Origin: Candidatus Aenigmatarchaeota archaeon | GTDB taxonomy: Archaea > Aenigmatarchaeota > Aenigmatarchaeia > QMZP01 | Direction: 5' to 3' | Assembly (NCBI GenBank): GCA_043824495.1 | Contig: JBDRSV010000015.1 | Span: forward strand, 32,979 to 96,978 | DNA: 64,000 nt | Shown here: one piece after another, positions 1 to 64,000 of the stretch | Position numbering within the stretch: the first letter of the stretch is position 1 | Layout of the letters: each line of letters begins with the position of its first letter | Notes under the pieces: generated by a model | Told to the model about the DNA's origin: nothing | Databases searched by the model: none | Seen by the model: the letters and a program-made list of their open reading frames with translations, nothing else | Position numbers and translations under genes: made by a program

Positions 1-918
1 GCAACATGTACAGCTGTGGACAATGTAGGAAACGTGGTCACATCTACAGCTAGTTACACTGTGTCAGCTGCGGCAGGTGGTGGCGGAGGCGGCGGAGCAG
101 CCGGAGGTAATGCATACGATAACAAGAGTAAGAAGCATGATTTAATACCAGGTAAGGGTTTGCAAGGTAACACCAAATTACAAACAGCACTAGAAAAAGT
201 TCTTGGTAAAGGAAAGATGAATGAAAACGCCATACAAAACTTGATGAGATTATCAGAATCCATAGTTCAAGAAGTTGATGCTAACAGAGTAATGAGTAGA
301 GAGACAGGTAAAACAAGATTTGATCTAACATTGAAATACAAAGGACAGAAGAAAATTAAGAACTTGGTAGTCTGGGACAAGTTACCAAAGGCATTTGCAG
401 CACATACAGACAATATTAGTGTGAATGTAACTGGAGCAACAATAGAAATTGTTGAAACAGATCCAGAATACTTATTCGTGTTTGATGAAGTCGCACCACA
501 ACAAGAGATTGTCATTTCTTATGAAGTGGCAAGATTAGCTGCAGCAACTACAGTAGACGATGCAGAAGTAGAGATATATGCAGAAGGGTTAGAAGAAGTC
601 GGTGATGTGTGTGGTAACGGTGTTTGTGAAACAGGCGAGAACTCTGATAATTGTTTAGTTGATTGTCCTCTTATAGCAGATACGTGTAATGCAGGTGAAA
701 AGAGATGCTCGGGAAATAGCATACAAGAATGTATAGAAGATGGGACAGATTGGAGAACAATTGACACATGCCAACATGGATGTGCAAATAATGTTTGTGT
801 TGAAAGACCAGCTGCGGATGTAGTTGATTACATGCTATTATATGCGGGTGTTTTGGTAGTAATCATAATCATCATTATAATTGTCTTAGTTGTCCTGCAT
901 CAGAAGAGAAAATTCTAA
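1..918 (+). CDS. C-terminal part of a membrane-anchored surface protein (Gly linker, Ig-like domain, Cys-rich repeats, C-terminal TM); 5'-truncated by the window edge
   Basis: The frame is open from base 1 (ATCTAVDNVGN...). It has a poly-Gly linker, the Cys-rich repeat CGNGVCETGENSDNCLVDC, a second Cys-rich repeat, and a hydrophobic C-terminal helix followed by KRKF. Confidence 0.75.
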   Translation, partial: ATCTAVDNVGNVVTSTASYTVSAAAGGGGGGGAAGGNAYDNKSKKHDLIPGKGLQGNTKLQTALEKVLGKGKMNENAIQNLMRLSESIVQEVDANRVMSRETGKTRFDLTLKYKGQKKIKNLVVWDKLPKAFAAHTDNISVNVTGATIEIVETDPEYLFVFDEVAPQQEIVISYEVARLAAATTVDDAEVEIYAEGLEEVGDVCGNGVCETGENSDNCLVDCPLIADTCNAGEKRCSGNSIQECIEDGTDWRTIDTCQHGCANNVCVERPAADVVDYMLLYAGVLVVIIIIIIIVLVVLHQKRKF

Positions 919-1319
919 GCTTCGAGCCTATAGAAAGCATTTGTTTCTGATCGAACCCCTCTCCTCAGTCGAATATCTAGATCTAGTGTAGCATTAACTC
1001 CAGGTATGGGTGATGGACAATCTAGACTATTCTTCGAATTCCCGAAATCAACTGCATAACCATTTCTAAAGTTATGATTCTCCAAATAACTAAATAACGC
1101 AGCAACATTAGAACTTTCTTCACCACAATCTTCCCAGCTCACATGCATAGTGTCATTAACTAGATCCTTCAAATCTTCTATAAGATACTTGTCATTTACA
1201 TCGAATGTGGACACAGTGTCAATTGATGTGTACTGGAAGAAACTTTGTTGTACAGCAAATATGAGAGATACGAGAAATACCATTGTTACAATAAACATCT
1301 GTGCTTTCTTCACAGCCAT
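915..1319 (-). CDS. Hypothetical protein with class III (prepilin-like) signal peptide
   Basis: N-terminus MAVKKAQ followed by the hydrophobic stretch MFIVTMVFLVSLIFAV. Confidence 0.55.
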   Translation of the reverse strand: MAVKKAQMFIVTMVFLVSLIFAVQQSFFQYTSIDTVSTFDVNDKYLIEDLKDLVNDTMHVSWEDCGEESSNVAALFSYLENHNFRNGYAVDFGNSKNSLDCPSPIPGVNATLDLDIRLRRGVRSETNAFYRLEA

Positions 1320-1435
1320 GATTAGAATTTGTTTTCTTGCTAATTAAATGTGAGCTTAGAAGCCGGACCTAAAAAATTGCGCCTATTGGCATACTGGCAC
1401 GGTCCTACCCTTCGGTTTATATCAAGAACCATCAA

Positions 1436-2431
1436 TTGTTAATAGTGATAACCATTAACAAGAAGCTAACATCTGATGATTCAAAGAGAATTAAAAGACT
1501 TTATTTATCAGGAGAATCAATATTTACTATATCTGAGAGTCTCCATGTAAATCCGTCAACAATTTGCGATCATTTAGAAAAGAGTGGAATTAAGAGACGT
1601 TCTGCTAGAGAAGCTGGAATTCTAGCTTCCAAAAGAGGCAGATTGAAAAAACATGAGATACCCAAGTCTTCAAGAAAAATGACAGAAGAAAAAGCATATA
1701 TTTTAGGTGTTATAGTTGGAGACGGTTGGTTACATAAAACAAAAAATGATTCTTATCAAATAGGACTGCAGGCAATTGATATGGATTTTGTCTATGAATT
1801 TATACGATGTTTTGAGAAGGTTTATGAATTAAAACCAAAGGTAACGTTGATTGAAGAGAAAACACCAAATTGGAATGATAAGTTACAAGCTCGAATTTGT
1901 AGCAAAAATATATTTAATGACATCATGAGTTATGGGAATGTGGGAAAGTATGAGTGGACTGTACCTAAAATTGTCTTCAATTCACCAGAAAACATTAAAT
2001 GTGCTTTTCTTAAAGGATTTTTTGACTCTGAAGGGTGTGTAGACAAAAGTAAGAAAATTATTACCAATTCTGTGAGTCTTGGTCTTTATGATATAAAAAG
2101 TCTATTAGTTTCTATGGACATCAGATCCAATATTATAAAGATTACTAAAGTGAAAGGAAATCGCAAAATGCGTTACGATCTCAATATTACAGGAAGAAGT
2201 TATATTGAATTGTACGCCCAGAGAATCGGATTTTCTATAAAAAGAAAAGAGAGAAAATTAGAAATTTTACTTAATAATTATAAATTGAGAACAACTCCGC
2301 ATCAAGATGTCATTAAACTTAAAGACGATATACTAGAAATGAGGAATAAAGGATTCTCTTATCAAAAAATAGCAGACAGATTGAATATAGGAATAACTAC
2401 AGCATGGAATTATGTAAATAAATCCAGTTAA
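1436..2431 (+). CDS. Free-standing double-motif LAGLIDADG endonuclease-like protein with N- and C-terminal HTH domains
   Basis: Two LAGLIDADG motifs (AYILGVIVGDG, FLKGFFDSEG). HTH-like segments at both ends (ESIFTISESLHVNPSTI; GFSYQKIADRLNIGITTAWNY). TTG start uncertain. Confidence 0.8.
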   Translation: MLIVITINKKLTSDDSKRIKRLYLSGESIFTISESLHVNPSTICDHLEKSGIKRRSAREAGILASKRGRLKKHEIPKSSRKMTEEKAYILGVIVGDGWLHKTKNDSYQIGLQAIDMDFVYEFIRCFEKVYELKPKVTLIEEKTPNWNDKLQARICSKNIFNDIMSYGNVGKYEWTVPKIVFNSPENIKCAFLKGFFDSEGCVDKSKKIITNSVSLGLYDIKSLLVSMDIRSNIIKITKVKGNRKMRYDLNITGRSYIELYAQRIGFSIKRKERKLEILLNNYKLRTTPHQDVIKLKDDILEMRNKGFSYQKIADRLNIGITTAWNYVNKSS

Positions 2432-3726
2432 GGGACTAGTCTTTCTGGAGTACGTGGAAATAATATGGCTTCCTTTATATTCTCTAAATGTAACATTTGC
2501 TGTACCATACGTTCAATACCGAAGCCACATCCTCCATGGGTAGCAACTCCATATCTAAAGGCATCTACATAGAATTTGAAATCCTTTGGGTCTAATCCTT
2601 TCTGTTTCATTACTTTCATGAGTTCTTCAGATCTGTGCTCTCTCTGTCCACCCGAAGCCATTTCCATGCTTCTGTATATACAATCATAACTATGGCTCTC
2701 TTTGCCGTCCATCATAACGTAGAAAGGTTTGAGTTTAGAAGGGAATCTTGTGACAAAATACCATTCATGTCCTTGTTTAGTCATGTATTCTCCTATCACC
2801 TTCTCTTCCGGGTCCATCATATCTTCTCCCCACTCAAATTTAACATTCTGCTTCTCAAGTATCTTAATCCCATCAGTATAAGTGATCCTCTTGAAAGGTG
2901 TGTTCGGAACAGTCAAGTCCTTAATGCTCAATATATCTAATTCTTGTTTACAATTCTTCAAAACCCCTTTGATTATATGAACAACCATATTTTCTACAGT
3001 CTTCAATACATCTTCCATAGAATCTATCCATGCTTGCTCAAAATCAAGAGATAAGAACTCAGAAACATGCCTTCTTGTGTGGAACTTCTCAGCTCTGAAC
3101 GCTGGACCTATCTCATACACACGATCTAAGCCAGAAGCCATTAAGATTTGCTTGTAAAGTTGTGGTGACTGTCTCAAGAATGCCTTGTTTTTGTAATAAT
3201 CAACACTAAATAGGGTAGCTCCACCCTCTGCTCCTGCTGCTTGTATAACTGGAGTGTGAGTCTCTATGAATCCATCACTTTCCAAGAAGTTCCTTGCAGC
3301 TGTCAAAGCTGCATCTTTGATCTTGAAAACAGCTTGTATTTTAGGGTTTCGTATGTCTATGAACCTATAATCAAATCGTGTATCCTTACCAGATTCTATC
3401 TTATCTGTTGTTTCTAATGGTAAAGGAGTTTCTGCTTTATTCACAATTTCTATACTATCCGGAATAATTTCTTTTCCTCCAGGTGCTGCTGGAGCTTGTT
3501 TTACCTTACCCTTAACTATGACACAGTCTTCTCTATGTAATTCATCTACTAAAGAGAATAACTTTTCAGAAACATCCGTCTTCTTAGCTGTTATTTGTAT
3601 GAAGCCTGTTCTATCTTTTAGCTTGAAAAACTTAAGTCCACCTAGACTTCTTACCTTGTCGACCCATCCCTTCACGATTACTTCTTGGCCAACATCCGCA
3701 TCCCGAGAAAACACCCTCTGACTCAT
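2428..3726 (-). CDS. aspS: Aspartate--tRNA ligase, archaeal type
   Basis: N-terminal OB anticodon-binding domain, RQSPQLYKQ, motif 2 FRAE, motif 3 HGGCGFGIER, C-terminal FPRTPERLVP. Confidence 0.95.
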   Translation of the reverse strand: MSQRVFSRDADVGQEVIVKGWVDKVRSLGGLKFFKLKDRTGFIQITAKKTDVSEKLFSLVDELHREDCVIVKGKVKQAPAAPGGKEIIPDSIEIVNKAETPLPLETTDKIESGKDTRFDYRFIDIRNPKIQAVFKIKDAALTAARNFLESDGFIETHTPVIQAAGAEGGATLFSVDYYKNKAFLRQSPQLYKQILMASGLDRVYEIGPAFRAEKFHTRRHVSEFLSLDFEQAWIDSMEDVLKTVENMVVHIIKGVLKNCKQELDILSIKDLTVPNTPFKRITYTDGIKILEKQNVKFEWGEDMMDPEEKVIGEYMTKQGHEWYFVTRFPSKLKPFYVMMDGKESHSYDCIYRSMEMASGGQREHRSEELMKVMKQKGLDPKDFKFYVDAFRYGVATHGGCGFGIERMVQQMLHLENIKEAILFPRTPERLVP

Positions 3727-3824
3727 AATATCCTTTGTAAATCAATAACTTAAGAACTTATATATTTTCTAGTTTTATTCTGTTGGTTTAGCAAAGGAAA
3801 TACAGGCTTCTCTGACATGGTGTA

Positions 3825-4067
3825 TCATGATGTGTCGTCTCTTATACGAAGACCAGGAGAAATATGTGGACCCTTATCAAAACTTAAATTCCCATCAGGA
3901 CCTACATCATAAAACCATAACCCACCGTCTCTAACAACTAGACACATGCCTGGAGCTACTTGATTACCTGAAAATGCTGTCTGATACGCCTTTAAACCGG
4001 TCCCGCTGGTCGTGTTTGATACTATATAGAAATATTTAAAAACACTATTTGAAGCGTCAAAACACAA
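3825..4067 (-). CDS. Possible short hypothetical protein or gene fragment
   Basis: Only sizeable ORF in the aspS-RPA intergenic region; no recognisable motif. Confidence 0.25.
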   Translation of the reverse strand: MCFDASNSVFKYFYIVSNTTSGTGLKAYQTAFSGNQVAPGMCLVVRDGGLWFYDVGPDGNLSFDKGPHISPGLRIRDDTS

Positions 4068-4101
4068 AAGACTTTTTAAATTATAACATTATATACTCTT
4101 T

Positions 4102-4413
4102 ATGGCAGAACAAGACAATTTCAAGAGATTACCTTCTGTATTTAGACGGATTTCTGAAATAAAACAAGAAGATATAAGAATCAGCCTCATAGGAACTGTT
4201 CTAGATAAAAGTGAGACAACAATAGCAGTGGATGACGGATCAGGCAAAATAGAGATAACATTTGAGGAGCCTGTGAAGACAGAAGTGAATAAACTTGTGC
4301 GAGTTTTTGGAACTGTTGTTCCAATGGATCAAGGATTTCAACTACGCGGAGAAATATTACAGGACATGAGCAAGCTGGATTTGGGTTTATATAAAAAAGC
4401 GATGAGTATTTAA
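4102..4413 (+). CDS. Single OB-fold protein, RPA small-subunit (RPA14/RPA3)-like
   Basis: OB-fold pattern ISLIGTV...VDDGSGKI...VRVFG; immediately upstream of PCNA. Confidence 0.65.
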   Translation: MAEQDNFKRLPSVFRRISEIKQEDIRISLIGTVLDKSETTIAVDDGSGKIEITFEEPVKTEVNKLVRVFGTVVPMDQGFQLRGEILQDMSKLDLGLYKKAMSI

Positions 4414-4445
4414 AATATGGGGATATAATATCACTAAGAGGTTGC

Positions 4446-5192
4446 ATGTTCAAATTAAAACTAGCTGATACGGATCTACTCAGAAATTCTATGCCTATTA
4501 TCGCAGAGATTATAGATGAAGGCACATTCAAGATAGATAAAAATGGTATGAGCTTACTTTCTCCTGACAGAACAATGGTTTCTGTTGTAGATTTCAAGAT
4601 TCTTTCTTCTGCATTTGAAGATTTCAAAATTGATGGAGAAGAATCAATTGGATTGAACATGTCTAGTTTTGTTTCTGTTCTCAAAAGATTGAAGACAGGA
4701 GACAAACTAACACTGGAATCGTCCGAGAATAAACTCAGAATGATTATAGAAGGTAGTGGTATGAGAACATTCACATTGCCTATAATAGATGTACAATCTG
4801 AAAAACCGCCTCTTGATCAATTAGATTTTGGTGGAAAAGTAGAATTGGATTCAAGTATTGTTGAAGAGGGAATAGCTGATGCTGATATAATTGGTGATTC
4901 CGTAATTTTTGAAGCTGGTCCAAATATGTTCAAAATGCACTCCAAAGGTGATGTTTCTTCAACTGAATTGAGTATGGGTAAAGATAACCAAGGTATTACA
5001 GGCATAACAGCAGAAAACAACATCAAAGCACAATACCCATTAGAATACTTGAAGAAAATGATTAAGGCAACTAAATTATCTAAACAAACAACAATAGAGT
5101 TCGGAAATGATTATCCTATGAGACTCACATTCAAAGCAATAGACAAGATGTCTCTTAATTTTATTTTAGCACCAAGAGTAATAGAAGATTGA
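4446..5192 (+). CDS. pcn: DNA polymerase sliding clamp (PCNA)
   Basis: 248 aa; SPDRTMVSVVD, YPLEYLKKMIKA and C-terminal FILAPRV are typical PCNA motifs. Confidence 0.95.
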   Translation: MFKLKLADTDLLRNSMPIIAEIIDEGTFKIDKNGMSLLSPDRTMVSVVDFKILSSAFEDFKIDGEESIGLNMSSFVSVLKRLKTGDKLTLESSENKLRMIIEGSGMRTFTLPIIDVQSEKPPLDQLDFGGKVELDSSIVEEGIADADIIGDSVIFEAGPNMFKMHSKGDVSSTELSMGKDNQGITGITAENNIKAQYPLEYLKKMIKATKLSKQTTIEFGNDYPMRLTFKAIDKMSLNFILAPRVIED

Positions 5193-5193
5193 T

Positions 5194-5634
5194 ATGGATT
5201 ATTCTGGCAGACCCGGAGTCGGAGTTTGTGTTCTTATTTACAAAGAAGGAAAAATACTTCTAGGCAAAAGACATGACGATCCTGTGAAAGCTGATTCTGA
5301 GCTACAAGGAGCAGGTAAATGGACAGTGCCTGGAGGCAAACTAGACTTTGGTGAAGATATAATAGAAGGGGCAAAGAGAGAAGCCAAAGAAGAATGTGAT
5401 ATAGATGTTCATGATACTGAATTAGTCAGCTTAACCAATGATATCAAAGGAGAAAGGCATTTCATTACAGTGGGTTTCTTAGCAAAAGAGTTCTCAGGAG
5501 AACCAAAAACAATGGAACCAGATGAAATAACTGAATGGAGATGGTTCCCAGTAGATCAGTTACCACAACCAATATTTTTCCCAGCAGAAAAAGCAATCAA
5601 GAATTTCTTAGCTGGAGAACAAATGAAATACTAA
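5194..5634 (+). CDS. NUDIX hydrolase (NUDT15/MutT-like)
   Basis: Nudix box GGKLDFGEDIIEGAKREAKEECD. Confidence 0.9.
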   Translation: MDYSGRPGVGVCVLIYKEGKILLGKRHDDPVKADSELQGAGKWTVPGGKLDFGEDIIEGAKREAKEECDIDVHDTELVSLTNDIKGERHFITVGFLAKEFSGEPKTMEPDEITEWRWFPVDQLPQPIFFPAEKAIKNFLAGEQMKY

Positions 5635-6413
5635 TCTGTCATAGATAATATACCATGAAAATATAATTCTGTTGGATCAAGTCCATTTTTACCCCTTCGA
5701 GATTTACTGGCAACAACAACTGATGTACTTATTTCATGTGCAAGAATACCTCTAGATTTTAATTCTATCGCATTGGCCATTGTCATGTGCCATCTCAAAT
5801 CTTTTAGATAAGATGCATATGATTCAGGACTAAGTAATGAAATATGACCAAGATAGTAATGATAATCCTCTAAACGAGAACCCAATTCTCCAAGCATTTT
5901 GTCTTTATCGTCATCTGGGTTTACATTGGGTGGATGTTCTATTCTTTTTTTGATATACTCCAATTCTATTTTTCTGTGTTCTCTTGCAAGATGTTGTACT
6001 GGTGGCGCTTCTACTGGTTTGCCATCAACCCATCCCAGTTCTATTTTATCAATATCTATGTCATTATATAGGCTAGCTATTCCAGTTTCAATTTCTGGAT
6101 CAAGATCAAAAACTGATATTGCTGCAAGGTCTGCAACACCATCTCTTATTAGAGCAGCATAAAAAGCGTTTTGTGTGTATTCACCGTTTCCTGCCGGCTG
6201 AAAAAGTCTATGTCTGCGTAGAACACGTTTTACACTATATCTTAATAAATCACCTGGGTGTGCTTGTTGAGGGAAACCTACCGGACTGACGTTATATATT
6301 CCATGGGGTAAAGCAAGAAGTTTTTCTGCTTGGTTCACAAATCTTTCTCTTGTTGTTTTAGTGACAGTTATAAGAGTTTTGTCACTAAACTGTCGTTTTG
6401 GTAGGTCGCCCAT
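5631..6413 (-). CDS. Hypothetical protein
   Basis: 260-aa ORF filling the space between convergent genes; no motif recognised. Confidence 0.55.
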   Translation of the reverse strand: MGDLPKRQFSDKTLITVTKTTRERFVNQAEKLLALPHGIYNVSPVGFPQQAHPGDLLRYSVKRVLRRHRLFQPAGNGEYTQNAFYAALIRDGVADLAAISVFDLDPEIETGIASLYNDIDIDKIELGWVDGKPVEAPPVQHLAREHRKIELEYIKKRIEHPPNVNPDDDKDKMLGELGSRLEDYHYYLGHISLLSPESYASYLKDLRWHMTMANAIELKSRGILAHEISTSVVVASKSRRGKNGLDPTELYFHGILSMTD

Positions 6414-6514
6414 AAAATATATACGGGAAAAAATTTTATAAAAACAATGTGATCAGATACGATAATAGATAACATTATGACTAACAATCATAATATATTC
6501 CTACATTGTGACTT

Positions 6515-6907
6515 TCATACACAATTTCCAGACACAAACAATCCCACTCTATCTGTTAATGTTGATTCACCTTCTGTTACGCCAACAATTATTTCTACTT
6601 TCTCACCCTCAAATCCATTGAGGTTGATATCTGTACTACAATACATTCCAATCATTGAATTTCCATCTGAAGAACTGTAAATACAGTTATCTAATGGAAA
6701 AGATGTAGCTAATTGCTCTCCTGATACAATTACTTTTGGGTTAAGAAGCTCATATCCTTTAGCTTCGACTACTAAAGGTGTAGTATCACCTACAGTAGTG
6801 CCATCAATTGGTTTAACTATTTCTATGTATGGGATTGCGTCTTCACTGGCTGCGTATGAAGGCCATATTAACAACAGTAAGATTGTTACTGCAATTATTC
6901 TTTTCAT
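6515..6907 (-). CDS. Secreted Ig-like hypothetical protein
   Basis: Signal peptide MKRIIAVTILLLLIWPSYAA; IEIVKPIDGTTV pattern typical of Ig-like beta-sandwiches. Confidence 0.6.
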   Translation of the reverse strand: MKRIIAVTILLLLIWPSYAASEDAIPYIEIVKPIDGTTVGDTTPLVVEAKGYELLNPKVIVSGEQLATSFPLDNCIYSSSDGNSMIGMYCSTDINLNGFEGEKVEIIVGVTEGESTLTDRVGLFVSGNCV

Positions 6908-6999
6908 AATTCAAAGAAGGAGAACTTATTTACCTTGCTTTCGATTATGTGCGGTTTTCACCGAACAAAAGCATTAAAATCAGCAAAACAATCTCTATC

Positions 7000-7659
7000 A
7001 TGGCTTCACAGAAAGAAATGATTTCTACGATCAAGATACTCAAGAAAAACCTAAAAAAGTTTGTAGATACCGCTTTGACTAAAGTCTCTGATGAAACAAG
7101 AAATCCCTTTCAAGTTCTTATTTCATGTATACTTAGTCTGAGAACTAGAGACGCTACTACTTCAGCTGCATCTGAGAGAATATTCAAGCTTGCGAGAACT
7201 CCAGAAGCTATGCTTAAGCTGTCTATAAAGCAGATAGAGAAGGCAATATATCCTGTGGGATTCTACAAAACAAAAGCCATTCGCATCAAGGAGATATGCA
7301 CAGATCTGATAGAGAAGTTTGATAGTAAAGTTCCAGATAATATGGACGATCTACTAAGCTTGAAGGGTGTTGGTAGAAAAACAGCCAACATCACACTAGT
7401 TTTCGGTTTTAAGAGAAAATATCATATACCTGTGGACACTCACGTACATAAAATTCCTAATAGAATGGGATGGATCAACACAAAAACACCAGAAGAAACA
7501 GAACAAGAGCTTATGCGCTTGATTCCTAAATCATATTGGATGGATTTGAATGATTTATTAGTAACATTCGGACAGAATATATGTCTTCCTGTGGGACCAA
7601 AATGCTTTTTATGTCCTGTTGAGAAATTATGTAAATACGAGAAAAAGAAATTTAAGTGA
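7000..7659 (+). CDS. nth: Endonuclease III (HhH-GPD DNA glycosylase)
   Basis: HhH LLSLKGVGRKTAN, PVDTHV and the [4Fe-4S] motif CLPVGPKCFLCPVEKLC. Start placed at ATG 7000. Confidence 0.93.
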   Translation: MASQKEMISTIKILKKNLKKFVDTALTKVSDETRNPFQVLISCILSLRTRDATTSAASERIFKLARTPEAMLKLSIKQIEKAIYPVGFYKTKAIRIKEICTDLIEKFDSKVPDNMDDLLSLKGVGRKTANITLVFGFKRKYHIPVDTHVHKIPNRMGWINTKTPEETEQELMRLIPKSYWMDLNDLLVTFGQNICLPVGPKCFLCPVEKLCKYEKKKFK

Positions 7660-7663
7660 TCTT

Positions 7664-8008
7664 ATGAAAGAGCTTCACTGCGCTGTTTTTATTGTGAGTA
7701 GAAAAAAAGGAATTCCTATTGGGAATAAGAAAGAATATTTCCAGGATGGTTACTTATTTCATATAGGAGAAAAGGAAGCAATTGATAAACTTGCCAAATC
7801 AACAACAATAATTTTCAGAAGACCTTACAAGACCAGATCAAATGTAAAATGTACAATAAACAAGAGAATAGAAAAATTTGCAGATAAACATATAGAGGGA
7901 TTCGAACCAAAGGATTGCGACTGTAAAAGTCATCTACATTTCTCTAGAGAAAATCCATTGGAAGAACCAGAATTCCATGACAATATCTACCTTAGAGAGG
8001 AAGATTAA
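7664..8008 (+). CDS. Hypothetical protein
   Basis: ORF directly after nth; ATG at 7664 chosen to avoid a long overlap; Cys/His-containing. Confidence 0.5.
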   Translation: MKELHCAVFIVSRKKGIPIGNKKEYFQDGYLFHIGEKEAIDKLAKSTTIIFRRPYKTRSNVKCTINKRIEKFADKHIEGFEPKDCDCKSHLHFSRENPLEEPEFHDNIYLREED

Positions 8009-8762
8009 ACGCCTTGATAGCGTTTTCTGTGGTTTGTTTTAGAACTTCCTCAGCTGTGATATCTTTTATCTTAGCTATTTTCTCAGCAGATAACTTGATA
8101 TTCCAAGGAGTGTTTTGCTTTCTTTCTCTATCAGGATCTAAAAAAGGAGCATCAGTTTCCAAGAACATTTGTTCTAGAGGAACAACTTTAGCTATTTTCT
8201 TAATATTCTTTGAGAAGCAAACTTGAGTAGAAACAGATACCCAGAAGCCTGCTTCCACAATCCTTTTAGCAAGATCTGAAGATCCAGAAAAACAATGAAA
8301 TATAGCTTGCACTCCAGCATCTTTTACAGCTTCAAAGCATTCTACTTCAGCATCCCAGGAATGTATTACTATAGGCTTGTTTATTTCTTTGGCTAGTTGA
8401 ATAAATTCTTCGAATTCTTTTCTTTGGATCTCTCTTTTGCTAGGTTCTTCTACCCAGTGGAAATCCATACCAACCTCACCAATTCCAACAATTAGATTCT
8501 TATTCTCTTTTATCAGTTTGATTATTCCATCCTTGTTATTACCTTCAACAGGATGATAACCAAGGGTAGGAAATACAAAACCAGGATGTTTCTTAGAAAG
8601 TTCTAGAACAGCTAGTCCTTCTTCATACCTAGCAGAAGAAGCTACTATAGCTTTCATTTCTTTCTTAGCTTGTTCTACTATTTTGTCTACATCTTCGTAG
8701 CCTTTTACTCCATCGCCATCAGATGGAAAGCACATGTGTGCATGAATATCTATCCCTAACAT
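7992..8762 (-). CDS. tatD: TatD family metal-dependent DNase
   Basis: DIHAH, GEVGMD, HSW, HCFSG and ETDAP motifs. Confidence 0.92.
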   Translation of the reverse strand: MLGIDIHAHMCFPSDGDGVKGYEDVDKIVEQAKKEMKAIVASSARYEEGLAVLELSKKHPGFVFPTLGYHPVEGNNKDGIIKLIKENKNLIVGIGEVGMDFHWVEEPSKREIQRKEFEEFIQLAKEINKPIVIHSWDAEVECFEAVKDAGVQAIFHCFSGSSDLAKRIVEAGFWVSVSTQVCFSKNIKKIAKVVPLEQMFLETDAPFLDPDRERKQNTPWNIKLSAEKIAKIKDITAEEVLKQTTENAIKAFNLPL

Positions 8763-8791
8763 ATTACATACTTAGTAAAAACAGTTATTAA

Positions 8792-9211
8792 TTATTCTGA
8801 TTCTTCGTCACTCCGGAACAAATTACCTGCATATTCAAGACCATGTCCTGCAATGCAGATTCCTGCAGGAAGTAATATGCCTGTAAAGAAGTCGCCGTCA
8901 GTTGCACTAGATAAAAAGGGAGCCGCAATAGGTGCAAGTCTAGCAATTCTGCCTGTGTGCTCAAGAAAATTTGGATCGTCTCCAACTTCTCTGTATTGTC
9001 TCACAGTGTTGAGAACCTCACCAGCGCCATATATGGCAAACATGTCATCTATAGAAGCTGTTAAATCTCTTCCTATATCACCTATTACTTCATATAAAAC
9101 ATGATCTCTAACACCATGATACCACTCAATAGCACTAACAGTTACTCCTAGTGCTCCCCCCACTCTAACTAAGTTTCCAGTATTTTCCCATAATTTTTTA
9201 CCAAAAGACAT
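8792..9211 (-). CDS. Hypothetical protein with Gly/Ala-rich hydrophobic helices
   Basis: 139-aa ORF co-oriented with tatD; no family recognised. Confidence 0.5.
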   Translation of the reverse strand: MSFGKKLWENTGNLVRVGGALGVTVSAIEWYHGVRDHVLYEVIGDIGRDLTASIDDMFAIYGAGEVLNTVRQYREVGDDPNFLEHTGRIARLAPIAAPFLSSATDGDFFTGILLPAGICIAGHGLEYAGNLFRSDEESE

Positions 9212-9393
9212 AAGATCACATAAGAAGACTGTACTGACTGTTTATATAGTTTATCCATGTTTATTCTTCTAAACTTAAAAGATGATGATCTCCGGCCTGA
9301 GATCAAAACAGCGTGCATGAAACCCTATAAAAAGGAGAAATTAAATATAAACAAGTCTTTTTAAACAGCAAACCAATTCTAAATGGGTTGTGC

Positions 9394-12300
9394 ATGAAAA
9401 AGAGAATAAAAATGAGTTTTTTAAATAACTCTTTATTCGTACTTGTTGCACTAACAGTCACGATCCTACTAATTACACAGCATAGCCTAGCTCTCTCTTA
9501 CCAGAAAGTAAACATAGGAGATAATAAAATCCAAATACAGAATAATCTAGGAGCTCCAGTACTTGATATTCAATTAATAGAAAATACAGATCAATGTATC
9601 GTGAATTGCCATGCAACACTGAAAATACATCCGTACCAGACTTATAACATTCCAGACTACTCTTCTCCAAGCGAGAAATGGGATTTTGTAAAGGCCGATT
9701 CGAATGTCATGGGTTTGAAGTCCTACACATTACAATTATTGAAAAATATTACTTATAACATCACAGTTCCGACAATCTCCAATACAAGTTACAGTTGCTT
9801 TAATAACATAACGCAACAAAACGAAACCTGCCAGATTCTGGAACAGATAGGAGTACAAACAGAGACACGGACAAGAGAAGAATGGGTACCATTTAACTGG
9901 TTCGGGGAAACCCTTGAGCAAGGCAGGGACTACTACATAAAACTAAGTGCACAGAAATCTCCATCTTTAGGCGAAAACAACATAGACTGGGTTCCTACAA
10001 TAAAAGGCGTGACCCTAGACGACTGGGCCTGGTGGAATTCTAGCTGGTTTAACAGGAGGAATATAACCATATCAGAAAACAACATATCTACAAGAACAGC
10101 TGAACCAGTAACGCTGAATGTAACAGGATTGACAATAAATACAACATGCGAAAATGAGATACGAATAACAAACGAAACAGACGATGAAATTCCTGTCCAG
10201 ATAGTTAATTCAACTGGAGAATCAGAACCAGCAGGACGTCAATGGTGTGAAATTATTTTTGAGGCCACAGTAGATAAAAATAAATCTGTTGATTATTTTG
10301 TTTACTATAATAACCCTTCAGCTGCGCTTTCAACACTAACGTACATATCATTTAATTTCACTGAAAACAGATTCACAGGAAGAGATTATGAAGTAATTCT
10401 AAGTAAACCAACAAACAGCCTACAAGTTCTAAGGGATAAAAACAATATAAACTGGAGTAGTAACAACAATACAATATATCTTGTGGGTGAGAGTACAGTT
10501 CAATATGCTGCAGGAGATTCTATAACAGACGGTAATGCTACGTGGACAGACTGTGGTAATGTAAGGTGCATGATAAACTGGACAAAACTGAGTACAGAGG
10601 GAGAATATACACTTTACTCACAAAAGATAGTCACAAACATCACTTCCAACATAACCTTCATGTATGGCCCATACACATCAAGTACGTCCAGCCATCCACT
10701 AGGAAACGACGATTACGTCTGCTCCTCGGTAATAGACTGTGTTCAGTATGTTGGCTCACCTCCTCGACATACATATGTTTCTGACTGGAAGTCATGGTTT
10801 TGGAAAGACAATACAGATATAAAATACGTGGTTGCCTGTGATACTGGTCCCCATCTAACTAGAATATCCTCCAATCCCGCAGAATTTACTGTCATTCGAG
10901 GTGGCTGGACAACGGATTATCACCTAAGTCCAGGATCATACAGAATGATCCACGAATTTATTAATGGAACCCCGCAGAACGCAGAAGACAAGATTGGCGA
11001 ACTGGAAGCAATGTTTGCCAATCCTCTATCTGTCCAATTAGGCCCAGAACAAACAGGCAACGGAACCCTGTTCATCACGGATCTTATTCCAATCCAGGTA
11101 GTGGAAGACGTGGATATGGTGAAAGGGAAGACAACCATGATAAGATCAACAATCAGTTTCTATCACCCAAATCCTAACCTGACGGCCAATATAACGGTAA
11201 AAACACACTGGAACGGCAGCCTGGTTAATACAACAAACATAACACTTACCGACGGTCAATCAAAAAATATAAACCACTGGTACACTCCAGGTCAGTCAGG
11301 CACAGACATAGAGGTGAAATCAACAGCAGAAACTACAATATCATACACTTTCATCAATGACACAAGAACAACCAGCGTTGATGTTGTGGAGACGAGGAAG
11401 TTTACAGTTGATTTCATTCCAGTTGATGATCCCGAATATTTTGATTTCACAGTTGACGAATCTATACTTTTCATGAATAAAACATATCCTTTAGCAGATG
11501 ATGCCATTAAAAATTTAACAGTGAAATCAAACCCTGTTAATACGTCTGACATGGACAAAACAGATCCCTTGTTATTCAAGACAGAACTGTTATTAAAAGT
11601 TCGCATGAATAGTCTATTAACAGGAAATTATACAGAAAGGACTGTTGGTATTCTTCCACAATCTTGGTTTTCCGACAATTTAGATGACACAAAAACTCTA
11701 GGCTATGCTATTATTCAAAACTTTCCTCCTATATTTGGCTATCCACCCTTCAAAATAACATTTAATTCGGTTGTTATTGAAGATGCACTTAGATCAGGAG
11801 CTGCACACGAGCTCGGTCATACATTTGGTTTATGCGATGAATATAACTCTTCATTATGGGAAGAACAGGATTCGCTTTTTGGATTATTTAATAATTATTG
11901 TCCTAATGGTGATGTGGATGACGACAACTCTTTGGACGATAGATGCTTGGCGGTAATTCCAGGATGTAATGACACAACTTTAGGCGAATTGATACCTTGG
12001 AATTCTAATACTGACACAATAAGCGTTTATAACTTTATGGGAAGCCTCAATTTTCAAGAATCTAGGTGGATAACAAAAGAAAGTTATAACCATCTATTAA
12101 GCTACTTCTCACACTCGACTCCAGAGACCGCATCATCACGACTTCTTGTAAGCGGTTTCTACAATAAAATTGACGGATCCGTAGACTTCAGAAATTTTTA
12201 CCAGTTGGGGGAGGGACTAATAGAAAATGAGAGTGAATTTGCAACTGGCAATTTCTCCATAGAATCCTTGGACGCAAATGCTACAGCTTTATTTAACATA

Positions 12301-13038
12301 AGTTTCAACCTGTCCTTTATACTAAGCTCAGCCAATGGCACTGTTGAAAATATAAACGTTACTCCATTCGCTTTTGTTGTCCCGTTTTCGGATAATGTGA
12401 GCAGCCTGACATTCAAAGAAAACGCTACAATAAAAGAAGAAAGGGACAGGACACAAAACACACCTAATGTGACACTAATCGAGCCTACTGGAGGAGAATT
12501 CTATTCAAATGTAGAAATAAACATTTCTTGGACTTCTTCTGACGCTGACGGTGATAACATGAGCTATGCTATTTTATTCAGTCCAGACAATGGAACCTCT
12601 TGGGACACTATAACTTTTGATCACAACGAAACAAACTACACTATAAATTCTGGTGACCTACAAGACTGCACAGAATGCCTCATTAAAATACTAGCAACTG
12701 ACGGAATGAATACAGGAAATGATACAAGCGATTCCGTATTTCAAATAGACAATGATTTGAGCATTACCGAGTTTTCTCTCGTATACTCAAACAACACAGA
12801 GCGTGTTTTCAGAATATCTGTAAACAATACTCTTGACCTTGACATTACAAACATTTCTTGGATTTTAGATACAGGAGACGAGGCTATTAATTCTCAATAC
12901 TTGACTAACTTAGAGGTGGGAGAAGACATTTTCATTTTCGTGCATTATAATTATACAGTTATTGGAAATTATACAGTCATTTTCACAGCTTACACAAACG
13001 AGCACATAGAAAAGGAGGAGATCGAGGTTATAATTTAA
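9394..13038 (+). CDS. Large secreted glycoprotein: DUF2341-like region, metzincin-like Zn-metalloprotease domain, C-terminal Ig/CARDB-like domains
   Basis: Signal peptide; WWNSSWFNRRNITI (DUF2341-like start); HELGHTFGLCDEY at 11806-11820 with a downstream NFMG Met-turn; many N-x-S/T sequons. Confidence 0.75.
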   Translation: MKKRIKMSFLNNSLFVLVALTVTILLITQHSLALSYQKVNIGDNKIQIQNNLGAPVLDIQLIENTDQCIVNCHATLKIHPYQTYNIPDYSSPSEKWDFVKADSNVMGLKSYTLQLLKNITYNITVPTISNTSYSCFNNITQQNETCQILEQIGVQTETRTREEWVPFNWFGETLEQGRDYYIKLSAQKSPSLGENNIDWVPTIKGVTLDDWAWWNSSWFNRRNITISENNISTRTAEPVTLNVTGLTINTTCENEIRITNETDDEIPVQIVNSTGESEPAGRQWCEIIFEATVDKNKSVDYFVYYNNPSAALSTLTYISFNFTENRFTGRDYEVILSKPTNSLQVLRDKNNINWSSNNNTIYLVGESTVQYAAGDSITDGNATWTDCGNVRCMINWTKLSTEGEYTLYSQKIVTNITSNITFMYGPYTSSTSSHPLGNDDYVCSSVIDCVQYVGSPPRHTYVSDWKSWFWKDNTDIKYVVACDTGPHLTRISSNPAEFTVIRGGWTTDYHLSPGSYRMIHEFINGTPQNAEDKIGELEAMFANPLSVQLGPEQTGNGTLFITDLIPIQVVEDVDMVKGKTTMIRSTISFYHPNPNLTANITVKTHWNGSLVNTTNITLTDGQSKNINHWYTPGQSGTDIEVKSTAETTISYTFINDTRTTSVDVVETRKFTVDFIPVDDPEYFDFTVDESILFMNKTYPLADDAIKNLTVKSNPVNTSDMDKTDPLLFKTELLLKVRMNSLLTGNYTERTVGILPQSWFSDNLDDTKTLGYAIIQNFPPIFGYPPFKITFNSVVIEDALRSGAAHELGHTFGLCDEYNSSLWEEQDSLFGLFNNYCPNGDVDDDNSLDDRCLAVIPGCNDTTLGELIPWNSNTDTISVYNFMGSLNFQESRWITKESYNHLLSYFSHSTPETASSRLLVSGFYNKIDGSVDFRNFYQLGEGLIENESEFATGNFSIESLDANATALFNISFNLSFILSSANGTVENINVTPFAFVVPFSDNVSSLTFKENATIKEERDRTQNTPNVTLIEPTGGEFYSNVEINISWTSSDADGDNMSYAILFSPDNGTSWDTITFDHNETNYTINSGDLQDCTECLIKILATDGMNTGNDTSDSVFQIDNDLSITEFSLVYSNNTERVFRISVNNTLDLDITNISWILDTGDEAINSQYLTNLEVGEDIFIFVHYNYTVIGNYTVIFTAYTNEHIEKEEIEVII

Positions 13039-13055
13039 GGTAAAGGTGATATGAC

Positions 13056-13427
13056 ATGAAAAATTTATTAGTTGTTATAGGGATATTGGCAATTGTTGTC
13101 ACGTCCGGTTGCACAACAATCCCACCAGAGTGCCCTGATATGGGCTATAGTGAGTATGGAAAAACAGGAATAAGCATCTCTACTAACATACAAGCCCTGA
13201 ATGTTATGAAGGAGTATATGAATTCCACAAATATAGCATTCTATGGGAGCATTAAAAATCATGTTCCGGAGGACATGAAATATAAAGAGATAAGAACAGT
13301 ATATGGAATTTACGATGACGGCGGCCTGGTTGACTCACTAGAAACTGAAATCTATGCGTGGGTATTGAACAATAAGTTTGCAATAGATCAAAATGGAACC
13401 GTGCATGAACATGTAGGTTGTGCTTAA
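13056..13427 (+). CDS. Small lipoprotein-like protein, PepSY-like (array partner A)
   Basis: Lipobox-like VVTSGC; ends FAIDQNGTVHEHVGCA; paralogous to 15399-15746 and 16173-16553. Confidence 0.6.
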   Translation: MKNLLVVIGILAIVVTSGCTTIPPECPDMGYSEYGKTGISISTNIQALNVMKEYMNSTNIAFYGSIKNHVPEDMKYKEIRTVYGIYDDGGLVDSLETEIYAWVLNNKFAIDQNGTVHEHVGCA

Positions 13428-13467
13428 CTGATAAAATTAGAACTGTAGTTGGTAAAGAAGGTGTAAA

Positions 13468-15381
13468 ATGGAAAAATCAAAAGTCCAAGTAGTGGAAAAC
13501 GTGGACATGGTTAAAGGAAAAACCACTCTCATTAGAGTTATTGTTTCCTTTGTTGCAAATGACACAAACGCAACTATCATACCCAATGTAACCATCCACT
13601 GGAATGATACACTGATTAGATATAACGACACTCAAAACATGTCACATGGAGAAGAATTATCATTTGATTTCTGGCACATACCACAGGATGTAGGAGACGT
13701 TGAAGTAATGGCAGAAGTTGAAGGGACGTATGAAGGGGAATATCTGAGTGATAGTAGAGATCATAATGTTGATGTTGTGGAGACACACAAATTGAATATA
13801 GGTTTCGTACCAGTGGACTGGGAGCCTCAACTAAATTTTAATGCTTATAAGAAAGATGTTTTACAATTTATGAATAGTACATATCCATTATCAGACGATG
13901 GTTTTAATATAACTGACCATGCTGAAATTGCCACTGCACCAGTGGTTGGTGTGCCATTTGTTCCTGCTCTTCTTTTGCAAATTAGAGGAGCAACACAACT
14001 GTCCTCTAATGAATACCCAGACAGATCTGTCGGTATTGTTCCCCCAAGCTGGTTTTTCCAACATGGTCTTGGGAACTCAAAAGGGTTTGCAATTTCTTCA
14101 AGATTGTTGCAATATGCATTTCCTGCAGTTGTATTAGAAGCAGGACGTCAGGAATTACTTGCACATGAAATTGGTCATACATATTTCTTGTGTGACGAAA
14201 ATGTATCAGAGTGGAATGACCAGAATACAGAAACATTATCTGATAATCTTTGCCCGAACGGTGATTCAAATCCAGACGATGAAATTTTGGATTTGGAATG
14301 TCAAACAAATAAAGGTTGTCCAACAGAAACAATAAAGGAGCTGATTCCTTGGCCAGGTTCAAACGGCTCAGAAATGAAAAATTTCATGGGTTATCATGAA
14401 AACCAGTTTACAAAATGGGTCTCAAGCAATACATATAATCATCTTATTAATATGCTAAAGAACTCAACACCTGATTTTTCTACTTCAAGAATTTTAGTAA
14501 GCGGATTCTACAATAAAAGTTCAGAAAAAGCTGATTTCCAGAATTTCTACATTTTAGGGGATGGTTTTGTTGAAAACAAAAGCCAAATATCTGGAAATTT
14601 CTCAATAGAAATGCTTGATAATCAAAGTAATATGATTTATAATATAACCTTCCCTCTCGCTTTCTTCATTACTTTATATAATGGAAGTAGTATAGAGACC
14701 AATGTAACACCATTTATTTTTGCACTACCGTTGGAATCCAATATTTCTCAAATAAATTTTGTGGAAAACGATACTATAAAAGATCAGGTTAATAAATCTT
14801 TTAATCCACCATCTATCAACATCACTTTCCCAAATGGTGGTGAATTATTCAATAACCAAGAAATAAACATATCTTGGGAAGCAAACGATTCTGATGGTGA
14901 TAATTTGACTTTTTCGGTTTTGATAAGTAATGATGGTATTAATTATAATACAATTGCCTATGATACAAACCAAACATTCTTTATATACAATTCAACAAGC
15001 TTAGCAGATGGCAAGGAGTATCTAGTAAAGGTATTAGTATCAGATGGCTTTAATACAAACAATGATACAAGTGATAATGTATTCGAAATAGACAATGACT
15101 TAAACATAACAGAACTTTCTGTTATATATGAAAACAGTACAGAAAGGATGTTCAGATTTGTCATAAACAATACTCTAGGTTCTAATATAAGTAATATTTC
15201 ATTTAGTTTAGATACTGGAGAAATCACAGAATATTCACAGTATAGTATAACTCTCCGAGGAGGAGAGGACATATTTGTTTATGTTTATTACAACTATACT
15301 GTTACTGGTATTTATACTGTTATAGCTACTGCCAGAAGCGGCGAATTTGTTGAAGTTGAAAGTATGAATATTGGAGTTTAA
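13468..15381 (+). CDS. N-terminally truncated paralog of 9394-13038 (metalloprotease plus C-terminal domains, no signal peptide)
   Basis: Begins VQVVENVDMVKGKTTLIR, matching internal IQVVEDVDMVKGKTTMIR of the first gene. HEIGHTYFLCDE at 14164-14178. Own SD (AAGGTG) before the ATG, with an in-frame stop just upstream. Confidence 0.75.
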   Translation: MEKSKVQVVENVDMVKGKTTLIRVIVSFVANDTNATIIPNVTIHWNDTLIRYNDTQNMSHGEELSFDFWHIPQDVGDVEVMAEVEGTYEGEYLSDSRDHNVDVVETHKLNIGFVPVDWEPQLNFNAYKKDVLQFMNSTYPLSDDGFNITDHAEIATAPVVGVPFVPALLLQIRGATQLSSNEYPDRSVGIVPPSWFFQHGLGNSKGFAISSRLLQYAFPAVVLEAGRQELLAHEIGHTYFLCDENVSEWNDQNTETLSDNLCPNGDSNPDDEILDLECQTNKGCPTETIKELIPWPGSNGSEMKNFMGYHENQFTKWVSSNTYNHLINMLKNSTPDFSTSRILVSGFYNKSSEKADFQNFYILGDGFVENKSQISGNFSIEMLDNQSNMIYNITFPLAFFITLYNGSSIETNVTPFIFALPLESNISQINFVENDTIKDQVNKSFNPPSINITFPNGGELFNNQEINISWEANDSDGDNLTFSVLISNDGINYNTIAYDTNQTFFIYNSTSLADGKEYLVKVLVSDGFNTNNDTSDNVFEIDNDLNITELSVIYENSTERMFRFVINNTLGSNISNISFSLDTGEITEYSQYSITLRGGEDIFVYVYYNYTVTGIYTVIATARSGEFVEVESMNIGV

Positions 15382-15398
15382 TGAGAGGAGGCGAGAAG

Positions 15399-15746
15399 AT
15401 GGAAAAGTATGCTAAAATTGCTATAATAATAGTTGCTGCTTTAGTATTAATCATAAGCGCTATCTTTTATGGCAATTTTCCTAAATGTGCTGGAGACCTT
15501 CGTTTTACTGAAATTGTAGATTTAAACAGATCTATAAACAATTCAGAAGAAGCGTACAATGCTTTTAATGAGTTCTATAAAACACATAAAGGAAGATATG
15601 CACATGAATACGGTTTACAAAAAGAAGACATAGAGTTTAAAGAAATAACAGTTGAAAATGGTTCTCAGGTCTCTGCTTGGGTACTAATAACAGATGAAGC
15701 CGTGGATAATTTAGGAAAAATATATGTACAAGAATATTGTGCTTAA
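15399..15746 (+). CDS. Small membrane-anchored PepSY-like protein (array partner B)
   Basis: SD GAGGAGG before ATG 15399; N-terminal TM; ends AVDNLGKIYVQEYCA. Confidence 0.6.
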   Translation: MEKYAKIAIIIVAALVLIISAIFYGNFPKCAGDLRFTEIVDLNRSINNSEEAYNAFNEFYKTHKGRYAHEYGLQKEDIEFKEITVENGSQVSAWVLITDEAVDNLGKIYVQEYCA

Positions 15747-15748
15747 AT

Positions 15749-16156
15749 ATGAAAATTTTAACAATTAATAGCTTGGAAGGAGAAGGCAAATCTTATATGG
15801 GTAGAATATTAGCAACAGACGGGATGAATACAGGCAATGATACGAGCAATACTATATTTGAAATAGACAACGATTTGAATATAACAGAATTCTCTGATGT
15901 ATATTCAAATAACACAGAACGTGTTTTTAGGGTATTTGTGAACAATACACTCGATATCAACATTACAAACATTTCCTGGTCTTTGGACACAGGAGAGGAC
16001 ATGAAAAGTTCAGAATATCTAGGTAATCTAAAACCAAGTGAACAGGTCTTCATTTACGTGTATAATAATTATACATTAACGGGTAACTATACAGTAATTA
16101 TGTCCGTGTATACGGACGAATATTTAGAAAAGGATGAAATTGAGATTATAGTTTAA
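15749..16156 (+). CDS. Stand-alone C-terminal fragment of the metalloprotease protein (third, shortest copy)
   Basis: ILATDGMNTGNDTS...IDNDLNITEFS..YSNNTERVF closely matches the C-terminus of 9394-13038 at protein and DNA level. Confidence 0.7.
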   Translation: MKILTINSLEGEGKSYMGRILATDGMNTGNDTSNTIFEIDNDLNITEFSDVYSNNTERVFRVFVNNTLDINITNISWSLDTGEDMKSSEYLGNLKPSEQVFIYVYNNYTLTGNYTVIMSVYTDEYLEKDEIEIIV

Positions 16157-16172
16157 AGAGAGGCAGTGTAAG

Positions 16173-16553
16173 ATGGAGAACATAAAATTTGGAAGTTTAG
16201 TAATGATTGTTATTGGAATAGTAATAGTAGCGGGTATTTATGTAAGCCAATATATACCGCTCCCTAAAGAACCTGAAATACCCGGATTAATACTACCTGG
16301 TGACTGCAATTATTTTGGTATAATACACGAAACAGAGATAAACAAAACACTAAAAACAAGAGAAGATGCCTTAGAAGCGTTAGAATTTGTATATAGAAAG
16401 TTTAATACTACCTCTAATTTAACTGCTGATGATCTGGAATTTAAAAACATCATAGTAGAAGGCAAAGAAATCAGTGGATGGAGAATAATACCCTTAGATC
16501 CAGCGTTTATAGATAAGGATGGTAATGCTTGGGGAAACTACACATGTTTATAA
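16173..16553 (+). CDS. Small membrane-anchored PepSY-like protein (array partner C)
   Basis: N-terminal TM; LKTREDALEAL helix; ends FIDKDGNAWGNYTCL. Confidence 0.6.
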   Translation: MENIKFGSLVMIVIGIVIVAGIYVSQYIPLPKEPEIPGLILPGDCNYFGIIHETEINKTLKTREDALEALEFVYRKFNTTSNLTADDLEFKNIIVEGKEISGWRIIPLDPAFIDKDGNAWGNYTCL

Positions 16554-16555
16554 AT

Positions 16556-16981
16556 ATGAAATCATCAACAAAAACCACAATCGGAATCATTGGAATTTTG
16601 TTACTTTTGTTTAGTCTGCAGGTTATTGCGGACCCGATAGACTTGGGTAGAGAAGAAATCAAGGATTATTATTGGATGACTGTTTGTGGAGATAATCAGG
16701 AAATAAACCTAGATACAGAAAGTGCAGAAGAATATTGTTTGGCAGAAGAGGATGGAGTTCCAACAAACTGCACTAAAATTCAAGAGATTTATGTAGAATC
16801 TTTAGAGACAAATCAGTCTCGTCCAGAATGCATAAATGAAATTACAGGAGATGATGGAAACACTTCTATAGAGTATGATGTTGACTGCATAATGGAAACA
16901 TGTAGTGAGTTAATAGAATTCAATCAATTGACAGGAGAGACTAGATCAGTATGGACAAAAAAATATGGTTGGTCATTATAG
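16556..16981 (+). CDS. Secreted Cys-containing acidic hypothetical protein
   Basis: Signal peptide MKSSTKTTIGIIGILLLLFSLQVIA; six Cys in the mature part. Confidence 0.55.
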   Translation: MKSSTKTTIGIIGILLLLFSLQVIADPIDLGREEIKDYYWMTVCGDNQEINLDTESAEEYCLAEEDGVPTNCTKIQEIYVESLETNQSRPECINEITGDDGNTSIEYDVDCIMETCSELIEFNQLTGETRSVWTKKYGWSL

Positions 16982-18357
16982 TAATTATCAGCCTAATGGT
17001 AGTTGCAAGCATACAAGAATCAACATCAACAGGAGAATCATCAGGCATGATTCTATTCTGGGACGGAATTGAAGCTACAGTGCCATCAGAATGGAGTGTT
17101 GTGAGCAAAGACATATGCCCAATGGGCCAGGGATGGTGTAATGACTTCTACAACAGGACCATAAACATATCATCAGCATACGGAACTGAAGGCGGTTCGG
17201 ATACATATACAGGAACAGTTTCACATGTTATATCACAACCTAGTGTTACAAGAAAAATAGATCCCGGAACACCTAACGGGTTTAATGTGGCTTCTGCAAC
17301 TCATACAGGAACGCTGACATCTGAAATACCTGCAAATACAAGTATACCTCCTGTAAGGAACCTTATCATAATAAGGTATGACAATGGAATGCCAGACATG
17401 ATACCAGCAGGTGCTATAGCGTTCTTCAATGATACCATACCTCCAGAAAACTGGACGCTGTATACAGAAGGTGATGGTTATTTCTTAAGAGGATCTGATG
17501 CTCCAAACACAACTCTGGGATCATTAACACATACTCACATAAATGCCAATTTCACTCTTATCGGCGGTGGAGCAGCTGTAGGTACAAGTACAGGAACTAC
17601 AGTCCCTACACCATCACATTCTCATGGAACCATAGGAGATCAGAATCTAAGCGAAGAGAATCATATACCTCCTTATGTTGACATGCCCATGATAAAAGCC
17701 ACTGAAGATACTCCTATTCCAATCGGCATGATAGCTGTGTTTAACTCAACTCCTCCAAGTTATTCTTGGGATAATTTAAGCGAGGATCCAAACTTCAACA
17801 ATCATCTAATAAGAATAAACTCTTCTTCTTTCAACACAACAGGAGGATCAGCATATCACCAACACGAAGAGATTAACATAACGTTTGGACAAACCTCGGA
17901 TACCACAAGCAAGAAATATACAAAACTTGGAGGATTTCACATTACAGTGGCAGGAAGAACTCATGGTCATACTGTAAATATAAGCGTGTCCTCACTTAAT
18001 CAACCGGCATATGTAACTGCTATTTTAGGAATATATACAGGCATCATAATAGCCAACGAGTCAGAAGGAAGAGATGCAATAGAAGAAGGCATAAATAATA
18101 CTATACCTAATTCCACTAGATATGAGGATCAGCAGATATATATAATAAACGAGACGGGTGATCACTCTACTGGATTGTTTGACATAGTTACTATAGAAGG
18201 AAACCAGACATGGGCATTCAATTATGTTACAGGAAACGAATCGTTCACGAATGTGAATCCTATACTTACTATTGTTAACATATGGGAATCAGCATCCCTT
18301 GCTTATAGCCAAATAGTTAGCCAGGTAGAAGATCTTATAAATGAGACGAAAGAGTAG
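16951..18357 (+). CDS. Secreted or membrane-anchored protein with three tandem phage tail-collar/fibre-like repeats
   Basis: N-terminal hydrophobic segment. Repeats start GMILFWDG, IPAGAIAFF and IPIGMIAVF, contain FLRG/LIR, GG/GS-x-HxH and later HxH motifs, and end IPPVR, IPPYV and QPAYV. Confidence 0.65.
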   Translation: MDKKIWLVIIVIISLMVVASIQESTSTGESSGMILFWDGIEATVPSEWSVVSKDICPMGQGWCNDFYNRTINISSAYGTEGGSDTYTGTVSHVISQPSVTRKIDPGTPNGFNVASATHTGTLTSEIPANTSIPPVRNLIIIRYDNGMPDMIPAGAIAFFNDTIPPENWTLYTEGDGYFLRGSDAPNTTLGSLTHTHINANFTLIGGGAAVGTSTGTTVPTPSHSHGTIGDQNLSEENHIPPYVDMPMIKATEDTPIPIGMIAVFNSTPPSYSWDNLSEDPNFNNHLIRINSSSFNTTGGSAYHQHEEINITFGQTSDTTSKKYTKLGGFHITVAGRTHGHTVNISVSSLNQPAYVTAILGIYTGIIIANESEGRDAIEEGINNTIPNSTRYEDQQIYIINETGDHSTGLFDIVTIEGNQTWAFNYVTGNESFTNVNPILTIVNIWESASLAYSQIVSQVEDLINETKE

Positions 18358-18435
18358 ATATCCTTTTCCTCGTGTATATCCAGTTTAAGTGTGACCAAAC
18401 ATCACATCCTCAGAAATCAACACAATGTGGCATGT

Positions 18436-19200
18436 TTATTCTTCTAAGAAATAGAATAAAGCCTCTTGTACTGTTGCTATCTCTTTCACTGCAAGTCCAG
18501 CTTCTTCAGCAACATTTACTCTATATGGAACTGTTTCTGTGGTGCAAATCTCTCTTTCACCAATCTTTCTGCATGTTTCTTGTGATCTCTGCTTAATCTC
18601 AGTGGATTGTTGTAGTGGGACTAAAAACAAAATAATACCGTGTTCTTTAGCTACTTTAGCCTTTGCTGTTACTTCACCAATAGGACCAATTGAACCATCA
18701 CTTCTGATAGTTCCAGTCATCATCACGCTTGTGTTTGGAGTTTTATTTGTCAAAGCAGCTACTGTGGCTACAGTTAAAGCAGCTCCAGCTGAACCACCCT
18801 CAATAACAGAAGCATCTGCTTCTATTGTGTATATCATATCATAATTGGATAGATCAGAACCTGTGACCCCACCTGCTATTTGTCTAGAAGTTCTGATAGA
18901 TGTCTGAGTGTCAACCCAGAATAGAATATTATCTATATTTACTAATGGCCTTCCAAAACCAGGAACAATATCCACATTAATTGTGCTTAGTACACCTTCT
19001 TTATTTGAATTAACTGCAGGAACATACATTGTTACAGATGTGTTAGAACCAGTATCATTTGTTGCTATGAAACTCTCAATTGGAGTATCAAAATCAAGAG
19101 TGCCTCCTCTAGGACCGAACAATACATCTGATAGATAAAAAGTTCCTATAAAGTAAATGGCGACAAATGATAGTATAGCTACCACACTTATTACTCTCAT
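18436..19200 (-). CDS. Archaeal Lon-like (S16) serine protease, membrane-anchored
   Basis: GGSAGAALT (catalytic Ser), MTGTIRSDGSIGPIG and TAKAKVA (catalytic Lys). Confidence 0.85.
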   Translation of the reverse strand: MRVISVVAILSFVAIYFIGTFYLSDVLFGPRGGTLDFDTPIESFIATNDTGSNTSVTMYVPAVNSNKEGVLSTINVDIVPGFGRPLVNIDNILFWVDTQTSIRTSRQIAGGVTGSDLSNYDMIYTIEADASVIEGGSAGAALTVATVAALTNKTPNTSVMMTGTIRSDGSIGPIGEVTAKAKVAKEHGIILFLVPLQQSTEIKQRSQETCRKIGEREICTTETVPYRVNVAEEAGLAVKEIATVQEALFYFLEE

Positions 19201-19250
19201 ATATTATATTGGTGTGAATTCTTTTAAATCCTGTATGTTTAATGTGTTCT

Positions 19251-20039
19251 ATGGACGATGTACAAATCGCTATAATTGGCGGAACTGGGGTTTATGATCC
19301 AGATATTCTAGAGGATAAGAAAGAGATAAACGTAGAAACACCTTTCGGTTCTATATCAGCTCCTATAATAGTAGGAAATTATGAAAACAGGAAAATAGCT
19401 ATACTCCTTAGACATGGTCCTGGACATAAGATAGCTCCTCACAATATCAATTATAGGGCAAACATTTATGCGCTCAAGCAACTAGGAGTCACACACATAA
19501 TTTCACCATCGGCTGTAGGTTCTCTCCAAGAAGATTATCATCCTGGAGAACTAGTATTCGTAGATCAGTTTATAGATAGAACCCATTCAAGACATTCCAC
19601 TTTCTATGATAAAGACAAAGTATGTCACATCTCGGTAGCTGATCCGGTTTGTCCTGATATGAGAAATATAGGAATAGAATCAGCCGAAGAACTAGGATTG
19701 AAACACCACAAAACAGGTACATATGTGTGTATACAAGGTCCTAGATTTTCTACAAGAGCTGAATCCTTGCTTTTCAAGAGCTGGAATGGGCATGTGATAG
19801 GCATGACAATGGTTCCTGAAGCGGTTCTAGCTAGAGAAGCTGAAATCTGCTATATGAATATAGCCACAGTAACCGACTATGATAGTTTCAAAGAGGAAGC
19901 AGTAAGTTTATCTGATGTATTAGAAATCATGAAGGAAAACACAGAGAATGTGAAGAATCTAATCAAAAATCTAATACCAAAACTCTCAGAAGAAAGAAGC
20001 TGTGCCTGTAGCAAAGCTTTGAATAATGCTTTAATATGA
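19251..20039 (+). CDS. mtnP: S-methyl-5'-thioadenosine phosphorylase
   Basis: IAIIGGTG, RHG, GPRFSTRAES, IGMTMVPE and TDYD motifs. Confidence 0.92.
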   Translation: MDDVQIAIIGGTGVYDPDILEDKKEINVETPFGSISAPIIVGNYENRKIAILLRHGPGHKIAPHNINYRANIYALKQLGVTHIISPSAVGSLQEDYHPGELVFVDQFIDRTHSRHSTFYDKDKVCHISVADPVCPDMRNIGIESAEELGLKHHKTGTYVCIQGPRFSTRAESLLFKSWNGHVIGMTMVPEAVLAREAEICYMNIATVTDYDSFKEEAVSLSDVLEIMKENTENVKNLIKNLIPKLSEERSCACSKALNNALI

Positions 20040-20042
20040 AAT

Positions 20043-20319
20043 AGCAGAGACACGCCTTCAGTGGAAGGTAACCAAATAGAACAGTTAACCAAATTCTATC
20101 CTCCACTCTGCGGACCCCATAAACATTATTTCCACAACTTAGAGCTGCTCCCGTCAAGGTCTGACTCGATTCATTACGTAAACAATCCTATGGGACAGAG
20201 CTTCGCAGTCAAGAACCCGGGCCATTCTATCCAATTACAATCGCCTTCGGGCTTCGACTCCACCATAATGGCGATTTGTGGTAACAGGGAACGCCAAACT
20301 CCCCAGCCTAGTCTCTGCT
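20043..20319 (-). ncRNA. ffs: Archaeal signal recognition particle RNA (7S RNA)
   Basis: Terminal helix AGCAGAGAC/GTCTCTGCT; archaeal Alu-type 5' region CTAGGCTGGGGAGTTTGGCGTTCCCTGTTACC; helix 8 GAGTCAGACCT-TGAC-GGGAGCAGCTC at 20167-20142; about 280 nt. Confidence 0.9.
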
Positions 20320-20451
20320 GGTTTTATTATCATTTGGGTATTTAAAAGTATAATTTATGCTCGAATAAGAACTATAGAGATAAGTTATGCAAAATTGAAA
20401 AATAAAAGAATAAGTAAAAAAAGTGAAAAATTTAATTTCTGTCCCGTGAGC

Positions 20452-20799
20452 TTAAACTTTAGATGCTAAGTTATAAACTGCCTTCAAAGCCACTATTAAA
20501 GCTGCAGGAGCAACAAATGCTGCGATATTTTCTACGATGAATGATAGCCAGATTCCAATTGTTGGTATTACTGCAAGATTTGCAGTTCCAACTGCCATTA
20601 AGGCAATTGCTGCTATTAAGAAACCTGACATTTCTTTATCACCGATGTTTAAGAATCCTACGATTAACCCTAGGATTACCAGTACTAATGTGATATATCC
20701 AGCTGACGTTGCGTCTAATGTCCCTGCTAATAGGCCGGCTAAAATGGCTATAACTACACCCAATATGAAAGCCCAACTTCCAATTCTTTGATTATCCAT
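20452..20799 (-). CDS. Small 4-TM membrane protein
   Basis: Four hydrophobic helices; SD AAGGTGA upstream. Confidence 0.75.
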   Translation of the reverse strand: MDNQRIGSWAFILGVVIAILAGLLAGTLDATSAGYITLVLVILGLIVGFLNIGDKEMSGFLIAAIALMAVGTANLAVIPTIGIWLSFIVENIAAFVAPAALIVALKAVYNLASKV

Positions 20800-20854
20800 T
20801 TGACGTCACCTTGTTTTTATATATTATACACGCAGTCGCATATAAGTTTTCATC

Positions 20855-20885
20855 GACAATAAACGTATTTTCACCGTTTATTGTC
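20855..20885. promoter_or_regulatory. Perfect 11-bp inverted repeat upstream of the promoter of 20452-20799 (candidate operator)
   Basis: GACAATAAACG-N9-CGTTTATTGTC. Confidence 0.45.
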
Positions 20886-20962
20886 ACTATTTGTCATTAC
20901 TACATAACAGTTCTATATAAAGATTTGGGTCACCTTTATATGCCAGTGAAACAGCCATGCTG

Positions 20963-21796
20963 CTACACATAAGTCTCTATAAAGGCTCCTAGAACTATTA
21001 GTCCAATCGCGAGCATGAATATTTTTAAACTCTCAAAAGCGACCATACGCAACACATATGGCTTATTTTTTCTAATTATGGCAGCTGAGAGTAAGCCGCC
21101 TGATAGCGATGCCGCTATGTAGCCTGCAATCTCTGGTATACCATGTGGAAGGAAGGCGAGGCCTATGATAGGTACTTCCCACAAAACTTTCGATAGTTGT
21201 CCTATGTAAACTCCTAAAACCGACGCGTTCCACGCTATAATAAACACGGATCCAGCTCCGAATATGAATGAAAAAATGAAAGCGAATACAAGAACTTGTA
21301 GATTGTTCATTAATACTCGATTGAAGAAATTGGCTTCATTTATTGCATACCCTTCCAAAGTAGAAGGTCCTATCTCCAAACCAGTTATAGCTCCTCTCAC
21401 ATCACTTATCTTTAGTGATTGGATCTGGAAGAAATTCTCAGGGAGAACCATTGACCATAGAGCAAAGGCAAGAGTTAGTCCAGCAAAGAATAACAATAAT
21501 ATGTATATATTCTGTTCATGTCTATGCCAGAATGATTTCTTGTATTTCTTTTCTATCTCCTTCTCCTCGAAAGCTTCTTCTCTCTTAATCATGAGAGTTA
21601 TGAAGTAAACAGAAGGTATTATAGTAAATAATACAGCAAAGAATCCACCTAAACTGAAGCTAGTCCCAGCAACATCTACTGAATAAGCAACTTGTGTGCT
21701 CACTAGTATGGCAATACTACACACAACAATAGACCATATGAACATTATGTATGGTTTTCGATGTATTTCATCAAAATTGATGAGTGATTCGAGCAT
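20963..21796 (-). CDS. SpoIIM/DUF95-like membrane protein
   Basis: NNLQV...IIAWNASVLG and LPHGIPEIAGY motifs. Confidence 0.8.
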   Translation of the reverse strand: MLESLINFDEIHRKPYIMFIWSIVVCSIAILVSTQVAYSVDVAGTSFSLGGFFAVLFTIIPSVYFITLMIKREEAFEEKEIEKKYKKSFWHRHEQNIYILLLFFAGLTLAFALWSMVLPENFFQIQSLKISDVRGAITGLEIGPSTLEGYAINEANFFNRVLMNNLQVLVFAFIFSFIFGAGSVFIIAWNASVLGVYIGQLSKVLWEVPIIGLAFLPHGIPEIAGYIAASLSGGLLSAAIIRKNKPYVLRMVAFESLKIFMLAIGLIVLGAFIETYV

Positions 21797-21863
21797 AATA
21801 TAGTATTGTTTCAGCCTGGTTAAATAGAATTATGAATATAAAATATGAAATCAAGTCTTTACA

Positions 21864-22445
21864 ATGACAAGAGTTTTTATAATTCATGGGTGGGGAGGAC
21901 ACCCAGAAAAAGAATGGTTTTTCTGGCTTAAGCAAAAACTAGAACCTAAAGGAATTGAGGTTCATGTCCTAAAAATGCCGAATACAGACGAACCTACTAT
22001 AGAGGAATGGGTTTCTTTTCTAAGAGAACAGGTAGGAGAACCAGATAAAAACACATACTTTGTGGGCCATTCCATAGGATGTCAAACAATTATTAGATAC
22101 TTAGAAGCACTCCCAGAAGATGCAAAAGTTGGAGGGGCTGTTTTTGTTAGTGGATGGTTCACTCTCAAACCAATAATAAAGGAGGAAGAAGGCGCAGAAG
22201 AAATTGCAGAACCTTGGATAAAAACTCCTATTTCATGGAACAAAGTCAGAATACATACAAAAAACTTTACAGCTTTTTTCTCAGACAATGATTATTATGT
22301 CCCTGTAGAAAATTCAGAAATCTTCAAAGAAAATCTCGGAGCAAAAATAATTGTAGAAAAAAACAAAGGACATTTCTCAGAAGAGGATGGCATCAAGCAA
22401 GTTCCATATGTTTTAGATGAGTTATTAAAAATAATAAAAAAATAA
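21864..22445 (+). CDS. RBBP9/YdeN alpha/beta hydrolase
   Basis: IIHGWGG, nucleophile elbow GHSIG, SDNDYYV and GHF. Confidence 0.88.
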   Translation: MTRVFIIHGWGGHPEKEWFFWLKQKLEPKGIEVHVLKMPNTDEPTIEEWVSFLREQVGEPDKNTYFVGHSIGCQTIIRYLEALPEDAKVGGAVFVSGWFTLKPIIKEEEGAEEIAEPWIKTPISWNKVRIHTKNFTAFFSDNDYYVPVENSEIFKENLGAKIIVEKNKGHFSEEDGIKQVPYVLDELLKIIKK

Positions 22446-22522
22446 TTTTTTTCAAAACAAAATATTACACATGTATTTAAGAGCGTGTTAAACTATATAT
22501 TACTAAAGTGACGGTTGGTCCT

Positions 22523-24994
22523 ATGGTAAAAATAGAAAAAATTGTTATTCAAGGATTCAAGTCTTTCAAGAGAAAGACATCCATACCTTTTTCTGATGGC
22601 TTTTCTGTTGTAACTGGTCCAAATGGTTCAGGAAAGACAAATGTGAGCGATGCTATCTGCTTTGTTATTGGTAAATCCTCATCTAGAGCTCTTAGAGCAA
22701 AGAAAACTCATAATTTAATTTTCCATGGAAGTAAGAAAAAAGAAGGGTCTGATCATGCAAGTGTTACTATTTACTTTGATAATTCTGATAAGACTGTCCC
22801 AATAAATGAAAAAACCGTATCTATTGGGAGAAGGATAAACAAGAATGGTGTAAGCACATACAGATTGAATGGAAAAGTTGTAACAAGACAGCAAATAATT
22901 GATGTGTTCTCCCAAGCTGGTGTACATCCTGATGGACAAAATATAATTCAACAAGGTGATGTTACACAAGTTGTGGAGATGGATTCACAACAAAGAAGAA
23001 GTATAATAGATGATATTGCAGGTATCACAGAATATGATGACAAGAAAAATAAAGCAGAAAAAGAGCTAAATAAAATAGGAGAAAAAGTAAAAGAAGCTGA
23101 AATTGTTCTTCATGAAAGAGAAACAATATTAGAGAGATTACAAAGAGATAGAGACTCAGCTGTGCAATATAAGAATCTGGAAACAGAACTAAACAACCTA
23201 AGAGCAGCCTTGTTATGGAAGAGTTATTCTGACACTGAAAGCGGATTGAAGAAAATAGAAAATGATATACAAGAAAAAACAAAAGAATCTGATCTCTTGG
23301 AAAAAGAAATCAAAGATCATGACTCTAAACTCGAGCTAGAGGAAAAGGCTTTAGAAGAACTTACAAAGGATGTTATTCAAGCATCAGGTCAGATAGAAGT
23401 CACGAAGAGTATAGCTAGATTACAAGGTGAAATTGATTCCAAAAAATCAAGAATAGAATCATCCAAAAGAGAAATAGAAAGACTCGGTATGATGGTTGAC
23501 AAGCTAAAAAGTATGGACAGAAGAGTACATCCTGAGTTTAAACAGCTACTAAGTTTTGATGGTGTTAAAGGATTCTTGTCTGATTTACTGGACATTCCAA
23601 GTAAATATAATACAGCTGTGGATGTAGCAGCTGGTTCTCATATGAGAGATGTGGTTGTTGATAGTACAACAACTGCTGTGAAGTGTGTAAAATATTTGAA
23701 GGAAAATAGAATAGGAAGATCTAGATTCTTACCAATGGACAAGATTAGACCATATCCAAAGAAACCATTACCAACAGGATCTTTGGGATGGTTATCAGAA
23801 TTAGTTCATCACGAACCTGCTTATAATGAAATAGTAGAATATGTTCTTGGATCAACTGCTTGCGTGAAAGACATAGATAAAGCAAAAGATATAGCAAGAA
23901 AAACAAGAGTGAGAATGGTCACTTTAGATGGAGATTTAATGGAAGCTTCCGGTGCAATTACTGGTGGATTCCTCAGAAAGAAAAACAGCGGACCAGATGC
24001 AGATTTAACCAAATACATGAGTGATAGAAAATCTTTAGCTTCAAATATAGGACAACTAGAAGCAGAAGTATTACAATTAAATAGACAACTAAATATCTAT
24101 GCATCAAAGGAGAAAAAGACAGACACAGCAAGCATAGAAAGAAGCAGAGTGAAATTCGATGAGAATGTAAAAAAGGTAAGAGAAGCAAGGAAAGATGCTT
24201 ACGAAAGAAGATTAGTTTTACAGCAAGAAATTGGCAAATTAAACATAAAGAGAGCAAGATTGGAAGCCGATTTTGATAATTACAAAGTTCAAATAAATCC
24301 TGATGACGAACAAAAAGTTGCAGAAGAACTAGAAAAAATGAGCGTTCATGTAATCAAAGGAAAACAAAGAGAAGTAATAGAACAAATAGAAGCTCTAGGT
24401 CCTGTCAACATGAAAGCTATAAGCGAATTTGATTTGATCAGAAATGAGTTTGTCGAATTCAAGGAGAAAGTTGACAAGATAGTTTCTGAAAAGAATTCTA
24501 TTGAAGAAACAATATCTCAGATAGAAGGTAAGAAGAAAGTAGTCTTCGATAAAACATTGAATGAGATTTCAAAACACTTCAGAACAATTTATAAAGAATT
24601 GACACAGGGTGAGGCTGATATTGCTTTGGAAGATCCTAATAGTTTGGATTCAGGGTTACAAATCAAGGCATCTCCTCTAGGAAAGAGTTTACTTAGCATA
24701 GATTCAATGTCTGGTGGAGAGAAAACTCTCACAGCATTTGCTTTCTTATTTGCCATACAGAATCATAAACCAAAACCATTCTATATATTAGATGAAGCTG
24801 ATGCTGCTCTGGACAAGACAAATACCAAGAGAATAGTAGAGTTAATCAAGAGACACACAAAACAAGCACAGTTCATAGTAATTTCTCACAATGATGCTCT
24901 TGTGAAAGAAGCAGATCAAGTTTATGGAGTTTCAATGGATGATGGAGAATCCAAGGTTATGGGTTTGAAACTCCCAGAAATTCCAACTAATTAA
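22523..24994 (+). CDS. smc: SMC family ATPase with hinge and short coiled-coil arms
   Basis: Walker A GPNGSGKT, hinge (AVDVAAG...GRSRFLPMDKI...GAITGG), signature MSGGE and Walker B ILDEADAALD; about 823 aa. Confidence 0.88.
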   Translation: MVKIEKIVIQGFKSFKRKTSIPFSDGFSVVTGPNGSGKTNVSDAICFVIGKSSSRALRAKKTHNLIFHGSKKKEGSDHASVTIYFDNSDKTVPINEKTVSIGRRINKNGVSTYRLNGKVVTRQQIIDVFSQAGVHPDGQNIIQQGDVTQVVEMDSQQRRSIIDDIAGITEYDDKKNKAEKELNKIGEKVKEAEIVLHERETILERLQRDRDSAVQYKNLETELNNLRAALLWKSYSDTESGLKKIENDIQEKTKESDLLEKEIKDHDSKLELEEKALEELTKDVIQASGQIEVTKSIARLQGEIDSKKSRIESSKREIERLGMMVDKLKSMDRRVHPEFKQLLSFDGVKGFLSDLLDIPSKYNTAVDVAAGSHMRDVVVDSTTTAVKCVKYLKENRIGRSRFLPMDKIRPYPKKPLPTGSLGWLSELVHHEPAYNEIVEYVLGSTACVKDIDKAKDIARKTRVRMVTLDGDLMEASGAITGGFLRKKNSGPDADLTKYMSDRKSLASNIGQLEAEVLQLNRQLNIYASKEKKTDTASIERSRVKFDENVKKVREARKDAYERRLVLQQEIGKLNIKRARLEADFDNYKVQINPDDEQKVAEELEKMSVHVIKGKQREVIEQIEALGPVNMKAISEFDLIRNEFVEFKEKVDKIVSEKNSIEETISQIEGKKKVVFDKTLNEISKHFRTIYKELTQGEADIALEDPNSLDSGLQIKASPLGKSLLSIDSMSGGEKTLTAFAFLFAIQNHKPKPFYILDEADAALDKTNTKRIVELIKRHTKQAQFIVISHNDALVKEADQVYGVSMDDGESKVMGLKLPEIPTN

Positions 24995-25062
24995 AAATCT
25001 TTTTATTAATAAAAAAACTTTAAATAGTGTTCAGAACAATAGGCTCTAGTAAGGTGAGACTG

Positions 25063-25564
25063 ATGGAAGATTATCCGCCCCCGGAATTGGAGAACAGGTA
25101 TGTTCTTGTCACGCAGAAGTTCAGAGAGTGGAACAAGGTCCTCTTTAGTCTCAAGAATATCAAACAGTAAACCAGATAGATTTTCTTTAGATGATGTTGC
25201 ACAACAAATAGTTGGTGCTTTCTTGTTTGCAGCTCCTTTCTCAGTCACAGAAGAAGTTTGGAACCTAGCTAATTCCTTAGATCCTCTGAGACTAGGAGTA
25301 ATAATTTTCGCCATGATTTTCGTCTCTACCCTTATCATCTTCTATACAAAGTTCCAAAGAATAGCTAGAGAGAATATAGGACACACTAGCGTTCCAAAAA
25401 GACTAGTTTCAGTCATTCTAGTTGCATATATTGTAGTTACTTCGCTTCTCTGGATGTTTGGAGTTATAGGACAAATAACTGATCCAGTGTGGATAATAAA
25501 ATTAGTTATATTCATATCGTTCTTCTCATCTATAGGAGCATCAGCAGCTGATATAATCAAGTAA
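25063..25564 (+). CDS. DUF2391-like membrane protein, apparently split by a +1 frameshift near 25168
   Basis: SD AAGGTGA precedes ATG 25063 (MEDYPPPE...KNIKQ, stop 25168-25170). The conserved part (FSLDDVAQQIVGA...TEEVW) lies in the +1 frame ending at 25564. Confidence 0.55.
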
Positions 25565-25607
25565 ATTGGGATATCTTTTAAAAACATATAACTTATTATC
25601 TTATCAG

Positions 25608-27092
25608 ATGAATATGGACAAATTCGAGCCTTTGTATACAGCTAGATCAACCTCAAGTAACAAAATGCTTCTAGGAACACACAAAAATATAGGAATTGTT
25701 ACTCTGTGGACCAAGGTAGCTGATGTAGCAAAGAAAGTTGACCCATCAAAATATGCTATAATGGGCCAATTCTTCTCAGCTGAGCGAGGCTTAGATTTAA
25801 TTGTTAGAAACCTTCTTGCAAATCCTGATATCACAAATCTAGTAATTACAGGAACAGATTTCTCTAATTCAGGTCAAGTCATGAAAGACTTCTTTGAAAA
25901 TGGTTTCGTAGAAGGGAAGACAGATCTAACAGAAAAAACTGTTTGGAGAGTTAAGAGTGAATATCCTGGATATATAGAAAAGGATATACCTGAAATAGTG
26001 TTGAATCATATAAGAGATACAATTGTTGTCACAAGAATAGATGACATGACTAATTTTGACCCTGAGAAGCTAGAAAAACCAGATAAGAAAAGAGAGAAGC
26101 AAATCTTCCTAAAGAAAGAAGAACTAGAAGAAAATACATTCGTAGGTGAAGATGTTGGTTATGTTGTAAGAGGAAAGAGGGTCGCAGATACATGGTTAAA
26201 AACATTAGATACTATCATGAAATTTGGTCATAAAGACGAGAAGGACAAAAAAGAAGTGATTGACTTAATTTCTATAATCTCAGAAGAAGATCCTGAGGAT
26301 TTTCATATTCCTGAATATCTCCCACTAAATAGGAAACAGGTAACGGATTATATACCACAAATAACAGAAAATGAGAGGATAAGAAGTAAATTCGGAAAGG
26401 ATCAGATAAAAGAAGTTGTGGATAAGCTGACAAAAGACACAACATCAAAATCAGCTGTAATCAGCTTGTGGGATGTTGCTGATTCAGATGGTCCTGGAAT
26501 AAATCATATTTGGCTAAGAATAAGAGACAATAAACTCTACATGACAGCAACCATAAGAAGTTCTGACATGTTTGAAGAATATCCGGGTAATGCTTTTGCT
26601 CTACGTGCTTTACAGAATATCATAAGAAAAGAAATTCAAGAAAAAATAAGTAAAGAAATACAACTAGGAGAACTTGTAATAAACTCACAGTCTGCACATA
26701 TCTACAAAGATTGCTGGCAAGCTTCTCAAGATTTGACTATAAGATATCTACCAAGACATATAGCAGGTCAATCAAATGCAGCTCTTTACCAGGATCCTAG
26801 GGGAAGTTTCATAGTTAAAATAAAAGATGGAGAACTACACGTAGATCACCTATCAACAGGAAATGAATTAATAGGACAATACAAAGCTAAAACACCAGGA
26901 AAGCTTATAGAAAGACTAGCTCAAGCTGGTGTATTCTCTATTCCAGGGCATGCTCTAGATATAGGACATGAAATTGCAAAAGCAGAAATAGCTATGCAGT
27001 TAGGTATAGATTTTGTCCAAGAAGTTCCTCTCGATCTCACACAAATAAATGAAAAAACATTAGAAAGAGTGAGAGACAAAAAAGACATTTAA
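25608..27092 (+). CDS. Fusion of MtrA-like N-domain, thymidylate-synthase-like domain and DUF4346-like C-domain; TS catalytic Cys absent
   Basis: N-terminus IGIVTLWT...GLDLIVRNLLANPDI; TS motifs SLWD, RSSD, PGN and SAHIY; C-terminus QDPRGSF...HALDIGHEIAKAE. Confidence 0.75.
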   Translation: MNMDKFEPLYTARSTSSNKMLLGTHKNIGIVTLWTKVADVAKKVDPSKYAIMGQFFSAERGLDLIVRNLLANPDITNLVITGTDFSNSGQVMKDFFENGFVEGKTDLTEKTVWRVKSEYPGYIEKDIPEIVLNHIRDTIVVTRIDDMTNFDPEKLEKPDKKREKQIFLKKEELEENTFVGEDVGYVVRGKRVADTWLKTLDTIMKFGHKDEKDKKEVIDLISIISEEDPEDFHIPEYLPLNRKQVTDYIPQITENERIRSKFGKDQIKEVVDKLTKDTTSKSAVISLWDVADSDGPGINHIWLRIRDNKLYMTATIRSSDMFEEYPGNAFALRALQNIIRKEIQEKISKEIQLGELVINSQSAHIYKDCWQASQDLTIRYLPRHIAGQSNAALYQDPRGSFIVKIKDGELHVDHLSTGNELIGQYKAKTPGKLIERLAQAGVFSIPGHALDIGHEIAKAEIAMQLGIDFVQEVPLDLTQINEKTLERVRDKKDI

Positions 27093-27117
27093 ATCTTAAA
27101 TCAAAACGTCTTCTAAT

Positions 27118-27681
27118 ATGATTTTACCTGACCACGAGATAAGAGAGTACATAAAACAAGGAAAAATAGTTGTTGATCCTTTAGAAAATCCAGATTTACA
27201 GATACAACCAGCTGGAGTTGACTTAAGACTAGGAAATGAATTTAGAGTCTTCAAGACAGGTTCTATTCCTTTCATAGACACAAGAAAGAAGACAGAAAAC
27301 TACACAGATATTGTGAAAATAGAGAATGACAGACCATTTATTGTTCATCCAGGAGAATTTATTCTAGGAACTGTGAAAGAATACATCAAGATATCAAATG
27401 ATCTTGTAGGTTCTTTGGATGGAAGATCTAGCCTGGGAAGACTAGGAATAGCTGTTCATACAACATCTGCATCCATAAACCCAGGGTGGGAAGGTATTCT
27501 TGTTCTAGAGATATCAAATGTGGGTAGAATGCCTGTTGCTATTTACCCTGGCATGAGAATAGCCAAATTAACCTTCAATAAACTCTCTTCTCCTGCAGAA
27601 AGAGACTATAGTATGAGAGAAGGCACCAAATACCAGAAACAAGACGGCGTAACAGAGACTAAAGTCTACGAAGAGGAATAA
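27118..27681 (+). CDS. dcd: dCTP deaminase
   Basis: IQPAGVDLRLG, GRSSLGRLG, INPGWEG, LEISN and KYQKQ motifs. Confidence 0.93.
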   Translation: MILPDHEIREYIKQGKIVVDPLENPDLQIQPAGVDLRLGNEFRVFKTGSIPFIDTRKKTENYTDIVKIENDRPFIVHPGEFILGTVKEYIKISNDLVGSLDGRSSLGRLGIAVHTTSASINPGWEGILVLEISNVGRMPVAIYPGMRIAKLTFNKLSSPAERDYSMREGTKYQKQDGVTETKVYEEE

Positions 27682-27742
27682 TTATATATTTAAATACTCT
27701 AAATCAACTAATAGTTCATAACGTAAACACTTAGGTGATTAT

Positions 27743-28264
27743 ATGGGAGGACTCAGACCAGCAAGATGTTATAGAAAATTGGAAAGACCTAATACTAGGA
27801 CTAGCATGAGAAAACCTAGAAAAAGCTATGTAAAGGGTGTTCCAGATCCTAAAATTCACAGGTTTGAATCAGGAAACAGAACAAGAAAATTCACGAAAAA
27901 AATGTACTTAGCTGTGAATAATGGAGTTCAAATAAGAAATAATGCTTTAGAAGCTATGAGAGTAGCTGCTAACAAAGTCTTAAATGAAGCTTTCGGAACA
28001 GAAAACTACTTCATGAAGATTCTTATTTATCCTCATCACGTAATGAGAGAAAACCCACTGGCTACAGGTGCTGGTGCAGACAGGTTCCAGACAGGCATGA
28101 GAAAATCATTTGGTAAGCCAATAGGCTTAGCAGCAAGAGTAAAGCCTTCTCAGAATGTTCTTTTAGTAAAATACGACGATGTTACAAAAGAAACAGCAAT
28201 TAAGAGAGCTTTGAAGCTTGCAAGCACTAAGTTGCCATCAAGCTGCAAAATAGTTGCTGGTTAA
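27743..28264 (+). CDS. rpl10e: 50S ribosomal protein uL16 (L10e)
   Basis: LRPARCYR, YPHHVMREN and GAGADRFQTGMRKSFGKP. Confidence 0.95.
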   Translation: MGGLRPARCYRKLERPNTRTSMRKPRKSYVKGVPDPKIHRFESGNRTRKFTKKMYLAVNNGVQIRNNALEAMRVAANKVLNEAFGTENYFMKILIYPHHVMRENPLATGAGADRFQTGMRKSFGKPIGLAARVKPSQNVLLVKYDDVTKETAIKRALKLASTKLPSSCKIVAG

Positions 28265-28268
28265 ATCC

Positions 28269-28278
28269 CTCCCGGGGC
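28269..28278 (+). repeat. att-like core, copy 1 (CTCCCGGGGC)
   Basis: Exact 10-mer starting 5 nt after the uL16 stop. Confidence 0.7.
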
Positions 28279-28336
28279 GTTATTCAATTTGAGCAAAAGC
28301 GTAGACTTATAAATACTCAGGGCAATTACTAATTAT

Positions 28337-29593
28337 ATGGCATCTTTCTCAGGTATTCACGACTACGACAAGAAGCTAATCAGTATCATGCAAAGGCTTG
28401 AAAATTCTTCAATTTCTAATAGAAACAAGAAACTGATAAAAGATTTTGATCGAGCTTGTATTCTAGAGAAGTTAACCGTTGCTAGAAGAGTTAAGTTGAT
28501 CTCGACCCTTGTTCTGATTGGTGAAAGATACATAAAGAAAGACTTTGACAAAGCCAAGACTGAGGATATGAAAAAAGCTTATGTTAAAATAGAGAGCAAC
28601 AAAGACTTCTCGGTATGGACAAAACACGACTATGCATCTGTTATGAAAAAATTCTGGAAATGGATAGCGTACGGTGATGATTATTTCATGGCATCCAAAA
28701 ACGATGTTCCTGAAACAGTTCGTTGGATTAGAGTACACATAAAGAAAAAAGATCAGCCAAAGATAGAAGCTTCTGATATTCTCACAGAAGAAGAAGTTTT
28801 CACTCTTATAGAAGCTGCAGCTACACCGAGAGATAAAGCTTTCATTTCTACACTATATGAGACGGGTGCAAGAATAAGCGAGATAGGGAACATGAAAATT
28901 GGAGATGTAACAAAACAAAAATATGGTTATCTTCTTGATGTAAAAGGAAAAACGGGTGCAAGAACACCCATAATAATAAATGCGGCTCCTTATCTTAGAT
29001 CATGGATAAATATGCATCCGCTTAGAGATAATCCAAAGTCGGCTTTGTGGATAAATACGGATAAGGGAAAGAACAACGCACTGGGTTACAGCTCTCTTAG
29101 AACAATTGTAAACAGGCTCAAAGAGAAAGCTAAGATAAAGAAACGTATACATCCTCATCTTTTTCGTCATTCTCGAGTGACCCATGTCCTAGTTAGAGGA
29201 TTATTAACATCATCTCAAGCAGAGATTTATTTCGGATGGGTTCCAGGAACAAGTATGTTGGAGCAATACAGTCATCTTGTAAGCAAGAACGCCAATGATG
29301 CTATGCTTGAATCTCTTGGATTGAAATCAAAAGAAGAATCAAAAATAACATCTCATAAATGTGCTTTTTGTGAGACCATAAATAACAATTCTGCAAGATT
29401 CTGTGAAAGCTGCGGAAACCCTCTAAACATAACATCAGCAGTTGAGCTGAGGGAAAGCCAAGATCTGGAGAAGCTGAAAGTGATAGGTGACATCCTTGAT
29501 ATCATGATCCAGAATGTAAACCAGACAAATAATATCACACCACAGAAGAAAAAGCAGTTGATAGAGGCTGTTGAGAAGATTAGAAGTAACTGA
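28337..29593 (+). CDS. Tyrosine recombinase/integrase with C-terminal Zn-ribbon
   Basis: Catalytic set intact: R (ETGARISE), K (KGKTG), HxxR (HLFRHSR), W (FGW), Y (EQYSH); CAFC...CESC ribbon. Confidence 0.93.
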   Translation: MASFSGIHDYDKKLISIMQRLENSSISNRNKKLIKDFDRACILEKLTVARRVKLISTLVLIGERYIKKDFDKAKTEDMKKAYVKIESNKDFSVWTKHDYASVMKKFWKWIAYGDDYFMASKNDVPETVRWIRVHIKKKDQPKIEASDILTEEEVFTLIEAAATPRDKAFISTLYETGARISEIGNMKIGDVTKQKYGYLLDVKGKTGARTPIIINAAPYLRSWINMHPLRDNPKSALWINTDKGKNNALGYSSLRTIVNRLKEKAKIKKRIHPHLFRHSRVTHVLVRGLLTSSQAEIYFGWVPGTSMLEQYSHLVSKNANDAMLESLGLKSKEESKITSHKCAFCETINNNSARFCESCGNPLNITSAVELRESQDLEKLKVIGDILDIMIQNVNQTNNITPQKKKQLIEAVEKIRSN

Positions 29594-29610
29594 TTGAAAT
29601 GAAATCATCA

Positions 29611-30417
29611 TCAGATTTTATTTTTTTCATTCTTGTTCCATATACTTTTAAAAAATTTTATTGCCTCTCCGACGATGACAGGATTTTCTGAAAGTACTCC
29701 GGCTTCAAGATTATTGTGCATACTATGAGTATCTAGATTGCCCGAACCTATAATAACTTTTGACTCGTCAATTATTATAATCCTTGCATGTATTGTTTTA
29801 TCAAATTTTAAGTTTGCCCTAAAAGCATTTTTTAGATCACGAATTACATCTTCATGATATTTTTCATTGCCCTTTGGTCTGGTTATTATTCTAACAGTGC
29901 ACACACCTTCCAGTGATAGAACATCCCTTGAAAAAATGTGGTCCCAAAATGCATTACAAATATAAAGAGATTTTTTTGCATTTTTTATTTGGCTTCTCAC
30001 TTCTTTTTCGTAGATTTTATCGTCAGGAGTTGTTTTTAAGAAAGAACAAATATCCTTTTCATTCATAGCGTTCTTATAATTTTGTATTACATCATTCTGA
30101 GTCTTCTTTTCCTTTTCTAGTTTCTTTATTTTTTTCTTCATTTTGTCAATTATGTTTTCTTGTTCCCAGTTACTTTTTATTAGAAGAGCATCCCTTTTGG
30201 ATCCAGGTGAACTAGAATGTCTCATAAACAAGAAGGCTGAAGTTGTCATAAGAAAAGCAAATGTAATTATAGACAATATTGCATAGAATGTCAAGTTGTT
30301 GTCAAAAAAGCTGAAGTTTGTATAGCTCCTAAAAGATAAGGAAAGGAAAAAGAATATATAGACAACGATTATTAGAGGTATCAATCTTATTGTAGAATTT
30401 AAGGCATTCTCTTTCAT
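29611..30417 (-). CDS. 2-TM, coiled-coil and single phospholipase D-like domain (HxR variant)
   Basis: HARIIIIDESKVIIGSGNLD...NLEAG; canonical HxK is replaced by HxR. Confidence 0.8.
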   Translation of the reverse strand: MKENALNSTIRLIPLIIVVYIFFFLSLSFRSYTNFSFFDNNLTFYAILSIITFAFLMTTSAFLFMRHSSSPGSKRDALLIKSNWEQENIIDKMKKKIKKLEKEKKTQNDVIQNYKNAMNEKDICSFLKTTPDDKIYEKEVRSQIKNAKKSLYICNAFWDHIFSRDVLSLEGVCTVRIITRPKGNEKYHEDVIRDLKNAFRANLKFDKTIHARIIIIDESKVIIGSGNLDTHSMHNNLEAGVLSENPVIVGEAIKFFKSIWNKNEKNKI

Positions 30418-30567
30418 CTATTTCCCCCCATAACCTACAAGAAAGAGGATAAGACCTAGAGTAAAAATGATCGAGCCTAGAATGGCATCACCTAAAACTG
30501 CAATAAAGCCTAGCGTCAAGAACATTCCAGAAATTGTCAGAATAGCAGAGTGTATTGCCCATTTCAT
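30418..30567 (-). CDS. 49-aa two-TM protein (absent from the ORF track)
   Basis: Hand translation MKWAIHSAILTISGMFLTLGFIAVLGDAILGSIIFTLGLILFLVGYGGK*; its stop abuts the ATG of the PLD gene. Confidence 0.6.
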   Translation of the reverse strand: MKWAIHSAILTISGMFLTLGFIAVLGDAILGSIIFTLGLILFLVGYGGK

Positions 30568-30730
30568 AATTATAAAAGTATATAATCCTTAAAAAGTTGT
30601 TTCTCTCACTCTTCTTATATTATATATAAATCTAATGAAGAAATATCTCTTCTCTCTCTCATTTCTAATAGAGAGAGAAAAATAAAACAAAAGAAAGAAA
30701 GTTGTATGTACACTCAAGAGAGTGTGAGTA

Positions 30731-30970
30731 TTACTTCTTTCTTTTTATAATTCTCTTCTTTATTTCTATAAAATCTGCATCCTCAAAAACCTGTATATAC
30801 CCCAATGCAGTTTTATAAGTCACTCCGTACTGTCTTATTATTATTGAAATAACACTACGTAACTGTACCTCACTATCCTTTTCTGTCAACGATTCTAGGA
30901 GTTTTTCTACAAATTTTAATCTTTTTTTTCTCTCTTCTAAAAAAGGATTATCCTTTTCCATATTCTTCAC
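30731..30970 (-). CDS. Small winged-helix-like protein
   Basis: 79 aa; IIRQYGVTYKTALGYIQVFEDADFI pattern; SD AGGTGA upstream. Confidence 0.5.
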   Translation of the reverse strand: MKNMEKDNPFLEERKKRLKFVEKLLESLTEKDSEVQLRSVISIIIRQYGVTYKTALGYIQVFEDADFIEIKKRIIKRKK

Positions 30971-31278
30971 CTCTTAATAAATCAATTATGCGGAGAACCT
31001 TCTCCCAATTCTCCTTAAATTGTACGAGTATTTCTTCAGTTTCTTCAGCTTTCGAAAGCATAGAAATATGGCGGGATCAAGAAAAACCTAAGTGTATATG
31101 GATTTCAATGTGTGTTATAGAATTAACTAGACTTAACCCGCTGTCCTCGTATTTACGCGTCCTGAGAGTAGATCCTTACTATCAATAAATGACCCTCGCT
31201 TCTTTCCCATTGTCATTCTCTGACAACTCTTCTTCAAATAGTTTTCTGTTTCTCTTTTCATACTATCTAACTATAGAT

Positions 31279-31301
31279 CGTAAGAGTTATTTATTGACGT
31301 A
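31279..31301 (-). promoter_or_regulatory. Element-specific repeated upstream motif, copy 1
   Basis: CGTAAGAGTTAT-N5-GACGTA on the + strand; the same motif is at 31889-31911. Confidence 0.5.
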
Positions 31302-31431
31302 GGGTGAGAGGAAGAGTTATATATACTTTTTTTTATTTTTTCCAAAACATCAAAGTGAATGAAGAGGCACTGCTTATGCCCCCTCCAGCATGCAGCAAGC
31401 AAATAAAATTAACCTTACTTAAAAACAAGAA

Positions 31432-31875
31432 CTACAAATCGAGAGCCCTCTTGATGTTGTAGTCAATCATGTTCTTGTTTTCTGTGTTCTTATTCAAATC
31501 CATGTATATCCTATGCGTCTGACTCAATATGCCACTTATGAGAGATACGTCCTTCACCGTGAGCTTCCTGAAATCCAATGTACCCATATACTCATCTAGC
31601 ATATTGTAGCCCTTCTCTAGTATGTTGAGCATATGAACATCCATCTTCAATTTACTACGTATCTTCCTTTCTACGTCTTTATTGTAAGAACTTAGCTCGA
31701 AGAAGAAGAGCTTCTTCCTTATCTGGCTGATATAACCACTCGTGATTTCTATGTTATACCTCTGATTAACAGCTTCTATGACCTCTTTATTGGTCTTATT
31801 CTCCTTCAGAAGCTGAATTATGGTGTTTCTCTGTGTTATGCCAAGTTTATAGTTTTTCTTAGATTCGGGAGCCAT
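31432..31875 (-). CDS. HTH-containing helical protein (possibly terminase small subunit-like)
   Basis: N-terminal HTH-like TNKEVIEAVNQRYNIEITSGYISQIRKK followed by helical segments. Confidence 0.5.
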   Translation of the reverse strand: MAPESKKNYKLGITQRNTIIQLLKENKTNKEVIEAVNQRYNIEITSGYISQIRKKLFFFELSSYNKDVERKIRSKLKMDVHMLNILEKGYNMLDEYMGTLDFRKLTVKDVSLISGILSQTHRIYMDLNKNTENKNMIDYNIKRALDL

Positions 31876-31888
31876 GATTTAGATATAG

Positions 31889-31911
31889 CGTAAGAGTTAT
31901 ATGAAGACGTA
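31889..31911 (-). promoter_or_regulatory. Element-specific repeated upstream motif, copy 2
   Basis: CGTAAGAGTTAT-N5-GACGTA, 13 nt upstream of the ATG of 31432-31875. Confidence 0.5.
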
Positions 31912-31940
31912 CGGCTCTATGTAGGTTTAGAAATAATCAT

Positions 31941-32522
31941 CTATTCCAGATTCCAAGAAACCAACTGATTTCCTATGAACATATTCCCGAAGTCATAAAG
32001 GAGTTTTAATCCTTCAGCATCGTCAGGAACTTCAAATAGGATTTTTCCGCGTATCTTCTGGTTTTGGTAGAGTTCTTTAAATAGGTCAAGACCATCGTCG
32101 CCGAGATAGAGAGCTTCAACATCGTAACTATATCCTTCGCTATCCGTCATACTGAAATCTGATACTCCAACTAAAGCACTATCGGAACCCACGTTCTTGA
32201 TTTCTGCATCAACCAGGATGAACGTCTTTCCTTGTTTAGCGTCCTGTGTCATAGTTTCTTGAAAAATATCTGAATAATATTCATAGAAAGTGTTTTTTTC
32301 AGCAGAGAATACCGTGACCTCAAGTTTTGATGTTGTTGCTGTTTCACCTATATTTAATTCTAATTCTGTGGGTGTTTCTGGTTGTGTTGCCTCTTGTTGA
32401 GTATTTGGTTGTGCAGTTTGGTCTGGTGTAGGTGTTTGTGTTACTGGTTCTTGGGATGTGCATCCTGAAACTATGATTACAGCTACAACAATGAACAACA
32501 ATGTCATTCCGCTAGCATTCAT
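31941..32522 (-). CDS. DUF4352-like lipoprotein
   Basis: Lipobox IVSGC, Pro/Gln/Thr linker, LNIGETA...VDAEIKN...DSEGYSY...GKILFEVP. Confidence 0.8.
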   Translation of the reverse strand: MNASGMTLLFIVVAVIIVSGCTSQEPVTQTPTPDQTAQPNTQQEATQPETPTELELNIGETATTSKLEVTVFSAEKNTFYEYYSDIFQETMTQDAKQGKTFILVDAEIKNVGSDSALVGVSDFSMTDSEGYSYDVEALYLGDDGLDLFKELYQNQKIRGKILFEVPDDAEGLKLLYDFGNMFIGNQLVSWNLE

Positions 32523-32613
32523 AATATTCTTTTAGTGGAAGAATTTATAAATGTTCCTGATATGTTCTCTATTTGTTCGTTAATGTAAGTTCATAGTTCT
32601 TTAATTGAAATTC

Positions 32614-32874
32614 ATGGATGTTGAGGACTACAGTTTTGTAATGAGTGGGAGCTTCAGAAGAAAAGTGTTTATGGAACTTAAACACAGAAGAACTCTATCA
32701 CAACTAGCCAAAACCATCAAAGCTAGCACCACTCAAGTCTCTAGAGCATTGAAGCAGCTTGAACAAAGAGGTCTGGTAGAGTGTTTAAGTCCAAATTCTC
32801 GAATGGGTAAAATATATAATCTAACTAAAAAGGGCAGAGCTCTTCTAGTAGAAATAGAAAAGGATTCTCACTGA
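32614..32874 (+). CDS. Winged-HTH transcriptional regulator (ArsR/MarR-like)
   Basis: TLSQLAK...QVSRALKQLEQRGLVEC...GKIYNLT. Confidence 0.8.
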   Translation: MDVEDYSFVMSGSFRRKVFMELKHRRTLSQLAKTIKASTTQVSRALKQLEQRGLVECLSPNSRMGKIYNLTKKGRALLVEIEKDSH

Positions 32875-32889
32875 ATTCGACTTATTTAG

Positions 32890-33213
32890 TCAAACCAGTC
32901 TCCAATAAGCCACTTTCCGAGCTGTCATCTTTCTAACCTTCTTGTAACTCACTAGAGCTTTCATTCTATGAAGTATCATTGAAGTGGGCAATCCTGTCAA
33001 TTCACTTATAGTATTTGTGCCTATTGGACGGTTTATCATCTTCAGTAGTTCCATTATATCCCTCTCATGATACCAGTCGTCATCAGGTTCTGTTATTTTT
33101 TCTGCTCGTATCTTATCTTTCTCTTCTGGAGTCATGTTGTTTATTCTTCGCTGAGCCTCTTTCTCAACTTCCTGAGCTATTTGAAGAAGAAGTTGAAGTA
33201 ATGATTTAGTCAT
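32890..33213 (-). CDS. Winged-HTH protein
   Basis: PIGTNTISELTGLPTSMILHRMKAL...KVAYWRL. Confidence 0.65.
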   Translation of the reverse strand: MTKSLLQLLLQIAQEVEKEAQRRINNMTPEEKDKIRAEKITEPDDDWYHERDIMELLKMINRPIGTNTISELTGLPTSMILHRMKALVSYKKVRKMTARKVAYWRLV

Positions 33214-33272
33214 GATTACAATTGGATTTGTGCTTAAAAATGCTTTTAAGTCTTTTGATTAAAATTTAAGAT

Positions 33273-34601
33273 ATGCATAAATTCCTACTCGTTGGAATAT
33301 TGGCAATAATTGTTATTGTTTCAGGTTGCACTAATCCTATTGACGACAATGACAAAATAACAGGCAATATAATAAATGAACAACCCATCACAGATGAAAA
33401 ACAAACCTACGTTTATGACGTAACGTTTGAGGCTACTATTACAGCTTGGAATGATATTTTAAACACTCCAATAGAAAATGTAAATGTATTCATGGATGAT
33501 GTATTAAGTTGTACTACTGATTCTAAGGGTTTTTGTTCAACAGTTGTAGAAGCTGGTAAAGTAGAAATTAAACTGCAAGGAAACGGTGTAGATGTTACTC
33601 AAATTAAATCGGTCTCTGAAACCAACAAAGACTTTATATTTAATCTAGAGAGAAAATTTGATATCATTATTAGTGTTACTGATGAATACACAAATAATCC
33701 CGTAGAAGAAGCAAAAGTTTATTTAGATGGTGCCTTTGAGCTGTTCACCTCTTATAACGGTGAAGCTGTTATTAAAGACGTTGTAGAAGGAGATCATATA
33801 ATCAGAGCTGAATATAAACAGGATTCTAAAGACAGGAATGTTCAAATTACTTCTGATGAGAAGAAATTCTCGTTAACGTTGATTGTGCCCAAGACGATTA
33901 CAATAAAGATCATAGATAGTGAAACAGGAGAATCAGTTGATGGTGAAGAGGTCTATTTGGACGGTCAATACAAAGGAACCACTATCCAGACAGGTGAAGT
34001 AATTATCGAAGATATCGTTCCAGAAAATTACATAGTTAGTTTGGATAGGGTAACGACACTACCAAGCGTAACTCTTCCAGTGGTGGGTATGGAGAATTAT
34101 TATACAGTAAATGTTGACATGCCTAATCCTAGTTTTCTTGTAGATTTGAGTTGTGATGAAAGCGGTGGAGCATGCAGCATAAGTGATTGGGTTTCAGGCA
34201 TCTGTAAAGTTGGTGTTACAAATATAGGTCAAGTGGAATCTCAATCCACAGTAGTTCTTTTAATGATTTATACTATAGAAGACGATGAATTATCTCTGCA
34301 TCCTATAGCTAGTAAAACATTGAATTTTGGAGACGTTTCAGCAGGAGAATCATCAGATCTCTTATCAACAGAAAATATATGTGAATTTACATGGGGTATA
34401 CAGGAAGATGCTGTTGCTATAATCTTTGACAGGAATAAATATGTACCAGAAAATCGAAACGTAATTCAAGAAATTACTGCTCCAAAAAGTTTAATAAATA
34501 GATGGATTGATGATGCTAAATCATTATGTTCAGAAGATCTGGAGAGGTGTGGTAAAATTGCTGGTATAGTTGTAGGTAATGCAATAAAGGTTCTTATATA
34601 A
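33273..34601 (+). CDS. Lipoprotein with repeated PEGA/carboxypeptidase-regulatory-like beta domains
   Basis: Lipobox IVSGC; three repeats of PIENVNVFMD, PVEEAKVYLDG and SVDGEEVYLDG. Confidence 0.7.
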   Translation: MHKFLLVGILAIIVIVSGCTNPIDDNDKITGNIINEQPITDEKQTYVYDVTFEATITAWNDILNTPIENVNVFMDDVLSCTTDSKGFCSTVVEAGKVEIKLQGNGVDVTQIKSVSETNKDFIFNLERKFDIIISVTDEYTNNPVEEAKVYLDGAFELFTSYNGEAVIKDVVEGDHIIRAEYKQDSKDRNVQITSDEKKFSLTLIVPKTITIKIIDSETGESVDGEEVYLDGQYKGTTIQTGEVIIEDIVPENYIVSLDRVTTLPSVTLPVVGMENYYTVNVDMPNPSFLVDLSCDESGGACSISDWVSGICKVGVTNIGQVESQSTVVLLMIYTIEDDELSLHPIASKTLNFGDVSAGESSDLLSTENICEFTWGIQEDAVAIIFDRNKYVPENRNVIQEITAPKSLINRWIDDAKSLCSEDLERCGKIAGIVVGNAIKVLI

Positions 34602-34608
34602 GGAAATT

Positions 34609-35412
34609 ATGCCATCTAAAAAATCTATAGATTCTGGAATTCTACTTCAGACATCAATACTCATACTTTCATTTTCGTTAGCAATATTTGGTCTATCTGA
34701 AGCCCTTGGTTTAATAGATGTCCAATTATCCATGATTTTCTTTATAATTGTATTACCTTTCTTAATTACTACACTTTGTATATCTTTAGCAAATATTAGA
34801 GAATCAGAGAGACTTTTTAGTTTGAGTAACTATTTTTTCTTTGGATCACTACTTTTGATGACTGTAAGTTTTGTTTTAATGTTTTCAATAAGTCTATTAC
34901 CCCCAATAGAACTGCCCGATCTGAATTTCCTTCTGCCTTTGGTGCTCATAGTCGTGTTTTTCCTATTAGGAATTTTGAATATAATGGGAGAAAAATTTTA
35001 TATTGATTTTAAAAATTCAATAAGAAAGGGATTATATCTTCTGTTAAAAAGAATAGAAGAATCAAAAGAAATGCCACATAGGCTTCTGATAATATTTGAT
35101 GATATAGTATTTGCAGATATGTTGAGCCCATTTGACAAAAAGAAAATTCCACTATTTTCAGAATGGAGTAGAACAATACATCACCACAACAAAATTAACG
35201 ATCTTTATTTAAAAAACGAGAAATTAATATTAATATCTCAAAATCCAGACGTAGAGCCCATAATTAAAATAGCAAAAGAACGGAAGAATAAGATTCTTGG
35301 TTTATTGATAGCAGATATTCCAGAGATTGAAAGGAAAAGATTAGAAGAAAAATATAATATACCAGTAGAAATATTTATTACAGACAAACACTCAAAAAGA
35401 AGAGATTCTTAG
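34609..35412 (+). CDS. Membrane protein (about 4 TM plus cytoplasmic C-domain)
   Basis: Four hydrophobic N-terminal helices; no family recognised. Confidence 0.6.
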   Translation: MPSKKSIDSGILLQTSILILSFSLAIFGLSEALGLIDVQLSMIFFIIVLPFLITTLCISLANIRESERLFSLSNYFFFGSLLLMTVSFVLMFSISLLPPIELPDLNFLLPLVLIVVFFLLGILNIMGEKFYIDFKNSIRKGLYLLLKRIEESKEMPHRLLIIFDDIVFADMLSPFDKKKIPLFSEWSRTIHHHNKINDLYLKNEKLILISQNPDVEPIIKIAKERKNKILGLLIADIPEIERKRLEEKYNIPVEIFITDKHSKRRDS

Positions 35413-35569
35413 CTTTAGTTATATTCCAACCTAATAATTGGAATTGGTGTAAGCTCCGTATATGGACAATCCGTATAAGTATACTGTTCTATATAGAAAT
35501 AAATGGATAATTGAGACACAGAGCCTAACAGAGGCGTTATGGTGGGCTTTGCTCAAAGTGGACATCTCT

Positions 35570-35579
35570 CTCCCGGGGC
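35570..35579 (+). repeat. att-like core, copy 2 (CTCCCGGGGC)
   Basis: Exact match to 28269-28278. Confidence 0.7.
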
Positions 35580-35720
35580 TTTTCTGATTTCTATGTGTCG
35601 CATGTTATCGATTAAGTTTTTATAATGAAAGCTCCACTAGGGAATGGCATTTCAATTGCCAGTTAGCAGGAAATAATTTTGTTGTGAGAAAGATTTTAAT
35701 AATAAATACAAAGGTAAATA

Positions 35721-36380
35721 ATGACACTAGAATACTCCAAAGTTATAAATACAGTAATTGAGAGGTTGAGAAATGCACATAATTTATCAATTGCAAAAAT
35801 AAGAGGACGTTTCTTTCAGATGGAATGCAATTTTTTCCAAAAACATATAACCAATAAGAAGGTTCTTGTAGCTGGATCAGGATTAGGTCATGATTCATTT
35901 GAACTAGCAAAATATAACAAAGAAGTTGTGGGAATTGAAATAATAGAAAAATATGTTAAAATATCCAGAGAAGAAGCTGAAAAAAGAGATTTGAATAATA
36001 TAGTGTTCAAAAAAGGAGATTTTACAGAATTAGAGTATTCTGATAATTATTTTGATGCAGCTGTTCTGAATATGGGCACTATATCCAATTTTGATGATAA
36101 ATCAAAAGTAATTAAGGAGCTTCTGAGAGTTTCCAAAAAAGTTTATGTTGATTTCTATCCTCCTACTGAAAATGGATTGAAAAAGAGACAAAAGATGTAT
36201 GAGGAAGAGAAATGGATAAATGTAAGAATTGAAGGTACCAAAATTGTAAGTGATGATGGTCTCGATTCAATATCTATATCCAAAGACGAAATGTTAAAAA
36301 TAATACAATCGATTGGAGGAAAGGTCACATTCCATGAAATATGCGATTTCGCTTTATTGGCTGAGATAGAAGATTTTTAA
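35721..36380 (+). CDS. Class I SAM-dependent methyltransferase
   Basis: KVLVAGSGLG, VGIEI, GDFTEL and YFDAA motifs; lies between att-like copies 2 and 3. Confidence 0.85.
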   Translation: MTLEYSKVINTVIERLRNAHNLSIAKIRGRFFQMECNFFQKHITNKKVLVAGSGLGHDSFELAKYNKEVVGIEIIEKYVKISREEAEKRDLNNIVFKKGDFTELEYSDNYFDAAVLNMGTISNFDDKSKVIKELLRVSKKVYVDFYPPTENGLKKRQKMYEEEKWINVRIEGTKIVSDDGLDSISISKDEMLKIIQSIGGKVTFHEICDFALLAEIEDF

Positions 36381-36438
36381 CATCTAAGACCAAATATAAT
36401 CAGAATTCTCCAGTAAGTGGTAATTCAGTTTCTAGGCA

Positions 36439-36448
36439 CTCCCGGGGC
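36439..36448 (+). repeat. att-like core, copy 3 (CTCCCGGGGC)
   Basis: Exact match; shares an 11th base (T) with copy 2. Confidence 0.65.
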
Positions 36449-36618
36449 TCTCTTATAAATTATCCGAAAAGTATAGGGCTTTCAGCCTGATTCCTTGTTA
36501 TATACTACTATTAGCAGCAGTATTTTTAATTGTTTCATGTTTAAGGTGAAGTTGGAAGAAATCAGGAGTTAAGTTAATATCACATTTTTTTGAATGTACC
36601 GAAATCTTTATAAGGATA

Positions 36619-36657
36619 AAGAATATATATTCATTATAGATATGAATATATATCCAA
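36619..36657. promoter_or_regulatory. Tandem palindromic operator between TATA box and SD of the DUF5320-ferritin-DUF134 operon
   Basis: Two near-copies of the palindrome ATGAATATATATTCAT (36619-36634 and 36642-36657); TTTATAA at 36607; SD GGAGGTGA at 36661. Confidence 0.6.
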
Positions 36658-36671
36658 AATGGAGGTGAAAA

Positions 36672-36914
36672 ATGCCAGGATTTGATAGAACAGGACCAAG
36701 AGGTTATGGAGCCACGTCAGGAAGAGGAATGGGACCTTGTGGAAGAGGTATGAGATATTGCAGAGGTTTCGGACGCGGAAGAGGATTTAGTTTCAGATAT
36801 ACTGAACCTGCTGAACTAACAAAAGAAGAACAAAAGAAAATAATTGAAGCAGAACTAAAAGACATAGAAGCAGAAAAACAGGAAATAGAAAAACAATTAA
36901 AAAATTATAGGTAG
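36672..36914 (+). CDS. DUF5320 family protein
   Basis: MPGFDRTGPRGYGATSGRGMGPC plus a C-terminal coiled coil. Confidence 0.85.
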   Translation: MPGFDRTGPRGYGATSGRGMGPCGRGMRYCRGFGRGRGFSFRYTEPAELTKEEQKKIIEAELKDIEAEKQEIEKQLKNYR

Positions 36915-36922
36915 GTGAAAGA

Positions 36923-37177
36923 ATGACACATAAACATGAAGATAGAGAAAATTTGACTGATGAAACCAAAGACTTGGAAAGGGCAAGACTATCATTAATC
37001 GAAGAATTGGAAGCAATAAATTGGTATCAGGAAAGAATAGAAAATGTCAAAAATTCTTCTTTGAAGAAAATACTGGAACATAATAGAGACGAAGAAAAAG
37101 AGCATACGGCAATGTTAATTGAATGGATTAGAAAAAACGACGCTGAACAAGAAAAAGTATTTAGAGAGCATGATTGA
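36923..37177 (+). CDS. Encapsulated-ferritin-like (EncFtn/Flp) small ferritin
   Basis: EELEAINWYQER...HNRDEEKEH...EWIRK ferroxidase pattern. Confidence 0.85.
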   Translation: MTHKHEDRENLTDETKDLERARLSLIEELEAINWYQERIENVKNSSLKKILEHNRDEEKEHTAMLIEWIRKNDAEQEKVFREHD

Positions 37178-37640
37178 AATGCCGAGACCAAGAATACCAA
37201 GAAGCGTTAGAAATGAGCCGAATGTGACTTACTTCAAGCCGGCTGGGATTATGATGAAACAGTTGGAACAGGTGATACTTACTGTTGATGAATTTGAAGC
37301 CCTGAGGCTGAAGGATTATGAAAGCGTGGAACAGACAAAATCCGCTGAGAAGATGAATATTTCCCAGCCGACATTCCAGAGATTATTATTGTCTGCGAGA
37401 AGAAAGATAGCTGATGCGATTGTCAATGGTAAGGCAATCAAAATAGAAGGAGGAGACTATAAAATATCCAGAAGAGGTGATTCTATGAAAGGAAGAGGTA
37501 GAATGAGTGGCTTTGCTGCTGGACCATCTGGAAACTGTATATGCACAAAATGTGGACATAAAGTTCCACACCAAAAAGGTATGCCATGTTATCAGATGAA
37601 ATGTCCGAAATGTGGAGGAGCCGAAATGACAAGAGGATAG
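37170..37640 (+). CDS. DUF134 domain protein with C-terminal Cys4 Zn-ribbon
   Basis: MPRPR...DEFEALRLKD...MNISQPTFQRLLLSARRKIADAIVNGKAIKIEGG; CTKC...CPKC. Start 37170 or 37179. Confidence 0.85.
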   Translation: MIEMPRPRIPRSVRNEPNVTYFKPAGIMMKQLEQVILTVDEFEALRLKDYESVEQTKSAEKMNISQPTFQRLLLSARRKIADAIVNGKAIKIEGGDYKISRRGDSMKGRGRMSGFAAGPSGNCICTKCGHKVPHQKGMPCYQMKCPKCGGAEMTRG

Positions 37641-37650
37641 GGAGATAATA

Positions 37651-37797
37651 ATGGAAAGTCTAATATACATAATTATAAACACATTCATTGTAAGCTTGAT
37701 GGCATTCATAGGAATATTAACTTTGATTGTGAAGGAAAAGATACTTGCAAAGATACTGTTAATCCTTGTTTCATTGTCCGCGGGAGCATTGATGTGA
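37651..37797 (+). pseudogene. Remnant of a ZIP-family metal transporter (first two TM only)
   Basis: Hand translation MESLIYIIINTFIVSLMAFIGILTLIVKEKILAKILLILVSLSAGALM* matches the ZIP N-terminus and then stops. Confidence 0.6.
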
Positions 37798-37815
37798 TGG
37801 GCACTATGATTTTTC

Positions 37816-38574
37816 TTATACTAAACCCGCTATTATAGAGACAGCTCCAATCAAGAAACAAAAATAGCTGAAATTAACTTTTTCTGCGATTTTCAGTAGG
37901 ATTGCGATTGTGATTAATCCGAGTATGAAAGACGCTGCTAGAGCTACAAGTCCTTCTGTTGTCACAAGTGTTGGATTTTTAATTGTTGTGAAAGCACCTG
38001 CAATAGCAACAGCTGGAATGCTCATCAAGAAACTTAATTTTATAGACTGTGTTGGATTATATTTTCTGAATAGAAGAGCAGACACTGTAAGACCCGATCT
38101 ACTTAATCCAGGGAGTATTGCAAGTCCCTGTGCAACTCCTGCTATTATGGCGTCCATGAGGCCGAGTTCTTTTTTATCTAAAGTTCCTTTTCTTTTTGCG
38201 TAATATTGAATCAATCCTGTGACTACGAGCAATAAACCTATGAGTATCATTATCCCCTTTCCTGTTGCTAAAAAGAATTCCATGTCTAATAGAAGGAGAG
38301 GACCACCAACAAGCAAGCTTACAATAGTTGCGACGACGAGAAAATTGAATTCTTTTCCTCGTTCTTTCAATATCCTAATAACATCTTTTCTGAGAAATAT
38401 TAGAGCTGCAAAAAATGTTCCTATATGAAGCCATATAGAAAGAAAGATTGCATCTGCAAGTGTTAATCCGTATACTTGGGTAAGAATCAGAGAATTTATA
38501 CCTTCACTGCTTATAGGAAACCATTCTGTTATTCCCTGGACAATTCCAACTACAAATGCTTGCAAAAAATCCAT
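37816..38574 (-). CDS. uppP: Undecaprenyl-diphosphate phosphatase (BacA/UppP)
   Basis: GIVQGITEWFPISSEG and AQGLAILPGLSRSGLT. Confidence 0.9.
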   Translation of the reverse strand: MDFLQAFVVGIVQGITEWFPISSEGINSLILTQVYGLTLADAIFLSIWLHIGTFFAALIFLRKDVIRILKERGKEFNFLVVATIVSLLVGGPLLLLDMEFFLATGKGIMILIGLLLVVTGLIQYYAKRKGTLDKKELGLMDAIIAGVAQGLAILPGLSRSGLTVSALLFRKYNPTQSIKLSFLMSIPAVAIAGAFTTIKNPTLVTTEGLVALAASFILGLITIAILLKIAEKVNFSYFCFLIGAVSIIAGLV

Positions 38575-38654
38575 AAAGAAAATATGACACTCTTTCTTAA
38601 ATCATTTTGATATATCTCTCTCTAGCTTAGATAAAAATAAAGAGAAAATAAAAA

Positions 38655-39230
38655 TTAAAACCATTTGGATGCTTTCACTTCTATTCCTATGCTCTCTAAT
38701 TTTTCCTTTAGTTTTGCTAGAGCACCATGGATATCCTCTATTGTTCTCCCACCTGTACAGATTATTTTTCCTGAACCAAACAACAAAAATGCTACCCTTG
38801 GCTCTGGTATTCTACATACAAGTCCAGGGAATTGTTCTGGCTCGTATTCTACATCATCCAGAGAGAAAGAAATATCTTCCAAACCAAGTCTTGCATCTAT
38901 TTTTGTTGAAGCTACAATGTTCTCTATGTTTATATGATATTTTTTTGGGATCTTTATTCCAAGATCTCTTATGTGACCTAGAACAGTGTTTGTAGCTTCC
39001 TTTGCTTGATCCACGCTTTTAGTACCTGTGCATACAAGTTTACCCGAAGAGAAAATCAAAGAAGCTGCTTTTGGTTCTTTTATTCTATATACTACTCCTG
39101 GAAATGACTCCGGGGAATACTCAGCGTCCTTCAATTTCCCGGAAATTTTTACCAGAGGTATGTCTATTCCGAGAGACGTGAATGCAACCACATTTTCAAC
39201 TCTAACTTGAAATTCATTCAAAGAAACCAC
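38655..39230 (-). CDS. tbp: TATA-box-binding protein
   Basis: Two repeats: VENVVA...YSPESFPG...IFSSGKLVCTG and IENIVAS...YEPEQFPG...LFGSGKIICTG. Confidence 0.95.
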   Translation of the reverse strand: MVSLNEFQVRVENVVAFTSLGIDIPLVKISGKLKDAEYSPESFPGVVYRIKEPKAASLIFSSGKLVCTGTKSVDQAKEATNTVLGHIRDLGIKIPKKYHINIENIVASTKIDARLGLEDISFSLDDVEYEPEQFPGLVCRIPEPRVAFLLFGSGKIICTGGRTIEDIHGALAKLKEKLESIGIEVKASKWF

Positions 39231-39352
39231 TCATTGATTTTAAGTATATTATATTATGGTCCTAGCTCTATTTATTGGTTAGTTGCAAAAAATACCCATT
39301 TTTTCCCCTTTTGCATACTATATTATTAAATAAGATTCCAATAATCTACTTT

Positions 39353-40060
39353 ATGGGAAAGAGAAAAATTAAAAAGGGTAATGTTCTTTTGCGTCTTTTT
39401 TTCTTAGCAATCGCTATAACTCCAGCACTCTATTTCCCTCTTTTCCTACAACATTTTACAGTTTATATGACAGGAGAAGTTTTTACATATGTCATAACAC
39501 AACAGTGGCACATCGTTGTTTTAAGCACTCTTTTGTTCCTCGCATTCCTAATACCACTAACCTTTAGAAGAAAAACTAATTGGAAAGAATATGGTTTGGC
39601 AACAGCATTTTTTGTATCATTATTTGTAGAAATGTATGGTATTCCTTTAACTATTTTACTAGCTTCGAATTATTTTTCTGCTGGAGTTGTCCCAACTCAA
39701 ACACTAATAGTATTTGATTTTTTGGGTGTCACATTCGCGATGGATGTTGGAATGACATATGGAGCAATTCTGATAATAACTGGAATGATCATGATAATTA
39801 CTGGATGGATAACCCTTTATAGAAACATAAAGGACAAAGAACTTGTAACAAAAGGTATATACAATTACTCAAGACATCCGCAATATCTCGGTTTCATCTT
39901 AATTGTAATTGGATGGTTTGTTGCATGGCCAACTATTTTGACATTGATTTTTGCGCCAATATTAATTTATAAATACTTGAGAGTATGCAGAACAGAAGAA
40001 AAAGAAATTAAATCAAAAGAATACGAAGAATACAAAAAAACTGCACCGTTCTTTATTTAG
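39353..40060 (+). CDS. Isoprenylcysteine carboxylmethyltransferase (ICMT/PEMT)-family membrane protein
   Basis: LVTKGIYNYSRHPQYLG...TEEKE motif. Confidence 0.85.
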   Translation: MGKRKIKKGNVLLRLFFLAIAITPALYFPLFLQHFTVYMTGEVFTYVITQQWHIVVLSTLLFLAFLIPLTFRRKTNWKEYGLATAFFVSLFVEMYGIPLTILLASNYFSAGVVPTQTLIVFDFLGVTFAMDVGMTYGAILIITGMIMIITGWITLYRNIKDKELVTKGIYNYSRHPQYLGFILIVIGWFVAWPTILTLIFAPILIYKYLRVCRTEEKEIKSKEYEEYKKTAPFFI

Positions 40061-41087
40061 ATCCTGAACATCTGATTAGAACATTCTTTTTTTCCACAAC
40101 GTCAAAATCTACATCTAAGAATTTTTTGATTACCCAAATATTTGTTTTTGTATGATTACTTAGTCTGGAAGTTGTTATGGTAGATACGCCTTTAGCTAGA
40201 GCCATGAAAACAAGAAGCTGATCGCTTATATGAGGATCTATACCAGAATTGGATATTATTGTTTTGTATAAACTTTCTGCTGCTTCAAATCCTATATCTT
40301 CTGATTTTTTTGACTTCTCTCCTATACAATCAGAACCTATTATTGTTCTACCATCCGAAGCCCACAACACAATTCCGGATCCTGGACAATCAGATTCTAC
40401 ATACATTTCTTTTATCATTGGTTTGAGTCCATGAGATTTCAAAAATCTTACTGCGTCATTGGTTTGTCTTTCCGCAACTCTTGATTTTCTCAAATGCACA
40501 CTTGCAATTGACATCCCGCCAGTATGTGTTATATTTCCTATCTCTGTTAGATTCAATGGTTTCAATTCTTTGCATGGATGAAATTTGAATTCCACGTGGG
40601 CTCCTCCAACTGGAAAGAATCCATGTTTCTCTATGTTTATACTCGCTTTGTAGCCCATTTTCTCTAGAACAGATAATAATATATTCTTTGTAGTCAAAAG
40701 GGGTGGAGCCCATTTACCAAAAGTTGCTCCTCCTTCAATTTCTATTTCAATTGGTTCTTTTATCTTAAGAGCGATAAGTTTGAGTATTTGAAAAACTAGA
40801 CCAACACTACCAGCAGTATTTATGTTTATTTTCAAATCGCTCTTTTTGATCTCTTTTGGATGGAATTCAACTTCAGTTGAGTTTGGTTCCGCTCCTTTTA
40901 GATCGGCTGAGCATAGTTCTGCCGCAGCTTTGAGACCTTCTAGATGCTGCGCTTTTAGTCCCCCATGAAGTCTGTTTTTTCTTATATTGAAAATCTTGAC
41001 TGGTTTTCCTGTGACAATAGATAACCCTATAGCTGTTCTTAGAACTGCTCCACCACCAGAACCATATGACCCATCTATTTCTATCAT
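40053..41087 (-). CDS. rtcA: RNA 3'-terminal phosphate cyclase
   Basis: MIEIDGSYGSGGGAVLRTA, GLKAQH, HGFFPVGG, SDQLL and HTKTN. Start placed at MIEIDG (41087). Confidence 0.92.
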   Translation of the reverse strand: MIEIDGSYGSGGGAVLRTAIGLSIVTGKPVKIFNIRKNRLHGGLKAQHLEGLKAAAELCSADLKGAEPNSTEVEFHPKEIKKSDLKININTAGSVGLVFQILKLIALKIKEPIEIEIEGGATFGKWAPPLLTTKNILLSVLEKMGYKASINIEKHGFFPVGGAHVEFKFHPCKELKPLNLTEIGNITHTGGMSIASVHLRKSRVAERQTNDAVRFLKSHGLKPMIKEMYVESDCPGSGIVLWASDGRTIIGSDCIGEKSKKSEDIGFEAAESLYKTIISNSGIDPHISDQLLVFMALAKGVSTITTSRLSNHTKTNIWVIKKFLDVDFDVVEKKNVLIRCSGSK

Positions 41088-41104
41088 ATTATAATATTCG
41101 AGAA

Positions 41105-42346
41105 TTAGACACTTATTTTTTCTCCGTTTTTTGGTGCATAAGAATCGAATCCCATTCCTTTCAGTTCTTCTGCAAATTCTGCTGTTCTTGATCCATGAAC
41201 AGGAAGGACTTTTCCAGGATTTATTTTTTTTATATAATTTACTAGATGATCTCTTCCACAATGAGCTGAAAAGTCCATGAAACCTATTTTCATTCTAGGT
41301 TTTACATCAACGTTTTCAAAAACATATCTACCTGTATCCAATATTGTTCTACCAACTGTTCCTTCAACCTGATAACCAGTGAGGACCATTTCACAATTCT
41401 CTCTCTTATGCAACTTCTTTAAGTAAAAATGAATCGGCCCCCCATTGAGCATACCAGCAGTAGTTATTATTATACAAGGTTCTTTAGTAGCGCTTACTCT
41501 ATCATTTCTCTTTCTTATTTTACGTGCTTTTCCAAAAGCTTTCTTTAGTTTTTTATAATTGTTTGTATTCTCGGGGTTAGAAAGAATAAGCCTTGTGACT
41601 TCCGCTCCCATACCATCCAAATAGACAGGATAACCTAAATCCGACATTATGAGCAGCATTTCTTGTGTTCTTCCTATAGCAAAACAAGGAAGTAAGAAAG
41701 TTCCATTGTTATCTAAAACATTTTTAGCTTTTTCACGTATCTGCTTTACAATTTTTTCTCTGTTTGGGTGATTCTTTTCTGTGTAAGTTGATTCGCAAAG
41801 AAGAACATCAATATTTTTGTAACTAGTGTCAGCTTTTCTCACAAGTTGTGTGTCAATGAAATTTATGTCTCCTGTATACAGAACGCTCTTTTTAGATCTA
41901 ATCAGGACACTAGAAGATCCTGGTACATGACCAGCATCGTATATTGTTGCAGTTGCGCTCTTGAAATTGACGGGTTTCGTGTAATGAATATTATAACTCT
42001 TATCCATCATTTTTTCTATATCCAACTCATTGTAAAATGGTTCTTGTCCTTTCTTCTTCTGCACTTTAATTGAATCGTATAAGAGTAAGTATGATAAATC
42101 GAATGTTAAAGGATTTGTATAAACACTCCCGGAGTATCCTCTTCTATATAATTCTGGAACGAGACCACAATGGTCTAAATGGGCATGACTGAGAAATACT
42201 CCTCTTATGTCCTTTGGTGGTTGAATTGGAATTTTCATGTCTTGGACATTTATTCCATAATCTATCAAGAACTTTTCCTTCTCTGTGTCTACGAGGATTG
42301 CCATTCTTCCAACTTCACTGGCTCCTCCAAGGCATTTGATATCCAT
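41105..42346 (-). CDS. MBL-fold beta-CASP ribonuclease (aCPSF-like)
   Basis: SHAHLDHCG, DAGHVPGS, YTGD, ESTY and FSAHCG motifs. Confidence 0.9.
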   Translation of the reverse strand: MDIKCLGGASEVGRMAILVDTEKEKFLIDYGINVQDMKIPIQPPKDIRGVFLSHAHLDHCGLVPELYRRGYSGSVYTNPLTFDLSYLLLYDSIKVQKKKGQEPFYNELDIEKMMDKSYNIHYTKPVNFKSATATIYDAGHVPGSSSVLIRSKKSVLYTGDINFIDTQLVRKADTSYKNIDVLLCESTYTEKNHPNREKIVKQIREKAKNVLDNNGTFLLPCFAIGRTQEMLLIMSDLGYPVYLDGMGAEVTRLILSNPENTNNYKKLKKAFGKARKIRKRNDRVSATKEPCIIITTAGMLNGGPIHFYLKKLHKRENCEMVLTGYQVEGTVGRTILDTGRYVFENVDVKPRMKIGFMDFSAHCGRDHLVNYIKKINPGKVLPVHGSRTAEFAEELKGMGFDSYAPKNGEKISV

Positions 42347-42350
42347 TTAA

Positions 42351-42839
42351 TCACTCGCAAATTATTTCTTCTTCAACAACATAAACAGAAGGAGGACATT
42401 CTGTATCCCCATTATCCGTTCTTATTATTGGACTTATTGCAACTCTTTGTAAAGATCCCAAAACAGAAGGTTCGTAATCAACCTCTAATATAATTGATTC
42501 TCCTGGCTCTAGATCAAGTTCAGGTGGTGTAAAGGGTATAATTGCCGTGTAAAGACTACCCTCTATAACTATTTGTGAATTACTTGTTATATCAGCGTTT
42601 GGGTTTGTTATCTCTATTTGTAATTTATCGGTTGTATGACAAACATTGGTTATTTCTATATTAATGTCTTCACATTCTGGAAATTCTGCGGGTGGCGATA
42701 AAAAAGGCTCCTTTTCAACATTTCCCGAAACAGAATCGAATGTATTAATTATTAATACATATGCAGTTGAACCGATAGAAACCGTTATTATAGTTAGTAG
42801 GAGGATTGAAACTGTTGGCGTCATTCCTTTAATTTTCAT
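42351..42839 (-). CDS. Archaellin/type IV pilin-like protein
   Basis: Class III signal peptide MKIKG|MTPTVSILLLTIITVSIG. Confidence 0.65.
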   Translation of the reverse strand: MKIKGMTPTVSILLLTIITVSIGSTAYVLIINTFDSVSGNVEKEPFLSPPAEFPECEDINIEITNVCHTTDKLQIEITNPNADITSNSQIVIEGSLYTAIIPFTPPELDLEPGESIILEVDYEPSVLGSLQRVAISPIIRTDNGDTECPPSVYVVEEEIICE

Positions 42840-42846
42840 ATTTCCC

Positions 42847-43536
42847 CTATAAATTAATCTCCATCACATGAGAGCTTGATGAAACATCCACTCTAAATGT
42901 GTTTTTTGTCCAGACATTTCTATTATAATCATATATTCTGAGAGAATAATCTCCATCCTCCCAGTTTGGAATAGTGTATGATGTTGTCTTATCTCCGTAG
43001 CACATGTAACTACATTCCAAAGTTATCTTATCTTTGTATTCGTTCCCGTGATAAATATACACCTCTTTATAGAATCCATCCTCGGTTGGATTGACTAACA
43101 GAGTGATTCTCTGGTCAGGTGAAAACACAGGAACTTGGAAATCCACCAAAGCTATATTAGCTACTTTTTCTCCTTCATTATCATAAACAACAACTTCTTC
43201 TGCATATTCAACATCCGGAACTAGTAAAGTCAATTCTGAATATCCTGTCTCTACTGGTCCACCAGACATTCCAGAAACTGAGTTATCAGTGTAAACTAAC
43301 CCCGGATTCCCAAACTCAAATGAGTAAACTTTTCTACCACTATCAGATAAAATATCATATCGATAACCATCAGATTCCATGGACGGATAGCAACCGGTCA
43401 TGTAATCAATATTTTTTACGCTTACGTTACCATTGTCAAAGATCAAATCAACTACATAAATATTGTCTGTACACAATGCTTGCGCATTTACAGCTAAAAG
43501 AGATGCCATTATAACAGCGGCAACCAATTCTTTCAT
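42847..43536 (-). CDS. Secreted beta-sandwich protein
   Basis: Signal peptide; YRYDILSDSG...FEF...LLVP pattern resembles the domain following the protease domain in 9394-13038. Confidence 0.55.
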   Translation of the reverse strand: MKELVAAVIMASLLAVNAQALCTDNIYVVDLIFDNGNVSVKNIDYMTGCYPSMESDGYRYDILSDSGRKVYSFEFGNPGLVYTDNSVSGMSGGPVETGYSELTLLVPDVEYAEEVVVYDNEGEKVANIALVDFQVPVFSPDQRITLLVNPTEDGFYKEVYIYHGNEYKDKITLECSYMCYGDKTTSYTIPNWEDGDYSLRIYDYNRNVWTKNTFRVDVSSSSHVMEINL

Positions 43537-44333
43537 AATAATTCTCTCACCAATAGATTTTTATTTAGAGCTCCAAATTCACTAGATTTGGAATAATCTT
43601 TCATTATACTATTCTCAGTTGATCTGTAAAACTCTGCATTCGTACAACCAGAAAAGCACCCAACGTCATCATATTGTCCATACCATTTAGGGCAGTCTTC
43701 TATATCACAATTTGGGGTTTGACCAAGTGATACAAATGTATCTGTCACATATTCATCCGCAAGCCCAGCAAATATATGAGCAAACTCGTGAGCCAGGACA
43801 AGTCTATTATCGGCTGTGTTTATTGCGGCCACATCTAAATACGCACTCGATCTTAGATGTTTAAAGGCTTCGAAGCCGTTGTAATCCCTTAATATAATAA
43901 TATAATCGTGAGGGCATGAAGCTGCAACACGCTTTACTTTATTGTCATCACATAATATATAACCGTCATCTGTTGAACATCCGAGATCCTCTATTTCTGT
44001 TATATAGTAGAAATTGAAGTCTTTTCTATAAGATGTGAACGGTTCCACTGATAATAAACCATTTTTCACTCCAGACAAATCTACGTAATCACCTACATCA
44101 GAAATGAATTTCACAACACCTCTATAATTATCAGATAAGAACACAATATTTATTTTATCCTCAGGGTCTCCATTAACAATAACACTCGAACATGTTGAAG
44201 GATTTAGATTGATTTCATATGCGAATGAAGCTGAAACTAAGACTAAAACAACAATAATAGCCATTAGAAGTAAACGAGATAGAGGCTTTTTCTCGTAATA
44301 CTCAAGATTCATGTTAAATATAATGTAATTCAA
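43533..44333 (-). CDS. M64 (IgA peptidase)-like secreted Zn-metalloprotease
   Basis: GDPEDKINIVFLSD, EPFTSYRKDFNFY, LAHEFAHIFAGLADEY and SIM motif. Confidence 0.8.
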   Translation of the reverse strand: MNYIIFNMNLEYYEKKPLSRLLLMAIIVVLVLVSASFAYEINLNPSTCSSVIVNGDPEDKINIVFLSDNYRGVVKFISDVGDYVDLSGVKNGLLSVEPFTSYRKDFNFYYITEIEDLGCSTDDGYILCDDNKVKRVAASCPHDYIIILRDYNGFEAFKHLRSSAYLDVAAINTADNRLVLAHEFAHIFAGLADEYVTDTFVSLGQTPNCDIEDCPKWYGQYDDVGCFSGCTNAEFYRSTENSIMKDYSKSSEFGALNKNLLVRELL

Positions 44334-44344
44334 TAATATAATAT

Positions 44345-44668
44345 ATGGACATTCTACGCCATTTACTTGGATGGGATTGGAAAATAAGGAAACTTAGAAA
44401 GAAATGGGATAGATTAAGAGAGAAATCCCTTAAGAAAGATGGTCAATTGAAAAAGACACTTCTAGAAAAACTCGACTTGATAGAAGCAGCTGTACGAACA
44501 CTAGAAGAAAGAAAACTTGTTAGATATGAGAGATCTAGATTAGTGAGAGAAGTTCAGATGAGTCTAGCATCAATAAAAGTCATGCTGAAATCTGAATACA
44601 TTCCCCCAACACAAGCAATTGTCCAAAAGAAGCCACCTCAGAACCCGCAACAACAAGTTAAGCGTTAA
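44345..44668 (+). CDS. Hypothetical basic helical protein
   Basis: 107-aa ORF; KIRKLRKKWDRLREK. Confidence 0.65.
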   Translation: MDILRHLLGWDWKIRKLRKKWDRLREKSLKKDGQLKKTLLEKLDLIEAAVRTLEERKLVRYERSRLVREVQMSLASIKVMLKSEYIPPTQAIVQKKPPQNPQQQVKR

Positions 44669-45594
44669 ATTTTATCTATATCTTCTGGGTTTAATATTGG
44701 TTTTTTGAATAATTTGAAATCCTCGTTCATTCGAGGACATGAACAATTTATTAAAACTTCTAAATCAAGTCCCATTATTTTATCTGGAGTTACCTGGTGC
44801 ATTGCAAGTATGTAAGCTTTCTTTCCCTTCGATTCCAGTTTTTTCTTTATTTGTTCTGCTTGTCTTAGAAGCATTTGGCCCGGTTTCAAAGTTAGAAGAA
44901 TTCCGAATTTTTGTGCGTCCTGAGCTACACCGATATGATAAGCCTTGATTTTCTCTAGTTTGTATTTCTGATCACTGAAATCTGTGAGTTCTCCTGTTTC
45001 GAAATCTAGACTGAAAACAGGATGCTTAGATTTTAAGGCTAGACCTAAAGGGTGAAATATTCCTGTTCCCAAATAAAGAAAACAATCAACTTTGTTTTCA
45101 AAAGGCAACGCAGCTGAATAATCACACCCAAGAACTTGAGCCTTTTCTCCTGATCTTGTTTGTTCATTTGTAAATATTTCTATACCATTTTTCTCTAGAA
45201 ACTCTTTAGCTGGTTTAATTGTATTTAGGAATTGAGCTGTTGTAACAAGGCATATTCTCTTGTATTTTTTGAGTTTCTGGATATTGTTTTCGAGTAGAGG
45301 AACTGGATTAAATTCTTTTTCATAGAGTTCGTAAATTACAGGAACTTTTGCTTTAACACCAAAATCTGTGTGACCTATATGAAGTATCAAATCACAACCC
45401 ATTTCTTTTGCTTCTGCATCCATGAGATCGCAAGCACCATAACATGACTCACAAGAAATTATGACTTCTATCTCATTAGCTTCGAGTTCTTCTGCAAATT
45501 TCTGTACCGTTGTTTTTAGTCCTTCAGGTACCTGTATCAAAATCCTTTTAGCTTTCTTCTCTTTTATCTTCTTGAGCACATTATCGAGGTCCAT
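44665..45594 (-). CDS. dph2: Diphthamide biosynthesis enzyme Dph2
   Basis: LIQVPEG, CYGACD, HIGH, VLGCD and CSCPR (three Fe-S Cys). Confidence 0.92.
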   Translation of the reverse strand: MDLDNVLKKIKEKKAKRILIQVPEGLKTTVQKFAEELEANEIEVIISCESCYGACDLMDAEAKEMGCDLILHIGHTDFGVKAKVPVIYELYEKEFNPVPLLENNIQKLKKYKRICLVTTAQFLNTIKPAKEFLEKNGIEIFTNEQTRSGEKAQVLGCDYSAALPFENKVDCFLYLGTGIFHPLGLALKSKHPVFSLDFETGELTDFSDQKYKLEKIKAYHIGVAQDAQKFGILLTLKPGQMLLRQAEQIKKKLESKGKKAYILAMHQVTPDKIMGLDLEVLINCSCPRMNEDFKLFKKPILNPEDIDKI

Positions 45595-45685
45595 AGTAAA
45601 TATGGGAATTCCTTTATAAAGTTTTTTCGAAATAGAATAGTTAAAAAGGCCTTAAATAGGGTTTTCGTGTACAAGCGTGATATAT

Positions 45686-46966
45686 ATGGAAAAAAGATCT
45701 GATATCAGCGGATTACATAAAATGAGCATAGCCGAGAGAGCCGCAAAAATCAAGGAAATCGCTGGTTTGAGTGAAGAAGACGTTGCTCTTTTAGGTAAAA
45801 CTGGGTCTCTTGATCTGGAAACCGCAGATAGAATGATAGAGAACGTTATAGGCACTTTCGAGCTGCCTATAGGCATAGCAACTAATTTTAAGATAGATGG
45901 GAAGGATTATCTTATTCCCATGGTCATAGAAGAGCCTTCTGTTGTTGCTGCTTCTTCAAAAGCGGCTAAAATAGCAAGAACTAGCGGCGGTTTCAAAACA
46001 AACTGTGATGATCCAATAATGATAGGTCAAATGCAGATAGTTAATGTTCCTGATTTAGAAGCAGCAGAAAAGAATGTGAAAGAGAACTCTTCTGAGATCA
46101 TAAAAATGGCAAATGAAAAAGATCCTGTACTAATCAAGTACGGTGGTGGTGTCACTGGAATAAATACGAGAGTAATAGATACTCAAAAAGGCAAAATGCT
46201 TATTGTTCATTTACATGTTAATGTGAGTGATGCTATGGGCGCCAATGTGATAAACACCATGGCAGAACATGTTTCTTCTTTCTTGGAGAAGTTGACCGGT
46301 GGCCAAGTCAAACTCAGAATAATTTCAAACCTCGCAGTTAAGAGACTAGCAAGATCTAGAACTGTTTGGAAAAAAGAAGATTTAGCTTTTGGGGATTTCT
46401 CAGGAGAAGAAGTTATAGAAGGTATATTATATGCTTACGAATTTGCACAGAATGATAAGTATAGATGTACAACACACAACAAAGGAATCATGAACGGTAT
46501 TGATGCTATTACAATAGCCACAGGCAACGATTTTAGAGCTCTAGAATCAGGAGCTCATTCTTACGCTTCTAAAGACGGGGAATACAAATCACTTACTCAT
46601 TACGAAAAAGATTCAGATGGAAACTTAGTTGGAAGTATAGAACTTCCTATTGCAGTTGGTATTGTTGGAGGAAGCACATCCACAAATCCTATTGCTAAGA
46701 TTTCTCTAAAGATACTCGGAGTTAAGAGTTCAAAAGAACTTGCCGGTATAATCGCGTCTGTTGGTTTAGCACAGAACTTTGCGGCTTTAAGAGCTTTATC
46801 AACAGAAGGTATTCAGCGTGGACACATGGAATTACATGCAAAAAACATAGCAATTATAGCAGGTGCTTCTGGGGATTTGATAGATAGGGTTGCACAAAAA
46901 ATGGTCGAAGAAAGAAATGTAAAAGTAGACCGAGCAAAGGAGATCCTTGAAGAGATTTCCAGGTGA
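45686..46966 (+). CDS. mvaA: Hydroxymethylglutaryl-CoA reductase, class II
   Basis: ENVIG, PMVIEEPSVVAASS, DAMGAN, THNKGIMNG and GIQRGHMELH. Confidence 0.92.
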   Translation: MEKRSDISGLHKMSIAERAAKIKEIAGLSEEDVALLGKTGSLDLETADRMIENVIGTFELPIGIATNFKIDGKDYLIPMVIEEPSVVAASSKAAKIARTSGGFKTNCDDPIMIGQMQIVNVPDLEAAEKNVKENSSEIIKMANEKDPVLIKYGGGVTGINTRVIDTQKGKMLIVHLHVNVSDAMGANVINTMAEHVSSFLEKLTGGQVKLRIISNLAVKRLARSRTVWKKEDLAFGDFSGEEVIEGILYAYEFAQNDKYRCTTHNKGIMNGIDAITIATGNDFRALESGAHSYASKDGEYKSLTHYEKDSDGNLVGSIELPIAVGIVGGSTSTNPIAKISLKILGVKSSKELAGIIASVGLAQNFAALRALSTEGIQRGHMELHAKNIAIIAGASGDLIDRVAQKMVEERNVKVDRAKEILEEISR

Positions 46967-46970
46967 TTCA

Positions 46971-48647
46971 ATGAAGAGAATTAAAGCCATCATTTTTGAT
47001 CTTGACGATACTCTATACGACTGTTATGGTACTCTAGCTGATAGTGCTAGAATGCGAGCAGCAGAGGCTATGGTAAACGCTGGTTTACAAGTTTCTAAAC
47101 AAGAGATATATGAAGCTGAAAAGGAAATTGCAAAATCATTCCAGCCAGATCTTTTTACTGAATTGAAAAATAAATTCAATATAACAGACGATAAAATTTT
47201 AGAAGCAGGAAAGAAAGCTTACAACAGTGACGATGTACAAGACATAAAACCATTCGAAGGGGCCATAGAAGTTCTGGATGAATTAAAGAAAGAGTGTAAA
47301 CTTATTCTTTTGACAACAGGTGTTCATTCTAGACAAGAAAAAAAGATCAAGGCTCTAGGTTTGGGAGACAAATTTGATCATATAATAATAAATGACATTG
47401 AAGTCGGCCACACCAAAAGGGAACACTTCATTGAGGTTTTATCTAATCTCGAGTTAGATCCTAGACAGATTGTATGCTTTGGTGATAACCCATTTTCTGA
47501 AATAGAGATAGCCAACAATCTTGGAATAACAAGTATCAGGATGCTCCACGGAAGATTCAAGGGAGCAAGTCCTACAGATATGGCAAAATCAGATTATGAA
47601 ATAACAAATGTCAAAGAATTGCCTGACCTTATCCGAAAAATAGACGAGGAAGATAAACTTAAAATCGTTGCAATAGGTGGCGGAACAGGTTTACCTATAA
47701 TACTTGAGGGGTTGAAGAACCGTAATATTGACATAACAGCCATAGTGACTGTAACTGATAGTGGTAGAAGCTCTGGGGTGCTAAGAAAGGAGCTTAATGT
47801 TTTGCCTCCAGGAGATATAAGAAACTGTTTAATTTCTCTTTCAAATTCAGAAAAACTGATGAGAGATTTATTTCAATATAGATTTGATAATGGATCTCTC
47901 GAGGGTCACAGTTTTGGAAATTTATTGATAACAGTTTTATCCAAGGTTACTGGAAGTTTTGAACAGAGTATAAAAGAAGTGAGCAAAATACTCCAACTTA
48001 AAGGTAAAGTATTACCATCAACTTTGATGAATACTCACATCTGTGCAGAGCTCGAAGACGGAAGAATTGTAGAAGAAGAGTTCAATGTAAGAGAGAGGAA
48101 TAAATCAAGAATTAAAAAAGTATTCTTGAAACCAGAAAATGCAAAACCCGTTTCTGAAGCAATTGTAGCAATAAGAGAAGCTGATATTATTATCATGGGA
48201 CCTGGCAGTTTGTTCACAAGTATTATACCAAATCTCTTGGTGGATGAATTACCAGAAGCTATAGTAAATTCAAGTGCCAAAAAGATATATGTTTGTAACA
48301 TGATGACACAACCTGGTCAAACAGATAATTTCAAAGCGTCAGAACATGTAAAAGAAATAATGAAATATTTAAACAAAACAAAAAAGAATGGTTTAGATTG
48401 CGTCATAATTAATAATAAATTACCTTCAACTGAGGTCATAGAAAGCTACAAGAAAGAAGGAGCCGATATAGTTGAAAATGATCTGGAAGAAATTGATAAG
48501 CTCGGTGTAAATGTTTTACAAGCCGATTTACTGGAAGATCTAAATGCAAAAAGAACAATATGGGAAAAACAAGATCTTTTAAGACATGATTCAAACAAGC
48601 TTACAAAAACTATAATAGATTACGGAAAGAAAAACTCAAGAGTGTGA
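46971..48647 (+). CDS. HAD-family hydrolase fused to a YvcK/GlmR (CofD-like) domain
   Basis: N-terminal FDLDDTL...LTTG...GDNPFSEI; C-terminal VAIGGGTG, TVTDSGRSSG, PPGDIRNC, GPGSLFTSIIPN and RHDS. SD AGGTGA. Confidence 0.88.
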   Translation: MKRIKAIIFDLDDTLYDCYGTLADSARMRAAEAMVNAGLQVSKQEIYEAEKEIAKSFQPDLFTELKNKFNITDDKILEAGKKAYNSDDVQDIKPFEGAIEVLDELKKECKLILLTTGVHSRQEKKIKALGLGDKFDHIIINDIEVGHTKREHFIEVLSNLELDPRQIVCFGDNPFSEIEIANNLGITSIRMLHGRFKGASPTDMAKSDYEITNVKELPDLIRKIDEEDKLKIVAIGGGTGLPIILEGLKNRNIDITAIVTVTDSGRSSGVLRKELNVLPPGDIRNCLISLSNSEKLMRDLFQYRFDNGSLEGHSFGNLLITVLSKVTGSFEQSIKEVSKILQLKGKVLPSTLMNTHICAELEDGRIVEEEFNVRERNKSRIKKVFLKPENAKPVSEAIVAIREADIIIMGPGSLFTSIIPNLLVDELPEAIVNSSAKKIYVCNMMTQPGQTDNFKASEHVKEIMKYLNKTKKNGLDCVIINNKLPSTEVIESYKKEGADIVENDLEEIDKLGVNVLQADLLEDLNAKRTIWEKQDLLRHDSNKLTKTIIDYGKKNSRV

Positions 48648-48651
48648 CAAA

Positions 48652-50046
48652 ATGATTAACTTGAACCCAGAGATGTTTAGAGCATATGATATTAGAGGTA
48701 TTGTAGATAGAGATCTAAGTCCAGAGATAATGGAAGTTATAGGAAAAGCATTTGGCACTTTCTTGCTTAACAAAGGAACAAAAGACGTCGTAGTTGGAAG
48801 AGACAGTAGAGCAACATCAGAGGAATATCAAAAATCCCTTACAAGAGGAATACTATCCACAGGGTGTAATGTTTTTGATGTTGGCTTGACTCTAAGTTCT
48901 GGAGTTTATTTTGCAAGACAACATTTCAAAATAGATGGTGCAGCATATGTGACTGCGAGTCATAATCCTCCACAATATAATGGATTGAAATTGTGTAGTG
49001 GATTAAAATCCATCTCTGATAAAGAAATACAAATAGTGAAGGACATTGCAATATCAGGTGAATTCAAATCAGGACAAGGAGAGGAAAAGAAATTAGATTC
49101 TAACTCCATTTATTTTGAAGAGATACGAAAACGGGTAAACCACAAAAAGAAACTCAAAATTGTAATAGACGCTGGAAATGCTACAGCAGGACCATTTCTT
49201 CCCGATTTTTTAAGAAGTATGGGATTTGATGTAGTTCCTCTTCACTGTGATCTAGATCCAACATACCCTAATCATACACCAGATCCTGTTCACCAAGAAG
49301 CATACAAAGATTTGATAGCTAAGATCAAAGAAGAGAAAGCTGATGTTGGATTACTTTTTGATGGAGATGGGGATAGACTGGGATTTGTTGATGAGAAAGG
49401 TAATATACATTTAGGTGACATCATACTTGGCTTGTTAATAAGAGATATTATTCCGAGAAACCCGGGGAGAAAAGTAATAGTTGAGTTGAAAGATTCTGAA
49501 ATGGTTGTAGATGAAACTAAGAGATTAGGGGGAATCCCAATAATATGGAAAACCGGTCATTCGTTCTTAGACCCTAAAGTACACGAAGAAAACGCTATTT
49601 TATGCGCTGAAATGAGCTGCCATTACTGGATTGTTGACAACTGGTTTATATTTGATGACGCTGTTCATACAGCAGCAAGAGTGTTACAAATAATATCAAA
49701 CTCTGATAAAACTCTATCAGAGCTAGTTGATGATCTTCCAAAATATGTGAGAACACCAGAATACAGAGTTGCATGCCCCGAAGAAAAGAAATTCAAATTC
49801 GTAGAAGAAGTTGTAGAATACTTCAAAACTAAGTGTGACAGATATATTGATGTTGATGGAATTAGAGGATATTTGGAAGATGGGTGGTTCCTTCTACGCG
49901 CATCAAATACACAACCTCTTCTAGCAATTAGATGTGAAGCTAAGACTCAGGAAGGTCTAGATAAGATAAAGTCTATGGTCAAAGAAAAGCTCGATCAATA
50001 CGACTTTGTAAACCTTGATTGGAACAGACAATACGATAAAGAGTAG
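48652..50046 (+). CDS. Phosphomannomutase/phosphoglucomutase
   Basis: FRAYDIRG, TASHNP, FDGDGDR and AEMSCH. Confidence 0.92.
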   Translation: MINLNPEMFRAYDIRGIVDRDLSPEIMEVIGKAFGTFLLNKGTKDVVVGRDSRATSEEYQKSLTRGILSTGCNVFDVGLTLSSGVYFARQHFKIDGAAYVTASHNPPQYNGLKLCSGLKSISDKEIQIVKDIAISGEFKSGQGEEKKLDSNSIYFEEIRKRVNHKKKLKIVIDAGNATAGPFLPDFLRSMGFDVVPLHCDLDPTYPNHTPDPVHQEAYKDLIAKIKEEKADVGLLFDGDGDRLGFVDEKGNIHLGDIILGLLIRDIIPRNPGRKVIVELKDSEMVVDETKRLGGIPIIWKTGHSFLDPKVHEENAILCAEMSCHYWIVDNWFIFDDAVHTAARVLQIISNSDKTLSELVDDLPKYVRTPEYRVACPEEKKFKFVEEVVEYFKTKCDRYIDVDGIRGYLEDGWFLLRASNTQPLLAIRCEAKTQEGLDKIKSMVKEKLDQYDFVNLDWNRQYDKE

Positions 50047-50096
50047 ATTTGAGCTCAACGTTAAGCTTATAAAACTATAAGGAGCATTATATTGTT

Positions 50097-50366
50097 ATGA
50101 AGCTGAAAGTTATTGAAAATAAGAAAGACAAGATGAAGTTGGAAGTTCTTGGAGAATCCCACACACTATTAAATGTATTAAGAGAAAAGGCATGGGAAAA
50201 GGGAGCTCAGCAAGCTTCTTACATGATAGAACATCCTTACCTTTCTGTACCTAAAATAATAGTGATTGGAGCAAACCCAAAGAAAGTTCTTGTAACTGCT
50301 GCACAATCGGTTTTTGACGAAGCAAAGGAATTTGGAGCCGAGTTCAAAAGAGCTATTAAGAGATAA
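50097..50366 (+). CDS. rpoL: DNA-directed RNA polymerase subunit Rpo11 (L)
   Basis: GESHTLLNVL...ASYMIEHP. Confidence 0.85.
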   Translation: MKLKVIENKKDKMKLEVLGESHTLLNVLREKAWEKGAQQASYMIEHPYLSVPKIIVIGANPKKVLVTAAQSVFDEAKEFGAEFKRAIKR

Positions 50367-50807
50367 TTACTTTGATCCGCCGCCTTTTGCTTGCTGATAA
50401 CCAGCAAAGAAAATCAATGCTATTAGAGCTAGCCCTATTCCTGTAACTAAATCAGAATGTATATTCGTTATGGCTGTCAGCACACTCCCTTGACTTGCTA
50501 ACAAAAGTAATATCAATCCTATGACTATAGCTATGAGAGTATAATCTTTTTCTCCTTCTTTACCCTTGAACATCTTGATTACAAAACTTAGGAAGAATGC
50601 TACTATGAAGAATGGTATGGCATATGGGAAAGCCTGATTAATGAAGTCAAGTGCTGGCTGTGACGATATCGTAAAGAATGCGATCACAAGCGCTATTATA
50701 GATTTGACAGCATTATTAGAAAATACACTACTAGCCTCTAGAGCACCATACACTAACGCGAACATAAAAAAAAATGGTAATATCACAGTCGGGTCTAGTA
50801 ACGCCAT
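50367..50807 (-). CDS. Hypothetical membrane protein
   Basis: ILPFFFMFALVYGALE pattern; 4-5 TM. Confidence 0.65.
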   Translation of the reverse strand: MALLDPTVILPFFFMFALVYGALEASSVFSNNAVKSIIALVIAFFTISSQPALDFINQAFPYAIPFFIVAFFLSFVIKMFKGKEGEKDYTLIAIVIGLILLLLASQGSVLTAITNIHSDLVTGIGLALIALIFFAGYQQAKGGGSK

Positions 50808-50937
50808 GTATAATATATTGTACTTATATTCTTAAGAAGACTTGTTTTGAAAATTAAACAACGAGCTTGCCACAAGCTTGTAAGGTTTTTATATCCAAAA
50901 ATTCAATAATTCATATCTTCTAATAAAGGGTTGTAAA

Positions 50938-53900
50938 ATGATTAAAATTGTCAATTCGAGGTATACACCTATATGGATTTTAACAGTCTTAGTTTTTTTG
51001 GCCGCTGTTTCCATTCCCATATTAGCTATCAATAGCCCCTCAGGTGATTTCACTGCGTCTCCCAATACAGTCTATTTCAATTGGACAAGCGGTTTACTTA
51101 ACCTAACTGCAAACGCAAATGACACGCAAATAGCAGTTGTCAATTCAACTGAAACTACTTTCATAATTCCAAATTATTCACAGCACACAAGATATGCACC
51201 TCTTGATTATTCCAATTTGAACGTAGTGATGTTTGATTTATGTTTTGATTCAACTTCATCAGAAAGACAATCAATGGAGTTCAATGTTCATAATACAACA
51301 GTATATAAGAATTCTACTGAAGCACTAAATGCATCTACTTATGAAGAATTTTATTTGGAACCTTATTTAGAATGCCCACCTGGTCAATACCAAGGTAATT
51401 TCTCTGTTAGAAATTTGACTAACACATCAGATACAGCTAATGTTACAGGGGTTATAGACATTCCAATTGGTCCTGATAATACATATATAGAAGCTAATCA
51501 TACAGCATTCTTCAGAGGAAACTTCACTTCAGGAAACAACTATCAAAGATACTACTTATGGACAAATCAATCAGCTAACATTACAGCTGCAGTCATCAAT
51601 CTAAGTGGACTCGCAACAAACTTGGACTTCTTCCTATTTGATAATACAACAGCAAGCACAAACAGTTCTACATCACTCGGAACTCTGACAGAATCAGTTT
51701 ACCAAGAACTTCCTTTAAGTTATCAATTATGGGAAATGAGAATTTTCTCTAACACATCAACATCAGGTTACATTGGTAATGTTTACTTCACTACACTAAA
51801 TATAACAAACACTGATTATAATCAGATAACAACTCTTATCAATTTAGGAACCATTGTCCCAAAGAGCTCTAACACAACATCTTATGGTTTAGTGAATCAG
51901 GATGAGACTGTTCTTAATCTTGTAAATGAGAGCATTGATATTTACAAAATACAAACCTGGGTAAACCAGAATCAGCCAGCTAAAGGATTTTCTTTACTTG
52001 TTCCTAACTTCACACAGAAAATACAAGTCAAAATTTCTTGGGTGACAACTCCAGGTCAGAATGTAACAAATTGGAACCTTTCATTATTTGACAACCAAAA
52101 AGCATTGTTAACGAACTCTTCTACTAGATATCTATCTGCAAACAAAACAAGCGCAACACTAGAAGAAGTAGTTGAATACACTGGTCCTTTCACAACAACC
52201 AATGAAGGTTATTGGAATATATCAGTCCATAACATAACAAACAGTTCACTCATGCTAAGCGTTTACAATCTAACCGCAAAACTCTGGGTAAACACATCTG
52301 AATGGGTGTCAAGCACATACAACCAATCAACAACACTTAATTACACCGCAGGTGTCAACGGGACCTTAAATGTCACACTAAACATGTCCTTACCTACATC
52401 ACGAATCATGAGCGGTGATTACCAAGGCTATGTAGCTTACCAAAACGGTAGTGGATGGCAAAAGAGAGCACCGCTGGACTTTAATGTTAAAGCAGGTTCT
52501 TTGTTAATAAATAATAGTCTCAGAAATTCAACAGTACAACTAAGAGATAATGTTGGTTTCAATAGATTAGGAGCTCAGTCTCTTTACATTAACATATCCA
52601 TGAACAACACTGGTTCATTCCCAATAAATTACAGTACAGTATCTAACCTAAGTTATCTTCAACACATATCAAATGCTAGCGCTTACATAAACTACACTGT
52701 AGATAGTTTCCCAACAAATCTTATAGCAGGTGGGGTGAATGATACAATTGACATAAGCTTCCAAGTAAACACATCTAGGACGCTAAATGCACCTGGTATA
52801 TACAGAGGTTGGATATTATTTAATACTACAAATATTGAAAACACAAGCACAAGTTCATACCCATATGAAACATTCAATCTCACACTAGAAGTTAATTTAT
52901 CAGATAAGATAGATGTTTTTGTATACAGAATTATGTCTTCTAATGATTCTCTTGTATATGGAAATACAATTGCAAATTACACAAGTGCTTCCTTTACTGT
53001 AGCCTTCAGACTTGCAAATGGAACCAACATATCCCAAACTGAGGGTGTTATTGGAATTGGTAATATCAGTTCAATAACAATGACCGAAAACAATAGATCC
53101 AACTCTGTCACATTAGGTAACATCACAGTTGCTCAAGGAAGCGGAATATTCTGTCCTGCTCCTACATGCATAATCAATGCTACTGTCCCACCAAATGTCA
53201 TAGGAGGGATGTATTCTGTAGCAATAACAGCCAGGTGGAACACAAGCAGATTGGATTCCACATCAACAGGATTTAATCTAACAGGAACTGGAATTAATAA
53301 AACTCTAAGAATAAACAACACCGGAATATACATGACTATACTCTCTGGTTCTACTATAACCCAACTAGAAGGAGGGGCAACGAGTTACGTAAATGTAAGT
53401 GTTTTCAATTATGGTCATCAAACAGCTACAGGAACACTAGAACTTCCAACATGGAGCTATGCAACAATAACAGCACACGACGATGGACCAGGTACATGTA
53501 GTTCGGGTAGTCCTGATGACACTTTCACAAGTTTACTTATTCCAGGATATGGAGCACAAGAATGTACGTTTAGATTTAGGGTTGTGGGTAGTGCTGATGT
53601 CAGCGCGGATCAAACAACAACAAAAACAATAGTTTATTCACCTGCTTCTGGAGCATTTAATAATGTAAGTGTTTCTCTAAGAGTAAATGATGATTCTAGC
53701 GGGACCACAACTCCAGGTTCTGGAAGTGGAACAACTGGAGACGAATGTGATGCAAACTCTGATTGTTCAGCTGCTTATTACTGTTCCAGTGGTTCATGTA
53801 ATGCATTGTCATGCAGTGCGAATCAACAAATAGTTAGTCATAAGTGTGTAGATCTTGATTACTCACTAAATATTACAGACTACACCAGTTCTCTACGTTT

Positions 53901-54909
53901 CGTATCTGGAGGTACTAATAGCACAACTCTAACTGTAAAGAGTACAGGATCTGAAGCAACTACACTTGAGCTAACCATAACCATAAACGACAGTATAAAC
54001 TATACAATAGATCCAACAGAGTGTGACCTAATACAAGATGATTCGTGTACATTTGATATTGACTTCACTGATCTAGGAACATCTGGAATAGGAGACCTTA
54101 CAGGTACATACAAAGTAACAGTTAAACAATCAACTAATGTCTCTAAATCAGCTTCATTCACACTCACAATATTACCTACAGCTGAACAAGAGAGTGACAT
54201 AACACAATCATATGAAGAATATATAGCTAGAATAGCTGAATTACAACAACAACTAGCAGAGATAGAAGCAACTGGATTGGTATCAGAAGATAACTTATCA
54301 AAGGTAAAGGTGTTGTTAAACCAGAGTAATGATACCCTGAATAACATAAAGAGTTCAATAGATTCAGGTGATTTCGTAACAGCTGATTCATTGTTAAAGG
54401 ATTTAGAATCCTCAACTAACAGAATAGTTGAAGAGATTGCGAGTCTCGAGAGCGGCGCTGGTATAGCCCAAGATAATTATTGGCAAGACTTATGGTTCTG
54501 GGCAGCAATGGGAGTAATAATAGTTGTTGTTATTGTATTACTTGTTTACATGCTTCTTCCAAGCAAACAAATTCATGGAGCATCTCCGAAAGGATTCAAA
54601 CCTAAAGGGAAATCAGGAGGATCTTTCTGGGATAAGATCAAGGGCTCAGGAAAAACTAAACAGGCTCAGCCTTCTCCTACTCCAACAATACCACCCGTAG
54701 CAACTGAGAAATCTAAACCGATTCCTCCAACACAACCTCAAATGCAATCACAAGGTTATTACAACCAGCAAGGTTACCAAAAAGATGAAAGAAGCCAATA
54801 CAGACAAAAGACATCGACTGGACAAGGATTGAAAGACTTATTCAAGAAGAAAAAAAAGAAGAAAGACCATGAAGTACAAAGAGAATTAGTAGACTTCATA
54901 ACAGAGTAA
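50938..54909 (+). CDS. Large surface glycoprotein (Ig-like domains, Cys-rich module, coiled coil, TM, basic Pro/Gln-rich tail)
   Basis: Signal peptide, dense N-x-S/T sequons, ECDANSDCSAAYYCSSGSC, heptad region, TM WAAMGVIIVVVIVLLVYML and a KKKKKK tail. Confidence 0.75.
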   Translation: MIKIVNSRYTPIWILTVLVFLAAVSIPILAINSPSGDFTASPNTVYFNWTSGLLNLTANANDTQIAVVNSTETTFIIPNYSQHTRYAPLDYSNLNVVMFDLCFDSTSSERQSMEFNVHNTTVYKNSTEALNASTYEEFYLEPYLECPPGQYQGNFSVRNLTNTSDTANVTGVIDIPIGPDNTYIEANHTAFFRGNFTSGNNYQRYYLWTNQSANITAAVINLSGLATNLDFFLFDNTTASTNSSTSLGTLTESVYQELPLSYQLWEMRIFSNTSTSGYIGNVYFTTLNITNTDYNQITTLINLGTIVPKSSNTTSYGLVNQDETVLNLVNESIDIYKIQTWVNQNQPAKGFSLLVPNFTQKIQVKISWVTTPGQNVTNWNLSLFDNQKALLTNSSTRYLSANKTSATLEEVVEYTGPFTTTNEGYWNISVHNITNSSLMLSVYNLTAKLWVNTSEWVSSTYNQSTTLNYTAGVNGTLNVTLNMSLPTSRIMSGDYQGYVAYQNGSGWQKRAPLDFNVKAGSLLINNSLRNSTVQLRDNVGFNRLGAQSLYINISMNNTGSFPINYSTVSNLSYLQHISNASAYINYTVDSFPTNLIAGGVNDTIDISFQVNTSRTLNAPGIYRGWILFNTTNIENTSTSSYPYETFNLTLEVNLSDKIDVFVYRIMSSNDSLVYGNTIANYTSASFTVAFRLANGTNISQTEGVIGIGNISSITMTENNRSNSVTLGNITVAQGSGIFCPAPTCIINATVPPNVIGGMYSVAITARWNTSRLDSTSTGFNLTGTGINKTLRINNTGIYMTILSGSTITQLEGGATSYVNVSVFNYGHQTATGTLELPTWSYATITAHDDGPGTCSSGSPDDTFTSLLIPGYGAQECTFRFRVVGSADVSADQTTTKTIVYSPASGAFNNVSVSLRVNDDSSGTTTPGSGSGTTGDECDANSDCSAAYYCSSGSCNALSCSANQQIVSHKCVDLDYSLNITDYTSSLRFVSGGTNSTTLTVKSTGSEATTLELTITINDSINYTIDPTECDLIQDDSCTFDIDFTDLGTSGIGDLTGTYKVTVKQSTNVSKSASFTLTILPTAEQESDITQSYEEYIARIAELQQQLAEIEATGLVSEDNLSKVKVLLNQSNDTLNNIKSSIDSGDFVTADSLLKDLESSTNRIVEEIASLESGAGIAQDNYWQDLWFWAAMGVIIVVVIVLLVYMLLPSKQIHGASPKGFKPKGKSGGSFWDKIKGSGKTKQAQPSPTPTIPPVATEKSKPIPPTQPQMQSQGYYNQQGYQKDERSQYRQKTSTGQGLKDLFKKKKKKKDHEVQRELVDFITE

Positions 54910-54940
54910 GCAATTTATTCTTCCTTTACATTTTATTTCT

Positions 54941-55249
54941 ATGAGTTTACAGAATGTTCAGGATCAAGTAGATAAATGGATAAAGACCTACACCTCGGGT
55001 TATTGGAAACCCCTAGAAATGATAGCTCGTCTGACTGAAGAGACAGGTGAGCTAGCAAGAGAGATCAACCACGTACATGGCCCTAAAAAGAAGAAAGATA
55101 CAGAGGATATAAAGGAAATAGCTGAAGAGATAGCAGATATAATATTCACTGTATCCTGCCTCGCCAATTCTCTAAGCATAAACCTAGATGACGCTTTCAA
55201 GAAAGTAATGGATAAGTACAACGAAAGAGACAGCAAAAGATGGAAGTGA
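54941..55249 (+). CDS. MazG-like nucleotide pyrophosphohydrolase (YpjD-like)
   Basis: LTEETGELARE...EEIADIIF. Confidence 0.88.
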   Translation: MSLQNVQDQVDKWIKTYTSGYWKPLEMIARLTEETGELAREINHVHGPKKKKDTEDIKEIAEEIADIIFTVSCLANSLSINLDDAFKKVMDKYNERDSKRWK

Positions 55250-55882
55250 TCACTTCTTTATTGCTAAAAGAAGACCATTATCAATCTTGAGAAGTATACT
55301 TTCTAGATCCGAATTATTCTCTACAAACTCTAAAAAATCTTTCATTAGATCAGCATAATCAACAGCATTGTCTGCGACTATTATACCATTTTTCTTTAGG
55401 TAAGGTAAGAGCTTCTTGACGTATTTGAGGTAATTGTGTTTATCAGCGTCCATGAAAATAAAATCAATTTCTTTATCCCATTTGTCTAATTCCTTATCAA
55501 TTTCACCATGAATCTGAACTATACTATCTTCAAGTCCAGTTTTTTTGAAGTTCTCTGCTGCCATTTTTATTTTAGGCTCAAACAATTCCATTGTGTAGAC
55601 CTTACCGCCATTAATCTTAGCTCCCCAAGCAAGCCATATGGTTGAATAACCAGCTGCTGTACCTAGTTCTAGAATGGTTTTTGATTTTGAAGAAACAACA
55701 AGAAACTTCAAGAACTCTGCTGTGCTTCTAGGAACAGACCACAATCGAACTTCATTTTTAGGGGTCCATATTTTTTCGTGACCTTTTGGTATACCCTCTA
55801 TGACCCATTCTTTTGTTAGTTTTTCTAAGTCCTGTGCTACAACATCGAATTTCTTCTCGAAGTCTTTCATAGAATAGAACAC
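55250..55882 (-). CDS. O-methyltransferase (COMT-like)
   Basis: ILELGTAAGYSTIW, DFIFMDADK and IVADN. Confidence 0.88.
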   Translation of the reverse strand: MFYSMKDFEKKFDVVAQDLEKLTKEWVIEGIPKGHEKIWTPKNEVRLWSVPRSTAEFLKFLVVSSKSKTILELGTAAGYSTIWLAWGAKINGGKVYTMELFEPKIKMAAENFKKTGLEDSIVQIHGEIDKELDKWDKEIDFIFMDADKHNYLKYVKKLLPYLKKNGIIVADNAVDYADLMKDFLEFVENNSDLESILLKIDNGLLLAIKK

Positions 55883-57688
55883 CTAATGCCCAAATTCTCT
55901 ATTTTTTAGGATCTCCACAACTCTTGCATATGCTGGTCTTGTTATTAAGATACCCACAAGAATACCTACTATTGTTGTGATTGCGAAACCTCTTACAAGT
56001 CCAATTCCCAAGAACATTAGAGGAACCATAGCAGCTATTGTTGTTAGAGCCGCACCAGCTATAATGAAGAATGCTCTCCTTATATTCTCTTTTACTTCAT
56101 AGTCTCTCTTTTTCTTAGACATGGTTTCATCTGCTATGATTATCTGATGGTCAACACCAGTACCAATAGCAGCTATTATACCACCTATAGCTGGAAGATC
56201 TATGGTCCAGGAAACAAATCCTATTATAGGTAATAATAAAGCTCCTATAGCAACATACATGTCTATAGGTTGCTTCTTCCACCAGGCTAGACCCATTATC
56301 AGTATATTTATCGCCAGCACAATTCCCCATATAGCAACGTCATTAGCTGCTGATATTCCTACTATAATTAGAACTTCTGATAATGCAATGAACACTAGAG
56401 GGACTGAAACCTTTATGCTTCTGTATCTGACAAACACAATTATGAAAACAACTATACCTGCAATTATACCTGCAATAATTGCTGTATCAAAGAAGTCTTG
56501 TCCAAGTGTAGGTGATATAACATCAACTGAAACTGCTTCTAACTTAACTGGCAAAGCTCCTGATCTCAAAACTGTTTGTAGAGTTAATCTCTCTGATTGG
56601 GCTTCTTCGAAAGTTGGTCTACTTCCAGTTATTTGTGGGGATGTATACACTTGACCCTGTAGGCCAGAAGATATTCTAAGGTCTGACACTACTTGTTTAT
56701 CAAGGAATAAAACTATGTTAGCATTAAGATACTCAGATCCGCTGTTTAGATCAAGGAAAGAATCTAATCCCTTTGTCACGTCTGCAAATCTTTGTGCACC
56801 TTCTGGCGAAACAAGAACTGTGAAAAAGAATGAATACCCGTTTTGTAATCGATTTATTCCTGATCTCTGTGGATCAGTGTAAACAAGTTCTACATCATCT
56901 CCGTCATACACTTTTACCATGAATAATGCAGATCCATCTGTTCTATTTACAAACTCCGTTTCCATGTCATACAAAATGAATTTCTCATCTAAACTGAAAA
57001 CTTCTCCATCAACTTCTATAGAATCTTCTGTTAATTTTATTTCATAACTTTCAGGACCAATTTCAAATACACCAACATTATCAATTAAAGGAATTGTTCT
57101 TGTTATTTTAGCTTCGAAGTCACCCTGTCTTGCTAAAAGATTTTCTATAACTTCTTTTCCAACACCTGCTGCTTCAATTTGTACAAGGAATCCTCCCCGA
57201 GAATCTGACAAACTAGTGAATTTCATTTCTTGTAAACCGTAAATATTAGCTCTAGTTTCTAGAGTTGATATTGTCTGTGCAACATCATCCGCTGTTACAT
57301 TATCTCCAATTGGCTCAAGTATTATTCTTGTTCCACCTCTGAGATCTAAACCAAAATTTAGATTAGTTCTTTCAATGTCAGTTGCATCTATACCTAGAGA
57401 TTCATTCTCACCAACACTAAATACCACATTCTGCTTATTCGCAATTGCTATAATAGAACCCTTTATTCCTCGTGTAACAGCATTCCAGTCATCAAGATTA
57501 TTTATAGGCTGCTCATTTATGTTGTTTATTATCATACCTCTATCTATCAAGCCAGCTGCTGGTGAATCAGGAGCTACATAAACAACTTCTATACCATTTC
57601 TTCCATAAGGATATGACTTAAGTCCTATTGAGAATATGGCCCCTAATACCATTACAAGTAGTATCATTAATTTCCAGTATTTCAACAT
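55883..57688 (-). CDS. secD: Protein translocase subunit SecD with N-terminal PDZ-like domain
   Basis: GLDLRGGTRI, LRSGALPV, PTLG, IGTGVD and GFAITTIVG. Start MLKYW at 57688 overlaps the secF stop (TAATG). Confidence 0.88.
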   Translation of the reverse strand: MLKYWKLMILLVMVLGAIFSIGLKSYPYGRNGIEVVYVAPDSPAAGLIDRGMIINNINEQPINNLDDWNAVTRGIKGSIIAIANKQNVVFSVGENESLGIDATDIERTNLNFGLDLRGGTRIILEPIGDNVTADDVAQTISTLETRANIYGLQEMKFTSLSDSRGGFLVQIEAAGVGKEVIENLLARQGDFEAKITRTIPLIDNVGVFEIGPESYEIKLTEDSIEVDGEVFSLDEKFILYDMETEFVNRTDGSALFMVKVYDGDDVELVYTDPQRSGINRLQNGYSFFFTVLVSPEGAQRFADVTKGLDSFLDLNSGSEYLNANIVLFLDKQVVSDLRISSGLQGQVYTSPQITGSRPTFEEAQSERLTLQTVLRSGALPVKLEAVSVDVISPTLGQDFFDTAIIAGIIAGIVVFIIVFVRYRSIKVSVPLVFIALSEVLIIVGISAANDVAIWGIVLAINILIMGLAWWKKQPIDMYVAIGALLLPIIGFVSWTIDLPAIGGIIAAIGTGVDHQIIIADETMSKKKRDYEVKENIRRAFFIIAGAALTTIAAMVPLMFLGIGLVRGFAITTIVGILVGILITRPAYARVVEILKNREFGH

Positions 57689-58542
57689 TAGGCCACACCC
57701 TTCCTTTCCATGTACCATCTAAGTATTGATGCGTTTAGTAACCAAGTAATTATAATGTCTACTATAAGACCTATCAATAATACAGAAGCGATCTGAGCAA
57801 GTAGTGGAGAAATACCAAATATTAGGAGTGTAGTTAGGGCCCCAATACTTGTGACTGACATTGTAAGGCCTGTTTTCAATGTTTTTACGACTCTTTCTCT
57901 AAGAGTTCCAGTTCCTTTAAGCATCCTAGTCGTTAGAAGTATGTCTGTATCAACTGAATACCCTATAATCATAAGAAGTGCAGCGAATCCTGCAAGAGAT
58001 AAATCTATGTGAAAAACCTGCATTATAGCAAGTGTTATGATAATATCAGATACAGCTGATATAATCACAGCCATAGAAGGAACAAAGGTTCTGAATATGA
58101 ACATCACTATTATACCCATGAAAATGAAAGCTATTACTAATCCGATTTGAGCTTGATACCAGAAAATGTCTCCTAAAGAAGATCCAATTGTAGCTACAGA
58201 AAATTGACCTGTATCTATACCAAAATTTTCTATCTCTACTAAAACAGCATCTGTATCCACGTTCTCTTCAACACCGATCAATAAGCTACGACCTGATAAT
58301 CCACTTAATTCTCTGAAAGAAACTGAACCGAAGTTGTTTGTTAAAACGGATTCCAGTCCATTTGTATTATCGTTATCATTCAATCCTATGTTTATCAGTG
58401 TTCCGCCCTTGAGTTCTATGGATCTCTCAAACCATTCACCTGTCTGATTATAGTTGTTCACAAGTATACCCACAGACACGAGGAGTAATATTATTGGGAT
58501 TACCAAAAGGGGCTTATAGTTAAAACTTTTTCTTTCCGACAT
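57688..58542 (-). CDS. secF: Protein translocase subunit SecF
   Basis: SIELKGGT and IIGYSVDTDILLTTR. Confidence 0.88.
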   Translation of the reverse strand: MSERKSFNYKPLLVIPIILLLVSVGILVNNYNQTGEWFERSIELKGGTLINIGLNDNDNTNGLESVLTNNFGSVSFRELSGLSGRSLLIGVEENVDTDAVLVEIENFGIDTGQFSVATIGSSLGDIFWYQAQIGLVIAFIFMGIIVMFIFRTFVPSMAVIISAVSDIIITLAIMQVFHIDLSLAGFAALLMIIGYSVDTDILLTTRMLKGTGTLRERVVKTLKTGLTMSVTSIGALTTLLIFGISPLLAQIASVLLIGLIVDIIITWLLNASILRWYMERKGVA

Positions 58543-58631
58543 TTGTGCTCCTAAGATTCTTGTTATAGACTATGGGGAATATGTTTTTAAGTATAATTAT
58601 CGATCAGTTTCATAAATATGTGTGTGATTTT

Positions 58632-59672
58632 ATGTACGATATAGCCATAGTAGGCGCTGGTCCGGTAGGACTCTATGCAGCTAAATTATTAGAGAGAAAT
58701 TTAAAGGTTTTGGTCCTAGAGGATCACAAAATCATAGGCATGAAAGCATGCTCTGGATTATACTCAAATAAACTCAGCAGTTTTGTTGATATTAAGAAGA
58801 GCTGGATAGAACATCACGTGAAAGGAGCTAGATTCCACTCAACTGAAGTTGAGATTAAGCTGAGGAAATCAAGAGCCACAGCTAGTGTAATGGATAGGGA
58901 CAAGTTCGCACAAGATCTAGCAAAGCAGATAAAATCTACTATTCTTTTTCAAACAAAAGTCACCAGCATACACATTACAGACGATTATGTAGAAATAAAC
59001 ACAAACAATCCTAAAAGAAAGCGAATACAAGCTAAGATGATTCTTGGATGTGACGGAGCAAACTCTATTGTTAGAAAGCATTTTGGTGTAAAACCTAAAG
59101 AAATAGTGAATGGTTTAATCGCTATAACAAAAGAGAAAAACAAGGATGATATGGTTGACCTATGGTTTGATAAAACCAAGATCAAGGACGGATTCTTCTG
59201 GAAAATACCTAGAGGTAAAACAACAGAATATGGCGCTCTAGGAAACAAAGTTACATTCAAACAACTTGAAGATTACTTCAATCTTAAGGAATATGAAAAA
59301 CACGCAGCATTTATACCAACAGGGCCTTGTAAAACATATTTTAATAGAACATTACTTCTTGGCGATGCAGCTGGTATAACCAAGCCTTGGAGCTTTGGTG
59401 GAGTCATTTATGGTTTCACCTGTGCAAAAATCGCCAACAAAGTGATCTCAAAAGCCTTCAAGACAGGAAATTTTTCCGAGAAATCCCTTAAAGAGTATGA
59501 GACCCTTTGGCGACAAGCTATAGGAAACAGTATCACCTTAGGTATGCTCTCGAGGGGATTGTTCAAAAAAATGGGTAACCGCACGCTCAACTTAATTTTC
59601 GGTCGACTAAAAAAGGTCAAAAGATTGAATAAACTAGACATGGATCTTCCATCACTAGATATATTCAAATAG
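58632..59672 (+). CDS. Geranylgeranyl reductase-family FAD oxidoreductase
   Basis: MYDIAIVGAGPVG, ACSGL, GCDGANS, FFWKIP and LLGDAAG. Confidence 0.85.
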   Translation: MYDIAIVGAGPVGLYAAKLLERNLKVLVLEDHKIIGMKACSGLYSNKLSSFVDIKKSWIEHHVKGARFHSTEVEIKLRKSRATASVMDRDKFAQDLAKQIKSTILFQTKVTSIHITDDYVEINTNNPKRKRIQAKMILGCDGANSIVRKHFGVKPKEIVNGLIAITKEKNKDDMVDLWFDKTKIKDGFFWKIPRGKTTEYGALGNKVTFKQLEDYFNLKEYEKHAAFIPTGPCKTYFNRTLLLGDAAGITKPWSFGGVIYGFTCAKIANKVISKAFKTGNFSEKSLKEYETLWRQAIGNSITLGMLSRGLFKKMGNRTLNLIFGRLKKVKRLNKLDMDLPSLDIFK

Positions 59673-60831
59673 ATTCTGTCTCTTCTTCATATTCTTCGTA
59701 AATCACTTCTCTTCTTGTAGGGTTTTTGAGTCTTTTTCTTTTTCTAATCTCTTGTATTCGCGGGTGAGATGTATAATCAAATATCAAAAACATCTCTCCC
59801 AGAGACATTAAGAACATTCCTATGAAAACAGCCACGTACGGTGTATAGTGATTTGGAATGGCCAAAAGCATATCAAGAGATCCCAATATAATAGCAAGTC
59901 CTAGAATAACATATGCAAAATTCTTCTCTGGAAAGCGCTTGAGTAGGAGGAAAGTGAGACCGAAAGGAATTATAAACAAGAACCCACTTTCTGCAAGTAT
60001 CATTTCCTGCACAGGCAGAGCGCAACTAAGCTCTGTATAAGGGCCTGGGAATGCTGGTGGTATGTTCATGAGAACTATTCCACCCTCACATCCAAACAAG
60101 TAGCCGATAAAGAGATGACCTAGTTCATGGAGAGCAATGCCAGCAAGTATTAGTGCTATGTTTAGCGTTACTATATATATCATAAGATAACCAAAGGATT
60201 TCCAGACTCCTCTTATCTCTTTACGATTTCTGAAGAAACCAAATTTATATGGCCTCACAAGATGATCAAATTCTAAACCAAATTTTATGAAGTAGAGTAG
60301 AGACACTATCAGGAATATCTCTGAAAAGAATGTGGTAGACAGCATACTATTGAAGCCCACGAATATCAACAATGCGACATTAATTATAACAAAAGCTAAT
60401 CCAAATAATCCAGCGTGTCTTATGCGCCTAGTTGAGAGCAAGAACAATATAAAGAATGCCATTCCCATGACATACGAAGCTAAGATGAAAGTGAGAACTT
60501 CCCATGGGAAATTGAAGAAGAATGAGATTACAGGAACAATTAGAATCGATAACAAGTAGTTAAGTCTCCCCATATCAGATATTCTAGATATTAAAAGTGT
60601 TATCATAACTGCTAGGAAAAGGACATGAATCGCTTTAAGTTGTACTATTAAAGGGAACCCAAATCCTACGAAATCCATGAAAACAGCATAGCTGCTAAAG
60701 AGAAATGAAAGTCCTATAAGAAGTATGTATAGACTCGATCTAAAATCCTGTTTTTTTCTCTGAAGAAATATGATTTGACATACGATGAAGATACCAATTC
60801 CTGTAATGGATGTGAGGAATGCTAAGACCAT
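59665..60831 (-). CDS. Polytopic membrane protein with a C-terminal M50-like HExxH segment
   Basis: About 11 hydrophobic helices; IALHELGHLFIG. Confidence 0.6.
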   Translation of the reverse strand: MVLAFLTSITGIGIFIVCQIIFLQRKKQDFRSSLYILLIGLSFLFSSYAVFMDFVGFGFPLIVQLKAIHVLFLAVMITLLISRISDMGRLNYLLSILIVPVISFFFNFPWEVLTFILASYVMGMAFFILFLLSTRRIRHAGLFGLAFVIINVALLIFVGFNSMLSTTFFSEIFLIVSLLYFIKFGLEFDHLVRPYKFGFFRNRKEIRGVWKSFGYLMIYIVTLNIALILAGIALHELGHLFIGYLFGCEGGIVLMNIPPAFPGPYTELSCALPVQEMILAESGFLFIIPFGLTFLLLKRFPEKNFAYVILGLAIILGSLDMLLAIPNHYTPYVAVFIGMFLMSLGEMFLIFDYTSHPRIQEIRKRKRLKNPTRREVIYEEYEEETESI

Positions 60832-60832
60832 A

Positions 60833-61654
60833 TCATGAATCTCTTATTGACTTTATTAGATCTTTATGAATATTATCTATTCTGGTTTCAAGTCTCTGTA
60901 CATCGCTTCCCATTCTCTCAATTTCTTCCATTGAATAGAAAAGTTCACTATTAGATTTCTCTATTGTGTCAGTCAGTCTTTGTAATGTCTGTGAAATAGC
61001 TCTGAATTCTCCAGCAAATGAAGAGAGCATTCTTTCCATTTCTTCTCTAACCTTTGATGGAACTACATTATTAACTAGCTCATTACTGTTGTTGATTAGC
61101 TCTTCTAGTTCTTTTAGTGATCGTGAACCGAAGACTATCTTCATAGAAGATATAGATTCCTGCATATCGTTTAATCTTTTTTCTAATCGGGTTTCTGTTG
61201 CTATTCTAGCATCTTCTTGGTCCTTTGTTTCCACTATATCTTGTGCAAAACCACCAAAAAGACCCGGTTTTTTCTTTTCCTTTTCAGGCTCTTCTTTCTT
61301 CCCTGCACCTTCCATTCTAGCGAGTCTAATCTCAAAATCATTAATTTTTTCCAAAGCTTTCAGCTTCTCTTCAAACGGCTTCAAAAGCTCTGAAGTTACT
61401 TGACCTATTCTCTCGTCATGCGCTTTTGATGGGGTTTCCATCTTCTTTCCGAGGGTTTTTATGCTTCTCTTCATCTCCTCTACATATTCTTTCATGTCAC
61501 CATGTGCTTCTTTCAAATTCTCTCCCTTTTCAGGCTTAGGCTTCTTTTTTGTAGCTATTTCTAGAACTTGACCCAAGTTCTTTATCTTGGATTCTAGCTT
61601 CTTTTTATCTTGCTGAAGCTTTTCTATCAACTCTTCCTTGCTTTGTTCCACCAT
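60833..61654 (-). CDS. Coiled-coil protein
   Basis: Charged heptad-rich sequence throughout. Confidence 0.65.
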   Translation of the reverse strand: MVEQSKEELIEKLQQDKKKLESKIKNLGQVLEIATKKKPKPEKGENLKEAHGDMKEYVEEMKRSIKTLGKKMETPSKAHDERIGQVTSELLKPFEEKLKALEKINDFEIRLARMEGAGKKEEPEKEKKKPGLFGGFAQDIVETKDQEDARIATETRLEKRLNDMQESISSMKIVFGSRSLKELEELINNSNELVNNVVPSKVREEMERMLSSFAGEFRAISQTLQRLTDTIEKSNSELFYSMEEIERMGSDVQRLETRIDNIHKDLIKSIRDS

Positions 61655-61916
61655 TATCTATCACTGATTTTCTCGATTTTCTTGATTTCTTCAGTTCTTC
61701 TGTTAGTTTTTCTAGTACCGCAGATCTCTTATTTGCTGCTCTCTCGAGTTTTTTTGCTTTGGATTTTATGTCTTTAAGCTCAAAATAAACATTCGTGTGT
61801 TCAGGGTAAGACACAAAGTGTTGCTCTATCTGTGGCTTTCCCTTTATATCGTCTACACTACTCCTTATTTTGTCTGCTATTGAACTTAGTTTTTTAGGAG
61901 ATATTTTTTTGATCAT
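61605..61916 (-). CDS. Hypothetical protein
   Basis: Co-oriented with and overlapping its neighbours in the MinD operon. Confidence 0.55.
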   Translation of the reverse strand: MIKKISPKKLSSIADKIRSSVDDIKGKPQIEQHFVSYPEHTNVYFELKDIKSKAKKLERAANKRSAVLEKLTEELKKSRKSRKSVIDNGGTKQGRVDRKASAR

Positions 61917-62634
61917 GATCTTGACTCATTATATATTCTGCAACTTTAGCTATGCTCTTACTTGCTTTTGATCTATGTTTATAGAAGGTTACAGGGAGTC
62001 TTTTGTTCAAGCTATGTAAAACAGCCCTATCCATAGGCACTGATGCTATTATAGGAAGCTTCACCAAATTAGCTATATATTTTGGGTTTAACTCATACCT
62101 CTTCTTTTGAACCATGTTTAAAACCACACCATTAGGCTTTATGGAAAGATTTTTGACAATTTCATTACACTTCACCACGTCCATCACAGGTGGCAGGTAA
62201 GGTGTTGTTATATATATTACCTCATCTGCTGCACGAATACCAGCTATTGCTTCTCTTCCTAAACCTGGAGCACAATCTAAAAGAACATAATCATATTCCT
62301 CGAAGACCTCTTTATGGTCCTTCTTTATCACATTATATATCTCTGAGACATCTATCCCCTCTAAGTCCTTTAATCTAATTGAAGATGGAATCACATCGAA
62401 GCCTGATGTGTGCTTATATAAGGCCTCATGAGGATGAGCTCTCTTTGTTAGAACATGATTGAGTGTTATCGGTGTATTTTCTATACCAACATAGAGACCT
62501 AAATGAGGAGTTGTGACATTGCAATCCATAACTAGTGTTTTCTTGCCAAAAGCTGCTAAAACAACACCCAAAGCCCCTGCTATAGTAGTCTTGCCAACTC
62601 CGCCTTTTCCTGAAGCCAGTGAAATTATTCTCAT
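61894..62634 (-). CDS. minD: MinD/ParA-family ATPase
   Basis: Deviant Walker A SGKGGVGKTT, LDCAPGLG and GVVLN. Confidence 0.85.
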   Translation of the reverse strand: MRIISLASGKGGVGKTTIAGALGVVLAAFGKKTLVMDCNVTTPHLGLYVGIENTPITLNHVLTKRAHPHEALYKHTSGFDVIPSSIRLKDLEGIDVSEIYNVIKKDHKEVFEEYDYVLLDCAPGLGREAIAGIRAADEVIYITTPYLPPVMDVVKCNEIVKNLSIKPNGVVLNMVQKKRYELNPKYIANLVKLPIIASVPMDRAVLHSLNKRLPVTFYKHRSKASKSIAKVAEYIMSQDHDQKNIS

Positions 62635-62640
62635 ATAAAC

Positions 62641-63309
62641 TCACTTATAGTATATTTTTGGTAAAGGAGATAAAACCTTAACCAACTCTCTCTCATCCTT
62701 AATCAATTTTGGCAAATCTGGAGCTTTGTAAATATGCGGTATTATACTTTTGGCGTAATGGTATAAATCTCTCTCTAGAGAGAAGGCTGTTATAGTATCC
62801 ATAATCCTTATCACAATATCAGCATTGGAGTTTTTGCAAAAAGGTACTATATTAAGTATGAGCATAACCAAGAAAATGTCATTGAATATACTGAAGCCAA
62901 CTTTCCGCATGGTCTGTGTGCTGTTTTTATATAGAATTTTTATGTTGCTGAGCTTGAAGAAGAGAGACTGATTTTTCTCCATGAAAGTGTGTATCTTAGG
63001 CCAAGATTCTATCACAAAGAGGTTAGGCGACCATCCCTCACTATTAATGTCTTTGTGTTGTGTAACCATATACTCTGCCACCCAGTCAAATTTTGCAATT
63101 AACTTATTTTTCTCTTTTGCCAAATATCCTGACTCAATCATCTCTTTAAATAGAGGTTTTCTCAAACCAGACTCTTTGTGGTATAAATGATTGGACTTTA
63201 TACCCCATTCTTTCTGAATTCTGAACAATGATACCCCATCTACGAACTCTGCACAAGTTAACCAAATTAACCAGAAATTTCTATAATCTGTCAGTTTTTT
63301 TAGCTTCAT
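62641..63309 (-). CDS. Hypothetical protein (possible N-terminal wHTH)
   Basis: 222-aa ORF heading the MinD operon. Confidence 0.6.
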   Translation of the reverse strand: MKLKKLTDYRNFWLIWLTCAEFVDGVSLFRIQKEWGIKSNHLYHKESGLRKPLFKEMIESGYLAKEKNKLIAKFDWVAEYMVTQHKDINSEGWSPNLFVIESWPKIHTFMEKNQSLFFKLSNIKILYKNSTQTMRKVGFSIFNDIFLVMLILNIVPFCKNSNADIVIRIMDTITAFSLERDLYHYAKSIIPHIYKAPDLPKLIKDERELVKVLSPLPKIYYK

Positions 63310-63727
63310 ACCGATTTTTTCACTCCCTTTGGGCCCTTTGACACCGGTTTTGAGTCATTCTAGTCATTTTCTGCTCAAAACAGCACCCTGTAATACATGT
63401 TTTGAAAAGTGCATTTTTTCCTTGTAGTAGTATACAACAATCCATTTGGGCGTTTTTGATAGATATCTAGCCTTATTTATTATATATGGTATATCACTAA
63501 TATAAAATTGAACTTTTTTCAGATTTTGAGGGTAAAAAGGGCCCCATTTCGTACTTAGACAAGTTTCATTGGAATGAAAAAATCTAAGGCAAAATTCATA
63601 GTATATGTATACCATACAAGATAACAGAACTCTCCCTCATAAAATGTCCATATATAGCATGTATAAACATATATAAGGGAATGCCCGACAATAATAAAGT
63701 ACAAGCAGATAAGCAGGGGGGACAAAA

Positions 63728-64000
63728 ATGAATATATCGAAGGGGAGATTTGTAATTTATTCCGTGGTAGTTCTAGCCTTTTTAGTTTTACTATCATTTC
63801 AGTCATTCCAAGAGGTTAATGCCGCATTCGATAATGTAACTGTAGTAGTTAACATCACTGAGTTCTCCGAAATCACAGTTACTCCTACTAATGTTTCTTG
63901 GTTCACTTTGATTCCTGGTTCTAACGGAGTTACAAAATTCTTAACCATAACCAATACAGGATCTGCTAACCTAACTGATACATATGTATACACAGAATCT
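63728..64000 (+). CDS. 5' part of a secreted surface protein, running off the window (absent from the ORF track)
   Basis: Hand translation MNISKGRFVIYSVVVLAFLVLLSFQSFQEVNAAFDNVTVVVNITEFSEITVTPTNVSW...; signal peptide and sequons; no stop before 64000. Confidence 0.75.
   Translation, partial: MNISKGRFVIYSVVVLAFLVLLSFQSFQEVNAAFDNVTVVVNITEFSEITVTPTNVSWFTLIPGSNGVTKFLTITNTGSANLTDTYVYTES

Follow-up and report, generated by a model that had tools for sequence, protein, structure and literature searches.

A Tandem Array of a Zincin-Like Surface Protein Gene, Its 5'-Truncated Copies and Small Partner Genes on a Putative Accessory Island of a DPANN-Type Archaeon

Introduction

The locus described here raises the question of what kind of system is formed when genes related to a secreted metalloprotease are repeated in an archaeal genome and each of them is followed by a small, divergent gene for a membrane protein. 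The window (the whole stretch of 64,000 nucleotides that was analysed) belongs to a genome of 1.01 Mb. This genome size, the archaeal SRP RNA and the nearest homologues, found in MAGs of Woesearchaeota, Nanoarchaeota and Micrarchaeota, support an archaeal organism, as given in a preliminary description.

Organization of the Array

The six open reading frames of the array are all located on the + strand, in the order previously proposed (large gene, A, truncated copy, B, shorter copy, C):

9388/9394-13038, + strand: big, 1216 aa, full-length, secreted multi-domain surface protein
13056-13427, + strand: A, 123 aa, partner, lipobox-like/anchored small ectodomain protein
13468-15381, + strand: mid, 637 aa, 5'-truncated copy beginning within the CARDB-like domain
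15381-15746, + strand: B, 121 aa, partner, likely start at 15399, TM-anchored ectodomain with two Cys
15737-16156, + strand: frag, 139 aa, ATG at 15749, orphan C-terminal fragment
16173-16553, + strand: C, 126 aa, partner, TM-anchored ectodomain with two Cys

The layout is that of a full-length gene with 5'-truncated copies that lack signals; after each of the three comes a gene for a small, divergent surface protein. The contig of an independent assembler (same, possibly source, run) covered positions 9000-18500 with 0 differences, so that the array cannot be ascribed to misassembly.

The Zincin-Like Protein and Its Truncated Copies

The product of big begins with a Sec-type signal peptide and a variable N-terminal stretch of ~560 aa. 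These are followed by a CARDB-like and then a zincin-like domain, a beta-rich region, a domain of fn3/Big-like type and, at the C terminus, a PKD-like domain. In protein comparisons, mid aligned with residues 569-1214 of big (43% identity, E 9e-163) and frag with residues 1100-1216 (68% identity, E 6e-52). All three genes had been considered metalloprotease-derived; HExxH is indeed present in big and mid, but frag encodes only a non-catalytic C-terminal portion, namely the end of the fn3-like domain and the PKD-like domain, without catalytic domain, signal peptide or SD-like motif. The catalytic motifs are located as follows:

11806-11841, + strand: zincin motif HELGHTFGLCDE of big, residues 807-818 of the 1216-aa frame
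14164-14199, + strand: HEIGH...CDE motif of mid, intact

Among 13 aligned family members, the H, E, H, C and E of the motif were invariant and the D nearly invariant. In big, as in the zincins TIGR03296 (M6, InhA-like), DUF4953, M12 (Reprolysin_5) and M64, a conserved CDE(Y) block comes after the HExxH, and, like known zincins with HExxHxxxxxD/E, big is extracellular and composed of several domains, Ig-like ones among them. The family differs from them in that its members do not conserve the Gly of HExxHxxG, the catalytic region of big matched no solved structure, and the weak matches of the zincin region to DUF4953 Met-zincin, the M6 domain TIGR03296, Reprolysin_5 and M64 were all under the curated cut-offs (19 bits vs 24.2; 20.6 vs 110.8). 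On the basis of the motif and of these sub-threshold matches, big and mid are designated as zincin-like.

The maximum N-terminal hydrophobicity over 19 residues was 2.24 in big, 1.21 in mid and 0.19 in frag, with a range of 2.24-2.89 in big, A, B and C; by this measure mid has no signal peptide, and only the first unit (big) appears capable of delivering a protease outside the cell. NxS/T sequons numbered 56 in big (22.6 expected) and 34 in mid (10.9 expected), mid and frag retaining the 2.5- to 3-fold excess typical of exported proteins. The open frame of mid is intact, with an SD-like AAGGTG upstream and only 4 open codons before its start. Because an SD-like motif is combined with an intact catalytic motif, a product of mid might exist and have some role.

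The Partner Family

Proteins A, B and C share a hydrophobic anchor at the N terminus, an early Cys, an (E/Q)A helix, the motif (E/D)Dx(E/K)(F/Y)K(E/N)I, a Trp, an (I/V)DxxG turn and a Cys in the penultimate position, and all the motifs listed in the preliminary description were present in the alignment. BLASTP matched A with B (E 3e-6) and B with C (E 2e-7), with no direct match between A and C; the profile search recovered all three as a single family. They are members of a real, rare and unnamed family, for which the search returned 47 matches including the 3 window proteins. The 44 non-self representatives measure about 100-135 aa and combine an anchor or lipobox with two Cys, a Trp and AIDxxGxIY. 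In the alignment, a Cys lies within the last 3 residues in 41 of 46 members, and a lipobox-like motif occurs in 15 of the 46. Protein A has two conserved Cys plus one lipobox Cys, and its nearest relative is the external protein P0019 (40% identity). The same holds for B (P0018, 59%; P0017, 52%), which groups with P0017 in the tree (SH-aLRT 96) and whose probable start at 15399 is preceded by GAGGAGG; C is the most divergent of the three. No homology of A, B or C to any inhibitor family was found in Pfam, and domain searches revealed no recognised toxin, trafficking or immunity domain at the array.

Comparison with PepSY Domains

The kinship of A, B and C with PepSY, as previously suggested, is unproven. 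PF03413 matched 0 of the 46 members at E<=0.1, and no PepSY match was obtained in the six-frame translation of the whole genome. The hhalign comparison of the partner family with PepSY aligned 16 columns (P 0.015, probability 2.9%), its score of 14.4 being higher than those of 150/150 column shuffles and 17/17 unrelated windows, and the forced alignment placed the helix, Trp and IDxxG turn in colinear order. Reciprocal HMM searches gave best E values of 0.013 and 0.0074 (7-8 bits). ESM Atlas neighbours were mixed: 5/10 were PepSY-, M4- or FTP-related for the poor model of B (pLDDT 0.52) and 0/10 PepSY for the better model of A (pLDDT 0.74). Among 35 aligned DPANN PepSY domains, neither the pair of conserved Cys nor the penultimate-Cys end is a feature.

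In organization the partners and the PepSY domains (PF03413, including the FTP-PepSY modules of M4 propeptides) are alike as small alpha+beta modules outside the cytoplasm, in many cases membrane-anchored. The order of elements is shared as well, with an I-s-x-E-E-A helix first, then strands that contain an aromatic residue and finally a turn resembling (I/V)Dx(x)TG, and both adjoin a zinc protease (PMC6393860). The partners differ in the lack of a significant sequence or profile match and in a neighbouring protease that is not an M4 peptidase. PMC6393860 proposes DPANN PepSY-like proteins as inhibitors of unidentified proteases, among them the double-PepSY cluster cls.004634, a predicted inhibitor of proteases as yet unnamed; proteins of the latter type (frames of ~150-190 aa) constitute a family other than A/B/C.

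Accessory Island

New relative to the preliminary description is an island with perfect 17-nt direct repeats at its ends, which encloses the array and two further genes:

9256-9272, + strand: left 17-nt direct repeat, perfect copy, island boundary
16529-16981, + strand: 150-aa anchored, Cys-rich protein (6 Cys), island cargo
16951-18357, + strand: 468-aa anchored, sequon-rich protein, last island gene
18431-18447, + strand: right 17-nt direct repeat, perfect copy, island boundary
18436-19200, - strand: Lon_C-like gene, right flank of the island

The 17-mer has exactly two occurrences in the 1.01-Mb genome, one per island end; the chance expectation at up to 2 mismatches is 0.05 matches per window. 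The right repeat overlaps the final three codons and the stop of the Lon_C-like gene, the 3' end of which is the place of insertion. In the same-genus genome G001 and the same-family genome G003 the island is missing and the flanking TatD and Lon_C-like genes are adjacent (78 nt and 36 nt apart, respectively); neither the protease nor the partner family was detected in G001. No integrase is encoded within the island. The 150-aa protein had no family match, and the C-terminal ~100 aa of the 468-aa protein correspond to a domain common to proteins beside protease homologues at 11 other loci.

Distribution of the Protease-Partner Pair

Outside the window the pairing was found again as 4 further pairs in 3 other DPANN genomes (L011, L014, L015 and, on a second contig of G378, L104), but it is rare: a partner adjoined 3 of 46 genome loci of protease homologues (at least 7 of the loci being without downstream sequence) and 0 of 80 metagenome loci. 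In each further pair the gap is <=13 nt or the genes overlap. Counting this genome, the two rare families are adjacent in 4 genomes (7 pairs), in constant order and orientation. C-terminal protease fragments lie 3' of the partner gene in L014, L015 and L104, each eroded differently, and the fragment of this window begins at about the same point as those of L015 and L104 (profile positions about 536-542 for the latter two). Tandem or fragmentary protease copies without partners occur in L008, L022 and L028. In G252, a genome that is 79% complete, the neighbours of a strong partner homologue (E 4.6e-26) are genes for an acetyltransferase-like protein and for a polytopic membrane protein, and no protease homologue was detected.

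Age and Kinship of the Copies

Synonymous divergence among the protease copies is saturated, their longest exact DNA match is 16-17 nt and their DNA identity in the best blocks 64-79%; for frag against big, dN/dS was 0.11 and dS 1.75. By these values, mid, frag and big are ancient copies. In the tree, big and mid fall in an unresolved 8-row group with proteins of other phyla-level lineages, and A and B are each nearer to external proteins than to one another. On the other hand, big, mid and frag are mutual best full-length matches, and the AU test leaves A+B+C standing as one clade (p 0.156), so an ancient duplication in situ is a possible origin. Since the frames are intact despite saturated dS, a recent juxtaposition of long-separated cassettes fits better than long residence as dead genes.

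Interpretation of the Array

The explanation that we prefer, with an even degree of confidence, takes the array as orphan cassettes of a zincin surface protein and a predicted binding partner, carried as the cargo of an accessory island of ~9.2 kb (about 9273-18430) by a DPANN-type archaeon from groundwater. The complete unit would consist of a Sec-exported surface protein, rich in glycosylation sequons and with a HExxH...CDE zincin-like domain, and of a partner of the rare two-Cys family, membrane-anchored or of lipoprotein type, encoded 17 nt after big. Behind it would stand two older units with protease genes stripped of the 5' end and export signal and with complete partner genes, mid retaining the catalytic part and frag the last ~120 residues only. 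Like those of orphan effector-immunity arrays, such orphaned cassettes could have arisen by serial replacement or by an ancient duplication of the protease 3' part together with its partner. We infer that the partners are placed at the outer face of the producer membrane and bind the adjacent surface protein, where binding would most likely restrain protease activity on the producer's own surface; any inhibitor or immunity role is speculative. Because frag travels with C, tethering, with the partner binding the conserved C-terminal domain, is a serious alternative.

The preliminary description had proposed a polymorphic secreted-protease/immunity system, with A, B and C as PepSY-like, cognate-specific inhibitors and with hosts or competitors, e.g., their S-layers, as targets. 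The variable C-terminal domain that defines polymorphic toxin systems is not found here: the C-terminal ~120 residues are the best-conserved part of the protease copies (58% vs 41% elsewhere), and, as frag lacks the catalytic domain, C cannot pair with a cognate protease domain. Moreover, according to PMC3482391, archaea have few polymorphic toxin systems of the classical kind and few of the corresponding immunity families. The layout does match orphan effector/immunity loci, the partners are anchored at the surface, where self-protection against a secreted protease would require an inhibitor, and PepSY-like protease inhibitors have already been proposed in DPANN (PMC6393860). The PepSY signal itself cuts both ways, being weak but consistent in the hhalign score above all controls, the colinear alignment and the Atlas neighbours of B, and opposed by the absence of Pfam PepSY from the family and the genome, the low hhalign probability, the few bits of the reciprocal searches, the poor quality of the B model and the neighbours of the better A model. 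With a zincin in place of an M4 peptidase, a rare pairing and a partner without detected protease in G252, this proposal seems rather unlikely.

Plain tandem duplication and decay, in which a two-gene unit was copied in place, 5' ends were deleted and the function of the small gene was independent of the protease, is likewise considered improbable. The frames of mid (637 codons) and frag (139 codons) have stayed open despite saturated dS, arrays are independent in two protease clades with a nearly identical fragment start point, and 7 pairs of the same order and orientation in 4 genomes are unlikely without a functional link. Duplication would nevertheless account for the mutual best matches of big, mid and frag, the A+B+C clade left by the AU test, the partnerless copies in L008, L022 and L028, the solitary homologue in G252 and the dissimilar erosion of the fragments in L014, L015 and L104. 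It is very doubtful that mid and frag are silent, promoter-less and signal-less donor cassettes for gene conversion into big, of the pilS/vls type: the exact matches and DNA identity between copies do not suffice for efficient homologous exchange, only two donors exist, complete partner genes are interleaved, and no read-level variants or joints appeared in one DNA run (contigs drop rare variants), even if the truncated copies begin at conserved blocks without signals and the surface proteins of an episymbiont would be plausible targets of variation.

Comparison with Known Systems

Secreted proteases with an adjacent small inhibitor gene in one operon, by which the producer is protected, are represented by serralysin/Inh (AprA/AprI), protealysin/emfourin and staphopain/staphostatin. 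Unlike these, the partners of the orphan-cassette array are membrane-anchored, are arrayed with truncated protease copies and have no homology to Pfam inhibitor families.

The layout resembles that of bacterial orphan effector/immunity arrays. The present array differs from those of polymorphic toxins in its C-terminal domain, which is the best-conserved part and not a swapped toxin tip, in the lack of recognised toxin, trafficking or immunity domains, in its archaeal host, and in copies far too diverged for ongoing exchange. The features in common with the orphan toxin-immunity cassettes of polymorphic toxin and T6SS effector loci (CdiA-CT/CdiI, Rhs, effector displacement in Vibrio cholerae) are an exported full-length gene followed by a small cognate gene, 5'-truncated copies behind it that lack signals but retain a small gene each, and the accessory, laterally acquired nature of the locus (PMC3482391, PMC5361080, PMC3967940).

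Gene array and genomic island

Six tightly packed open reading frames were found on the + strand at positions 9388-16553 of the window. They alternate between three genes of one zincin family (big, mid and frag) and the genes of three small partner proteins (A, B and C), and two genes for anchored proteins of 150 and 468 amino acids (p150 and p468) lie beyond them.

Features of the array and its flanks, in window order
7992-8762, TatD gene (flank)
9256-9272, perfect 17-nt direct repeat, left copy
9394 (ATG), + strand, big, zincin-family protein of 1216 aa
+ strand, A, partner protein of 123 aa
+ strand, mid, zincin-family copy of 637 aa
+ strand, B, partner protein of 121 aa
+ strand, frag, zincin-family copy of 139 aa
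+ strand, C, partner protein of 126 aa
16529-16981, p150
16951-18357, p468
18431-18447, perfect 17-nt direct repeat, right copy
18436-19200, Lon_C-like gene (flank on the other side)

Intergenic distances were 17 nt (big/A), 40 nt (A/mid) and 16 nt (frag/C), with overlaps of 1 nt between mid and B and of 10 nt between B and frag. B probably begins at its second ATG (15399), with GAGGAGG upstream of it; in that case mid and B no longer overlap. Mid aligned to residues 569-1214 of big (43% identity, E 9e-163) and frag to residues 1100-1216 (68% identity, E 6e-52). These frames and alignments bear out the alternating order of protease-derived and partner genes proposed in the preliminary description. 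Among the partners, similarity was detected between A and B (E 3e-6) and between B and C (E 2e-7), with no direct similarity between A and C; all the motifs previously listed for the three proteins were common to all of them.

An assembly artefact was rejected, as one Logan contig, obtained with a different assembler from the same, possibly the source, groundwater run, extended across 9000-18500 with 0 differences at a depth of about 41. A fusion of A and mid by read-through or frameshift was also rejected, because the frames differ and only four open codons lie upstream of mid. Sampled words were absent from two metatranscriptome runs of the same study, which counts neither for nor against expression.

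The spacing between the TatD and Lon_C-like genes was 78 nt in a genome of the same genus (G001) and 36 nt in one of the same family (G003), compared with about 9.7 kb in the window. The repeats enclose precisely the eight genes from big to p468, and at its right end the Lon_C-like gene's stop codon, together with the three codons before it, lies within the repeat copy. Only two copies of the 17-nt repeat are present in the genome; 0.05 matches per window would be expected at up to 2 mismatches. Two marks of an integrated island were observed, namely absence between the same flanks in relatives and flanking direct repeats. No integrase domain was detected with Pfam and NCBIfam among the eight island proteins (ORFs of at least 50 aa). 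Outside the island, between TatD and the left repeat, a 139-aa ORF (8792-9211, minus strand) without a family match is likewise absent from the same intergenic spot in both relatives.

Host organism

The genome comprises 1.01 Mb in 29 contigs, with a completeness of 80%. An archaeal SRP RNA was identified at 20044-20318 on the minus strand (RF01857, 125.9 bits), and the nearest homologues of big belong to MAGs labelled Woesearchaeota, Nanoarchaeota/Nanoarchaeia and Micrarchaeota. On these grounds, the earlier designation of the host as DPANN-like is a fair label. DPANN archaea live attached to other cells; the ways in which their surfaces interact with hosts or rivals are, to our knowledge, poorly understood.

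Characterization of the zincin family

A word-based search retrieved 13 matching proteins, including mid. They share a module of about 640 residues in which a CARDB-like domain (weak PDB match, E 0.025) is followed by the HExxH...CDE(Y) region, a beta-rich stretch, an fn3/Big-like domain and a PKD-like end, preceded by variable N-terminal domains (beta-helix/NosD, Kelch, DUF2341, cohesin). A pattern scan of species-representative genomes yielded 46 loci, mostly of DPANN archaea; a few carried other labels, such as Methanosarcinales and Chloroflexota. No relatives of the protease were found in viral contigs.

Residues H233, E234, H237, C242 and E244 were invariant and D243 nearly so in 13 aligned sequences; of the 13 proteins from the word-based search, two (P0015 and P0016) contain no HExGH string. 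The CDE(Y) motif follows the invariant HExxH, and three further Cys residues are also invariant within the shared module. The family alignment thus contains sequence features of a zincin, a conserved HExxH motif and a downstream acidic or His third ligand. No curated peptidase family scored above its cut-off, with DUF4953 at 19 bits against 24.2 and the M6 domain TIGR03296 at 20.6 against 110.8; Reprolysin_5 matched two of the 13 members (best E 0.0046) and M64 one of 13. The PDB search returned no solved structure over the catalytic region. Since the curated matches were below threshold and no structure matched over that region, the assignment is made at motif level and the family is described as zincin-like, putative metallopeptidases.

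A Sec-type signal was found in big, whose 56 NxS/T sequons compare with an expectation of 22.6. The excess of sequons is kept in mid (34 against 10.9) and frag (8 against 3.1), both of which lack a hydrophobic N-terminus (19-residue hydrophobicity maxima of 1.21 and 0.19, respectively, compared with 2.24 in big). Full-length short forms from elsewhere (among them P0011, P0012 and P0014) carry signals, and therefore the missing signal of mid represents a truncation and not the norm of the family.

At 12 of the 46 loci (L012, L013, L016, L018, L020, L025, L027, L028, L029, L036, L037 and L042) the family is split into two adjoining genes. The first ends with the CARDB-like part (profile positions about 14-123); the second opens with a signal peptide of its own and contains the zincin part, from about position 120-133 onwards.

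Characterization of the partner family

The word-based search with A, B and C retrieved only these three proteins of the window. HMMER, run exhaustively against 1.84 billion representatives, recovered 47 proteins at E<=0.001; 44 came from outside the window, and almost all had lengths of 100-135 aa. In the wider partner alignment (A4, 46 rows), an N-terminal anchor is followed directly by a Cys, a helix with N-x-(S/T)-I...EEA, a Trp and an AIDxxGxIY block. The anchor is lipobox-like in 15 of the 46 rows and a Cys lies among the final three residues in 41; 24 members have exactly two Cys residues and 17 have three. Seven external homologues were examined and lie on contigs of 577-2550 nt. The family is unnamed in Pfam and NCBIfam, and a literature search found no publication describing it or the array. 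The sole PDB profile match, to NHL/'Pizza' propeller blades, covered a 13-residue motif (AIDxxGxIY) and was taken as a short-motif coincidence.

Comparison with PepSY domains

The partners had been described beforehand as PepSY-like. With Pfam PF03413 (gathering score 24 bits) no match was obtained to any of the 46 partner-family members at E<=0.1, and a six-frame search of the genome of the window gave none at E<=0.001. The same six-frame search detected PF03413 in 4 of 21 relatives and in 26 of 301 genomes of the phylum, and the search therefore works in this clade. No PepSY entry appeared in the PDB profile search of the partner family, and reciprocal HMM searches between the two families reached only 7-8 bits.

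The partner ectodomain profile was also compared by hhalign with 35 aligned DPANN PepSY domains taken from genome searches. The comparison scored 14.4 (P 0.015, probability 2.9%) over 16 aligned columns, which cover the helix; this exceeded all 150 column shuffles (maximum 13.0) and all 17 unrelated real windows (maximum 13.1). When forced, the alignment was colinear, matching helix with helix, the Trp with an aromatic strand and AIDxxG with IDAxTG. Among the structural neighbours of a poor ESM Atlas model of B (pLDDT 0.52), 5 of 10 were PepSY-, M4- or FTP-related; the better model of A (pLDDT 0.74) had no such neighbour, with all TM-scores below 0.4, and the ESM Atlas feature search returned nothing usable for A or B. 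Of the earlier description, the PepSY-like layout thus stands as a weak but consistent hint, carried by the hhalign score and the colinear order, whereas membership in PepSY is unproven.

Makarova, Wolf and Koonin (2019; PMC6393860) described a double-PepSY-like cluster specific to DPANN archaea, whose proteins are predicted to act as inhibitors of unidentified proteases. A, B and C differ from that cluster and form a separate family. Many DPANN frames of about 150-190 aa with a C-terminal PepSY domain and without an obvious signal peptide (L059-L081; genome family code f14 and others) probably correspond to this cluster (cls.004634 in PMC6393860), and are also distinct from the A/B/C family. 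One DPANN frame of at least 800 aa (L058/L083-L086, G135:C33) contains eight tandem PepSY domains (E 1.8e-17 to 2e-12). In layout, the nearest bona fide-like analogue of the partners is a membrane-anchored protein encoded by a genome of the same family as that of the window (L057, G010:C7), with a sub-threshold PepSY match of 23.5 bits followed by a Cys-rich region.

Recurrence of the protease-partner pair

With a profile built from the window proteins only (A1), a partner was found directly 3' of a protease homologue in L011 (E 7.5e-11) and L014 (E 4.5e-4), and the A4 profile added L015 (E 1.2e-8). The A4 E-values for L011 and L014 are circular because both belong to that alignment; L015 lies outside it. 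A partner thus adjoins the protease at 3 of the 46 genome loci, at least seven of the first 36 of which stop at or just past the protease gene, and at none of 80 more distant metagenome protease loci. A search of the 28 genomes behind the loci revealed a second pair on another contig of genome G378 (L104). In total, seven pairs in four genomes were recorded, with constant order and orientation and gaps of at most 17 nt.

Among 371 genomes of the phylum, near-full-length partner matches were limited to the genome of the window (three), G252 (E 4.6e-26) and G071 (E 5.3e-6); the same-genus G001 had none. No protease homologue was found in G252, G071 or G001, and the partner gene of G252 lies between an acetyltransferase-like gene and a gene for a polytopic membrane protein. 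The idea that the pairing is conserved in other DPANN archaea holds in part: four further pairs keep the same order, but no partner was detected at most protease loci. The link between protease and partner is real, yet facultative and restricted to two clades of the protease tree. In view of their repeated adjacency, the two families are likely to be linked physically or functionally, as judged from gene order.

Origin of the copies

Exact DNA matches reached no more than 17 nt between big and mid and 16 nt between big and frag, and dS was 1.75 or saturated; recent gene conversion between the copies was rejected on this evidence. Big and frag gave a dN/dS of 0.11. A 29-member tree of the family placed big and mid in an unresolved group of eight rows (SH-aLRT 91), the other proteins of which come from MAGs labelled Nanoarchaeota, Woesearchaeota and Micrarchaeota. 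Partners A and B were more similar to proteins from elsewhere: A was closest to P0019 (40% identity) and B to P0018 (59%) and P0017 (52%; SH-aLRT 96 for B with P0017), compared with only 26-28% for A-B and B-C. Monophyly of A, B and C was neither established nor rejected (p-AU 0.156), in a test from which the fragmentary rows P0018 and P0030 were excluded (P0038, P0039 and P0048 were never part of A4). The frames are intact despite the divergence, which argues for truncations much younger than the divergence itself. This fits cassettes that diverged elsewhere and were later brought together; alternatively, the truncated genes remain under selection.

C-terminal fragments of the protease were also found 3' of the partner gene in L014, L015 and L104. 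In L015 and L104 they start at profile positions 536-542, and the start of frag (residue 508 of mid) was judged to be at about the same place; the shorter fragment of L014 starts at position 603. In L015 the fragment is fused with the end of a gene resembling p468 and in L104 its end is degraded, so that the fragments look like relics eroding in different ways. One possibility for the shared junction, which occurs in two clades of the protease, is a cassette of fixed extent, comprising the last ~140 codons and the partner gene, which would have entered by single-crossover integration.

Proposed function and comparison with polymorphic toxin systems

The best-supported reading is that of an accessory island with one working unit and two orphaned older units. 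The working unit would consist of an exported zincin surface protein and a small surface-anchored partner, which may inhibit, tether or help mature the protease. Frag, which retains the C-terminal domain only, travels with C, and specificity for the catalytic domain is therefore not required by the data.

A polymorphic effector/immunity system had been proposed for the locus. Such systems were defined by Zhang et al. (2012; PMC3482391), who report that the classical toxin/immunity systems are scarce in archaea; PepSY is not mentioned within its first 300,000 characters. By analogy, the layout agrees with theirs, in that a putative immunity gene would lie directly 3' and the 5'-truncated cassettes would each have their own. 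However, the last ~120 aligned columns of big and mid are 58% identical (70/120), against 41% (199/484) upstream, and this conserved C-terminal end is the opposite of the variable tip that defines a polymorphic toxin. Moreover, no toxin, trafficking or immunity domain of Pfam or NCBIfam was recognised in the eight island proteins or the 46 partner-family members, and only the analogy of layout is retained from that proposal. A stronger version is considered rather unlikely: that A, B and C are a new class of membrane-anchored proteins which inhibit, or give immunity to, a secreted zincin specific to DPANN archaea, that incoming cassettes (the protease 3' part with its partner) displace older ones at fixed junctions, and that the orphan immunity genes protect against the proteases of neighbours, as an archaeal counterpart of the bacterial effector-immunity loci. 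If true, it would be the first protease-based, cassette-switching system of antagonism or host attack described in ultrasmall archaea.

The locus offers a defined, unnamed family of small surface proteins, its recurrent physical link to a widespread family of DPANN zincin surface proteins, and a clean island with orphan cassettes; the hypothesis of a protease with a surface partner is therefore directly testable with a few recombinant domains. If the partners are inhibitors, they would be candidates for the missing protease/inhibitor relationships suspected for DPANN PepSY-like proteins (PMC6393860); if not, the locus still illustrates well how cassettes turn over in a streamlined genome.

Other genes associated with the protease

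The C-terminal ~100 residues of p468 are a conserved domain (30-57% identity), which was also found beside protease homologues at 11 other loci, in proteins of about 480-670 aa and in the L015 fragment fusion. In L008, L009 and L010 the gene directly precedes that of the protease. This recurrence suggests a two-protein surface module in DPANN archaea.

Genes with the p468 end domain at related loci (among others)
L008, 2552-4081
L009, 1081-2592
L010, 5041-6558
L014, 11208-12845
L037, 10185-12008

Another small protein of about 90-100 aa, with two TM/hydrophobic segments and a basic C-terminal end, is encoded 3' of the protease gene in L008 (7484-7753), L010 (9899-10174) and L011 (10314-10622), in the last case after the A-like partner. 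The zincin protein is thus part of a looser cluster of surface proteins that recurs in DPANN archaea.
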